Shown here: positions 1-45,101 of the stretch, piece by piece
Position numbering within the stretch: position 1 is the stretch's first letter
How the letters are laid out: the number at the start of each line of letters is the position of its first letter
Assembly: GCA_019659055.1 (NCBI GenBank)
Contig: JAIFWV010000001.1
Coordinates: forward strand, 72,123-117,223
Length of the DNA: 45,101 nt
Reading direction: 5' to 3'
Source: Candidatus Doudnabacteria bacterium
GTDB lineage: Bacteria; Patescibacteriota; Doudnabacteria; UBA920; O2-02-FULL-48-8
Program-made: the position numbers and the translations under genes
Notes under the pieces: generated by a model
Database searches by the model: none
Told to the model about the DNA's origin: nothing
The model's input: the letters and a program-made list of their open reading frames with translations, nothing else

Positions 1-137
1 CCAGCTACAAGACTCGCCACCAGAGGGATGTGATTTTGCAGTACGGTGATCTCCCCTAAGCGGGTCGGCAAAGTTACCGAGTCAACCTCGGTTTCAAGCA
101 GAATTCTTTCGGGAGTTACTATTTTGAAATGGATCAT
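1..137 (-). CDS. atpC: ATP synthase F1 epsilon subunit (partial, runs off the window start)
   Basis: Manual translation from ATG at 137: MIHFKIVTPERILLETEVDSVTLPTRLGEITVLQNHIPLVASLVA, a typical epsilon N-terminus; follows atpD. Confidence 0.93.
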   Translation of the reverse strand, partial: MIHFKIVTPERILLETEVDSVTLPTRLGEITVLQNHIPLVASLVA

Positions 138-145
138 AGTAGATA

Positions 146-211
146 ACCATCTCGAACGAAGTGAGAGATCCCGGTGTTAATACCGAGACTTCTCGCTCCG
201 CTCGAAGTGGT
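146..211. repeat. Two-arm palindromic element, copy 1 (same arms as those flanking the GIY-YIG gene, no gene inside)
   Basis: ACCATCTCGAACGAAGTGAGAGATCCCGGTGTTAATACCGAGACTTCTCGCTCCGCTCGAAGTGGT; near-identical to 4343-4407; arms match 36130-36157 and 36445-36480. Confidence 0.92.
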
Positions 212-2436
<2,225 letters not shown>

Positions 2437-2447
<11 letters not shown>

Positions 2448-3933
2448 ACGATTTATTAAAATCCTCAATCGCCTTCTTCAAATCATTCTCAATTTCGGCA
2501 AAATCCTTGATGCTTGGAATTTTGGCCAGCAAGTCTTTGTGTTGGACGTCCATAAATTTATGAAAATTGCTTTCCCAATCCCGCACATCTTCGACCGCAA
2601 CTTTCTCAAGGTAATTATTCGTGACGGCATAAAGCACTGCCACTTGATGACCGACAGACACCGGCTGGTACTGATCTTGCTTCAGAACTTCGGTAATTCT
2701 GCGGCCCAGCTCGATACGTGCTTTGGTTTGTGGATCAAGGTCAGAGGCAAATTGGGCAAACGCAGCCAACTCGCGGAACTGAGCCATATCGAGGCGGAGC
2801 TTGCCTGCAACTTTTTTGATAGCCTTGATCTGTGCGGCCGATCCCACCCGCGAGACCGAGATACCGACGTTGAGCGCAGGGCGAATGCCCTGATAAAACA
2901 AATCGGTTTCCAAATAAATCTGACCGTCGGTAATGGAGATGACATTAGTAGGAATATATGCCGAGACGTCACCCGCTTGGGTTTCGATAATCGGCAAGGC
3001 TGTGAGTGATCCCGAGCCATTGGGTTCGCTCATTTTGGCGGCGCGTTCAAGCAAACGTGAATGCAGGTAGAAGACATCTCCCGGGTAAGCTTCGCGACCT
3101 GGCGGACGACGCAAGAGTAAAGAAATTTCGCGATAAGCCACAGCGTGCTTGGACAAATCGTCATAAACGATAAGCGCGTGCTGGCCCTGGTCCATGAAGT
3201 ACTCGCCCATGGCACAGCCGGCAAACGGCGCGATATAAGAAAGCGCTGCCGGGTCGGCGGCGCCGGCCAGGACGATGATCGTGTGGTCCATAGCCCCATG
3301 ACGTTCAAGTTCGGCTTTGATCCGAGCGACTTTGGATTCTTTCTGGCCGATGGCTACGTAGATGCAGATTACGCCTTTGCCTTTTTGGTTGATGATAGTA
3401 TCGATGGCAATCGCAGTCTTACCTGTTTGGCGGTCGCCAATGATAAGTTCGCGCTGACCGCGGCCAATCGGGATCATAGAGTCTATAGCTTTGATTCCGG
3501 TCTGTAAAGGTTCAACCACGGATTGGCGTTCGATTACTCCCGGGGCGATTTTTTCTACGGGATAGAGTTTCTCGGATTCCACTGGTCCCTTGTTGTCGAG
3601 CGGCACTCCGAGCGGGTTAACCACACGCCCCACCAAGGCCTTACCTACGGGGACCGACAAAATTTTTCCGGTCGGCCTGACGATATCACCTTGTTTGATG
3701 TGCTCGTAGCTTCCGAGCAATATGGCACCGATGCTGTCTTGCTCCAAGTTCAAGACTACGCCGAGTGTACCGCCTGGGAATTCCAACATTTCAGAAGCTT
3801 TGGCGCTCGAGAGGCCGGAGATCTTGGCGATACCATCACCAACACTCAGGACGTTTCCGACTGTTTCAACTTTTGCCTTGCTTTCGAATTTCTGTATTTT
3901 TGCCTTGAGCTGTTCGAGTACGTTGTTTGCCAT
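2437..3933 (-). CDS. atpA: ATP synthase F1 alpha subunit
   Basis: [31 protein letters not shown]. Confidence 0.99.
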
Positions 3934-3934
3934 A

Positions 3935-4333
3935 TTAGTTGCTTAATTCATCTTTTAATTTATTCAGTTCACCTTTGACTGAGGCATCTATGAGTTGGTC
4001 ATCGAGTTTGATGACCACACCTCCGAGGATCCGTTCATCGATTCGCTTCTTGACTTCCACATCGCCTTTCACAATTTTATTCAACTCATGGATGATATCG
4101 CGCTCGGTTTCTTTGGAGATAGGATGAGCCGTGGTCACCTCGGCCAGTCTTTTACCTTTCTTCTCAAGCTCGAGCTTATGGAATTCCTCTTCGATCAGAT
4201 CAAAAGTCTTAATGTCGTTGTTCTGAACCAAAACCTCAACGAAATTATTCAAAACCAAATCCACATCCTTGGGATTGGTATCCTCCAATGAGTCGTACAA
4301 GGCTTGCGCGTATTGTTTGGCGGTGAATTTCAT
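3935..4333 (-). CDS. atpH: ATP synthase delta subunit (short, 132 aa)
   Basis: AKQYAQAL N-terminus, [18 protein letters not shown]-terminus; operon position. Confidence 0.92.
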
Positions 4334-4342
4334 AAGTGTAAT

Positions 4343-4407
4343 CCATCTCGAACGAAGTGAGAGATCTCGGTGTTAATACCGAGACTTCTCGTTTCTCTCG
4401 AAGTGGT
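4343..4407. repeat. Two-arm palindromic element, copy 2
   Basis: CCATCTCGAACGAAGTGAGAGATCTCGGTGTTAATACCGAGACTTCTCGTTTCTCTCGAAGTGGT, between the atpF stop and the atpH start. Confidence 0.92.
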
Positions 4408-4949
4408 CAACTGGCGTCTTTAATACTTTCTGTGATCAATTCATGGTCTTTCTTCTGATCGAGTTTGGATTTGAGGATTTTTTCCGAAGCCGCGACAACC
4501 AAAGTCGCCACATCTTGCTTAATTTCGGCAAGCATTTGGACTTTTTCGGATTCAATCATTGCTTTGGCCTGTGCTACGAGACCTGTGGCTTGCTTCTGGG
4601 CCTCGACAATCGTTTCTTGTTTAATCTTATTGGCGGTATCGTTGGTCAGGCGCAATATATGATCGGCTTCAGTGCGGACTTTTTTCATTTCTTGCTGTTT
4701 CCATTCCTCAAACCGCTTCTTTTCGTCGTCCATGTATTGAGCGTTTTTGAGGCCGGATTCGATCCGATTTTGCCTATCTGTCAGGGTCTTGCCCAGAGGC
4801 TTCACTATCCATTTCCAAAACGCAAATAAGACGATGCCAAAGTTAATTAGCTGAGCCAAGAATAATTTCCAATCAATACCCAAAGTACCAAGCACGTTTT
4901 GCTTAGCAACGACCTCCTCAGCAGCAGATAATATAAAGTGTAAATCCAT
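4407..4949 (-). CDS. atpF: ATP synthase F0 b subunit
   Basis: LGIDWKLFLAQLINF TM helix, then KPL..L..RQ and a long charged coiled coil. Confidence 0.95.
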   Translation of the reverse strand: MDLHFILSAAEEVVAKQNVLGTLGIDWKLFLAQLINFGIVLFAFWKWIVKPLGKTLTDRQNRIESGLKNAQYMDDEKKRFEEWKQQEMKKVRTEADHILRLTNDTANKIKQETIVEAQKQATGLVAQAKAMIESEKVQMLAEIKQDVATLVVAASEKILKSKLDQKKDHELITESIKDAS

Positions 4950-4959
4950 AGGAAGTGAT

Positions 4960-5018
4960 TAAGATACAAAGTTAAGGGTTCAAGGCATAGACCCTGGAAC
5001 CCTACGCCCTATACCCTA
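4960..5018. repeat. Heptamer-periodic imperfect inverted repeat
   Basis: AAGATAC AAAGTTA AGGGTTC AAGGCAT facing ACCCTGG AACCCTA CGCCCTA TACCCTA. Confidence 0.5.
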
Positions 5019-5234
5019 TAAAATAAACGTAATAACCAACGCGTAGATGGCGATAGCTTCTGCAAAAGCCATGCCCAAAAGCATTGGGACAAACAACTTG
5101 TCGGTAGATTCCGGATTGCGGCCGATGGATTCCATGGCTTTGCCGGCAATTCGGCCTACGGCCAAGGCTGGAAACATACCGCCGATGGCGATAGTCAGAC
5201 CCTTGGTCAGGGTTGCGATCATTTCTGGTGTCAT
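5016..5234 (-). CDS. atpE: ATP synthase F0 c subunit
   Basis: Two TM helices, RNPE loop, ion-binding Glu in AFAEAIAIY. Confidence 0.97.
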   Translation of the reverse strand: MTPEMIATLTKGLTIAIGGMFPALAVGRIAGKAMESIGRNPESTDKLFVPMLLGMAFAEAIAIYALVITFIL

Positions 5235-5333
5235 AAGATTCTTCTTTAGCTGGACTGGATGTTATTGTTTAAAGTCCGCTGTTTAAGAATTAAGAAACAG
5301 AAACCTTCGACTAAAGTTCCTGTATACCAAATT

Positions 5334-6179
5334 CTAAACCGTGGGCGTGGGTACCGATTCCTGATGCCCGTGCGCTGCGTCGTCGTGGGACGTAATGGGA
5401 GTCGTGGCAATGGTCAGATAGACTAAGGTCAGCATTGCAAAAACTACAGCCTGGATCAAACCGACCAAAATCTCTAGCAACATAAACGGCAGCGGCACCA
5501 CGTAGGCGATGAGGCTAGCCAGTACCGTGAGCAAAACTTCCCCGGCAAAGATGTTGCCGAACAACCGCAATGACAGCGAAACCATCTTGGCGACCTCGGA
5601 TGAGACCTCGATTAACCCTACGACGAATTCTACCACAGCCACAAATATGCTCATACCGCCCTTGCGCACCGAATGGATGAGATCATTGATTTTGATAAAT
5701 TTGTTGAAGTACTTATAAAACCCGATGGCCGCTACTCCCAAGATATGAGAGGTGATAACTGCAAACACGGCCATGGCCAAGGTCATGTTGAGGTCCGAAT
5801 TGGCCGGCCGAAACAGCGGCACCAATTCCTGACGGCCTTCCACAATAAGCCAACGGCCGATAGAGCCGGTCCCCGGGATCAAGCCCATCCAGTTTGAGAT
5901 AAGTATAAACAAAAATAATCCGCCGACAATCGGCAAAAATTGCATAGATTTTTTGCGGTCGCGGGTAACTTGATCCACGTATTTGAGAATAAATTCAAGG
6001 ATGCTCTCGGCAAAGTTCTGGATCCGGCCCGGCCTGAGCGCTGTTTTGTTTCTAAGCACATATCCGGCAATCAAAAAAAACACCACTGCCAAGCAGGAAT
6101 TTATGTAGGCGTTTGTTACGGGAAACGCGCCTATATGAAGTATTGGTTCAGCCACAAGCGGCGGCAAAGTGAATATCAT
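5334..6179 (-). CDS. atpB: ATP synthase F0 a subunit
   Basis: SLSLRLFGNIFAGE, LIQAVVFAMLT. Confidence 0.98.
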   Translation of the reverse strand: MIFTLPPLVAEPILHIGAFPVTNAYINSCLAVVFFLIAGYVLRNKTALRPGRIQNFAESILEFILKYVDQVTRDRKKSMQFLPIVGGLFLFILISNWMGLIPGTGSIGRWLIVEGRQELVPLFRPANSDLNMTLAMAVFAVITSHILGVAAIGFYKYFNKFIKINDLIHSVRKGGMSIFVAVVEFVVGLIEVSSEVAKMVSLSLRLFGNIFAGEVLLTVLASLIAYVVPLPFMLLEILVGLIQAVVFAMLTLVYLTIATTPITSHDDAAHGHQESVPTPTV

Positions 6180-6415
6180 TATTTAATGTAACCTTTAAGT
6201 CTTTTGGTCATCCATATCGTGGTCGAAATAATCGCAATCAATATCCCTGCCAAGGTAATCCATGGAAATGTGCCGAATTTTGCATCGGCCCATTTGCCAG
6301 CTAAGGCAAAAACTACCAGCGGAATCGCGATTATAAATCCGAATTCACCAGCCAGCGAGACGAGTGACCATTTTGTGACTATTGGATTATTGGGTTTCTG
6401 GGGGTTTTCGTCCAT
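6179..6415 (-). CDS. AtpZ/AtpI family membrane protein
   Basis: Two TM helices with G.W.D.KFGT.PW motif, first gene of the atp operon; start reassigned to MDENPQ at 6415. Confidence 0.85.
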   Translation of the reverse strand: MDENPQKPNNPIVTKWSLVSLAGEFGFIIAIPLVVFALAGKWADAKFGTFPWITLAGILIAIISTTIWMTKRLKGYIK

Positions 6416-6503
6416 AAAAATTAAGCTTTGCGCGGAAATTATAATAAAAAAAGCCGTACTTGGCAAGCCTGGCATTTTTTTGGGGTATTGACTTTGGGAA
6501 TTC

Positions 6504-6579
6504 TGGAGCCGATGGTCGGGATCGAACCGACGACCTCTGCTTTACGAAAGCATTGCTCTACCAACTGAGCTACATCGGC
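6504..6579 (-). tRNA. tRNA-Thr(CGT)
   Basis: GCCGATGTAGCTCAGTTGGTAGAGCAATGCTTTCGTAAAGCAGAGGTCGTCGGTTCGATCCCGACCATCGGCTCCA; cloverleaf with encoded CCA. Confidence 0.97.
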
Positions 6580-6620
6580 GCCTATCAAGTATACCAAACA
6601 AGGCCTGATTTAGGCCAATT

Positions 6621-6651
6621 TTAACGGCTCATACGGGGTATGAGCCGTTAA
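6621..6651. terminator. Perfect 14-bp stem hairpin after pepF
   Basis: TTAACGGCTCATAC-GGG-GTATGAGCCGTTAA; no clear U tract. Confidence 0.5.
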
Positions 6652-8424
6652 TTATCTATTCTTCTTGATCTGGCTATATATAAGCTTAGCTTCCACAATC
6701 ATTTCTTTGATGATATTTATCCCACCTTCCCAGAATTTCCGGTCAGAGAGATTGATTCCAAAAGGTCTAAGGAGCTCTTGCGGCGATTGAGACGACCCGG
6801 CACTCATGAATTCCAAGTATTTAGGCACGAATGGTTTAGGGTCCTGCTTGTACTGAGCATAAAGCGAGAGGACCAATAGTTCTCCAAAGGCATATCCGTA
6901 GACATAAAACGGTGTATGCAGAAAATGCGGGATATAACTCCACCAAAGTTCGGAACCGGAATTATCCAGAGATTTTCCGAACATTTCGTTTTGGCGCTTA
7001 ATCCAAAGAGCTTTAAATTCTTCTGTGGTCAGTTCCCCTTTTTGTCTTTGCAGTGAATGTATATCTTGCTCAAACTTATGCATAGCTGTTTGGCGAAACA
7101 CAGTGGCAAAAATACCCTGAATTTTTTGGATGTACATGGCAAATTTTTCTTGCGGATTGGTGGTTTTTTCCTTGAGGTCATCGAACACCAGCATCTCGCA
7201 AAACACACTTGCCGTTTCGGCCAGAGTTATAGGCACTCCATAATTAAATAGAGTCTGCTTGCTCATGAGATAATCGTTTATCCCATGCCCCAGCTCATGC
7301 GCCAGCGTCTGCACACTTTCGTTGAGACCCTGGAAGTTTACCAATATAACCGGATGGACATCGGGAGTAATACCCGCGCAATACGCACCACCTTGCTTAC
7401 CGGCAAGGACTGGAGCATGGATCCAATTCTTATCAAAAAACTCTTTGGCGATCCTGCCAAACTCCGGCGAAAATTTATTAAACGCCGCAAGGATAATTTG
7501 TTTGGCCTGCTCGTAGCTGTATTTTTTATCGGTTTTTGCTATCGGGGCGTAGCGATCATAGACTTTAAGCTTAGGCAGTTCCCTAACTTTGGCCACAAAC
7601 AAATAAAAATCTTCCACGACCTTATAATTCCGTGAGATGACCTCAGTCATCGTCTCGACCATTTTCTGATCGACTTCGTTTGAGAGATGCCGGGCTTGCT
7701 CCGGGTATGTAAATTTGTGCCACTTGTCGCCGATAGCCTTATCTTTAATGATCGTATTGAAGATAAGCGTAAGCATGCGCGCATCTTCCAGCAATCCGGC
7801 AGTAAAAGTTTCCGCAGCCGCTCTCCGTGCCTTTCGATCTGGTAAGTTCATTTGTTTTGTTACCGCTTCCAAAGGCTGACCCTTGAATTTCTTCGATGCA
7901 AAGTGCTGGTCGAAGAGTCGGTTAAATGCGCCACTCGAGGTCATGGCCTTGTCGTTGAAAATCTTTTCCTCCTCTTCGCTCAAATGATGAGGCTTCATCT
8001 TGGCGATATTAGCCAGAAAATGCTTGTAGTTCTTCAAGACCGGATCGTTTATGAATTTCTGAAGTCTTGCCGCTGGAAGCTCCATAATTTCCAGATCAAA
8101 GAAAATAAAACTGCTCTGCACTTGTGTGGCATGATCTTCCATCTGCTGGTAAAGCACATTGATTTTGGGATTTGCGCTATCCACCGTCAGCCCGAGATAG
8201 GCAAAGCTTCCAAGCTTTGCAGTTTGTTGCAGGATACTTTCTCCAAGCTTAAGAGCGGCCAAAAGCTGTTTGGCATCGAGCTTGGCGACCTGATTTTTGT
8301 AGCGCTTCACGAATTTCTGAGCATCAACCAGATTCTTCTTAGCGTCCGATTTGATTTTGGGATCATCCACGCTTTTATATAGCGCCGACAAATCCCAGAC
8401 TGGTAGTTTTTCTTGTTTAGGCAT
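6652..8424 (-). CDS. pepF: M3B family oligoendopeptidase F
   Basis: WDLSALY N-terminus, KQGGAYC, TLAHELGHG zincin motif, LAETASVFCE, PFYVYGYAFG; start at MPKQEK. Confidence 0.93.
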   Translation of the reverse strand: MPKQEKLPVWDLSALYKSVDDPKIKSDAKKNLVDAQKFVKRYKNQVAKLDAKQLLAALKLGESILQQTAKLGSFAYLGLTVDSANPKINVLYQQMEDHATQVQSSFIFFDLEIMELPAARLQKFINDPVLKNYKHFLANIAKMKPHHLSEEEEKIFNDKAMTSSGAFNRLFDQHFASKKFKGQPLEAVTKQMNLPDRKARRAAAETFTAGLLEDARMLTLIFNTIIKDKAIGDKWHKFTYPEQARHLSNEVDQKMVETMTEVISRNYKVVEDFYLFVAKVRELPKLKVYDRYAPIAKTDKKYSYEQAKQIILAAFNKFSPEFGRIAKEFFDKNWIHAPVLAGKQGGAYCAGITPDVHPVILVNFQGLNESVQTLAHELGHGINDYLMSKQTLFNYGVPITLAETASVFCEMLVFDDLKEKTTNPQEKFAMYIQKIQGIFATVFRQTAMHKFEQDIHSLQRQKGELTTEEFKALWIKRQNEMFGKSLDNSGSELWWSYIPHFLHTPFYVYGYAFGELLVLSLYAQYKQDPKPFVPKYLEFMSAGSSQSPQELLRPFGINLSDRKFWEGGINIIKEMIVEAKLIYSQIKKNR

Positions 8425-9035
8425 TAATTTTTTCCATCCCATTCCTTATAAAATTGCTTAAGAAAATCCTTAACAAACTTTTCTCTTTTTAACGCAAGAT
8501 TATATCCGGTCTTGGTATTCATAAGGTCCGTGAGCCACAAAATCTTTTCATAAAAATGGCCGATTGTGGTCTCGTTTTCTTTCTTGGGATCATAAATCAT
8601 GCGCTTCTTGTAGCCGCCATAGGCAAACGCTCTAGCGATACCTATCGCGCCTAGTGCATCCAATCTATCGGCGTCCTGAACGACTTTGCCCTCAATCGTA
8701 GTCATTCTATGCGTGTTCTTCCCTACTTTGAAAGAGATATATTGCACAATGTACGCAACCTGATCGATTATAGATTTGGGAACTTTTAGACTTTTTAACT
8801 TCTTAACTGTTAATTTTACCCCGGCATCGGGATCTGCATGGAACTTCCAATCCGCTATGTCATGTAGGAGTGCCGCAAGCTCCACAACAAATAAATCGGC
8901 TTTTTCTTTCTTGCCGATTAGTTTGGCGTTCCTCACCACCCGCTCGATATGGTACCAATCATGTCCAGTTGCTTCATCTGCTAGGACTCCCTTTACATAT
9001 TCGCGAGTTTTCTTCAAAACTTGGGATTTAGTCAT
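8424..9035 (-). CDS. HD-domain phosphohydrolase (YpgQ-like)
   Basis: GHDWYHIERV, LLHD, VQDADRLDALGAIGIAR. Confidence 0.9.
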   Translation of the reverse strand: MTKSQVLKKTREYVKGVLADEATGHDWYHIERVVRNAKLIGKKEKADLFVVELAALLHDIADWKFHADPDAGVKLTVKKLKSLKVPKSIIDQVAYIVQYISFKVGKNTHRMTTIEGKVVQDADRLDALGAIGIARAFAYGGYKKRMIYDPKKENETTIGHFYEKILWLTDLMNTKTGYNLALKREKFVKDFLKQFYKEWDGKN

Positions 9036-9432
9036 GCTTTATATATTTTTTGTAATTACCGATTGCTTCGTGGAAAAATTCCGGAATATCTTTGAGTTCA
9101 TCTATATCCATCCATTTTTGCTCTGTGTGCTCTTCAGATAATTTTACCTCGTCGGAAAGCAAGTTACACCAGTACATTATCAGAGTTATTTTCTGCCCAT
9201 CCACACGGACGAAATGCTTCACTGCAAGAGGCATGATAATTTCTACTTGAGAGTTTAATTCCTCTTTTACTTCACGCTTAAGTCCTTCAAACGGATCTTC
9301 GCCTAATTCCAGCCGACCGCCAGGGATATCCAGTTTTCCTGGTTTGTGCGGATCATTGGGCCGCCGCTTCATCATGAAGAGTTTATTACCGCGAACTATA
9401 AACGCCTTCGCCGCATTGCGAAAATTATCCAT
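9028..9432 (-). CDS. NUDIX hydrolase
   Basis: Nudix box PGGRLELGEDPFEGLKREVKEE, plus LSEEH. Confidence 0.92.
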   Translation of the reverse strand: MDNFRNAAKAFIVRGNKLFMMKRRPNDPHKPGKLDIPGGRLELGEDPFEGLKREVKEELNSQVEIIMPLAVKHFVRVDGQKITLIMYWCNLLSDEVKLSEEHTEQKWMDIDELKDIPEFFHEAIGNYKKYIKHD

Positions 9433-9693
9433 TTATTTCAGAGAAATTATTTGATACCCAAATTTTTCGACATCGTCCGGAGGGAACAAATTGACTTCTT
9501 TAGTTTTAAGAACGTACCCGACTTCTCTGGAAACCTCACGTCCCGTATACGCTTGAAGTTCTGGGTCCCATTCTTTAAGCACCAAAACATCGCCAGGATT
9601 ACATTCCCAGTCAGCAAGCCTCAGTTCAAATGTTTTAGAACCATTTTTTACCTGTTCAAAATATTCAGGCAAAATTTTCTTCTCAATTTTCAT
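9433..9693 (-). CDS. DUF3850/ASCH (PUA-like) domain protein
   Basis: KILPEYFEQVKNGSKTFELR..D...GDVLVLKEW...YTGR; start reassigned to 9693 because the longer ORF overlaps tRNA-Gly. Confidence 0.85.
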   Translation of the reverse strand: MKIEKKILPEYFEQVKNGSKTFELRLADWECNPGDVLVLKEWDPELQAYTGREVSREVGYVLKTKEVNLFPPDDVEKFGYQIISLK

Positions 9694-9703
9694 ATATTTT
9701 TCC

Positions 9704-9777
9704 TGGAGCAGGTAGAGGGAATCGAACCCTCGCTCTATCCTTGGGAAGGACATGTACTGCCATTATACGATACCTGC
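9704..9777 (-). tRNA. tRNA-Gly(CCC)
   Basis: GCAGGTATCGTATAATGGCAGTACATGTCCTTCCCAAGGATAGAGCGAGGGTTCGATTCCCTCTACCTGCTCCA. Confidence 0.96.
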
Positions 9778-9859
9778 CAACATAGCTTTAACATTATACA
9801 GATTTTGGTATAATTAGAAAAACAAGGCCATAGCGGCCTTTTCAATTTAGGAGGAATCA

Positions 9860-10126
9860 ATGCTTAAAATCTCAGTGGTGACAAACATTCTCCTCGCCAT
9901 TGTGGCCTTTCTGGTAGGAACACTCCTCGGAGTATCACTTACAGGGCATCAAATCTACCTGCTCGCAATACTCATGTTCGTCTCGAGCCTGATCACTTCT
10001 GGAGCTCTACTTATTTCCGATGAAAGATGGCAGTGGCACGCGTGGTTTGTGTCATTGGGCGGTATCAGCGGAATGTATGCCGCCTACTACCTCATCGCCA
10101 GTCTCAAAATGCTGGCGCAAAGATAA
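9860..10126 (+). CDS. Hypothetical small membrane protein (about 3 TM)
   Basis: AGGAGG-like RBS (TAGGAGGAATCA), upstream TGGTATAAT, hydrophobic ORF, followed by a terminator. Confidence 0.75.
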   Translation: MLKISVVTNILLAIVAFLVGTLLGVSLTGHQIYLLAILMFVSSLITSGALLISDERWQWHAWFVSLGGISGMYAAYYLIASLKMLAQR

Positions 10127-10127
10127 A

Positions 10128-10164
10128 ACCCCAACGATTCGAATTTCGTTGGGGTAGTTTTTTT
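10128..10164 (+). terminator. Rho-independent terminator between convergent genes
   Basis: ACCCCAACGA-loop-TCGTTGGGGT then T run. Confidence 0.75.
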
Positions 10165-10165
10165 C

Positions 10166-11032
10166 CTAATAATTTTTGATTTTCTTGACCGGCATATCGC
10201 CGAGGAGATTGGCAAGCCAGGGATCAAAGCCTGTGGTTTCGATGAGGATGTGTTTGGCATGCCACATTTTTTTGCCGTCGATCATGGATGTTTCTATGGG
10301 ATAAACTATTTCGTATCCGTCGCGGGTGACGATGATATCGTGCACTTCCCCAATCTTTGCCACGGTAATTGCTTTTTCCAGTTCCGGCAGAATTTGCCCG
10401 TGCTCAAAAAAGCCCAAATCTCCGCCGAACTGTGCGGATTTTTTGTCGGCGCTAAATTGCTTGGCGACATCCTCGAATTTTTCACCGGCATTGAGCCGCT
10501 CCAGGACATTTTCCGCTTTTTGGTAAGACTTCTGGTTGAGATTGAAATCGGAATTATATTTTATACGCAGACGCGCTTCCACGGCTTGGGGAGCAACGAC
10601 GTTTTCTTTAAATAATTTTTCTGATCCCCGGAAATAAGTGCGGAGAAAATTGTCGTACTCAGGGGATTTTTTATAGAAATATAATTCATCCGAGATTGCG
10701 TCTGAGGGAAGTTTCAGACCTAATCGTTTAAGCAGGAGGTCGGATTTGATGTGCTTGAGATACATATCAAATGCATCCGCTCCGGAGACATTGCCATCCA
10801 TCTTGCTCGCCAAGGCCACGAAAGCGTCTGAGTCTTCAATCGAGACCGGCACAGATCCCACCAAGGCCGAAGGATAGAGCTTCTTGAAACTTTTGGAAAT
10901 GGGATCCTGCCAAGCGGTAGCATATGCGATGGTGACTGAGATAAGCAAAAATCCCAGGATGATCGCAATGCCGGCCCAGAACAAGTGTTTAGGTTTAGGC
11001 AGATTGTTATTGATTTCGGAAGAAATATTCAT
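10166..11032 (-). CDS. Membrane-anchored parvulin-type peptidyl-prolyl isomerase (PrsA/SurA-like)
   Basis: N-terminal TM, GEKFEDVAKQFSAD..SAQFGGDLGFF, HAKHILI; start about 11032. Confidence 0.88.
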   Translation of the reverse strand: MNISSEINNNLPKPKHLFWAGIAIILGFLLISVTIAYATAWQDPISKSFKKLYPSALVGSVPVSIEDSDAFVALASKMDGNVSGADAFDMYLKHIKSDLLLKRLGLKLPSDAISDELYFYKKSPEYDNFLRTYFRGSEKLFKENVVAPQAVEARLRIKYNSDFNLNQKSYQKAENVLERLNAGEKFEDVAKQFSADKKSAQFGGDLGFFEHGQILPELEKAITVAKIGEVHDIIVTRDGYEIVYPIETSMIDGKKMWHAKHILIETTGFDPWLANLLGDMPVKKIKNY

Positions 11033-11366
11033 ACCATTTTTTAACATTACTCTCTTGCGTGGTCACCCGCGCTGAGGCGATTTGTTCCTGTTGCTGAGGA
11101 AGCGCGACCACGACTTCCCCATCTTTTTTGAGGTTGAGCTGTTCGCGCGCCGCTTTTTCCTGGTATTGCTCGCTATTTAAATATTTCAAAAGATCGGAAA
11201 GCTCCTGGTTTTCCCCGCGGATTTGGTCGGCGTGAGCTTGGAGCTGTTTGATCTGGTTATCTGTCTGATACTTCTGTGCCAACAGCCTCCCTGTGACAAA
11301 CAAAAAGCTCACTAAAGCAATGGAGAGGATAACCGTACCGGTTTTTGATTTCAGTATTGAATGCAT
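11007..11366 (-). CDS. Septum formation initiator family protein (FtsB/DivIC-like)
   Basis: TM helix, coiled coil, EKAAREQLNLKKDGEVV. Confidence 0.85.
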   Translation of the reverse strand: MHSILKSKTGTVILSIALVSFLFVTGRLLAQKYQTDNQIKQLQAHADQIRGENQELSDLLKYLNSEQYQEKAAREQLNLKKDGEVVVALPQQQEQIASARVTTQESNVKKWYEYFFRNQ

Positions 11367-11370
11367 AAAT

Positions 11371-11475
11371 TTAGCGGGCGGCCAAAAGCGGGATAAGAGT
11401 AAACAAAATCATGGCCGCAATCATAAATACGGCGAAGACTATAGAAATTTGTTGAAGTCGTTTTCGGTTTCTCAT
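11371..11475 (-). CDS. Small single-pass membrane protein, 34 aa (not in the ORF track)
   Basis: MRNRKRLQQISIVFAVFMIAAMILFTLIPLLAAR; ATGA overlap with the lepA stop; fills the gap up to the FtsB-like start. Confidence 0.65.
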   Translation of the reverse strand: MRNRKRLQQISIVFAVFMIAAMILFTLIPLLAAR

Positions 11476-13247
11476 TTCTTAAGAATTGCTAAAAATGCTT
11501 CTTGCGGGATATCGACCTGGCCGATACGCTTGAGCCGCTTCTTGCCTCTTTTCTGTTTCTCGAGGAGCTTCATTTTGCGGGTCACATCGCCGCCATAGAG
11601 TCCGACTGTGACATCCTTGCGCACAGCCGAGATGGTTTCGCGGGCAATAACCTTGCCGCCGATAGCGGCTTGGATCGCGATCTCAAACTGTTGCCGCGGG
11701 ATAAGCGTCTTAAGTTTCTCAGTGAGGCTCCGGCCTTCGGCCTCAGCCACATCCCGGTGGACTATCATAGACAAAGCCTCGACGATTTCTCCTGCCACCA
11801 AAATATCGAGCTTTACCAAATCATCCACCCGCGAATCCAAATACTCATAATTGAGTGAGGCATAGCCTGAGGATACACTCTTAAGTTTATCATAAAAATC
11901 AATGATGATGTTGGCCAGCGGCATTTCGGCAGTCACGAGCACGCGGTCATTGGAGAGATAATCCATGTTTTTATATATGCCGCGACGGCCGGTAATGAGT
12001 TCCAAAATTCCCCCGATGTATGTCTGCGGGATTAGAATCTCAATTGCGACCCAAGGCTCTTCTATGGATTCGACGATAGATAAATCGGGCAACTCCGCCG
12101 GGGTGTGTATGATTTTCTGAGTGCCGTCCTTGAGATTGATTCGGTACTCCACTGATGGCGCGGTCAGCACCAGATCCAGATTGTATTCGCGTGACAAGCG
12201 TTCCTGGACGATATCCATATGGAGCAGTCCCAGGAACCCGGTCCGAAAACCGAATCCCAGGGCAGGAATGTGCTCCGGGACAAATTCCAGGGCCGCATCG
12301 GAAAGTTTGAGTTTCTCTATAGCGTCGCGCAAAAGCGGATAATCATCCCCCGAAACCGGAAAAATAGAAGCATAGACCATAGGTTTGATCTGCTTGTAGC
12401 CAGGAAGTTGTTCCACCTTTGCTCCCGCTGACGTGATCGTATCGCCGACTCGAGCTTTGCGCACATCCCGGAGTCCTGTAACTATGTACCCCACTTCCCC
12501 GGTCTTGAGATCCTGGGACGGGAAAAATTTGGGATGGAAATATCCGACCTCAAGCGAATCAGCCGGAGTATTTGTCCCTATCATCTGTATCTTTTCGCTC
12601 TTCTTAAGACTGCCGTCCACTATCCTCACAAATGTCAGCACGCCGCGGTGCTGATCATAAGCTGAATCAAAAATCAAGGCGCGCAGGGGCTTGTCGGTGT
12701 CTCCTTGGGGCGCCGGGACTCGCTCGACCACGGCTTCGATGATTTTGTCCACGCCTTCACCGGTTTTGCCGGAGGCATAGAGAATTTCATCGTCGGTAAA
12801 CCCGAAAGCTTTTTTGATCTCTTCTGCGGTTTTTTCGCGGTCGGAATTCGGAAGGTCGATTTTATTGACCACTGGGATGATTTTGAGATTGTGGGCTTGC
12901 GCCAAATGAATATTGGCCAGAGTCTGCGCTTCTATACCTTGGGTTGAGTCCACCACCAATATCGCACCTTCGCATGCGGCCAATGATCGCGAGACTTCGT
13001 AAGTAAAATCCACGTGCCCAGGAGTGTCGATAAGGTTGAGGATGTAATCCTGCCATTCCATACGCACCGGTTGGAGCTTGATCGTGATCCCGCGCTCCCG
13101 TTCTAAATCCATAGTATCGAGCAACTGATCTTTCATCTCTCGTTTGGAAACTGTGGAAGTCATTTCCAAAAGCCGATCCGCCAGCGTGGACTTGCCGTGA
13201 TCGATGTGGGCAATGATACAAAAGTTACGGATTTTATCTTGTGACAT
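11472..13247 (-). CDS. lepA: Translation elongation factor 4
   Basis: IRNFCIIAHIDHGKSTLADR, ERERGITIK, GFGFRTGFLGLLH, YGGDVTRKMKLLEKQK. Confidence 0.99.
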   Translation of the reverse strand: MSQDKIRNFCIIAHIDHGKSTLADRLLEMTSTVSKREMKDQLLDTMDLERERGITIKLQPVRMEWQDYILNLIDTPGHVDFTYEVSRSLAACEGAILVVDSTQGIEAQTLANIHLAQAHNLKIIPVVNKIDLPNSDREKTAEEIKKAFGFTDDEILYASGKTGEGVDKIIEAVVERVPAPQGDTDKPLRALIFDSAYDQHRGVLTFVRIVDGSLKKSEKIQMIGTNTPADSLEVGYFHPKFFPSQDLKTGEVGYIVTGLRDVRKARVGDTITSAGAKVEQLPGYKQIKPMVYASIFPVSGDDYPLLRDAIEKLKLSDAALEFVPEHIPALGFGFRTGFLGLLHMDIVQERLSREYNLDLVLTAPSVEYRINLKDGTQKIIHTPAELPDLSIVESIEEPWVAIEILIPQTYIGGILELITGRRGIYKNMDYLSNDRVLVTAEMPLANIIIDFYDKLKSVSSGYASLNYEYLDSRVDDLVKLDILVAGEIVEALSMIVHRDVAEAEGRSLTEKLKTLIPRQQFEIAIQAAIGGKVIARETISAVRKDVTVGLYGGDVTRKMKLLEKQKRGKKRLKRIGQVDIPQEAFLAILKK

Positions 13248-13260
13248 AAGCGATAACCTG

Positions 13261-13319
13261 CCCAGTAGTGAAGTTCGATTATATTTCCCGCGACAGCGGA
13301 TCGAACTTCTACTACTGGG
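13261..13319. repeat. 19-bp-stem inverted repeat just upstream of lepA
   Basis: CCCAGTAGT-GAAGTTCGAT ... ATCGAACTTC-T-ACTACTGGG, with a small CCGCGACAGCGG hairpin in the loop. Confidence 0.75.
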
Positions 13320-13360
13320 TACAAAAATTCCTAATCTTATCCTGTGACATGAATTTGATG

Positions 13361-13390
13361 AGACTGTAATACGGTACAGTAAGTAAGTCT
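13361..13390. promoter_or_regulatory. Degenerate copy of the putative TrpR-like operator
   Basis: AGACTGTAATACGGTACAGTAAGTAAGTCT; 13374-13388 identical to 13810-13824. Confidence 0.55.
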
Positions 13391-13393
13391 ATA

Positions 13394-13789
13394 TTACGCC
13401 TTGATTAATTCTGAAAGATGTGGCATGCCTTTGTATCTTGGAAATTTAGTCGAAGTCTTTTTCCTGAACTTCTGTTCCAAACCCTTAAGGTTATTGTGGG
13501 CCTTGCGTAACCCCTCCCCTTTTTGGGCCAAGATATTACTGACATGTGCAATTGTTTTCTCACTTATGTTTAGCTCGCGACTTATTTCTTCGTAATGCTC
13601 GCCATCTATGAGTCTTCGGGCGACCTCGAGTCTTTTCGCTAGCATTTTATATTCAGTATGGGTGAACAAATCCCGAAACAACACTCGCATCTCTTCCTTT
13701 GTTTTCATAGATAAGAAAGCGAGCCAGATGTTATTGACCAAAAGTCCGAGTTTTTCATTGCTCAAAGGTTTACGCGATAGTTTTGTCAT
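13394..13789 (-). CDS. TrpR-like (YerC/YecD) transcriptional regulator
   Basis: FRDLFTHTEYKMLAKRLEVARRLIDGEHYEEISRELNISEKTIAHVSNIL, the TrpR-family HTH pattern. Confidence 0.88.
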   Translation of the reverse strand: MTKLSRKPLSNEKLGLLVNNIWLAFLSMKTKEEMRVLFRDLFTHTEYKMLAKRLEVARRLIDGEHYEEISRELNISEKTIAHVSNILAQKGEGLRKAHNNLKGLEQKFRKKTSTKFPRYKGMPHLSELIKA

Positions 13790-13798
13790 ATTCGTTAT

Positions 13799-13824
13799 AC
13801 TTACTTACTGTACAGTAAGTAAGT
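13799..13824. promoter_or_regulatory. Perfect 26-bp palindrome, putative operator
   Basis: ACTTACTTACTGTACAGTAAGTAAGT, 9 bp upstream of the TrpR-like start codon. Confidence 0.7.
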
Positions 13825-13866
13825 GAGTTATTAAGCCATTTTACACTTGCTTATTTTAGCAAACTC

Positions 13867-13895
13867 TTGACAAAACCGCAAAAAAGGAGTATAAT
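13867..13895 (+). promoter_or_regulatory. Consensus sigma70 promoter
   Basis: TTGACA-17 bp-TATAAT. Confidence 0.85.
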
Positions 13896-13940
13896 TACTT
13901 GTTGGAACATGCCGTTCCGACCAAAGGCCAAGGAGGCCAT

Positions 13941-14417
13941 ATGCCAGGATTTAGAGTTTACTATACAGCAGTCGATGACAATGGCAACGAAAGCATCGTG
14001 GCCAAGTCATTCGCCCCGCGCATGATGGAAGTCAATCTCATCAACAAAGCGGTACGCGATTGCCATGATGCGATCCACAACCATACCGACCTCGGCCCGA
14101 TCGACACGCGGTTCGAAGGCCGTGACAGCAACGACTGGCGACCAATTTCGAAAGAACTTCGCAAAGGGAAGATCGCCATTGCCTATCTGAAGACGAAGAG
14201 AATCAGGGAAGGCATGACGGTCGGCCACGACCTGCGAAGCGAGCTGGGCAATATCGTGATCGAGCTCAACAAGCAGCACCCGGGTCTTGATGTGGATCTC
14301 GATGAGGTCCTTGAACTCACACGTGATATTATCCATTTCGTCACGGAATTCACCTGTCGACCAAGGTCCGACAAAGACACGGTCTCGACAGCTCGTCAAC
14401 GACTCGCTGGCATCTAG
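13941..14417 (+). CDS. Hypothetical protein (158 aa)
   Basis: AGGAGG 4 nt before ATG 13941, consensus promoter upstream; no family recognised. Confidence 0.75.
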   Translation: MPGFRVYYTAVDDNGNESIVAKSFAPRMMEVNLINKAVRDCHDAIHNHTDLGPIDTRFEGRDSNDWRPISKELRKGKIAIAYLKTKRIREGMTVGHDLRSELGNIVIELNKQHPGLDVDLDEVLELTRDIIHFVTEFTCRPRSDKDTVSTARQRLAGI

Positions 14418-14421
14418 AGCA

Positions 14422-14528
14422 ACCAGTTTTCAAAAGCCAAGTGAGCGCAAGCTCCACGAGAAATCGTGAGGGGTAATTGCACTTCCGTCCACCCGGACGG
14501 CAAGGCAGGATAAGAACCCTGTGCTGGT
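14422..14528 (+). ncRNA. Candidate structured RNA
   Basis: GAGC-GCAA-GCTC and CACGA-GAAA-TCGTG GNRA hairpins back to back, CCGTCC/GGACGG stem, ACCAG/CTGGT closing helix. Confidence 0.45.
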
Positions 14529-14538
14529 CTAAAATCGC

Positions 14539-14585
14539 AAGGCGAGTGATTGGATGAAAATCCTTCACTCGCCTTTTTCTTTTTC
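14539..14585 (+). terminator. Rho-independent terminator
   Basis: AAGGCGAGTGA...TCACTCGCCTT followed by T-rich tract. Confidence 0.8.
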
Positions 14586-14609
14586 CTATAAATTTAAAAA
14601 GCAAGGCAC

Positions 14610-16229
14610 CTATGACCACATTGACCAGATATAAGCAAAAGGTTTGCCGGCTTTGGCCACGGCACTGCGTGTTACCGAAATAATATTCCGGGTCTCGGCC
14701 AGTCCCAAGACCCAGCTCACGGCCAGGTAGGCCAGAGAACCGACGAGGCCGGAGATAATTGCTTGTGTAAGCACACCGACGTATTTGTTCATAGGGACAA
14801 ACGGCGCGACGATATACAGAGTTATATAAGTGATAATGCCGGCCACGAGTGAACTAATGACTATTTTGAGGGTCAAGACAATCAGATATTCGTCGTGGAT
14901 ATTACCAAGTTTGACGTGCAGTTCCATCATGAGAATCGCCAGCTCAATCAGGCTTGTAATCGAGAATGCCATGGCCAGGCCCGGCACTCCGAATTTGCGC
15001 ACGAGGATTGCGGTGGCGACGATATTGATGGCGATGGTAATAAAACTTATGATCACCGGGATTCTGGTGTTCTGCATAGCATAGAACGCGCGGGTAAAAA
15101 GCTGAATCAGTCCTTGCGCAAACATGGACACGGCAAATAATCCCAGAGTTGCGGCCACAGTCCGGACGTCGTTGAAAGTAAAGTTAGTATTTTGTCCGAT
15201 GCCGAGTACAAGCCGTACCACTTGGGCGCGCAGGATCAACATAAGTACCGACAATGGGATCACGAAGTACAAAATCTGGATCGTGGTATGGGCAATAACG
15301 TCTTTGAGTCCGGTCATATCTTTTTCATTAAACAAGTCCGACATCACCGGGAAGACTGCCAGTGCTGCCGAGACCGCAAAAATGCTCAAGAATACTCCCT
15401 GTAGATTGTTGGCATAATAAAACGAGGACAGAGCCCCAGCACCAAGAAACGATCCAAAAATACTGGTGATAAGCAAAGTGATCTGGCCTGTGCCCATGGA
15501 AAAAATCCGCGGCCAGTACAATTTCCAAAACTGTATAAATCCTGGTTGTCGCGTATCGATTTTGAATTCATAACGAAAACCCAAACTCAAAAGCTGAGGC
15601 ACTTGGATAATAAAGTGTAGGAAGGCTCCGAGCACTACCCCAAAAGCCAATCCCATAGGACCAAATTTTGGATAAAGCCAAACCGCGCCGGCGATTATAG
15701 AGGCGTTATACAGTAATGGTGCCGCTGAAACTATCGCAAAGCGCCGATGAGTATTGAGCATGCTCGAGGTGATCGAAGACAATGTCAAAAATATTGGCGA
15801 AAGCAAAAAAATCTTAGTAAAAGTTTTCGCAAGCTCGCGGGTTTCGCCCTGGAAACCAGGCGCAATGGCCGAGATCAGCGGATTTATAAAGACGAGCGCC
15901 AGCAAGCTGAAGACAAAGATCATCAGCAGGGTAACATTGATAATGCTGTTGGCCAGACGATTGGCTTTTTCTTTATCTTTGATCAGGTATTCCGAGAAGA
16001 TCGGAATAAAAGCCACTGAGAAAGTTCCGAGAATGAGCAGATTGAACACAAAGTCCGGAATCCGGAACGCGGCGAAATAGGCATCGATCACAGGCCCGGT
16101 ACCGAATTGGTGGGAAAAAATAGCATCTCGAGCCAAACCCAAAATTTTTGACAGCAAACTGAACACGGCAATGATAATTGCCGCACTGCCTATTCGATTG
16201 CGTGTTTGCCTGAAATTATCGCTGGTCAT
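14610..16229 (-). CDS. murJ: Lipid II flippase MurJ
   Basis: SKILGLARD, DAYFAAFRIPD, AFIPIF, RAFYAMQNTRIPV; many TM helices. Confidence 0.96.
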   Translation of the reverse strand: MTSDNFRQTRNRIGSAAIIIAVFSLLSKILGLARDAIFSHQFGTGPVIDAYFAAFRIPDFVFNLLILGTFSVAFIPIFSEYLIKDKEKANRLANSIINVTLLMIFVFSLLALVFINPLISAIAPGFQGETRELAKTFTKIFLLSPIFLTLSSITSSMLNTHRRFAIVSAAPLLYNASIIAGAVWLYPKFGPMGLAFGVVLGAFLHFIIQVPQLLSLGFRYEFKIDTRQPGFIQFWKLYWPRIFSMGTGQITLLITSIFGSFLGAGALSSFYYANNLQGVFLSIFAVSAALAVFPVMSDLFNEKDMTGLKDVIAHTTIQILYFVIPLSVLMLILRAQVVRLVLGIGQNTNFTFNDVRTVAATLGLFAVSMFAQGLIQLFTRAFYAMQNTRIPVIISFITIAINIVATAILVRKFGVPGLAMAFSITSLIELAILMMELHVKLGNIHDEYLIVLTLKIVISSLVAGIITYITLYIVAPFVPMNKYVGVLTQAIISGLVGSLAYLAVSWVLGLAETRNIISVTRSAVAKAGKPFAYIWSMWS

Positions 16230-18199
16230 TATCGGTTGAGAAGAATTGCCCAGTACTGATCGGAGCCGGTGGTATAGCTTAAGTTACTTACGCCATTATC
16301 CAAACCAACGTCTGCGGAATGCCAATAAGGTGTGAGGTTGCCCGACTCGAGAGTGGCGCTGAAGTCATAAGGGTAAACTCCAGACTGCTTCTGGAAGAGA
16401 AGACTGTATTTGGTCTGAGTCGCAACGACGTTGGTCTTGGCTTTATACGGTATCACATATGTGAGCCTGAGAGACCGGGTTTCGCCAGCTCCAAGTGCCA
16501 GCCAGCCTGTGAATTCGGTTTTGCCGGCTTCTGCGCGGATAAACGTATTACCGACCTCGTGTCCCTGGTCCCAATTGCCTAAATCCGGATCGGTGGTATA
16601 GCCTTCGGCCTGCGATGGATTGAATTCGTGCTCGTCAAAGCCCAGCGCGGACACCAAAGTAGATCCCGCCGGGACCATAACGCGCATGAAATCTAAATTA
16701 TCTACCGCGCCGCTATTGAATCTTTCGATCGTGAGCGTATCGATGATCGATCCGTCTGAGAGAATTTTACTTTGAAGGTGAGCTTTCTGTTTGATTGAAA
16801 GATCGCTTTTGGTCCCGCCGAGATTGGTGTTGATAATATTCAGGTAATCCTCTTCCGAAGCCAAAATCTTGCCCGAGACATGTAGGTCGTCTATATTTTT
16901 TTCTAATTTAGGATCTTTGCTAAACAACAAAATATGTTTGGCACCCAAATTCTCCTGCATGGATTGCAAAATCTTCAGCCATTGCTCCTGGGTCAGGCTC
17001 ATGAATTTATTGAGCAAGAGCGGGGCGAAGTCGGCCAACAATTGCTTGGGCTGGTTTTTTTGTTTGTCATAGTCCACCGAAGTCTTGTACTGCACCACGT
17101 CTTGGAAATTATCAGCCGAAAGCACCACGTCATAGCCAGGCATAGGAATTGGGCCCGTGATTCGCAGGATGTCTTGGAAAATCGCCGGCGTAAACGCAAT
17201 CACGCCGTCGGCGGTCTGCGAGCCGGACTCAAAGAACTGCAAAAGTTTTCTCGCCGACGAGGGAAAATCGGCAAACCAATTGGCATCGCGTATCCCCCAC
17301 TTTTTTATGAACGGCTGAAACGGTCCGGGGGCGGCAACATTGTCATAGATGTGGCCGTCGAGATCGTAGATGCTTTCGATTTTGAGATCCTGGATTTTGC
17401 CGTCATTAATTTTAAGTACGCCATAGGTCCCAATAAACCCGCCAGTGGCGCGGACCTCGTCGTAGTTTTGGAAGATCAGCAAATAGACTCGCGGGCCGGT
17501 GCCAAAAAATCCCAAATAAATATCCTCAAGGTTGGACAGATTCTGGACCATACCCGAAAGTGCGGACACCTGTTGTTTCGCTTTGAGAAACGAACTAGCG
17601 TATTCGGCCGGGAGACCCGCTACCCCGCTAAATTCCTGCTCCGATTGTTTGAGTTCATCCAAGGCCGTATGGAGGGAATTCTGGTTGCGTTTGAGACGAT
17701 CAGGAAGATTTGCAGTTTCTATTCCGGAGCTCGAAACTTTGAGGTCGTCAAATACCGATAAGGCCTCGGTGAGTTTTTGTCCGGCGGCGGCCAGATGCGA
17801 CGCGCCCGAAAGAATCTGGCCGGCAGTTTTGGCCTGGCTGGCAACTAATTGCAGAGCCTTGAATTCATCGAGCCTGTTTTGTGCAGTATTTAAATTACTC
17901 AGCGCTTCCGTAAATTTGATCTGAGCGTCTGAGAAATTTTTTGCCGCCAAACTGCTCCCGGCATCGGATAAATCAGAATAAGCCATGGTCGCCGCACCTA
18001 AGATATCTTTCTGGGCATTTTTGGCTGAGGACAGATAACTCAACATTTGCATGGACAGCATGACAATAATCAACCCGGCAATAAACGGCGCGATGAGCAT
18101 TTTACTGCGGCGAATCTTGGGCATAACTATAAACCTCAATTCTTGAGGTTGGGTTTTTTGTGGCTTACTGTTTTGTGGACTTCTGATTATGTCTCTCAT
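16229..18199 (-). CDS. DUF4012-like membrane-anchored extracytoplasmic protein
   Basis: TM, helical stalk, YLLIFQNYDEVRATGGFIG, RDANWFADFP, NLGGTKSD; start reassigned to 18199 (ATGA overlap with ftsW stop). Confidence 0.82.
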   Translation of the reverse strand: MRDIIRSPQNSKPQKTQPQELRFIVMPKIRRSKMLIAPFIAGLIIVMLSMQMLSYLSSAKNAQKDILGAATMAYSDLSDAGSSLAAKNFSDAQIKFTEALSNLNTAQNRLDEFKALQLVASQAKTAGQILSGASHLAAAGQKLTEALSVFDDLKVSSSGIETANLPDRLKRNQNSLHTALDELKQSEQEFSGVAGLPAEYASSFLKAKQQVSALSGMVQNLSNLEDIYLGFFGTGPRVYLLIFQNYDEVRATGGFIGTYGVLKINDGKIQDLKIESIYDLDGHIYDNVAAPGPFQPFIKKWGIRDANWFADFPSSARKLLQFFESGSQTADGVIAFTPAIFQDILRITGPIPMPGYDVVLSADNFQDVVQYKTSVDYDKQKNQPKQLLADFAPLLLNKFMSLTQEQWLKILQSMQENLGAKHILLFSKDPKLEKNIDDLHVSGKILASEEDYLNIINTNLGGTKSDLSIKQKAHLQSKILSDGSIIDTLTIERFNSGAVDNLDFMRVMVPAGSTLVSALGFDEHEFNPSQAEGYTTDPDLGNWDQGHEVGNTFIRAEAGKTEFTGWLALGAGETRSLRLTYVIPYKAKTNVVATQTKYSLLFQKQSGVYPYDFSATLESGNLTPYWHSADVGLDNGVSNLSYTTGSDQYWAILLNR

Positions 18200-19290
18200 T
18201 TGTTTGTAGCAAACCGGGAAATATTTAAAAGAATTCCAAGCGCGGCCAGATTCAATGCCATAGCAGTGGAACCGTACGAGGTGAATGGCAATGGGATACC
18301 CGTAAGCGGTATGACTTTGGTGATCCCGCCGATATTGATAAGCGCTTGCACGACAATCCACGACGTGATACCCGCGGCAACCAATTTGCCAAAGACATCA
18401 GGAGCCTTGAGTGCCACCTGGTAGCCTTTGTAGGCCAGAAATAAAAAGCCCAACAAAAACGCTCCGGCGCGGATAAATCCCATCTCCTCGGCGATGACGG
18501 CAAATATCGAGTCACCAATGGCTTCGGGCAGGTAGTTTTGCTTTTGGATACTGCGGCCAAATCCCCGTCCCCACAAGCCGCCGGAGCCAATGGCGAGCAA
18601 GGCTTGATTGATCTGGTAAGAGATCCCTTGGGCATCGACGTCTGGATTAAAAAACGCCAAAAGCCGATGCGTGCGGTAAGCAGCCGCTTTGACCAAAACC
18701 CACAGGGCGACTGATGCTAGCGCTGCTGTTGTGAGTAAATATTTGAGACGAACGCCGCCGAGGAAAAACATAATCGAAGCGATGGCAATCAAAACCAGCA
18801 TAGTCCCGAGATCCGGCTGCATAATGATCAGCACTGAAGCTACACCGACTATGGTCAGCGTCGGCAGAAATCCATAATAAAGATCATGGACATGCTGTTG
18901 ACGCTTGTCGTACCAGCTGGCTAGGTAAATGATAATTGCCAGTTTCATAAATTCGGCCGGCTGAAAAAGAAATACTCTGAAGTTTATCCAGCGAGTAGCG
19001 CCTCCCGTAGTAAATCCCACCCCGTTCAGAAAAACCGCCACCAGCATGCCGATTCCAAGAAACATAAGGACGGGGGCGAATTTCTGCCAGATATGGTAAT
19101 CGATTCTCGACAAAAGATACATGAGGATAAGACCCGGCAAGGCACCCTGCAAAAGCTGTCGGGTAAAATACCAGTAGTTGTTTCCATGCTCCTTGAGGGA
19201 GACCACGGACGAAGCCGATGACAAGCTCAAAAGACCAAATGCCAAAAGGCCAAGGATCGTCCAGAGTAAAGTTTTGTTTACGGGATTCAT
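18196..19290 (-). CDS. ftsW: SEDS peptidoglycan glycosyltransferase FtsW
   Basis: GATRWI, FQPAEFMK, QPDLGT, YLPEAIGDSIFAVIAEEMG, PLTGIPLPFTSYGS. Confidence 0.96.
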   Translation of the reverse strand: MNPVNKTLLWTILGLLAFGLLSLSSASSVVSLKEHGNNYWYFTRQLLQGALPGLILMYLLSRIDYHIWQKFAPVLMFLGIGMLVAVFLNGVGFTTGGATRWINFRVFLFQPAEFMKLAIIIYLASWYDKRQQHVHDLYYGFLPTLTIVGVASVLIIMQPDLGTMLVLIAIASIMFFLGGVRLKYLLTTAALASVALWVLVKAAAYRTHRLLAFFNPDVDAQGISYQINQALLAIGSGGLWGRGFGRSIQKQNYLPEAIGDSIFAVIAEEMGFIRAGAFLLGFLFLAYKGYQVALKAPDVFGKLVAAGITSWIVVQALINIGGITKVIPLTGIPLPFTSYGSTAMALNLAALGILLNISRFATNK

Positions 19291-20537
19291 TTTTTGATTT
19301 CCGTTACGAATTGCTCAGCACGGTCGCGGTAATTTTTAAACATATCAAAGCTGGCCGCGGCCGGTGAGAGCAGGACCACATCGCCTGCAGTCGCAATGCT
19401 TTTTGCCTGGGAAATAATCTCTTGCATATTTTTGGCGCCGGTAAAAATTTTCCCAGAATAGCCTTCCATATTTTTGAGAATTTTAGGAGCTTCTTCCCCG
19501 ACCGCAACGACGGCTTTCAGATTTCCTGCTGACTTTATAGTCTTGCCTAGTTTTTTGTATTCCAAGCCCTTGCTCGAGCCACCGACAATCAAAATTACAG
19601 GCTCGGCAAATGCCTGGATGGCAGCAATCGTCGAATCCTCGTTGGTACTTATCGAATCCTCCACATAAGTAATCCCGTCTTTCTCCAAAACTTTCTGCAG
19701 ACGGTGCGGGAGGCCTGGAAAGTTCTTCACCGCTTGGCGAATCAGGTCTTCTGGAACCTTCAGAATCTTCCCCACAGCAGATGCGGCCGCAATATTTTCA
19801 AGGTTATGCTTTCCGAGTATTATGTATTCATAATCTTCGACATCTTTCGGATCAAAAATAATTTTCTGGCCGTGGCCTACATTCTGTACATCGGACGGAA
19901 GTTCATGGGAAATGACTGCAAAATCCTCTGCGGTTTGGTGGGCTATGATCTGCAGTTTGGCATCAAAGTATTCACTGATCGATCCGTGCGCTGATTTATT
20001 GTAGGTACCTGATTCATCCAAATGATCCGCGGTAATATTGAGCACGACGGCTATGTGCGGACTGCGATGGAGATCCTGGAGCTGGAAGCTTGAAAGTTCC
20101 AAGACCACCAAATCCTCGGGTTTAATAGAATCAATAAACTCAAACGGGTCGGTGCCGATATTGCCCGCCAGCCAAACTTTGTAGCCGCCAGCTTCGAGAA
20201 TTTTGGCCGCGAGCGTGGAGGTTGTCCCCTTGCCCTTGGTGCCAGTGACACCAATGATTTTGGCCGGACACAGATCAAAAAAGAGTTTGGTCTGGCTTGA
20301 GATTTCAACGCCTTTGCTTTGAGCCTGCTGAATGGCCGGCGCCATATACGGCAACCCCGGGGTCCGAAACAAAATGTCGAAGCGGTCCAGCTGTCCCACC
20401 AGGTCGGAATTCCGCTTCCAATCAGCGATCGTTTCATAGACAATTCCGTGCGCATCAAAAAAGGATGCCAACTTTTGATTGTTGACTCCCATGCCGACGA
20501 TCGCAATCTTTTTGTCTTGAAGGTGTTCTAGGTTCAT
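19287..20537 (-). CDS. murD: UDP-MurNAc-L-Ala:D-Glu ligase
   Basis: GVTGTKGKGTT, GNIG, ELSSFQL, LPHRL, LLSPAAASFDMFKNY. Confidence 0.97.
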   Translation of the reverse strand: MNLEHLQDKKIAIVGMGVNNQKLASFFDAHGIVYETIADWKRNSDLVGQLDRFDILFRTPGLPYMAPAIQQAQSKGVEISSQTKLFFDLCPAKIIGVTGTKGKGTTSTLAAKILEAGGYKVWLAGNIGTDPFEFIDSIKPEDLVVLELSSFQLQDLHRSPHIAVVLNITADHLDESGTYNKSAHGSISEYFDAKLQIIAHQTAEDFAVISHELPSDVQNVGHGQKIIFDPKDVEDYEYIILGKHNLENIAAASAVGKILKVPEDLIRQAVKNFPGLPHRLQKVLEKDGITYVEDSISTNEDSTIAAIQAFAEPVILIVGGSSKGLEYKKLGKTIKSAGNLKAVVAVGEEAPKILKNMEGYSGKIFTGAKNMQEIISQAKSIATAGDVVLLSPAAASFDMFKNYRDRAEQFVTEIKK

Positions 20538-22096
20538 GTTCTGCGCAATATCGTGCCAAAGTGCCCTGAACCTCGGCCGTCATAATAAGCAATTTGTCCG
20601 TTGACGATCACTGAATCGATCCCAAACGACAGCTGGAACGGGTGTTCGTAAGTGGCCTGATCCGAAACTTTCTTGGGATCAATAACCACGAGGTCGGCTA
20701 TGAGGTTTTTCGCAATGGTCCCGCGGTCTGTGATCTTAATTAGGCGCGCCGGTTCGGAAGTAATTTTGCGGATCGCTTCTTCCCAGGAAATTTTTTTCTT
20801 TTCTCTGACCCATGACAAAAATCTGGGCATGGCCCCGTAACAGCGCGGGTGGACCAAATTTTCAGTCTGAGCAGTGTAGCCGGCGCCATCGGTGGCGATC
20901 ATCCCAAGCGGGGAGGCCAAAAGCTCATCCACGAGCTCATCCGACAAATTTCTGTCGAATGCCACGGCTTGAGTTTTGCAGGCGGTTAGAATATTAAGCA
21001 GGGCTTCCGCGCCGGATACTCCAGAATTGGCGGCGATGTCGGCCACAGTCTTGCCAATAAAGCCGGAATTGTTTTCCGATGTGGCGACAGTGATGTTTTT
21101 GTAATCGTATTCCTGGGTTTTGAGATATTCGAGGATTTTTTTACGCTCGACTGGTGAAGCCATCATTCTCAAAATTTCCTGCCGGCCGCCCTCATAAGCC
21201 CACTTAGGCAGATAAGTGTAGAGCACGGACCAGGAAGTGTGGTACGGATAAACGTCAAACGAAATATCAAGGCCTGAGTGGTAAGCGTCCTCGATTTTTT
21301 TGAGAGCTTGTTTTCCCAAGTGCCAATTTTTTTGGTTTTGGATCTTGAAATGAGAAATTTTCAAAGCCACGCCGGCTTTTTTGGCAATTTCGATGACTTC
21401 GTCGAGACTCTCCAAGACATGCGCGCCTTCTGAGCGCAGATGTACGGAAAGATAAGCCTCACGGGTTTTGAGATTTTTCGAGAGCTCCAAGAGCTCTTCG
21501 GCGGTGGAATTAACTTCATGCGCATAGACTAAGCCCAAAGACAAGCCAAGTGCGCCTTGCTCCAGAGACTGCGACAAAAGTTTATCCATAATCTGAATTT
21601 CATCCGATGTCGCCTTCCGGACCTGATCGCCCAGCAGACCGCGCCGCAGAGTGGCATGCCCGACTAAACTGCCGACATTGACCGCAGTTTTCTGGTGCAT
21701 GCTCCGCAGGAATTCGGCAAAGGTTGACCAGTTGATATTGATGCCGGCGAGATTATGCCATTTCTGAATTGTCTTGATAGCTTCTGTACTTGTAAGCGGT
21801 GCCAGAGATGATCCGCAGTTACCGACTATTATAGACGTGATTCCCTGTGAGATAAGACTCAATTGATCCGGCTCATCAAAAAGCGTCCAGTAAGCGTCTG
21901 AGTGGTTCTGGATATCTATAAATCCGGGTACGATGAACTTGCCGCCCGTATCAATTACGACTTTGGCTTTGGACTCTGGGATGTTTTCAGCGATTTCCGA
22001 AATCTTGCCGCCGGTAATTGCGACGTCGGATTTAAACTTTGGCTTTTTGCCCGTGCCATCGATGATTTCCCCATTTTTTAAGAGAATATCAAACAT
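20534..22096 (-). CDS. N-acyl-D-amino acid deacylase family amidohydrolase
   Basis: PGFIDIQNHSD, QGITSIIVGNCG, HLRSE, ISHFK, HPRCYGAMPRFL, ADLVV. Confidence 0.88.
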   Translation of the reverse strand: MFDILLKNGEIIDGTGKKPKFKSDVAITGGKISEIAENIPESKAKVVIDTGGKFIVPGFIDIQNHSDAYWTLFDEPDQLSLISQGITSIIVGNCGSSLAPLTSTEAIKTIQKWHNLAGININWSTFAEFLRSMHQKTAVNVGSLVGHATLRRGLLGDQVRKATSDEIQIMDKLLSQSLEQGALGLSLGLVYAHEVNSTAEELLELSKNLKTREAYLSVHLRSEGAHVLESLDEVIEIAKKAGVALKISHFKIQNQKNWHLGKQALKKIEDAYHSGLDISFDVYPYHTSWSVLYTYLPKWAYEGGRQEILRMMASPVERKKILEYLKTQEYDYKNITVATSENNSGFIGKTVADIAANSGVSGAEALLNILTACKTQAVAFDRNLSDELVDELLASPLGMIATDGAGYTAQTENLVHPRCYGAMPRFLSWVREKKKISWEEAIRKITSEPARLIKITDRGTIAKNLIADLVVIDPKKVSDQATYEHPFQLSFGIDSVIVNGQIAYYDGRGSGHFGTILRRT

Positions 22097-22115
22097 AAAA
22101 TTGAGAATTTAAGAA

Positions 22116-23162
22116 TTATCGCCCTACTAAACTTATAGCAACGCCGACTGCGGCGGACATAGCGGTAATGACCCAAAATCTCATAGTGACCTTGGTCTCT
22201 GGCCAACCGAGGGCTTCAAAATGATGATGAATTGGAGCCGAAAGAAAAACTTTTTTCTTAAATATTTTTCGAGCCCCGATCTGAATAATTACAGATCCTG
22301 ATTCTAATACCAGAACAAAACCTATAATCGGCAAGACGAAGACGGAATTAGTATAAAAAGCAATGACCGCAAGCACGGTGCCAAGTGACATAGAACCCGT
22401 ATCGCCCATAATAAATCTAGCGGGATAAATATTAAACCAAAGAAATGCCAAGAGACTTCCGACCATGACCGCGGTAAAGGTCGCCAAATCGTAACGGCCT
22501 TGTACAAAGGCGATAGTTCCGAAAGCAAAAAAACAAATGCCGAGGACCCCGGCGGCTAAGCCGTCCAAACCATCGGTTTCGTTTACCGAAAAGCTCGTTG
22601 AGATAACGACGAAAATAAAAAATGGGATATACCACAGCCCCAGATGCCAATCGCCTAGTCCTGGGACATGCAAAATATCAAACCCCAGCTTGTAATAAAA
22701 CCAATAAGCGCCGACCACAGCGACCAGGGAGTAGAAAGCCAACCTATGCCGCATGCGCATGCCGCCGCCTTTGCCGCCGCCGCGGCCAACGACGCCCAGA
22801 TAGTCGTCGAATAACCCGAGGAGCGCGGTGGCCAAAAGTACACCCAACGGCAGGAGGGTTTGCTGGCGCGATAAGAAATTCAGATAATGAAAATAATCGA
22901 GATGGACTACGCGGTCCAGAAACCAAAAGCTCAAAGCCAGGACAGCTGTCGTAAACCAGATGAGGATACCGCCCATAGTCGGCGTTCCGGCTTTTTTGGC
23001 GTGGAGTTTGCTGAAAACCGGGGTGTCACCTTCGGCACGGATTTTTTTGCCGATTTTGTTCTTATACAAAAAGTCGGTAAAGGGAGGCGTGAGCAAGATT
23101 GCCACGATAAAAGCCATTGCCGCCAGGCAGAACATTTTAATGAGTATGGGAATGGATTCCAT
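22116..23162 (-). CDS. mraY: Phospho-MurNAc-pentapeptide transferase
   Basis: KKAGTPTMGG, DD, NETDGLDGL, FIMGDTGS, APIHHHFE. Confidence 0.98.
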   Translation of the reverse strand: MESIPILIKMFCLAAMAFIVAILLTPPFTDFLYKNKIGKKIRAEGDTPVFSKLHAKKAGTPTMGGILIWFTTAVLALSFWFLDRVVHLDYFHYLNFLSRQQTLLPLGVLLATALLGLFDDYLGVVGRGGGKGGGMRMRHRLAFYSLVAVVGAYWFYYKLGFDILHVPGLGDWHLGLWYIPFFIFVVISTSFSVNETDGLDGLAAGVLGICFFAFGTIAFVQGRYDLATFTAVMVGSLLAFLWFNIYPARFIMGDTGSMSLGTVLAVIAFYTNSVFVLPIIGFVLVLESGSVIIQIGARKIFKKKVFLSAPIHHHFEALGWPETKVTMRFWVITAMSAAVGVAISLVGR

Positions 23163-23273
23163 AGCTTAAAGATTTACGATTTTGTTTCGAACAAGTAACG
23201 AATTTGCCGCTATATTATACCACACGGAAGCACTTTTGCCAAAATTAAAGCCGCCTCGTGGGCGGCAATATAA

Positions 23274-24173
23274 TTACCACCGATAAGCGTGGAAGATCCA
23301 GTCGATAAGATTGCGCGTATCATCTTCCCGGTTCGGGGTATTGAGCACAATGGTCAGGACTTTGATCCCGTTGTGATCGATTTTGATAATGAGGTTGCCC
23401 TGAGCGTCGTTAGTGAAGCCGGTCTTCACACCCACGACTTCTGAATTTTCCAAAAGCAGTTTATTGCTCGTGCGCAGGTGATGGACAAATTTCCCATCGA
23501 CGGAGCTGACATCCATGCCGCCGGTGGCGACAATTCTCTCAAGGAGGGAATATTTGAGGAACTCTTGCGCGATTTTGGATAAGTCCTGGGCTGTAGAATA
23601 ATTGTCAGGACTATCGAGTCCGGCGGGATTGGAAAAATGAGTATCGGCAAGCCCGAGCTCTGCGGCTTTGTCGTTCATCATTTTTACAAACGCCACCTCG
23701 TCTCCGCCCGTGAATCTTGCCAGGGCCTTGGCAGAATCATTGCTTGAGGGTATAAGCATAGCCTTGAGCAGGTTCTCTACTGTAAGCTGTTCCCCGGCCA
23801 GTAAACCTACGCACAAACACGTTACCTGCGTGTCAGCCTTATCTATGGTCACGACCTGGTCCTTGCTGGCATGATCAGAGACGACCATGGCAGTCATGAG
23901 TTTGGTCAGACTGGCAATCGGCAATTTTTCTGCGGGATTCTGGCTATACAGGACTGTTCCCGTGTTGAGGTCGATAGCGAGAATGGATTTGGCACTGCTA
24001 TGCGGAGCTGTAGAACCTCCGATCAACTCTGGGGAGACGGTATCCGCGGAAGGTTCTTGGTTTTCGATGCTGGCCGAAGAAACTGCAGGTAATTGCTTAT
24101 TCCATGTCTGGTGCGGAAATATCAAAACCACCGCCCCTAAAGCCGCTATGCTAAAAATGGTTTTCCTGTACAT
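23274..24173 (-). CDS. D-alanyl-D-alanine carboxypeptidase (peptidase S11)
   Basis: SxxK (ASLTK), SxN (SSND), KTG motifs; N-terminal signal/anchor. Confidence 0.93.
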   Translation of the reverse strand: MYRKTIFSIAALGAVVLIFPHQTWNKQLPAVSSASIENQEPSADTVSPELIGGSTAPHSSAKSILAIDLNTGTVLYSQNPAEKLPIASLTKLMTAMVVSDHASKDQVVTIDKADTQVTCLCVGLLAGEQLTVENLLKAMLIPSSNDSAKALARFTGGDEVAFVKMMNDKAAELGLADTHFSNPAGLDSPDNYSTAQDLSKIAQEFLKYSLLERIVATGGMDVSSVDGKFVHHLRTSNKLLLENSEVVGVKTGFTNDAQGNLIIKIDHNGIKVLTIVLNTPNREDDTRNLIDWIFHAYRW

Positions 24174-24279
24174 CTAAAAGATAATTACTGATCTGCACTG
24201 ATTTTACTAGATTTTTTGACACATATCAATTCTGCCCATATAATAATTTGGCATAATTTAGGCGGACGAGGAGAAAAAA

Positions 24280-24603
24280 ATGGAAATCACACTCACAGAC
24301 AGCAACTTTAGCGAAGAAGTCCTTAAATCAGACAAACCGTTTTTGGTGGATTTTTGGGCCGAATGGTGCGGACCCTGCAAAATGGTCTCTCCGGCCGTGA
24401 CCCAATTGGCAGACGAACTCAAGGATCACATGCGGGTGGGTAAAATCAATGTTGATGAAAACCCGAAAACTACTCAAGATTACTCGGTATTTTCTATTCC
24501 GTCTCTAAAGATATTCAAAGGCGGCAAGATTATAGGTGAAATCGTAGGCGCAGCTCCCAAACCCGTAATTGAGCTCAAAATCAAAAGCATTCTTGGGATC
24601 TGA
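24280..24603 (+). CDS. trxA: Thioredoxin
   Basis: DFWAEWCGPCK; GAGGAG RBS. Confidence 0.97.
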   Translation: MEITLTDSNFSEEVLKSDKPFLVDFWAEWCGPCKMVSPAVTQLADELKDHMRVGKINVDENPKTTQDYSVFSIPSLKIFKGGKIIGEIVGAAPKPVIELKIKSILGI

Positions 24604-24610
24604 TTCGCTC

Positions 24611-24707
24611 GGCACGTTTGCAAAAGTACCGGCCATAAAATTCTGCTGAATTTTTGGCCTACGCGCTCGGACCGTCGTCCTGCGCGAGTTACTTTCTGCA
24701 AAGTGCC
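24611..24707. repeat. Branched palindromic element (MITE-like or structured RNA)
   Basis: Imperfect terminal IR GGCACGTTTGCAAAAGTA / TACTTTCTGCAAAGTGCC enclosing two hairpins. Confidence 0.6.
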
Positions 24708-24731
24708 TCGCTTTGTTTATTATTGGTTAAC

Positions 24732-24760
24732 AAAACCCCGGAAAGAATTCCGGGGTTTTT
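24732..24760. terminator. Bidirectional Rho-independent terminator
   Basis: AAAACCCCGGAA-AGAA-TTCCGGGGTTTTT between convergent genes. Confidence 0.85.
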
Positions 24761-24782
24761 CTAAACTACCGATGAGCGAAAA

Positions 24783-25046
24783 TTAGGGTTGTGTCGATCC
24801 TGAAGCACTGCCTGATGCAGAACCTGACGCCGAACCAGATGTCCCACTGCTTGAAGATGAACTCGGCAATGTGGTGTTGGTTCCGCCGGTTGAACCTCCG
24901 CGGCGGCCAAAGATATTGGTCCCAAAGAACAGTAGAGCAAATAGGACCAAGAGTACGGCAATCACCGCCCAGACGCCTGCACCACTCCCGGTATCACGCT
25001 CGACATAGTGCTCATGAGTCTCTGTGGGTGTTGTATATACAGCCAT
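24783..25046 (-). CDS. Small single-TM protein with Ser/Gly-rich tail
   Basis: TM AVIAVLLVLFALLFFG; C-terminal SGSA repeats. Confidence 0.75.
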   Translation of the reverse strand: MAVYTTPTETHEHYVERDTGSGAGVWAVIAVLLVLFALLFFGTNIFGRRGGSTGGTNTTLPSSSSSSGTSGSASGSASGSASGSTQP

Positions 25047-25051
25047 ATGAT

Positions 25052-25116
25052 TAATTTAGAATGCAAAGTTAAAAATTCAAAATAACTTTTCGCTTTGCAT
25101 TTTTAATTTTAAATTA
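25052..25116. repeat. AT-rich heptamer-periodic imperfect inverted repeat
   Basis: AATTTAG AATGCAA AGTTAAA AATTCAA facing TTTTCGC TTTGCAT TTTTAAT TTTAAAT. Confidence 0.6.
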
Positions 25117-25117
25117 C

Positions 25118-25384
25118 CTAGTATCTGCCTGAAAGCGGTGTTCTAAATCCGCGGACGATCCAAAGCAAGAGCACTGAGCCCAGAACAGCCACGATCAAGC
25201 TGACGAAGTTGAAACCAGTCACACTCGGACCTCCGAATAGAGTCATGAGCCAGCCGCCGATGAGGGCGCCGACGATGCCGACAATGATGTTGGCAGGAAT
25301 CCCCATCTCCGCATCCGTACGCATAATAATGCTTGCAAGCCAACCGGCGATACCTCCCAAAATTATCCACGCTAATACTGTCAT
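25118..25384 (-). CDS. GlsB/YeaQ/YmgE (transglycosylase-associated) stress membrane protein
   Basis: WIILGGIAGWLA, NIIVGIVGALIGG, SLIVAVLGSVLLL. Confidence 0.92.
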   Translation of the reverse strand: MTVLAWIILGGIAGWLASIIMRTDAEMGIPANIIVGIVGALIGGWLMTLFGGPSVTGFNFVSLIVAVLGSVLLLWIVRGFRTPLSGRY

Positions 25385-25442
25385 TTATATCACCCCTTTC
25401 TCTTTAATTAATTATTTAAGATTCAAAAAGGAACATTGTAGT

Positions 25443-25808
25443 TTAGTTAAAGCCTGAGCCGTCGCCAAATCCTGAGTAACGGTTGTTCTTCCAAGATGAC
25501 TTAATCCGGCGCCAGTGCCATTTAAGATCGTCGGCCAGATCACGCAATTCGTTACTTGAGATGCCTTTGACTTGGGCGTACTTATTGGTCACTTCATCTA
25601 CAACTGAATCATATTTGTCTTGCGTCAGGTCGGAAATCTGGGAAGCTTTATCGTAAACTTGCTTCTTGAGATTTTGGAATTCTTCGTTCTGGCCGATTTT
25701 GTCCGAAACCTTTCTGCCAAATAACGCCCAAGCAACGGCTCCGGCGATGAAGGCGATCAATCCGGCTCCCAAAATATTGCTTCTATGCACGTAGTCTTTC
25801 TGAAACAT
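25443..25808 (-). CDS. YtxH-like protein
   Basis: Gly/Ala TM (GAGLIAFIAGAVAWALF) then helical charged domain. Confidence 0.55.
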   Translation of the reverse strand: MFQKDYVHRSNILGAGLIAFIAGAVAWALFGRKVSDKIGQNEEFQNLKKQVYDKASQISDLTQDKYDSVVDEVTNKYAQVKGISSNELRDLADDLKWHWRRIKSSWKNNRYSGFGDGSGFN

Positions 25809-25818
25809 ATTTCTCTCC

Positions 25819-26046
25819 TTAGAAAATAAATCTTAATGCTCGAAGTACAAATCTGGTAAATGCTAAATTACGCCAGGCGCGCGTCGCGCTATGCACGTGT
25901 TCCAAACTTTCATCGAGTTTGCGCACGCTTCGGTCTGCGAGTTTCTTAAGGTAAACCAAAAGAACGATCAAGCCGAGGACAAACAAACTCACGAGAATCA
26001 GAGCAATGCTAGCCGTCCAATAGAAAAATTCTCTTATTCCGTCCAT
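25819..26046 (-). CDS. Small membrane protein (YtxG/DUF948-like architecture)
   Basis: N-terminal TM plus short amphipathic helix; directly upstream of the YtxH-like gene. Confidence 0.55.
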   Translation of the reverse strand: MDGIREFFYWTASIALILVSLFVLGLIVLLVYLKKLADRSVRKLDESLEHVHSATRAWRNLAFTRFVLRALRFIF

Positions 26047-26210
26047 AGAGATATTCTAGTCTTCGGGCTCAATCTCGCTACTGTTGGCATTGACTAAAGC
26101 ATTTGGGCAAGATCACAAGCAGGGTTGGAGCTTATTACATATTTGTGGACAAAAGAAAAACCCCAAAATCTGGGGTTGGAAATTGAAATTGGTATTTGCA
26201 AATTATAGGT

Positions 26211-26705
26211 TTAGGTGTGGCGATCAGCGACCGAAGACGCGCCATAGGAATCGGGCTTAGTCTTCACAGCAAATCCCGAGCCCTTGATCATACCCACGAC
26301 TTCGTTGATTAATTTTTTGGTCTCGCCGTTCGGGCCGACATCGACATGGATGGTAAGATTGTAGTCGATGATTTCTTTCGCTCTGAGGTTTTCTATCAAT
26401 TGCTCAGCCAGGCGGAGGGAATACAGAGCTTCCTGGTAGATGCGATCACGGAGCGTATGCAGGCTGGTCTCGTGGCGTTTGGACCAAAAGTATATACCGC
26501 CTTTGTTTTTGCGGTGGACCACTATTGCCGAGACAAACTCGGCCTCATGTCCCGACGGCATGGAGTCGGTACCGATGATGAGCTCATACTCAAGCCCCGG
26601 CGCCACACCCATATAACCGAGGAGTTTTTCCAAAACACCATCAAAATCAAGCTTTCCATGTGTCGGGCTTCGGAACTCGTTGAAGTTGAAATCCTTCATG
26701 ATCAT
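26211..26705 (-). CDS. RNase H-like YkuK (DUF458) family protein
   Basis: LIIGTDS, AIVVHR..KGG, LRDRIYQEA, IHVDVG.NGET, KPDSYGASSVADRHT; start 26705 or 26699. Confidence 0.9.
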   Translation of the reverse strand: MIMKDFNFNEFRSPTHGKLDFDGVLEKLLGYMGVAPGLEYELIIGTDSMPSGHEAEFVSAIVVHRKNKGGIYFWSKRHETSLHTLRDRIYQEALYSLRLAEQLIENLRAKEIIDYNLTIHVDVGPNGETKKLINEVVGMIKGSGFAVKTKPDSYGASSVADRHT

Positions 26706-26712
26706 ACAGAGG

Positions 26713-27171
26713 TCAGACCTGCGGCTTGTATTTGCTTTGGATGTAGTAGATGCCGTAAGTACACACTGCAACGAATACTGTCATGACGATGTAAAATTCG
26801 ATCACTGTGTGGTGCTGAGAGAAATACACCCCGTATTCCAAGGCCAATTGCAAAGCCATAATGATAGTAAAGACATAATATGGTATCAGTACTACTGCGT
26901 ATCTCTGCTTGTGAGTACTAATGCTGACATTGACGATGATCGAAATCACAAGCAGTGGAATAATAAAAAACGCGTGGACTAGGATCACCCCGAGGTTATT
27001 GAAATAATCAAGCGGCGCCGGTGCCAAGAATCGGCCCATGTCGTAGAGGATTCTTTCGCCGAGCGCAATCAGTGACAACACCAGGAGTCCAATGATAAAT
27101 ACTCCCGAACCCGTGAGTTTGGTTGTGAATATGCTCCCCTGTTCATTTTCTGGGGTTTCTTTGATAAACAT
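26713..27171 (-). CDS. Hypothetical 4-TM membrane protein
   Basis: Four hydrophobic segments; resembles the C-terminal part of the upstream gene. Confidence 0.78.
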   Translation of the reverse strand: MFIKETPENEQGSIFTTKLTGSGVFIIGLLVLSLIALGERILYDMGRFLAPAPLDYFNNLGVILVHAFFIIPLLVISIIVNVSISTHKQRYAVVLIPYYVFTIIMALQLALEYGVYFSQHHTVIEFYIVMTVFVAVCTYGIYYIQSKYKPQV

Positions 27172-27172
27172 T

Positions 27173-27751
27173 CTAGGCGCTCCTCATATATTTTTGGACA
27201 AAAAAGATGATTCCGGTGAGAACCAAAACAGTCATCACAAGTACGGCATAGACGCCGTAGGTCGCATTTTGATCCATGATGTACTGACTGACCTGAAATA
27301 AGAGCTTGAGCAGGAGCCAGCCGGCGACAAAGTAATAAGGCTGAGAAATAATCATGAACTTATTTTTTTGCTCGTGCTCATGGAACGAATAATGCAGTAG
27401 GAAAGCTAGAAGCAAGAACGGCAGAACAATAAACACGTTTATGATGAGTTTGCCGCTGGTGCTTAGAGACGTAGAGACCAAATCCTTGACGACGTGGTTT
27501 GAGAGTATGAGCAGGGCAAAAAACAGCACCACGGCAAGCATTACGCTCAGTGGTGAATTCCATGAATGTTTCCGGCCAGGATTAGCTGCTAAAGCGCTCG
27601 TTCCCGTGATGGCTGTGCTCGCCGAGATTAGCGCTTCGCTAGCCTGGCCTTCGGTCCAGCCGTTGAGCATGAGTGCCTGCTTAATAACCTCATCACTGAG
27701 GTTATTGGCCCGTGCATGCCGGATATAATCTAAAGATTTTTGGTCAATCAT
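27173..27751 (-). CDS. Hypothetical membrane protein (small helical N-domain plus 4 TM)
   Basis: LDYI....N.SDEVIKQALMLNGW N-domain, four TM helices. Confidence 0.8.
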   Translation of the reverse strand: MIDQKSLDYIRHARANNLSDEVIKQALMLNGWTEGQASEALISASTAITGTSALAANPGRKHSWNSPLSVMLAVVLFFALLILSNHVVKDLVSTSLSTSGKLIINVFIVLPFLLLAFLLHYSFHEHEQKNKFMIISQPYYFVAGWLLLKLLFQVSQYIMDQNATYGVYAVLVMTVLVLTGIIFFVQKYMRSA

Positions 27752-27801
27752 TGTAAATTTATTATATATTACGCCAGCAATCAGGGCAAATGATCTGGTG
27801 A

Positions 27802-28173
27802 TTATTGAACTAGCTCTTGGTATTGGCCGGGCGCTTGTTTCAATTGATCCACAGTCAGGCCAGTGCTTGAGAACATAAGATTCGTGGTCAGAAGCAGTAA
27901 TGCGATCGAGGCTACGGTAAGCCCCAGACAGACGTAAGCCGCAGTTTTGCCGTCGGATTTGCCTGAGGTAAAGAATTTTACAGCATAAAGCAACCCAAAC
28001 GGCGGCACTGCCAAGGAGACCATATATCCCCAGCGTTTTTCCTTGGAGGTAAGCATCTGGTCATTGGCCCCGCTGAGCGCGGCCATGGCTAAACTCGCGA
28101 CATCAATTTCTTTGTTGGCGCTGTGCAGATCTTTGTATTGTTTTATTTGTTTCGCAAGCTCGTCCTCATTCAT
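27802..28173 (-). CDS. Hypothetical membrane protein
   Basis: SLAVPPFGLLYAV hairpin and a C-terminal TM; GGTATAAT just upstream. Confidence 0.75.
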   Translation of the reverse strand: MNEDELAKQIKQYKDLHSANKEIDVASLAMAALSGANDQMLTSKEKRWGYMVSLAVPPFGLLYAVKFFTSGKSDGKTAAYVCLGLTVASIALLLLTTNLMFSSTGLTVDQLKQAPGQYQELVQ

Positions 28174-28237
28174 GTCTCTATTATACCAAAAAAATCGCCC
28201 AGTGTCCCCTCGATTACATTAATTAGCAAGGATAAAC

Positions 28238-28804
28238 CTATTTTGTGAAAGTGATGTGCTTCAGGATTTCCTCTTGTAACGATTTTTCCATTTGGGGCGG
28301 GAATGAGAATACATAATAGCCGTTGTTCTGTACTACTACACCATCGTTAATATCGTTTCCTTGAATCACAACCCAGTAGCCACTCTTGGATCCCACTATG
28401 ATGTTCTGGCCCTTAGTGTATGAATTACCTAGCATACTAAAGAGATCACTTGCGTACTGCACGTTAAAATCATAATCATAACCATTACTCTTTCCAGCAT
28501 CGACTTTTGCTTTAGTGCTAGGACTTAATATAGATGCAACCCCAGTATTATTATCAGCAGAAGGAGTGACTATTACCCACGTGGATGGATATTCAATTGA
28601 AACCTCTTTGGCACTAAAAGTCTTAAAAGGAGCCTTATAGTCCTGGCTTGTGGGAGGAGGCGTAGGAGTGGGGACTTGAGTTGGATTTGGAGTCGGAGTG
28701 GCTTGACTTACTAAATCATTAGAAGAATTTCCATGCCAAATTAGATAAGCAACTACTGCTATAACCACTATAGCAACCACCACTAAAATTACATTTTTTC
28801 TCAT
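28238..28804 (-). CDS. Membrane-anchored exported protein with PT linker (PsbP/DcrB-like domain possible)
   Basis: N-terminal TM, TPTPNPTQVPTPTPPP linker, SIEYPSTW; AT-rich codons. Confidence 0.7.
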   Translation of the reverse strand: MRKNVILVVVAIVVIAVVAYLIWHGNSSNDLVSQATPTPNPTQVPTPTPPPTSQDYKAPFKTFSAKEVSIEYPSTWVIVTPSADNNTGVASILSPSTKAKVDAGKSNGYDYDFNVQYASDLFSMLGNSYTKGQNIIVGSKSGYWVVIQGNDINDGVVVQNNGYYVFSFPPQMEKSLQEEILKHITFTK

Positions 28805-28838
28805 TTGATTAAGTTTAATAACGATTTAATTATAGTAG

Positions 28839-28871
28839 AAAAATAGGGAGAGCGCACTGTGCCCTCTCCCT
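28839..28871 (-). terminator. Rho-independent terminator after the M23 gene
   Basis: AGGGAGAG...CTCTCCCT stem followed on the minus strand by ATTTTTCT. Confidence 0.65.
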
Positions 28872-28891
28872 CACCGTTTGCGTGGTCCGCG

Positions 28892-29905
28892 TCAGGGATA
28901 TACCACGACCTGCTTCCATCCCGACCAGTTGCCATTGACGTCGTAGTATCCCCACCAACGAATCAATTTGTTTGTCTTATCTACCGCAGCCTCGGCCTCG
29001 TACCAAGTCGTGACACCGTTCACAGTTTTAAAGAACCAGCTCCTGTAGTGGATGGAGTTCCCCGCAACATCGTCCCACCACCAACGCAAGTCGTTTGGGT
29101 AAGGGACAAGAGCCTTGTCGAACTTCGCGATCAAGCCCTGTTTCATGTCATAGAAAGATAAAGGCATGTCCGGATCACTGCATTTAGACGTATCGCCTGG
29201 GGGGCAGGTCGACTCGATAAATTGGATAGGATCCACCCACCCCATGCGACTGGGCCAGTTAGCTATTGCAGTCCTCCCTAAACCAGTGGTAGGACTGCCG
29301 CTACCTACCCAGATACCGAAATGAAGGTGCTCTGCACCGCCATATGTACCAACAGATCCAAGGTACTGGCCTTTGTATACCTGGGTATTAAGCTGTCCCG
29401 AGCCACAGTACATACAGGTTGACTTTTCGATATGTCCATAAACAGCCTTAAACGATCCAGCCGTGGGAGATGTCGATCTGATAACTAAAGCTATATTCAC
29501 AGTACTACCCGATACGTCCCAACCATTTAGTGAAACCTGGTCGATGTAACCGTCTGCCGCGGCGTAGACGTATGTCCCATACGGTGCCATCACGTCATAA
29601 CCATTGTGGTAGACATCAGGGCTGTAATCGTACCAGCCCGCCTGGCCCGTATGGTAATCATTTACCACAGGATCGGGGGACATGAAGTGTCCTGCGTAAC
29701 CTGTATTGCTGGGACCTTGCTGAACCTTCGTAGACGATCCACCGATACGGTGGTATCCACGATCAATCCAGTCATTCACGTCAGTTACAGGATAGTAGTA
29801 CCCTGTGTGCGTGGGGTGAGGACCTGTTTGTGTCCGCACGGGGGCACTGAAGAAGAGCCCTATTGCGGTAACGAAGAACGCTGTGAGTCTGAACGAAAAT
29901 TTCAT
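28892..29905 (-). CDS. Secreted M23 family metallopeptidase
   Basis: Signal peptide, HxxxD (YHNGYD), GTYVYAAADG, YGH, HxH (EHLHFGI), VDPIQFI; AGGAGG RBS. Confidence 0.88.
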   Translation of the reverse strand: MKFSFRLTAFFVTAIGLFFSAPVRTQTGPHPTHTGYYYPVTDVNDWIDRGYHRIGGSSTKVQQGPSNTGYAGHFMSPDPVVNDYHTGQAGWYDYSPDVYHNGYDVMAPYGTYVYAAADGYIDQVSLNGWDVSGSTVNIALVIRSTSPTAGSFKAVYGHIEKSTCMYCGSGQLNTQVYKGQYLGSVGTYGGAEHLHFGIWVGSGSPTTGLGRTAIANWPSRMGWVDPIQFIESTCPPGDTSKCSDPDMPLSFYDMKQGLIAKFDKALVPYPNDLRWWWDDVAGNSIHYRSWFFKTVNGVTTWYEAEAAVDKTNKLIRWWGYYDVNGNWSGWKQVVVYP

Positions 29906-30087
29906 TACTCATCCTCCTGCAGATTGAGAATAAGATAGCCTGTACGGCTATTCTTATCCCGTAAACAATACAGCGTCGCTTATTCTGGGTCAATGAGAAG
30001 AATGGATAATTCTGACTCGGTTGGGCGGCTCTGATTCGGTCAGTCGCTGATACTCCTTCTCCCGAATCCAGCCACCTTGTGAAATCA

Positions 30088-30128
30088 CAAAAGAAAGAAA
30101 CTGACAAAATATCAGTTCCTTTCTTTTG
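30088..30128. terminator. Rho-independent terminator after the ABC permease
   Basis: CAAAAGAAAGAAACTGA...TCAGTTCCTTTCTTTTG. Confidence 0.65.
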
Positions 30129-30146
30129 GCTCCCTCAGGTTTGCGA

Positions 30147-31415
30147 TTATTCGTATCGTAAGGCTTTGATTGGATCGAGTCTCGATGCCTTGAGCGACGG
30201 CAATGCGCCTGCCAAAAACGCCAGCAAGACTATGCCAGCCAAAGTCAGTAGGCTCGGCAAGACCGGAAACGACAAGAGGTTGAAGCCCACAAAATCTTTG
30301 AGGAAATTTTTGGCTGCGTAGTGATTGATAATCTGGCCTGTGGCTACACTCAAGGCAATGCCAATCAGGCCGCCCCAAAAACCTATGCTTGCCGCCTCGA
30401 GCGAAAAAATCGAAAAGATAGACCGAGAGTTGGCACCCAGAGCTTTCATTAATCCGATTTCGGGGGTCCGCTCGTTTACCGCCATAAGCAAAGTGTTTAC
30501 AATCCCAAAAGTTGCAGCCAGCAGAGCAATCGCTCCAAACACGTCGAGCCCAACCAAGATCCCATTGATAATTTTGCTAAACGTACCGATCTGATCCTGG
30601 ATGGTCTGGGCCGAGTAACCATTGGCCACGAGAGTCTGCTTGAGCTCCTCGACCTGCCCCGGTGGCAAATTTTTATCGAACTCGACGATAAGTCCATTGA
30701 AGCTGTCTGAGAGATTGGCAATCCCGCGCGTCTGATCTGCTTGCAGTTCCGACGCAAATATTGGCGAAGTATAAATGGTGGCGTTGCCCAGGATTGATTC
30801 TTGCTGGACACCGACTATTTGCAGTTGGCGTTCCTCGATTTTCCCCAAAGAATTTTTGTAGCCGACTGTCAGATTTTTCCCGAGCGCATCGGAAGCCGAG
30901 CTAAACCCCAGAGGTTCGACATAGCGGATTGGGATACTGACCTCGTCTGGATTTTCTAAGCCCGCCACCCGGCCTGAAGCCATATCCAAATTTAAGCCGC
31001 GGATGTATTGGTTGAGTGCGGCGATATATTTGTCTCCGCCGGCCGCGATGTATTCCAGTTGCGGGGTGTAATTTGGGGTTATAGTTTGCACATTTTTAAT
31101 GTTGCGAATATTTTCGATGTCATTGGTCCCGAGAAGCGGCAGATTGAAAGTCCCACTGCGCTTGTCCGGGTCGTATTTGGTGACTTCGCTTGAAAGTGGG
31201 TTCTGCTGGCCGGACTTACCCTGGACAATGAGCGAATTCTCGACTCCGACATTACCAAGTTCTTTGTTAACATAAGACTTCACCCCATTACCGACACCGT
31301 TGGTCAGTGAAATAGTAAAGGTCCCGATAAATACTGCGAGGATTGTCAAAAAGGTGCGAAGTTTGCTTCGAACCAAGTTGCTTTGGGAAATTTTGATCAT
31401 ATCTAAAATCTTCAT
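30147..31415 (-). CDS. ABC transporter permease, MacB/FtsX family
   Basis: KLRTFLTILAVFIG, GIVNTLLMAVNERTPEIGLMKALGA, ASRLDPIKALRYE; start MKILDM at 31415. Confidence 0.93.
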   Translation of the reverse strand: MKILDMIKISQSNLVRSKLRTFLTILAVFIGTFTISLTNGVGNGVKSYVNKELGNVGVENSLIVQGKSGQQNPLSSEVTKYDPDKRSGTFNLPLLGTNDIENIRNIKNVQTITPNYTPQLEYIAAGGDKYIAALNQYIRGLNLDMASGRVAGLENPDEVSIPIRYVEPLGFSSASDALGKNLTVGYKNSLGKIEERQLQIVGVQQESILGNATIYTSPIFASELQADQTRGIANLSDSFNGLIVEFDKNLPPGQVEELKQTLVANGYSAQTIQDQIGTFSKIINGILVGLDVFGAIALLAATFGIVNTLLMAVNERTPEIGLMKALGANSRSIFSIFSLEAASIGFWGGLIGIALSVATGQIINHYAAKNFLKDFVGFNLLSFPVLPSLLTLAGIVLLAFLAGALPSLKASRLDPIKALRYE

Positions 31416-32095
31416 ACGGTTTCTCCCAGAATCACTCCGTCTTTGATAGTGATCATGCGGTTGCACATGAGTGCAAGTTCGTGATCGTGAGTAACGATAA
31501 TCAGCGTCATGCCTTTTTCGCGCTGAAGGCGGAACAAAAATTCTATAATCGAACGTCCGTTTTCTGAATCCAAATTGCCGGTCGGCTCGTCAGCAAAAAT
31601 AATTTGAGGATTGGTGATAAGCGCCCGGGCGATACACAGTCTTTGCTTTTGGCCGCCTGAGAGGTCGTTGGCTTTCTGCTTGGCAAACTCCGCCAACCCG
31701 ACCACGGAAAGCATGGCCAGTCCCCGCTCGTTGCGCTGCCTAGCGCCCACACCTTGAATAACCAACGGCAAAACGACGTTTTCAAGACAAGTGTTGCGGG
31801 CATTCAGGAAAAATTGCTGGAACACAAACCCAAATTTTTCATTTCGGAGTTTGTCGAGTTCCTGATGTTTGAGAGACGTCGTATCGTGGCCGTCTACAAA
31901 AAGCTTGCCCGAAGTCGGCCGGTCCAAGGTTGCCAAAATATGCAGGAGAGTGGATTTACCGCTCCCGGATTTACCGACAATCGCGACACTCTCGCCTGCT
32001 TGGATATTTATGGAGACATCCTTAAGAGCCGCGGTGGTAGCGCCGTCATTGCCGTAAATTTTGTCTAGATTCTGAGTTTCGATAATTGCGTTCAT
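31412..32095 (-). CDS. ABC transporter ATP-binding protein (LolD/MacB type)
   Basis: GKSGSGKST, LSGGQKQR, ADEPTGNLD, VTHD. Confidence 0.96.
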   Translation of the reverse strand: MNAIIETQNLDKIYGNDGATTAALKDVSINIQAGESVAIVGKSGSGKSTLLHILATLDRPTSGKLFVDGHDTTSLKHQELDKLRNEKFGFVFQQFFLNARNTCLENVVLPLVIQGVGARQRNERGLAMLSVVGLAEFAKQKANDLSGGQKQRLCIARALITNPQIIFADEPTGNLDSENGRSIIEFLFRLQREKGMTLIIVTHDHELALMCNRMITIKDGVILGETV

Positions 32096-32148
32096 ATTGT
32101 GATAAAACGGGAATTAGATCCCGTTTTTGTTTGCGTATTCAGTATATA

Positions 32149-32177
32149 ATTGTACTCCTTTTTTGGCATTTTGTCAA
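32149..32177 (-). promoter_or_regulatory. sigma70 promoter for the ABC pair
   Basis: Minus strand TTGACA-17 bp-TACAAT. Confidence 0.75.
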
Positions 32178-32185
32178 CATTTAGC

Positions 32186-32764
32186 CTAGTGGAGCTTCTC
32201 TCCACGAGCAAGCATTTCAATCAGGTCATTAATACGCTTTTTTCGGGTTTCAATTTTCTTGGCAGTCGTGATGCGCCAGATGATGGCGTAGGAATTAGCC
32301 TTGCTTAAATTTTGAAAAAAGGCTTTTGCTTTTTTGTTCTTCTTCAAGGCTGTAAGGAAATCCTCCGGCGCTACCGCGCTTTTGGGGGATGCATAGGCAT
32401 TGTCCCACCGGCCGTCTTCCTTGGCGGCCGCAATTACCGCAAGTCCTGCGGGCATCATTTTCTTCTCAAGGATAAGCTTCGTGACTTTGTCGCGGTTGAT
32501 CTGCGACCACATGCTCTTGGATTTGCGCGGAGTAAACTTCTGAATGTACGATTTCTCATCGAACCGGTTGACCAGGCTGTCGATCCAGCCAAAACACAAA
32601 ACTTCGTCCAAAGCTTCCAGATAATTCATCATTTTGACGCCTGAGGCTTTCTTATAAAACCGAATCCAAATCCCCTGGGACTTAGCGTGATTGATCCTAA
32701 GCCATTTGCGGAATTCTTGCGACGTTTTAAATGCTAAAATTGGGTTTCCGTCTTTTGCTTTCAT
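32186..32764 (-). CDS. YdeI/OmpD-associated (bacteriocin-protection) family protein
   Basis: ALDEVLCFGWIDS, FTPRKSKSMWS, PEDFLTAL, AKKIETRKKRI. Confidence 0.9.
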   Translation of the reverse strand: MKAKDGNPILAFKTSQEFRKWLRINHAKSQGIWIRFYKKASGVKMMNYLEALDEVLCFGWIDSLVNRFDEKSYIQKFTPRKSKSMWSQINRDKVTKLILEKKMMPAGLAVIAAAKEDGRWDNAYASPKSAVAPEDFLTALKKNKKAKAFFQNLSKANSYAIIWRITTAKKIETRKKRINDLIEMLARGEKLH

Positions 32765-32806
32765 GTATTGAAATTATATCCTAAATCTGGTATATTTACT
32801 AAGATT

Positions 32807-32881
32807 TGGGGCGTCGCCAAGCGGTAAGGCAGGGGCCTTTGAAGCCCCCATTCGTAGGTTCGAATCCTACCGCCCCAGCCA
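32807..32881 (+). tRNA. tRNA-Gln(TTG)
   Basis: TGGGGCGTCGCCAAGCGGTAAGGCAGGGGCCTTTGAAGCCCCCATTCGTAGGTTCGAATCCTACCGCCCCAGCCA. Confidence 0.96.
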
Positions 32882-32906
32882 ATAAGATTTTCAATAATGA
32901 TATAAA

Positions 32907-33041
32907 GTAGGATTCGAACGGGTTGAAGCGAGGCAAGTCATCAGACGCAGCCGAGCGATCGGAAAATGTCCTGTGAACATTTTCCGCAACCCTGTAGTAG
33001 CCGCCTAAGCGGCGGAACTCGAATCCTACCGCCCCAGCCAA
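32907..33041 (+). repeat. Structured element ending in a 23-bp duplication of the tRNA-Gln 3' end
   Basis: TCGAATCCTACCGCCCCAGCCAA at 32860-32882 and 33019-33041; inverted GTAGGATTCGAAC at 32907-32919. Confidence 0.85.
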
Positions 33042-33054
33042 AAGAAATTCGCAT

Positions 33055-33798
33055 ATGCAATTCAGTCCAACTAATAACATTGTTAAACTCTGCCTTCAGG
33101 GCATGGGCATGGAAGACAAAGGTAAGCCTGAAGAAGCAAGTAAATTATTTCTCCAAGCCTGGGATGAAGCCACAAACAATTCTGAAAAATTTCTCGCCGC
33201 TTTCTACATATCCCGGCATCAAAAAAATACTTCCGATAGGTTAAAGTGGCTTACAACTGCTTTACAGTTGGCATTGGAACTAAACGACCATTCGGTTGAG
33301 AGTGCTTTTCCTTCTCTGTACTCAAGCATTGCCAAATGCTATGAGGATCTAAACGATCCTCACGAGGCAAATAAGAATTATAAATTAGCAGCTTCTTTTA
33401 AAAATAAACCGACCGACACCGGTCCTTTTTATCATGGAACGAAAGCAGATTTGAAAGTGGGCGATTTGCTGACAACAAAAAATGATTCTAACTATAAATC
33501 CGACCTAAAAATGAATCATATTTATTTCACCGCGCTCGTGAATGGGGCGGGTCTTGCTGCGGCATTGGCCAAAGGTGAAGGACGTGAACGTGTCTATGTA
33601 GTCGAACCAACGGGAGACTTTGAAGATGACCCGAACGTTACCAATAAAAAATTCCCGGGCAATCAGACACGTTCATATCGCTCCGAATCGCCACTGAAAA
33701 TTGTTGGCGAAGTAGTAGATTGGGAACGGCTTATACCTGAGGAACTTCAAAAATTTCGTGACAGATTAGCCAACACCAAAGAAAATATTATAAATTAG
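33055..33798 (+). CDS. arr: NAD(+)--rifampin ADP-ribosyltransferase with N-terminal TPR-like domain
   Basis: PFYHGTKADL, SNY, HIYFT, VYVVEPTGDFEDDPNVTNKKFPGNQTRSYRS Arr signature. Confidence 0.92.
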   Translation: MQFSPTNNIVKLCLQGMGMEDKGKPEEASKLFLQAWDEATNNSEKFLAAFYISRHQKNTSDRLKWLTTALQLALELNDHSVESAFPSLYSSIAKCYEDLNDPHEANKNYKLAASFKNKPTDTGPFYHGTKADLKVGDLLTTKNDSNYKSDLKMNHIYFTALVNGAGLAAALAKGEGRERVYVVEPTGDFEDDPNVTNKKFPGNQTRSYRSESPLKIVGEVVDWERLIPEELQKFRDRLANTKENIIN

Positions 33799-33814
33799 CG
33801 ATCCATTTTTGTTT

Positions 33815-33847
33815 AAAAAAGCGGAAGTAGATCACTTCCGCTTTTTT
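33815..33847. terminator. Bidirectional Rho-independent terminator
   Basis: AAAAAAGCGGAAGT-AGATC-ACTTCCGCTTTTTT between convergent arr and hcp. Confidence 0.9.
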
Positions 33848-33848
33848 G

Positions 33849-34499
33849 TTATACGCCCTTGTTCTCTTTGAGATCCCAACCGGCTTTAATCGGTTCACCG
33901 AGTGTGCCATCTGGCTTTTGCTGCCGGTATTCGACTTCTATTTTCCCAAAACTTAAACTGAAAGAATCCAGAGGAAGCAGGTCGCTTCCGCCAGCATTTT
34001 GTCTATAAGAGCTAACCAAGACGTCTGAGAATTTCCAGGTCAGAAATACCTGGCCCTTATCTTTGCCTGCCGAACGCACTACCATAAGTGTCGCATCCTT
34101 GATGTGTTTCCCGTTGGCCGTGGCCAAGAACAGCGCTACCGATGCCTTGTTTACTCGCATCGTGAAATTGAAATCATCCATTTGAACTTTGCCGGCACCG
34201 CTTCCACCGCCAAAGCTTGTTGACCCGGAATTATGTTCGCCAAAACTGTAAGATTCAATGTCGATTTGGTTTTCGTGTCCCGCGGTTGTAGATTCGCCGT
34301 CTATGCCATCAATCTGGAGGTAATAATCAACTGCCGAGGCGTCTGCGGACTGCACCAATAAGTCATTCAGGCCTAAGGCCTTGTTCTGTCCAGCCGGACC
34401 TGTTGCCAAACTAAATGCAAACATACCGAAGACCAAAACCAACGCTAAAACTGCCGCGATGTTTGTTTTCGCCCAATTCGTAATTTTATTCATAAGCAT
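33849..34499 (-). CDS. hcp: Type VI secretion tube protein Hcp (TssD) domain with N-terminal signal peptide/TM extension
   Basis: DYYLQIDGIDGES...HENQIDIESYSFG...GGGSGAGKV..DFNFT..VNKASVALF...G.HI..A.L...DVLVSSY...DSFSLSFGKIEVEY..QKPDG....AGWDLKEN. Confidence 0.92.
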   Translation of the reverse strand: MLMNKITNWAKTNIAAVLALVLVFGMFAFSLATGPAGQNKALGLNDLLVQSADASAVDYYLQIDGIDGESTTAGHENQIDIESYSFGEHNSGSTSFGGGSGAGKVQMDDFNFTMRVNKASVALFLATANGKHIKDATLMVVRSAGKDKGQVFLTWKFSDVLVSSYRQNAGGSDLLPLDSFSLSFGKIEVEYRQQKPDGTLGEPIKAGWDLKENKGV

Positions 34500-34539
34500 T
34501 ATGTATCTGCGTTAATTATTCTAACTTGTCGACCACAAG

Positions 34540-36120
34540 TTAGGTTTCGACTTCGCCGCCCATAATTTTGAGGGCGGATTCCATGAGATTATTATCGAGA
34601 TTGTCTTCCACGGGTTCGCCCGGCGGAGGCATCTCGTTTTCTGTTTGCGGTGATAAGGGAACAGGTTCTCCCTTCCAATCCTTCTCCACGACTGGTTTGA
34701 TCATAAGCTTCATACCGGTAACTTCTTCGATAACCTGATCGACTACGATCTTGTTTTTGCGCTGTTCAACAGCGTCCTTATGGAACTTATACGGAAACGT
34801 GATCACGAGCTCCCGGCCTTGCAGGGCCACGGCTTTGGCCAATTTCAGGCTTGGAATAAGCGAATGATTGTACTCTTTGAGTTTATCTAAGATTTTCGGC
34901 CAGGCTTCAGCAATTTTCTGCAAACCTTCAGGATTGTCATGAGAGTTTCCACTTCGATCCGACGATTGTCGGGGAGAAGTCTCGGTGTTAGTACCAAGAT
35001 CTCTCACTTCGTTCGAGATGGTACCAATAGCAACATTATCTTTAATATTTATCGCCTCAATGGCTGCCAGTTCCATAGGCAAGCTTTGGATCACGCTCCA
35101 CTTGATTTCACTACCGGCGCGCTGGAATAATTCAATAATCCGGACCAGCTTCTCAAGCGGTACCCGAGACACCAACTCCAAAAGCTTGCTTTGCATTTCC
35201 TGGGAAAACCCAAAGTCGGCACGCGCCCCGACTTTGATAATGAGAATCTTGCGCAAATACTCCAAGAAGTCTTTCTGGAATTGGATGAGGTCTTTCCCTG
35301 AATACATAAGTTTGGAAATAAAATCCACGGCTTGCTTGTTTTCGCCGGCCAGGATGAGAGACAAAAAATCATACGAGGTCTGCAGACTGGTTAGTCCGAG
35401 CACATCTTCAGCCAAAGCCACGGTGAGTTTGCCATTGGCAAAATTTAGGACTTGGTCGAGGAGAGACAATCCATCTCGGAAACTGCCGTCCGCGGCCTGC
35501 GCGATGACGATCAGAGCTTCATCTTCGGCCTCGACTTGATTATCGGCGCAGACAAACTTAAGCCTCTGGACCAGATTTTCCATAGAGGCTTTCTTGAAGT
35601 CAAACCTTTGCGTGCGCGAAACTATCGTAGCCGGGACTTTATGAATTTCGGTGGTCGCCAGAATAAAAATTGCATGCGCGGGGGGTTCTTCCAAAGTCTT
35701 AAGCAATGCATTGAAGGCCCCTTTGGAGAGCATGTGGACTTCGTCAATGATTATGACTTTGTACTTGGCTCGGGTGGGCGCAAATTGCAGATGGTCTATG
35801 AGCTCGCGGATGTTATCGACTCCGGTATGCGAGGCGGCGTCAATTTCGAGGATGTCCAAAGACGTTCCGCCCAAAAAATCCTTACAGATATCGCAGTTAT
35901 TACAAGGTTCACCCTCAGCCACCTGGAGACAATTCACAGCGCGCGCAAAAATCCTGGCGATAGTGGTTTTACCCACTCCGCGCGGACCCGTAAACAAATA
36001 CGCGTGGCCGGCGCGATTGTGGGCCACAGCGTTTCTGAGGGTAGTTTTGACGTGATCCTGGCTCACGACATCCGAGAAACTCACGGGACGATATTTGCGA
36101 TATAAGACGAGATTAGACAT
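34540..36120 (-). CDS. dnaX: DNA polymerase III subunit gamma/tau
   Basis: LYRKYRP, GPRGVGKTT, zinc Cys cluster, EIDAAS, DEVHML, FNALLKTLEEPP. Confidence 0.98.
   Translation of the reverse strand: MSNLVLYRKYRPVSFSDVVSQDHVKTTLRNAVAHNRAGHAYLFTGPRGVGKTTIARIFARAVNCLQVAEGEPCNNCDICKDFLGGTSLDILEIDAASHTGVDNIRELIDHLQFAPTRAKYKVIIIDEVHMLSKGAFNALLKTLEEPPAHAIFILATTEIHKVPATIVSRTQRFDFKKASMENLVQRLKFVCADNQVEAEDEALIVIAQAADGSFRDGLSLLDQVLNFANGKLTVALAEDVLGLTSLQTSYDFLSLILAGENKQAVDFISKLMYSGKDLIQFQKDFLEYLRKILIIKVGARADFGFSQEMQSKLLELVSRVPLEKLVRIIELFQRAGSEIKWSVIQSLPMELAAIEAINIKDNVAIGTISNEVRDLGTNTETSPRQSSDRSGNSHDNPEGLQKIAEAWPKILDKLKEYNHSLIPSLKLAKAVALQGRELVITFPYKFHKDAVEQRKNKIVVDQVIEEVTGMKLMIKPVVEKDWKGEPVPLSPQTENEMPPPGEPVEDNLDNNLMESALKIMGGEVET
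34949..35022. repeat. Two-arm palindromic element, copy 3, in frame inside dnaX
   Basis: CCACTTCGATCCGACGATTGTCGGGGAGAAGTCTCGGTGTTAGTACCAAGATCTCTCACTTCGTTCGAGATGGT; reverse orientation relative to copies 1 and 2. Confidence 0.88.
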
Positions 36121-36129
36121 AAAGAGGTA

Positions 36130-36480
36130 ACCATTTCGAGTGAAGCGAGAAATCTCGCGATTAAATTATTGATTTATATAAGTCTTGCCATTTAGGGTTG
36201 ATTGAGCTTATCAAGGTTGTTTTTTTAAATCTGCCCCATTTCTTTATTTGTTTTTCTCTGGCCAAAAGAGCATCATAGTCTTCCCCAGATTCATAATAAA
36301 CCAATTTCTGGCATTTATATTTCTTCGTGAACCCTTCAGCGAAACCATTTCGGTGCTCCCAAACTCGCTTAACGAGATCCGAGGTAAAGCCTATGTAAAT
36401 CGCCCCACTTTCGCTGCTCATTATATAAACGTAAAACATATGTTTTAACACCGAGATCTCTCACTTTCGTTCGAGATGGT
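36130..36480 (-). mobile_element. Putative autonomous element: GIY-YIG gene between two inverted hairpin arms
   Basis: Arm ACCATTTCGAGTGAAGCGAGAAATCTCG (36130-36157) and arm TTAACACCGAGATCTCTCACTTTCGTTCGAGATGGT (36445-36480); mobility is inferred. Confidence 0.65.
36161..36439 (-). CDS. Small stand-alone GIY-YIG nuclease (UPF0213-like)
   Basis: FYVYIM..IYIGFTSDLVKRVWEH..GFTKKY..LVYYE..AREKQIKKW..NPKWQDL; likely start ATG 36439. Confidence 0.92.
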   Translation of the reverse strand: MFYVYIMSSESGAIYIGFTSDLVKRVWEHRNGFAEGFTKKYKCQKLVYYESGEDYDALLAREKQIKKWGRFKKTTLISSINPKWQDLYKSII

Positions 36481-36555
36481 GTACGCTCTATTTTAGCATA
36501 GAATCCCACTCAAACAAAAAAACGGCAATTGCGCCGCTTAACAATCATAACTTGA

Positions 36556-37026
36556 TCATCGATCCTTAAATACAAACCTCCGGTAACCGAAGAAATTCCA
36601 AATAAGACCAAGCCCGATACCCAGCGCATTTGCCAAATTTAGCCACAGCTTCGCCGAAAGGCCAGCCACAGGATTGATATAGGTCGTAACTAGAAATATC
36701 ACGGTAGCGTTGATTGCGGCACCGACAATACTCACCATGAGGAATCGGGTAAATTCCACGCCCCGATCGTTTGTGCTCGGATCCCGAAACGACCAGTGCT
36801 TGTTCATATAATAGCTATTGGTGGTAGCCACCGCAAAGGCCGCGGCCGAAATATAAATTACCTGCCCTCCCTTTTCTATTCCTGTCAGCCAGGTCAGCAC
36901 GTTGAGAATAATAAAGTTGATTACTGTATTCATGAGTCCGACGACGGCAAAACGCAAAAACTGGCCAGCAAGCTGGCCGTAGTTTTTATTGGTTTCGGAT
37001 GGCGGAAGATTATTCTCTGGGATCAT
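36556..37026 (-). CDS. GtrA family membrane protein
   Basis: QFLRFAVVG..NT, NSYYMNKHWSF, WNFFGYRRFVF. Confidence 0.92.
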   Translation of the reverse strand: MIPENNLPPSETNKNYGQLAGQFLRFAVVGLMNTVINFIILNVLTWLTGIEKGGQVIYISAAAFAVATTNSYYMNKHWSFRDPSTNDRGVEFTRFLMVSIVGAAINATVIFLVTTYINPVAGLSAKLWLNLANALGIGLGLIWNFFGYRRFVFKDR

Positions 37027-37637
37027 AGTTCTTCAAGCTCGGTCTCATCGGAACTTTTGTCCGGGGTCGGGACTGTGGCGGCACTACCGCCGGCACTGGT
37101 TCCTTGTTTGATGACATTTTCTACCGCACCCCAAGTGGCATCCTTGTCTTTGGGTAAAACTATTGTAACTTCATCACCCGGCTCGGCTTTGAAATAAGTG
37201 AGACTGGCTAGTAAGACCCTGAAGGATTTACCTTCGGCAATCACCTTGTAATCGCCTTTGTCATCTTGGGTGAGCATCCCGAGAACCTTACGGCGCTCAA
37301 TAGGACCGATCTGTTTATATATGAATGAACCGTCATCGGCAATCGTAAGTTTGAGGACATCCCCTTCCACCAATTTACTCTTGGAGGCATAGTTTGCCGG
37401 GACTGGGTATTGTTTGCCGTCGGGGCCGATCATGTTTTGCCCGTCGAAGACGCCTTCGATGATCTTGCCGCCTTCGGACACAGAAAGAGACGCCGCCCGG
37501 CGGGATATTTCTCCAAGATCGGAGACAATCGTTCGACCGCCCATGAGGTCGCGTAAAAGCTGTTTGGCCGACTGAATATTCTTTTCCGCCGACTCAATCA
37601 TTTGGGCAATTAAAGCAAGATTGTTGGTGTTATCCAT
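37023..37637 (-). CDS. Conserved-looking hypothetical protein (N-terminal coiled coil plus beta-rich domains)
   Basis: IIEGVFDGQNMIGPDGKQYPVPANYASKSKLVEGD; start reassigned to MDNTNN at 37637. Confidence 0.8.
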   Translation of the reverse strand: MDNTNNLALIAQMIESAEKNIQSAKQLLRDLMGGRTIVSDLGEISRRAASLSVSEGGKIIEGVFDGQNMIGPDGKQYPVPANYASKSKLVEGDVLKLTIADDGSFIYKQIGPIERRKVLGMLTQDDKGDYKVIAEGKSFRVLLASLTYFKAEPGDEVTIVLPKDKDATWGAVENVIKQGTSAGGSAATVPTPDKSSDETELEEL

Positions 37638-37689
37638 ATTTTTATTTCTAGGGCTTAAGCTTAAGCAATACAGGCGTATTCTACGCAAT

Positions 37690-37698
37690 TTATCCACA
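37690..37698 (+). promoter_or_regulatory. Single perfect DnaA box
   Basis: TTATCCACA in an AT-rich intergenic stretch. Confidence 0.4.
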
Positions 37699-37778
37699 AT
37701 GCGTCAATATGCATCTTGTATATCGCCTAAATTGTTATTTAGTTTCAGTAAAGTTATTAACCTACCGGTATTATAACA

Positions 37779-37928
37779 CTAACCTTGAAGGTGCGCAAAC
37801 CGTTCTAAATCCGGCCAGGCCGAATCGGGTTTTTCGAAGGTTTTGCAATGCTCAAGCATGTGTTCTGCGTTCTCTTCAAACTCCGGGCTCGTGGTTTTCT
37901 CAAATTTTGATTCGAAATTTTCGCTCAT
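37779..37928 (-). CDS. Possible small hypothetical protein, 49 aa (not in the ORF track)
   Basis: MSENFESKFEKTTSPEFEENAEHMLEHCKTFEKPDSAWPDLERFAHLQG; ATGA overlap with the upstream stop. Confidence 0.4.
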   Translation of the reverse strand: MSENFESKFEKTTSPEFEENAEHMLEHCKTFEKPDSAWPDLERFAHLQG

Positions 37929-38338
37929 TGGGGTTGGTTTAAAAATTCGGCGAACTTGGGATACTTATTCTTTAATATATCAAGATTATTGTTGGCGTCA
38001 ATTGCATCTTCCAAAACCTGCATCGCAAGGTTTTGGTCCGTATCCATGATTCCGGCCACGAATTCGGTCACCTTTTTCTCGGCATCGCTGCGGCCTTGGC
38101 GTTCGATATAAACTGCGAGCTTCTGCTCAAACTTCTTGAGCTGAGGAAAATCTTTGGCCAGCTCCATAATCAGCCTCAACATATGCTCTTCGCTGTCGAT
38201 GAGATTTTTATGCGCCACCACGGCCCGGGCCATTTCTTTGGCTGTGCCCAGAGAGATCATACGCATGCGCATTTCCTCGGCCAGAAACAAGCAAAACAGG
38301 TGCGCGGCGTTGTCCTTTGGGTTCAATTTAGTTTGCAT
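37925..38338 (-). CDS. Hypothetical protein
   Basis: Helical ORF; start reassigned to MQTKLN because the longer start lies inside a palindromic repeat. Confidence 0.72.
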   Translation of the reverse strand: MQTKLNPKDNAAHLFCLFLAEEMRMRMISLGTAKEMARAVVAHKNLIDSEEHMLRLIMELAKDFPQLKKFEQKLAVYIERQGRSDAEKKVTEFVAGIMDTDQNLAMQVLEDAIDANNNLDILKNKYPKFAEFLNQPQ

Positions 38339-38346
38339 AGTTGTTC

Positions 38347-38452
38347 TACCCCTTCTAACCTCCCCTGTTCCAGGGGAGGAACAGACCAAAACCAAGCTGC
38401 GGCCTGGTTTGGGTTGATTCCCCTCCTAATATAGGAGGGGTTAGGGGAGGTA
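38347..38452. repeat. Second family of two-arm palindromic (REPIN-like) element
   Basis: Left arm TACCCCTTCTAACCTCCCCTGTTCCAGGGGAGGAA; right arm reverse complement TACCTCCCCTAACCCCTCCTATATTAGGAGGGGAA. Confidence 0.8.
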
Positions 38453-38463
38453 TTATATTTAGA

Positions 38464-40989
38464 TTATAGACTTCTTTCTACACTCGCCGGGCCAGTTTGA
38501 GCGGGGCTCCCGAGCTTGGTGCGTTCCAAAATGTCGGTTTCTACATCTCTGCGGGCTCGGCCAAAACTTAGACGCGACATATTGCGGACTATTTTGGCTG
38601 TGTCGAGATTTGCTCCTGGCGGTTTGGGGTAGGTCTGCATGTTAAACGGCCTGGAGGCTGTGCCGTTGATCATGAGTTTGACGTAGGCATTGAACCGCTC
38701 GATATTGATAACGTCGAACTCGTTGAACACCGGGGCAAATTCTTTGGCCATGATTTCGGCGTCCTCGACACCAATACGGAAGCTGACCATAGTCCCGGCG
38801 TTACCGAAGACGGCATCGCGCATGCGGGTATCCAGGCCCGACGAGCCTTCTTTCTCCTGGGCCAGCTGGGAAATAAACTGGTGCGCCATAATCAAATTGA
38901 GACGGTATTTGCGGGCCTCAGAGAGTATAGTCGCAAAGCTATCGGTGACGAAGTTCTGGAATTCATCGACATAAAGATAAAAATCCTTGCGGCTTTCTTC
39001 CGGGATATCGGACCGCGACAATGCCGCCATCTGAAGTTTGGATACAATTATCAGCCCCAAAAGTTTAGCATTGACCTCACCGGTTTTACCTTTGGATAAA
39101 TTGATGAGGAGGATTTTACCTTCGTCCATAACCTGCCGAAAATCAAACGACGAATGTGACTGCCCAATGATATTACGCATCATTTCGTTTTCCACAAACC
39201 TTCCGACTTTGGAAACCAGGTAGCCCAACATTTCGGATTTGTGGAAGTCCGAAGTTTTGGCCATTTCTTTTTCCCAGAACGACCGGACGATCGGATCTGC
39301 GACTTTGGAGACTTTGTATTTCTGAAAATCGGTGTCGGTAAACATGCGCGGAATATCCGCAAGCGTGCCCGGGTACTGCTTGTCCTCCATGAGCGTAAGC
39401 ATGACGTTGCGCATATTGTGCTCAAACATTGGGCCAATCATCTCCGGCGGAAACAGCTTCATAAAGATCGCAATCATTTCCTGCACGGCGAAATCTTTTT
39501 GCGAATCGTCTTTGACCTCGAGCATGTTGAGTCCCAAAGGGCGCTCCATATCGAACGGTTCAAAGAGGATGACATCTTGGGCACGCTCTTTGGGGATATA
39601 TTGCAAAACGTCTTCCACGAAATCCCCGTGCGGATCCACGATACAGACGCCCTCACCATTGCGGATGTCCTGGATGGCCATGTTCTTCATAAGTTCAGTC
39701 TTACCCGTACCTGTGCGGCCGATAATGTACTGATGTCGGCGGCGATCGTCGCGCTCGATAAAGATTTTGGTATCCTGGCCGCGATAATGACTTTCGCCGA
39801 GCAAGAGGCCGGCTGCTGGGGCATTCTGCGGCGGCGGGGCTTTTTTGGCATTGAGCCATTTGATATTTGGGGTTTCGGTAAATCTTGTCGGCAAGTGCCA
39901 AAGTGAAGCCAACTCTTCGGTATTGAGAATCTGTTTGGTGTTGCGGAACACCCGATAGACATAGTCGGTAATCACGCGTTTGGGCTTGCGCTTGAGCACG
40001 CGGAAGCCGTTGAACGGCGGCATCGTATATTGCATAAACGACGAGACGATGTTTTTGAGGTGGATATCGGCTGTGCCAGGATCGCTTGCAGCACTCACTA
40101 CGCGCAGGTTAAACTTGTATCCGGCGCGCGAGGCTTTCTCTTCAAACTTTTTCACGATCTCCTGTTGCATAGGAGTCAAATTTATAGGTTTGTCGAAGCC
40201 CGATGGATCAAATTTGTTTGGGTCTTTCTTGGACCCCATAGCTTCGTTGATCAGCTCGCCGGTAAATTTGCCCGTGCTTTTGAGAATTTTGGTCCCGATC
40301 GAAGCCGTCACGTCCGAAGGATTTTTCCCCTGCTGAATTTCCAATGCCAAATGCCGCGGTTTCTCCTGCCAGCTGTTGCTCGCCGGGGAAATAAGCAACT
40401 GGATAGCCGCGCCTTCATCATCGCCAAGTTTAGATAAACTATTCGTGAGCGCGTTGAGCGGATCGGTCTCCATGACTTTATAAGTCCGGACCGGGTAGAT
40501 ATAAGATTTCTGTAAACTCAGTTCTGCGGCGGCGGTCGCGGAACCTTTGTGGAAAATGTTGTAGGATTTTATCTGCTCGATCTGAGCTTTGGGGTACTGG
40601 GCATGAAGCTGTTTTTCTATAAGCGGCTGAAGTTTGCGGGGGACGTTGATGTAAAACGAAATTCTTTTGCCGATAGCAGCAATCTCAAACGAAATATAAT
40701 CATTGATATCCAAAAAATGCTGGATATTGAGCTTTTGATCGATATGCGCGATCGTGGAAAAAAATTGCTCAGCAATGGCAATAATGTCTTTCTCTTCTTT
40801 GGCCGCTTCCTGATTTGGGTCCGTGTTTTCTTTGGGGATAGTGACTTCCAAAAACACGGAATCCAAAAGTCTCGGGCCCCAAGTGTTTTTACGCAAATAA
40901 TCAAACAGGAAAAAATACAACATCAATCCAACCAGCCCGAGTACGGCCAGCAGGATTACCCAAAAAAATAATTGTGTTGCTCCTGTCAT
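38464..40989 (-). CDS. VirD4/TraD-like (type IV coupling/HerA-related) membrane-anchored ATPase
   Basis: N-terminal TM, DRRRHQYIIGRTGTGKT, VDPHGD, LYVDEFQNF, LSEARKYRLNLIMAHQ, AVFGNAGT. Confidence 0.9.
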   Translation of the reverse strand: MTGATQLFFWVILLAVLGLVGLMLYFFLFDYLRKNTWGPRLLDSVFLEVTIPKENTDPNQEAAKEEKDIIAIAEQFFSTIAHIDQKLNIQHFLDINDYISFEIAAIGKRISFYINVPRKLQPLIEKQLHAQYPKAQIEQIKSYNIFHKGSATAAAELSLQKSYIYPVRTYKVMETDPLNALTNSLSKLGDDEGAAIQLLISPASNSWQEKPRHLALEIQQGKNPSDVTASIGTKILKSTGKFTGELINEAMGSKKDPNKFDPSGFDKPINLTPMQQEIVKKFEEKASRAGYKFNLRVVSAASDPGTADIHLKNIVSSFMQYTMPPFNGFRVLKRKPKRVITDYVYRVFRNTKQILNTEELASLWHLPTRFTETPNIKWLNAKKAPPPQNAPAAGLLLGESHYRGQDTKIFIERDDRRRHQYIIGRTGTGKTELMKNMAIQDIRNGEGVCIVDPHGDFVEDVLQYIPKERAQDVILFEPFDMERPLGLNMLEVKDDSQKDFAVQEMIAIFMKLFPPEMIGPMFEHNMRNVMLTLMEDKQYPGTLADIPRMFTDTDFQKYKVSKVADPIVRSFWEKEMAKTSDFHKSEMLGYLVSKVGRFVENEMMRNIIGQSHSSFDFRQVMDEGKILLINLSKGKTGEVNAKLLGLIIVSKLQMAALSRSDIPEESRKDFYLYVDEFQNFVTDSFATILSEARKYRLNLIMAHQFISQLAQEKEGSSGLDTRMRDAVFGNAGTMVSFRIGVEDAEIMAKEFAPVFNEFDVINIERFNAYVKLMINGTASRPFNMQTYPKPPGANLDTAKIVRNMSRLSFGRARRDVETDILERTKLGSPAQTGPASVERSL

Positions 40990-41035
40990 TATTTTGTTTT
41001 TCTTCTACTTCTGTTTCGATTTTACGTCCGACTAC

Positions 41036-41377
41036 TTACTCGCCAGGAATTATCCTTTGCTGTTCTTCGATGGCACTATAGGGATCATCCGTGCCGGCAT
41101 CGATTTCCTTGATCCACGAGGTCATGACAAGTTTTTGATCTTCCTCGCTGAGTGCTTTGGTTTCTAGAGCACCTTCTGCTGAGGTCGCTTTCTGGGTGCG
41201 CTCAAGATTTTGGGCATCCACCATACTCCCGCTTTCGCTTAGATTCACTTTCTTAGAGGTATAAGTCGTACTACTGCGGCCTTCGCCGTCTTGCTGGAGT
41301 TGCTCCAAAAACCCTTCCGTTTCCGGAGAAGGTTTTATTGCGGGCTCTTGTTCTGGTATGTTTAATCGTTCTGACAT
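41036..41377 (-). CDS. Hypothetical acidic protein
   Basis: 113-aa ORF in the operon orientation; no motif recognised. Confidence 0.65.
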   Translation of the reverse strand: MSERLNIPEQEPAIKPSPETEGFLEQLQQDGEGRSSTTYTSKKVNLSESGSMVDAQNLERTQKATSAEGALETKALSEEDQKLVMTSWIKEIDAGTDDPYSAIEEQQRIIPGE

Positions 41378-41417
41378 GACTCGTAATTATACATTAATTT
41401 CTCGGTTTGAGCAATGC

Positions 41418-44400
41418 TTAAGCCCCGGCTTTTTTCTCCATATCTACGGTGAGACCCTTATGCCCAATCCTGACTGCCGTTATCTTTTGGCCATATTTCT
41501 GCTCTAGAACCTTTTTTATCAGATCAGGAATTTCATTTACGCGAGATTGGGCGAAGGCTCTGACCAGAATGTTGGCGTCTATTTGGCGCCGAATCATGAC
41601 TATTTTGTTGTCAGTGCTCTTGAATTCACCGCTAAACCCCACATCGTAACCTTGGGCATTTATCCGGCCTTCAATCCCGATCGATGCGGGATTTTGCTTC
41701 AAGTTCAGCTCTTTGACTGTAACATTGGAGTTTTTACCGAGCTCTTCCATAATCACCATTTTCAGATCATCCACGCTGAGGAGCTTGCTTTCCGTCTGTT
41801 CCTTATCTTCCCGGCGCTCTTTCTTTGTCCCGAGCTTGGCGTTTTCGATTCTGTTGACCTGAATTTTTCCGCCTGCCAATTCTTTCCAATCATCTTTTTT
41901 GAATCCCAAGGTTTGCATTATTCCGGCGAATTCCCGCTTGGCCGACCCATTGCTCGGATTGATTTTTTTGAATTCGTTGTAAATTGTGGTGAGTTGGTCT
42001 TCAATTTCTTGTTTCTCCGGTGCGCCATACTTTTCCATGCCCCGGATCCGATGTTTTAGTCGCCGTTCAACTAATTTCAGAGTCTCGCGGACTTTATTTG
42101 CTTCCGCTTCTCTTTCGGGATCGATAGGTATTTCGGCAGCAGACGGGCCTTCATTGACAATTTCGGCAGGCCTCGTCAATTCAACGTTGCCTGCGGGCTC
42201 TTCTACTGAGTCGGACGTGCTCCGCCTAACAGCTCTCTCCTTCCGCATTTCTTCTATCGCGGCGTTCTGCTTTCTCTCTTTATAATCACCAATCAAATCC
42301 TTTGCTTCTCCGATTGCCGTAGTCAACATAGGTTCTCCAGGAGGTGCGCCTCCGGTTCTTACCCTCGCGGTGACTTGACCCACACTTGAAAGCCTTGCTT
42401 TGCGTCTATCATCTTTTATTTTATAAATAGGTTTGATTTTATAATCATCCAGGGCTTTTTTCACGTTCTTTATACTCATAATTTCGACTGCGCCAGAAGG
42501 GCTTATTTTCCAATCATCTTTCTTGAAGCCTAACCAGTGCATCAATCGGCCTAAGAATTTTTCTCCCTGCTCTTCACCAATCAAAGGCTTGATCATGTGT
42601 CTATACTTTCCTGATAGCAGGGTCTCGAGTTGTCTGGTATTTGATTCGTTTAAAGTCTCGTATGGTTTTATCTGCTGCAGAAAATCATCAATTGATTTAA
42701 ATTTGATTGATTCGTTGTGAAAATCAGCGTAAGGGTCGATACCCCTGATCATTGCATCCAAGTACCGACGTGGACTAGAATCTGATCTCGTGGCTATGGT
42801 GCTTATGGTTTTGACATTAGGCTCGATGTTATCACCTTTCCTTTTGCCTCTGAAAACAGAGATCATTTCGCCGATATACATGTCTTCACCAACTTTAAGC
42901 GGACTATACCCTCCTATTTGAGCATAAACTTCGGCCGTAAAAGAAGTGTTCCAGCCTCCTGTAACAACCCTATTCCAGACGAAATTATTAGGGACGTCCT
43001 TGGGCCGGAATTTCTTATCACGCATTAGGACTTCCCAAAAATCATCCATTCTGCGGTTTAAGAAAAACATATCATTCTTGGCCATTACTTCCGGATATCT
43101 ATCCTGCTTGCCGCGTAAAGCGTCTAATTCGGGATTTTTGTCATATTTATTCATAAGGCGAACAACAGTTTCCGGATCAACTTCGAGCAAGTCTGCATCT
43201 TCAGATTCCATGTATAATTGTCCAGTGGGATTTTTCCTTTCTTGAGAGCGGAGCAAAATTAGATCTGCTAAATATTTCCGAGCTAAACCGACTCCAGCGG
43301 ATTCTCTAGGAAATTCTTTATCGATAACGTTTATCTGGTACTCTGGATGCTCATCTTTAAATTTCTTAATCACATCCACTGAATTATCAGCCGGAGCTCC
43401 CTGTGGCCTATTAACAATAATATCTATTTCATATATCCTAGGGTCTAATTTCTTACCATTACTTTCAATCTGTTTAGTGTATTGATCCAATAAACGTTCT
43501 AAATTTGCAGCCTCGTTATAAGCCGGAATCATTATTGCAACTCTAGTCTGATCGCTCATCGGCCGCATCGAGTCTTTCAATTGCCTTAACTCGTCGACAT
43601 AAGTTTTGGGCAGCTTGTCCAAATAATGTTTGATCCTTTCTCTTTCTCTAGATACATCTCTCGTCTTCTCAGGTGGCTGAGGTTCTATGCCTGCGTTCCT
43701 AAGCACTTCCTGGTAATTCTCCGGACGTCCCAAGCCATAGTACCTACCTAAGGGCAACGGCCCATTAGGGGTCTTCTCCAATGCAAATCTCGGCCAAAAT
43801 GGGAATGGGGTAATCCAATCGGGATTCTGGGGCGGGCGGACATCGATCACTGGAATTTTGTGATCAATAGAAGTGCCGCCAAGAATTTCATAATTATGTC
43901 CTTGCGTAGTATTCAGCACATGACCGTCGAAGCGTTCTTCCATAAATCGAAAAGGAATACTCCCATCGTGCAGTTTGGCTTCGGAATCAAACAGACCCCA
44001 TGTCGCTTTAGGCAGTGGGAGTTTGTAGCCATCGACGAGCGCTTCATTCGACATCGCACTCAATCCCAATTTATTGGCTTCCTCAGTCGGGATAATCACC
44101 GCCTGGAAATGCTTGGCATATTCTTCTGGCTTGTCACCCACACTGATCAAAGTCTTGGCTAAATCTACAAGTTTGTGGTCAATTGAACCATCCGGGCTTT
44201 TACCAAAATCAGGATCGCTCAAGGCACGCTTGGCATTTTCCGCCATGTTATGGGCCAAAGCTTTGATATTCATGAATACCATGCCACTGCCTGGATCCCG
44301 TTCCAAATACTGCATCTGCTGTTTGCCTTCAAACTCTATCGGCTTACCGAACCACTTGCTAAATACCTTTCCTGCTTCATCATGCCAATGGACGCGCGCA

Positions 44401-45101
44401 TACTTACCAAGATCCGGCAAAAGCTGTTTCAATTCATCGACGGATGCAATATGATTTTGCGAGCCAAGTTCAATATCGCCCTGCGCAGAAGACTCACTAA
44501 ATCCAAAACTGTGTTCTTTGAGATCCTGTAAAGCCTCTGGCGTAAACTTACCATGATCAACTTCCAGATGACTTGCCGAGATGTTGCCATCATTATCAAT
44601 AATATCTACGAAGTGCTTACCATGTTCGAGGTGGTCGGCAATAGTATATCCTGGCGGCAGATTTACCCGGCCACCATCAGGTAAAACATTGGCAGCCAAA
44701 GCGCCGGAATAAGTTTCGTAGGGGCTTTCACCGCGAAGTTTATGCCATGCTCCTTCGATAAGAGATCCATGCTTCTGAGAATCAAAGAATGGAATCCCGT
44801 GCCCGCGGAGCTGGTCGATACCAAACTGGGCCACGGCTCCCCCAGCGATGCCCATAACGCCTCCGAGAATCCCGGCTTTAATTTTCTCCTTCTTTTCGAA
44901 TTCATCGAAGCGTTCGTTCGCGCCGTTTATACCTTTGATAACTTCGAGTCTTTGTTCCTGGATAAGGTTTTCAAGATCCGCATCGGTCATACCGTCCAGT
45001 CCCCGCGCATTTTGCAGTGCCTCTCGCAGTGTATTTAAACCAAACCGCCTGGTTCCCTTTTCGCCGCCGCCTTTACCGGAAACAGAGATCAGATTTTTCC
45101 T
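41418..45101 (-). CDS. Large multidomain protein with a GT2 (GT-A) glycosyltransferase domain; 5' end lies outside the window
   Basis: Frame stays open from 44990 to the window end; VAIMIPAYNE, GVGLARK, EDAD (DxD), IGGY, GEDM; Gly-rich hydrophobic segment GILGGVMGIAGGAVAQFG. Confidence 0.8.
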   Translation of the reverse strand, partial: RKNLISVSGKGGGEKGTRRFGLNTLREALQNARGLDGMTDADLENLIQEQRLEVIKGINGANERFDEFEKKEKIKAGILGGVMGIAGGAVAQFGIDQLRGHGIPFFDSQKHGSLIEGAWHKLRGESPYETYSGALAANVLPDGGRVNLPPGYTIADHLEHGKHFVDIIDNDGNISASHLEVDHGKFTPEALQDLKEHSFGFSESSAQGDIELGSQNHIASVDELKQLLPDLGKYARVHWHDEAGKVFSKWFGKPIEFEGKQQMQYLERDPGSGMVFMNIKALAHNMAENAKRALSDPDFGKSPDGSIDHKLVDLAKTLISVGDKPEEYAKHFQAVIIPTEEANKLGLSAMSNEALVDGYKLPLPKATWGLFDSEAKLHDGSIPFRFMEERFDGHVLNTTQGHNYEILGGTSIDHKIPVIDVRPPQNPDWITPFPFWPRFALEKTPNGPLPLGRYYGLGRPENYQEVLRNAGIEPQPPEKTRDVSRERERIKHYLDKLPKTYVDELRQLKDSMRPMSDQTRVAIMIPAYNEAANLERLLDQYTKQIESNGKKLDPRIYEIDIIVNRPQGAPADNSVDVIKKFKDEHPEYQINVIDKEFPRESAGVGLARKYLADLILLRSQERKNPTGQLYMESEDADLLEVDPETVVRLMNKYDKNPELDALRGKQDRYPEVMAKNDMFFLNRRMDDFWEVLMRDKKFRPKDVPNNFVWNRVVTGGWNTSFTAEVYAQIGGYSPLKVGEDMYIGEMISVFRGKRKGDNIEPNVKTISTIATRSDSSPRRYLDAMIRGIDPYADFHNESIKFKSIDDFLQQIKPYETLNESNTRQLETLLSGKYRHMIKPLIGEEQGEKFLGRLMHWLGFKKDDWKISPSGAVEIMSIKNVKKALDDYKIKPIYKIKDDRRKARLSSVGQVTARVRTGGAPPGEPMLTTAIGEAKDLIGDYKERKQNAAIEEMRKERAVRRSTSDSVEEPAGNVELTRPAEIVNEGPSAAEIPIDPEREAEANKVRETLKLVERRLKHRIRGMEKYGAPEKQEIEDQLTTIYNEFKKINPSNGSAKREFAGIMQTLGFKKDDWKELAGGKIQVNRIENAKLGTKKERREDKEQTESKLLSVDDLKMVIMEELGKNSNVTVKELNLKQNPASIGIEGRINAQGYDVGFSGEFKSTDNKIVMIRRQIDANILVRAFAQSRVNEIPDLIKKVLEQKYGQKITAVRIGHKGLTVDMEKKAGA

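Follow-up and report, generated by a model that had tools for sequence, protein, structure and literature searches.

A leader-bearing Hcp protein from Candidatus Doudnabacteria as a candidate for export independent of the type VI secretion system

Hcp is, to our knowledge, described in textbooks as a protein without a signal peptide that occurs solely as the T6SS (type VI secretion system) tube. The gene studied here raises the question of what such a protein may do when its domain is preceded by a leader resembling a signal peptide and when the genome around it gives no match to the other parts of the machine. In the present study, the gene was analysed in a stretch of 45,101 nucleotides from an ultra-small Candidatus Doudnabacteria bacterium of soil (hereafter the window), together with the remainder of the genome, its relatives and homologues from other organisms. 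Overall, we consider it probable, with real room for doubt, that the window gene encodes an exported, T6SS-independent Hcp-fold protein; this estimate covers the export of such a protein and not the job that is guessed for it below. No description of a signal-bearing Hcp was found in the literature within our coverage, outside which most subscription journals lie, and the three mentions of Hcp in PMC3482391 all concern T6SS toxins.

The Hcp domain and its leader

The whole gene, comprising leader, linker, Hcp domain and stop codon, occupies 33849..34499 on the minus strand as an ORF of 216 aa, and the genome contains no second Hcp match. Codons 54-216 with the stop codon (33849..34340, minus strand) encode the Hcp beta-barrel domain, which was delimited by Pfam, by the PDB match 1Y12, by Foldseek and by alignment with the canonical forms; in this alignment, the domain starts where canonical Hcps begin after their Met. 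The Pfam T6SS_HCP profile (PF05638) was matched over its full length (1-129/129) by aa 60-191, with an E-value of 3.2e-35 and a score of 121.7 bits, the cut-off being 23.5. The NCBIfam model TIGR03344 (TssD) gave 42.3 bits, under its curated cut-off of 58.9, which leaves the protein outside the TssD subfamily as that model draws it. In the AlphaFold2 model (94-row alignment, mean pLDDT 85), a helix at residues 3-32 is followed by a low-confidence linker (33-56) and by a barrel (57-216) with pLDDT mostly above 90. The best sequence match in the PDB by phmmer was Hcp1 of P. aeruginosa (1Y12, E 2.2e-30, aa 53-213), and the predicted barrel was matched by Foldseek to 1y12_C with a TM of 0.92 by target and an rmsd of 1.8; the top Foldseek matches were all Hcp structures, with TM by target of 0.85-0.97. 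Since the domain is also 55-62% identical to many canonical Hcps of 160-162 aa, a chance match is not an issue. In addition, the family-conserved residues are kept in the window protein, except for K62Q and P121V. The window gene is a true, complete Hcp by family and fold, and the first-pass annotation, which had claimed a complete Hcp domain, was right on this point, as the full Pfam profile and the predicted fold both attest.

From its sequence and from its fold likeness to the ring-forming Hcps, we infer that the window protein may assemble into six-membered rings. Complex prediction with four copies of aa 54-216 returned a score of 0.12 and a mark of 0.42, which were taken as evidence neither way. 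Four PDB entries (4KSR, 4KSS, 6AP1 and 7O42) contain a fusion chain with the Hcp1 match at its C-terminal end, and the title of 4KSR names a hexamer; Hcp1 presumably serves in these entries as a hexamerising scaffold. Because the Hcp1 match is C-terminal in these four chains, an N-terminal tail, even uncut, need not block the ring.

In front of the domain, codons 1-32 (34404..34499, minus strand) encode a putative Sec-type signal peptide or signal anchor, and codons 33-53 (34341..34403, minus strand) encode a flexible linker of low pLDDT, without regular structure except for a short helix at 44-47, which ends in the junction motif A-D-A. The n-region (aa 1-13) carries K5 and K11 and is followed by a hydrophobic stretch of 19 residues (aa 14-32), which was delimited by eye and ends in S-L-A. 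A basic N-terminus, a hydrophobic stretch and an A-x-A motif before the domain had been described from the outset, and this description agrees with both the sequence and the AlphaFold2 helix at 3-32. The A-D-A site that had been named there calls for a qualification. The junction motif is kept across the class, but in the window protein (aa 51-53, just before the domain) it lies 21 residues past the hydrophobic stretch, which is unusually far for signal peptidase I, and it is perhaps not the primary signal-peptidase site. The S-L-A at aa 30-32, by comparison, is placed where signal peptidase I usually cuts, and on visual inspection its small residues at -3 and -1 agree with the rule. The assignment as a signal peptide follows simple rules on the sequence and not a trained predictor, and a core of 19 residues is long for a cleaved signal; the hydrophobic stretch may for this reason persist as an anchor. 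The window protein has zero cysteines and therefore no lipobox, the feature sought in the test for signal peptidase II.

Leader-bearing relatives and signs of export

Leaders of this kind are found in a range of relatives. Among the 120 close homologues listed from the 2,999 matches of a word-indexed search, five have hydrophobic leaders (P0002, P0005, P0013, P0017 and P0018). When 401 Patescibacteria genomes were sampled, six matched the Pfam Hcp family and five of these, including the present genome, scored over the cut-off; a hydrophobic N-terminal leader was present in all four of the others. Their Pfam scores are far below that of the window protein, and the two forms that were compared directly are 28% and 36% identical to it, the window domain being unusually close to canonical Hcps among the leader-bearing forms. 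In the named genome records, leader forms were present at 5 of 84 loci, which are labelled as two Saccharibacteria, two Nitrososphaera and one Chloroflexi; seven of the 84 (L032, L048, L051, L071, L073, L094 and L098, with L073 canonical by eye) were left out of the counts. The first-pass annotation had named conservation of the leader in homologues as a point on which its idea could fail, and the leader is present in close homologues, in the four Patescibacteria and in other genomes. Its link to an episymbiont lifestyle is too narrow, since genomes labelled as Nitrososphaera and as Chloroflexi have leader forms too.

A wider search with phmmer against 1.84 billion cluster representatives gave 9,671 matches, and 77 of the best 150 are of at most 300 aa. 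By a simple hydrophobicity rule, these 77 were divided into 44 with a leader, 23 starting at the domain (P0217 was misclassed among these and has a leader), four with a non-hydrophobic extension and six without the motif; the query included the leader, so that the share of leader forms among the best 150 is biased slightly upward. Leaders of the twin-arginine type were seen in P0224 and P0269. The Atlas has one cluster with both Hcp and a PEP-CTERM tag in 98% of its members, and a second one made up mostly of Nitrososphaerota; both are leads only. Together, these relatives would make the window protein one more of a large group of putatively exported Hcps.

The relatives also differ in what accompanies Hcp. 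TssC was found in none of nine leader-Hcp genomes (four Patescibacteria, two Saccharibacteria, two Nitrososphaera and one Chloroflexi) and in all three double-membrane genomes with a leaderless Hcp (Pyrinomonadaceae, Acidobacteriota and Novosphingobium), a comparison in which the named genomes come without completeness values. No conserved neighbour was common to the five leader-Hcp loci L053, L079, L062, L012 and L076; among these five, an upstream giant LVIVD-repeat protein is shared only by the two Saccharibacteria loci.

An LG+G4 tree of 116 domain rows was inferred, for which only proteins longer than 170 aa plus every sixth were kept from P0002-P0120, and only those of at most 290 aa with the domain motif from P0121-P0270, six being dropped. 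Its resolution was poor, only 7 of the 112 inner branches being starred; leader and leaderless forms interleave with 25 changes, one of which is forced by the starred branches. One clade of all 55 leader forms was not rejected by the AU test (p 0.388). Single and multiple origins of the leader are both compatible with the tree and with this test.

When leader-bearing and leaderless forms were aligned, the last leader residue fell opposite the Met of canonical Hcps. At this junction, a strict A-x-A motif is present in 17 of 50 leader forms, compared with nine at one neighbouring offset and 0-4 at the other offsets, and the small-residue rule at -1 and -3 is obeyed in 30 of the 50. A cut at the junction would yield the N-terminus of a canonical Hcp after removal of its Met. 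In several relatives the signal peptide directly abuts the domain, and elsewhere a linker of 4 to 104 residues lies between them.

The cysteine content of the domain also follows the leader. Unpaired cysteines are avoided in the exported proteins of many bacteria. The leaderless forms have a mean of 1.66 Cys per domain (53 of 56 with at least one) and the leader-bearing forms a mean of 0.64 (29 of 55 with none), although these counts of cysteines and leaders come from related sequences and not from independent events. Only one column separates the two groups, the criterion being at least 80% conservation without a leader and a value at least 35 points lower with one; it is a Cys (91% versus 38%), and the window protein has T127 at this position. 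Furthermore, pN/pS between the Saccharibacteria forms L053 and L079 was 0.14 for the leader and 0.19 for the domain, and the leader is translated and under purifying selection in this pair. The Hcp core of the leader forms is still under selection as well, because 27 columns are at least 85% conserved in both the leader and the leaderless group. The A-x-A motif at the junction, the loss of cysteine and the selection on the leader point to real export.

These data bear directly on the alternative that the helix is never cut and acts as a signal anchor. The Hcp rings would then hang outside the cytoplasmic membrane, at its outer face, on a tether of about 21 residues, and each ring would have six helices. 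The 19-residue stretch after two lysines, the single continuous helix at 3-32 in the AlphaFold2 model and the range of helix-domain linkers across the class speak for such an anchor, and the fusion chains in the PDB, with their C-terminal Hcp1 match, suggest that an N-terminal tail is tolerated. We nevertheless hold this arrangement to be unlikely, though it deserves to be kept in mind: S-L-A stands right after the stretch in agreement with the -3/-1 rule, in many relatives a short textbook signal peptide abuts the domain, and the conserved A-x-A junction suggests that a native-like N-terminus is released.

The position of the true start codon had also to be considered. It had been claimed that no in-frame ATG lies just before the domain; this is correct between codon 26 and the domain, but a TTG at codon 48 and a GTG at codon 49 are in frame. 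The public gene call P0001 (191 aa, which is also the Atlas record) begins at M26, within the hydrophobic stretch. Because of this call and of the in-frame TTG48 and GTG49, a shorter cytoplasmic product is possible, and if translation did begin at M26 or GTG49, the start used here would be mis-set and the product would be a cytoplasmic orphan Hcp. Leaderless Hcps without TssC, which were found in five genomes labelled Actinomycetota or Chloroflexota, lend this some plausibility. Even so, we regard a mis-set start as very unlikely. If M26 were the start, the N-terminus would consist of half a hydrophobic helix; residues 3-25 and the linker are mostly common to the homologue P0002 (66% identical overall), whose own start aligns with codon 3 and which has Ile at the position of GTG49; leaders are the rule in the related forms; and zero Cys, as in the window protein, is commoner among leader-bearing forms. 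In a metagenome scan for the DNA of P0002, none of 37 loci had a leader of the MNKITNW type, and a query with the leader only (aa 1-58) had the window's own record as its sole match. No Shine-Dalgarno motif precedes codons 1, 3 or 26, which is uninformative because the motif is missing from most genes of the window too.

Genome context and the search for T6SS partners

The genome consists of 900,221 bases in 39 contigs and is 97% complete by marker genes, and the window lies within a contig of 117 kb. The LepA encoded in the window shows 71-90% identity to entries labelled Candidatus Saccharibacteria, Candidatus Doudnabacteria and Patescibacteria group. When the 43 ORFs of the window were scanned against Pfam, no T6SS family other than Hcp was found, as had been claimed from the window at first. 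The search was extended to the whole 97%-complete, 39-contig genome with eight profiles (PF05943, PF05591, PF05954, PF05488, PF04965, PF05947, PF05936 and PF04984), and zero matches at an E of at most 1 were obtained for TssC, VgrG/GPD, TssB, PAAR, gp25/TssE, phage sheath, TssF and TssK. A whole-genome search for T6SS or contractile-injection genes had been chosen in advance as a test that could overturn the idea, which the result left standing. A tube protein of a T6SS is expected to have sheath, spike and baseplate present in the genome, to carry no signal peptide and to assemble in the cytoplasm; here none of these partners gave a match, and a basic and hydrophobic leader of 32 residues lies with a linker in front of the domain.

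Upstream of the gene, dnaX (34540-36120, minus strand) ends 40 bp before the Hcp start, in accordance with the distance claimed earlier. The spacer that separates the stop of dnaX from the start of Hcp (34500..34539, minus strand) contains no Shine-Dalgarno motif and no clear promoter, and a sequence scan of this spacer and of the candidate starts revealed no promoter-like site for the Hcp gene. On the other side, a perfect 8-bp hairpin with a 5-base loop lies between an A-run and a T-run at 33815..33847 (no strand assigned); it was read directly from the sequence and looks like a two-way terminator common to the convergent Hcp and Arr-like genes. The hairpin is absent from the output of the pattern scan. 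A search of sequencing runs found no RNA runs with the gene and only three soil DNA runs, all from one study and with small word shares.

The block of a VirD4-like gene, two unknown genes, GtrA and dnaX shows synteny with four relatives, of which two are species of the same genus and two belong to the same family. Since this flanking block is shared with four relatives and GC and codon use are ordinary, the Hcp gene is truly part of this genome. Downstream of dnaX, gene content varies among these three species of one genus. The present genome has Hcp, the Arr-like gene, tRNA-Gln and a YdeI/OmdA gene; one relative of the same genus has a methyladenine glycosylase, two unknown genes and a phosphoesterase, and the other has a PAP2 protein and a trypsin-like peptidase. 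A search of the 24 other family genomes, the two species of the same genus among them, gave no match to the window Hcp. The codon score of the gene is -1.197, against a mean of -1.140 (sd 0.051), which is the sixth lowest of 41 genes, and its GC content is ordinary for the window. From the absence in the 24 relatives together with this ordinary GC and codon use, it follows that the gene was acquired, but either not very recently or from a donor of similar composition. A very recent transfer was also considered, and is argued against by the host-like GC content and codon use.

An acquired gene could be an intact passenger without any role in this cell, as its absence from the 24 family relatives and its place in a stretch downstream of dnaX that differs among three species of the genus would allow. 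We find this highly improbable, as the frame is intact, the family-conserved residues are kept apart from K62Q and P121V, codon use and GC are host-like, which speaks against a very recent arrival, and a genome of 0.9 Mb would rarely be expected to retain dead weight. That the protein is instead the tube of a contractile or phage-tail-like device which is encoded at another place in the genome and has gone unrecognised is hardly credible, for although Hcp is homologous to phage tail tubes and the genome is in 39 contigs, no sheath, gp25, VgrG/GPD, PAAR, TssF or TssK was found at an E of at most 1, and a Sec leader is at odds with cytoplasmic assembly.

Proposed mechanism and comparison with known systems

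For the exported, T6SS-independent Hcp that we favour, the following course may be proposed. The general Sec pathway would carry pre-Hcp across the single cytoplasmic membrane of the Patescibacteria cell, with the N-terminal helix as the signal and, given the positive n-region, with the N-terminus inside. Signal peptidase I would probably cut after S-L-A (aa 32), and later processing at A-D-A (aa 53) may follow, from which a mature protein of about 163 aa with canonical-like first residues would result. The mature domain would then fold as an ordinary Hcp barrel outside the membrane and join into six-membered rings, and the ring would operate without sheath, spike or baseplate. Export, cleavage and ring are all steps that we infer.

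What such a ring might do is a guess. On the nanotube and the role in host contact or uptake that the first-pass annotation had put forward, the present data weigh neither way, and the same holds for a decoy. It could be a binding cage of the envelope that either holds a small exported partner or, as a decoy, captures Hcp-borne toxins from the T6SS of neighbours. A bolder form of the same thought would make exported Hcp rings a widespread T6SS-free envelope module, present in CPR bacteria and ammonia-oxidising archaea among others, and used here as a decoy cage by a soil episymbiont catching the toxins of T6SS-armed neighbours; we offer it as a long shot that is rather improbable as a whole. 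As an observation touching the decoy reading, the window protein is 55-62% identical to the tubes of T6SS-armed neighbours. The variable stretch downstream of dnaX also holds two genes of a protection type, namely the Arr-like rifampin ADP-ribosyltransferase and the YdeI/OmdA "bacteriocin-protection" protein. These two neighbours would fit a protective role, which we take as a weak hint.

The wider interest lies in a large set of Hcps that would be routed through general export in organisms unable to build a T6SS, including single-membrane CPR bacteria and archaea; for some of the set, Tat leaders and PEP-CTERM tags are hinted at. If this set is real, the cell envelope is the place of a second life of the Hcp ring that has gone unstudied, and surveys that use Hcp as a marker of the T6SS will over-call the system. 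A small, soluble and easily purified protein may also offer a direct route to the biology of the CPR cell surface. If the ring were a decoy against T6SS attack, it would be a new kind of defence.

Among the known forms, the chains of tandem Hcps (P0121, P0123, P0125, P0128 and P0132) are near the window domain, with 27-44% identity per chain. They have six domains in 970-2164 aa and no classical hydrophobic leader, and their architecture differs from that of the window protein. One of them, P0125, has a weak "Planctomycete extracellular" motif at its N-terminus, a hint of export.

Hcp1 of the P. aeruginosa H1-T6SS (PA0085, TssD; 1Y12) is like the window protein in family, fold, glycine-rich loop and core positions. 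It lacks a signal peptide, is assembled within the sheath in the cytoplasm and is fired out by the T6SS. Unlike Hcp1, the window protein has 53 residues of leader and linker and no cysteine, and is encoded in a genome without T6SS matches.

The nearest sequences after P0002 among the matches listed are the canonical Hcps of 160-162 aa. Those from soil Acidobacteriota, Verrucomicrobiota and Gemmatimonadota (for example P0003, P0019, L011 and L023) are 55-62% identical to the window protein over the whole domain, and some of the canonical matches are labelled by their sources as Bryobacteraceae, Pyrinomonadaceae or Verrucomicrobiae. The canonical gene at L011 adjoins, by eye, TssC-like and baseplate-like genes, and TssC is present in the genomes of both L011 and L023. 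These canonical proteins start with M-A-x-V-D-Y-F, unlike the leader-bearing protein of the window.

Genes around the window Hcp gene

In the window, the Hcp gene with its hydrophobic leader (33849-34499, minus strand) is convergent with a plus-strand gene for an Arr-type rifampin ADP-ribosyltransferase (33055-33798), which has a GC content of 41%, below that of the neighbouring genes. The Arr-type domain was recognized by Pfam at residues 125-223 (E 2e-46), and the 124-residue N-terminal extension ahead of it gave no Pfam match. This gene, tRNA-Gln (32807-32881) and a YdeI/OmdA gene (32186-32764) make up a stretch whose content varies between the genus's three species. On the other side of the Hcp gene, a minus-strand gene for a 96-aa GIY-YIG nuclease (36161-36451) was located between GtrA and dnaX. 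Its GC content is 36%, and none of the four relatives used for comparison has a counterpart at this position; the gene probably represents a small mobile insertion.

Further along, a VirD4/TrwB-type coupling protein of 841 aa is encoded on the minus strand with a 113-aa and a 1190-aa protein (38464-44990). Over its C-terminal part, the coupling protein shows 73-86% identity in the two same-genus species, and neither of the two adjoining proteins had a Pfam match. In addition, the cluster of cell-wall and division genes includes a 520-aa amidohydrolase-family gene (20534-22096, minus strand), flanked by MraY and a MurD-like ligase; FtsW, a 710-aa DUF4012 protein and MurJ follow further along this cluster.

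Translation starts in the window

The start regions of 33 window genes were inspected for start signals, and most of these genes were without a Shine-Dalgarno motif. In several of them (for example 9433-9753, 27802-28173, 32186-32764 and 41036-41377), a TATAAT-like box lies just 6-12 bases upstream of the start codon, a pattern that would fit leaderless or almost leaderless mRNAs.

Hcp loci in other genomes

In both Saccharibacteria genomes, a giant LVIVD-repeat protein of 2,100-2,400 aa (L053:234-7487 and L079:1136-7483) is encoded directly upstream of the leader-bearing Hcp gene. Among the loci examined, no other neighbour was shared by any pair, and these two genomes are close kin.

Canonical-looking Hcps without a leader were also found at five loci (L033, L045, L080, L092 and L095), in genomes labelled Actinomycetes, Solirubrobacteraceae and Limnocylindria. 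A search of these five genomes (G426, G427, G430, G431 and G428) for the sheath protein TssC gave no hit in any of them. These Hcps may be orphan cytoplasmic Hcps of single-membrane phyla, or the contigs may have been mis-binned.

Multi-domain chains and other export signals

Among the best 150 of 9,671 phmmer matches, five representatives (P0121, P0123, P0125, P0128 and P0132) carry exactly six full Hcp domains by Pfam in one chain of 970-2164 aa, and about 60 further representatives were grouped with them. Three others (P0148, P0168 and P0159) have a signal peptide followed by two Hcp domains, and P0171 has three. The AlphaFold2 model of P0125 reached a pTM of 0.77, a value suggesting that the six domains are held in a fixed arrangement, possibly one closed ring. 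An L-E-x-R-x-L-L-type motif stands at the N-terminus in 14 of these best 150 representatives; P0125 gave a weak match to the Pfam 'Planctomycete extracellular' entry (23.1 bits, below the cut-off of 25.5).

Two Hcp representatives (P0224 and P0269) bear twin-arginine (Tat-type) leaders, and in an Atlas cluster of 57 members Hcp and a PEP-CTERM sorting tag occur together in 98% of the members. These leaders and tags would be additional export routes for Hcp that are independent of the T6SS.

Follow-up and report, generated by a model that had tools for sequence, protein, structure and literature searches.

The window, that is, the whole stretch of 45,101 nucleotides that was analysed (G000:C12:72123-117223), belongs to G000, a 900-kb genome in 39 contigs that is 97% complete. 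At 36130-36480 its minus strand reads an arm A, five bases, an ORF that starts with ATG and an arm B that abuts the stop codon. The original prediction of a GIY-YIG gene bracketed by inverted hairpin arms was borne out here by exact matches of the arms, by the ORF and by a match to Pfam PF01541. The features of the locus, together with the other copies of the arms in the window, are the following:

36130-36160, plus strand: arm B, an SRM-type hairpin directly after the stop codon (exact match, regular expression, nhmmer)
36161-36439, minus strand: ssn-like gene for a 92-aa single-domain GIY-YIG nuclease (ORF list, Pfam, alignment)
36445-36480, minus strand: arm A, an SRM-type hairpin with the junction GGTGTTAA, directly upstream of the nuclease gene (exact match, regular expression, nhmmer, stem covariation)
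34540-36120, minus strand: dnaX, the downstream neighbour of the element and also host of an in-frame doublet (Pfam)
36556-37026, minus strand: gene of a GtrA-like membrane protein, the upstream neighbour of the element (Pfam PF04138)
146-211, plus strand: gene-less A+B doublet between the atpD stop and the next atp gene (A unit 147-170 on plus, B unit 187-210 on minus)
4343-4407, plus strand: gene-less A+B doublet between atpF and atpH (A unit 4343-4366 on plus, B unit 4383-4406 on minus)
34946-35024, minus strand: A+B doublet within the dnaX reading frame (A unit 34998-35021 on minus, B unit 34946-34986 on plus)

The hairpin unit of arm A spans 36455-36479, with the motif in sense on the gene strand; its minus-strand text, ACCATCTCG...GAGATCTCGGTGTTAA, has one exact match, at 36451-36480 (minus strand), with 0 expected in shuffles. 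That of arm B (36131-36154) carries the motif in sense on the plus strand and is thus inverted relative to arm A; arm B was likewise matched exactly once (36130-36157, minus strand), with 0 expected in shuffles. The element sits in the 5′ leader of dnaX, just downstream of a promoter-like TAAAAT box. Elsewhere in the window, two near-identical promoter-like stretches (13859-13897 and 32147-32185) lie 18 kb apart in opposite orientation, both reading TTGACA...17 nt...TATAAT with a shared AAAAAGGAG spacer.

The ORF encodes 92 aa when counted from the ATG and 96 aa from an upstream GTG. The PF01541 match (E 4.6e-14) covers residues 5-75 of the 96-aa form, and no second domain was found with Pfam. 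In an alignment of 15 relatives of the nuclease, Y5, Y15, R25, H29, E62 and N81 are invariant; these Tyr, Tyr, Arg, His, Glu and Asn residues presumably have the catalytic roles known from work on I-TevI and UvrC. An NCBIfam search gave a sub-threshold match only, with no family assigned, and a sequence search of the PDB returned UPF0213 proteins only (E 3e-5 and 4e-4) and no Ssn structure. G000 as a whole contains 11 small GIY-YIG genes plus one of UvrC size. Four of the small ones are Ssn-like and come with three hairpin dialects: two have the window type, a paralog on C27 has the CCATTGCGAGGAG... type and one on C26 has the canonical type.

Each arm is one copy of the unit CCA-YYTC-GA-NN-loop-NN-GA-GARR-TC. 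Searching the 900 kb of G000 for CCAYYTCGA-N6-12-GAGARRTC yielded 43 units, against 0 for the control, the same pattern read backwards, and an nhmmer profile search added a few degenerate units. Counted over the genome by pattern and profile, the copies comprise 22 gene-less doublets, 2 gene-bearing units and 2 single arms. All 22 gene-less doublets are arranged tail to tail, and every doublet has the motif in sense on both strands. The three joined, gene-less copies that had been foreseen were all recovered, at 146-211, 4343-4407 and about 34946-35024, and both atp copies do retain the arm-to-arm junction CGGTGTTAATACCG. The second gene-bearing unit and a further gene with a doublet in its reading frame lie on other contigs:

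G000:C37:19525-19879: gene-bearing unit, besides the window copy
G000:C26:35540-36613, minus strand: dihydrouridine synthase gene (dus) with an in-frame Ssn-type doublet

Copies are housed mostly in short spacers between co-directional genes, and two doublets, those of dnaX and dus, lie in frame inside genes. The dnaX doublet is placed in the linker that joins domain III to the C-terminal domain, with an enlarged loop in its B unit (34946-34986, plus strand), and the dus doublet breaks the Pfam Dus match into two stretches. In all six related genomes compared, the dnaX linker holds in-frame hairpin doublets or other palindromic repeats, the dialect varying from genome to genome. No T-run follows the stems in the flanks of the 43 units. 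These flanks show a weak preference only, with G never found at -1 and T/G-rich positions at -3 to -5. As had been noted for the window, no consistent target-site duplication was seen, either in the 12 nt outside all 43 units or at the site pairs compared between G000 and the same-genus genome G002; a duplication of fixed length, which together with inverted repeats characterises MITEs and DDE transposition, is thus lacking at these sites.

The stem of the unit has 9 pairs with a conserved tandem G.A/A.G and a loop of 3-5 nt, pairs 6 and 7 being the invariant G.A and A.G. Of 27 distinct units, 26 have GC, AT or CG at pair 8, and 26 have CG, TG or TA at pair 9; both pairs were left unconstrained by the search pattern, by which pairs 2 and 3 were partly constrained (Y with R). 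At the four variable pairs, 105 of 108 combinations are canonical in register, compared with 23-46 of 108 when the partner is slid. The oligonucleotide d(GCGAAGC) forms a very stable DNA mini-hairpin, and the conserved G.A/A.G with a GAA-type loop resembles such hairpins, a likeness that speaks against an RNA role of the repeats.

Within the convergent pairs in which both arms match the search pattern (18), one arm is of the 'TC' type (A) and the other of the 'TT/CT' type (B), so that 18/18 are heterotypic. Pairing inside the arms gives 137 Watson-Crick pairs, 6 GT pairs and 1 mismatch of 144, against 42 Watson-Crick pairs, 44 GT pairs and 58 mismatches (of 144) when the same bases are paired between arms. 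The selected structure is the small hairpin of each arm, and the differences between A and B are compensated within the arm. In nearest-neighbour DNA folding, a whole doublet is most stable as a single long A-B hairpin (-12 to -15 kcal/mol, z -2 to -3.4); the z-scores of single arms are weak (-1.3 and -2.0). Despite this folding preference, the long A-B palindrome was rejected as the selected structure because pairing covaries within arms and not between them; the small intra-arm hairpins fit the covariation instead.

Two kinds of spacer separate the arms of the doublets. One, YCGGTRTTAAYACCGA, is what results when the left junction of the window copy, TCGGTGTTAA, is joined to its right junction, TAATCGCGA; the other, CCTCTTTAAAAGC, corresponds in the same way to the two junctions of the C37 copy. 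The left and right junctions have 3-4 nt in common, TTAA/TAA for the window copy and AAG for C37. As the spacers are the summed junctions, gene-bearing and gene-less forms differ by the ORF alone, with the 3-4 shared bases at the break. Deletion and insertion of the ORF would both fit. The gene-less doublets do look like derivatives of gene-bearing units, as had been proposed: all pairs are A+B and their spacers match the filled junctions.

Comparison with relatives revealed empty sites. At the gtrA-dnaX junction, one of the places singled out for comparison in the original prediction, the element is absent in G001, G002 and G009 (the interval is 80 nt in G002 against 445 nt in G000), and the spacers of G003 and G011 hold unrelated repeats. 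G002 was compared over its whole length, and for 16 sites of G000 the two flanks could be placed close together in it. Of these sites, 6 are cleanly empty, 4 carry other palindromic sequences and 6 are unclear, with no window motif at any of the 16. Among the atp junctions, the atpF/atpH site is empty in G002 (8 nt vs 79 nt), and the spacer orthologous to the doublet at 146-211 contains a different, AT-rich palindrome. The dus site measures 18 nt in G002 and 81 nt in G000, a difference of 63 nt, or 21 codons. The gene-bearing copy on C37 is orthologous to a copy in G001, and the filled copies of G019 and G009 occupy sites that are empty in G000. These comparisons indicate that gene-bearing units and doublets were gained at new chromosomal sites in this lineage, also in frame within dnaX and dus. 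Moreover, the dnaX linker of G001, G002 and G009 holds doublets of other dialects, which means that some sites were colonised repeatedly.

It is worth mentioning that G002 has an AT-rich palindromic repeat of its own, of the type TAATTGACCTAA...TTAGGTCAATTA (G002:C1:270975-271029 and G002:C4:60201-60272). This repeat fills two intergenic sites that hold Ssn-type doublets in G000, and spacers of this kind seem to receive insertions from different repeat families again and again.

Homologs of the window protein were detected in 34 of 40 relatives. The flanks of 36 homolog genes were compared, and nearly all show a head-stem-loop-stem-ATC hairpin immediately ahead of the ATG and an inverted one immediately behind the stop codon. 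Many of these flank sets are canonical, GTCATTCCCGC..GCGGGAATC; the window protein is 44-60% identical to relatives with canonical GTCATYCC..GGRATC flanking hairpins and nests among relatives of this kind. When the flank dialects, assigned by hand, were placed on the tree of the 36 Ssn-like proteins, 7 changes were counted, compared with a mean of 21.8 after shuffling (0/200 shuffles as low), and the six window-dialect genes form one group. The arms thus vary with the protein, as anticipated; shared descent of gene and flanks explains this agreement, which falls short of proving co-evolution. The close homologs carry cognate arms as well, namely 2/2 ssn genes of the window dialect (dialect i) in G000 and those of G019, G009, G001 and metagenomes. 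On metagenome contigs, window-type arms were seen at 5 of 80 homolog loci. These five, at 63-76% identity, all belong to the eight nearest homologs, of which the remaining three (60-64% identical) have other flanks.

Of 41 relatives, 12 contain the window motif at all, as do 12 of the 401 genomes in a sample taken across the phylum, and it is multi-copy only in G000 (43), G011 (20), G239 (16) and G001 (4). No ssn gene with window-type arms was found in G011 (20 hairpins, 98% complete) or G239 (16 hairpins, 99% complete), where the best homologs are 44-58% identical and have other dialects. This is a point against a strict dependence of the repeats on the nuclease.

The pairing of a small GIY-YIG nuclease with hairpins, put forward as a candidate system in the original prediction, has a precedent: the hairpin-ssn-hairpin layout and its analogy to insertion sequences and REP/RAYT are already in the Discussion of Chenal et al. 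2025 (Nat Commun 16:2388, PMC11893778). In the available text of that paper, SsnA is a 94-aa single-domain GIY-YIG protein (CDD cd10448). It binds the NTS hairpin repeat of Neisseria solely when this is in ssDNA, cuts upstream (5′) of the hairpin and leaves dsDNA and RNA untouched. An SRM hairpin lies near 71% of Ssn homologs and on both sides of 42% of them. The NTS-ssnA-NTS architecture is called identical to that of insertion sequences and likened to IS200/IS605 and REP/RAYT, a domestication is proposed for it, and the role given for Ssn in Neisseria is the modulation of transformation, not transposition (PMC11893778).

An ORF of Neisseria gonorrhoeae shares 46% identity with the window protein over 90 aa (E 7e-28). 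It came from a protein search of a plasmid collection, in which two 2.17-Mb records matched, and it is set among 7 matches to the NTS motif (≤2 mismatches) in 1070 bp; from this context we infer that it is the ortholog of N. meningitidis NMV_0044. In the 2.17-Mb record NZ_CP119142.1 (1881319-1882388), which is filed as a plasmid, this ssnA-like ORF lacks an in-frame ATG at its 5′ end. A wider scan of a genome collection with a 5-protein alignment as query recovered 592 relatives among 600 candidate stretches. From these, 80 were retained, a set drawn from many phyla whose identity to the query alignment is 60-78% and whose flanks show NTS-type hairpins; the strict published motif occurs on both sides of 11 of these loci, on one side of 33 and on neither side of 36.

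As in the Ssn/NTS-SRM systems covered by the available text of Chenal et al., the window locus combines a single-domain GIY-YIG protein of about 92-94 aa with head-stem-loop-stem-ATC repeats on both sides of its gene, repeats that are also dispersed in the genome. Several traits differ from those systems (PMC11893778). The window hairpin, CCAYYTCGA..GAGARRTC with its tandem G.A/A.G, falls outside the published degenerate SRM motif, which matches 0 of the 43 window-type units; in G000 this motif has 10 matches, against 5 in a reversed-genome control, and only the one upstream of the C26 paralog is clearly real. Nearly all window-type repeats are arranged as tail-to-tail A+B doublets, two of which are located in frame within genes, whereas 2% of NTS are intragenic in N. 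meningitidis, and the host here is a 0.9-Mb genome with four paralogs and three dialects. In addition, the repeat just after the gene has the gene's orientation in the Neisseria locus, whereas it is inverted in the window. Because the published motif misses the window units, it is the protein and the common architecture that place the locus in the Ssn family. On these grounds, we give a probability of roughly 0.78 to the reading that the locus is an Ssn-type system, in which the GIY-YIG gene would lie between cognate SRM-A and SRM-B and the doublets would be its derivatives or partners. By analogy, the idea that the GIY-YIG protein acts on the hairpins gains from this placement, in a family for which experiments have shown the binding and cutting of hairpins of like build in ssDNA (PMC11893778). 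To the known Ssn kind the locus adds a new hairpin dialect, heterotypic doublets, empty orthologous sites and in-frame copies.

Another reading takes the nuclease gene as a free-standing homing-endonuclease gene that invades existing doublets: it would cut them in the middle and be copied in as the break is repaired, and the doublets would then be targets and not derivatives. Its appeal lies in the position of the gene, exactly in the spacer of a doublet with 3-4 nt shared at both junctions, and in the ratio of few filled copies (2) to many empty ones (22). Against it, the relatives lack the whole unit at gtrA-dnaX, arms included, and the protein is a single domain of 92 aa with no extra DNA-binding domain; the separate DNA-binding domain and the intron or phage context of I-TevI-type enzymes contrast with the single-domain protein and the chromosomal, intergenic site found here. 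Characterised Ssn enzymes, moreover, are reported in the available text to spare dsDNA and to cut 5′ of the hairpin, outside the unit (PMC11893778). We therefore consider homing unlikely.

Even less probable, in our judgement, is that the doublets are REPIN-like repeats moved by a RAYT/IS200-like Y1 transposase, with the GIY-YIG gene as a passenger or frequent neighbour. G000 does have one such homolog:

G000:C28:5181-5633, minus strand: sole Y1_Tnp homolog of the genome, RAYT/IS200-like (PF01797; 29.7 bits, cut-off 23)

The inverted hairpin doublets of the window type also have what is reportedly the layout of REPINs, and the hairpins without a cognate ssn gene in G011 and G239 would suit this explanation. 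The arms, however, flank 2/2 dialect-i ssn genes in G000 and the closest homologs in G019, G009, G001 and metagenomes, and the flank dialect tracks the ssn tree. The Y1 gene encodes an H-L-H motif and has a small flanking hairpin of its own; it is not flanked by the repeats, as an HUH Y1 gene of a REP/RAYT system would be. An association of the arms with a RAYT elsewhere had been named as an observation that would tell against the nuclease, and searches up to 300 nt from the Y1 gene, as well as over the rest of C28, turned up no window-type hairpin. For the TnpB-type domain PF07282, G000 gave sub-threshold matches only.

That the hairpins act as RNA, be it as terminators, mRNA stabilisers or protein-binding stems, and merely share intergenic space with the gene is the least credible explanation: most copies do sit in short spacers between co-directional genes and the stem covariation is also compatible with an RNA helix, yet every doublet has the motif in sense on both strands, some copies are found within the atp operon or, in frame, within dnaX and dus, a T-run after the stems is absent, the loop is of the DNA mini-hairpin kind noted above, and characterised Ssn is reported as inactive on RNA in the available text of PMC11893778.

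Under the Ssn-type reading, the protein would most likely bind the small hairpin formed by each arm in ssDNA and cut a few bases 5′ of each sense hairpin, as its characterised relatives do. With arms in sense on opposite strands, such cuts would enclose the unit at its two outer ends, a geometry that fits an element whose ends are set by its nuclease and argues against a homing gene that cuts the spacer. The 22 A+B doublets would then be gene-less derivatives or partners of the two gene-bearing units. The sequences themselves show the anatomy of the locus, its place in the family, the covariation of the hairpins and the polymorphism of insertions, while the binding and cutting of ssDNA, the polarity of the cut and a role of the nuclease in the spread of the repeats are inferred.

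Perhaps the whole A-ssn-B unit moves autonomously and represents a class of mobile element that prokaryotes have not yet been shown to possess. A hydrolytic GIY-YIG ssDNA nuclease would set both borders through cuts 5′ of its oppositely oriented hairpins, and the replication or repair machinery of the host would finish the transfer, the A+B doublets being non-autonomous, REPIN-like derivatives able to land in frame in essential genes such as dnaX. We regard this as a tentative proposal with the odds somewhat against it. GIY-YIG nucleases hydrolyse DNA without a covalent intermediate; hence the nuclease alone could not rejoin the DNA and host functions would be needed. Full-text searches of the literature outside subscription journals found no paper on Ssn-driven mobility or on these repeats in this small-genome group.

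Several known systems are comparable in part. REP/REPIN-RAYT systems share with the present one the short hairpin repeats in inverted doublets, the patchy expansions of copy number among relatives and a single-copy enzyme gene flanked by repeats that are thought to be its substrates; they differ in their enzyme, an HUH tyrosine transposase, whereas a hydrolytic GIY-YIG nuclease is found here and the Y1 gene of the genome is without arms. Rickettsia palindromic elements, which are said to be inserted in frame into protein-coding genes, can be likened by description to the palindromic repeats that lie in frame in dnaX and dus. Rickettsia itself is among the genomes with >300 SRM elements in the available text of Chenal et al. 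(PMC11893778). As for IS200/IS605, the analogy drawn in that text (PMC11893778) holds in that a small gene is enclosed by two unlike subterminal hairpins, each recognised in the form of ssDNA, but the hairpins here are in sense on opposite strands and not on the same strand, and TnpA and TnpB are absent.

If the proposal of mobility is true, it would supply an enzyme for the long-orphan palindromic repeats of reduced genomes. Whether a repeat-ssn-repeat unit is mobile is a question left open by Chenal et al. 2025 in the text available (PMC11893778), and G000 offers an unusually clean natural experiment on it, with 2 filled units, 22 matching doublets, empty orthologous sites, in-frame copies and coexisting paralog dialects. 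Furthermore, the published search motif misses whole dialects, and the repeat partners of Ssn are thus probably under-counted.

Finally, six of the small GIY-YIG genes of G000 form a second clade. Four of them, all outside the window, were checked:

G000:C8:5440-5688: small GIY-YIG gene of the second clade
G000:C15:1798-1998: small GIY-YIG gene of the second clade
G000:C27:17261-17470: small GIY-YIG gene of the second clade
G000:C35:8517-8723: small GIY-YIG gene of the second clade

Each of the four is followed directly by a tRNA gene of the same orientation (Glu-ttc, Trp-cca, Pro-tgg and Pro-cgg), and about 17-25 nt of the 5′ part of the tRNA are duplicated just upstream of each ORF. It looks as if a GIY-YIG cassette had been inserted into the D-arm region of the tRNA gene, with an intact tRNA copy restored.
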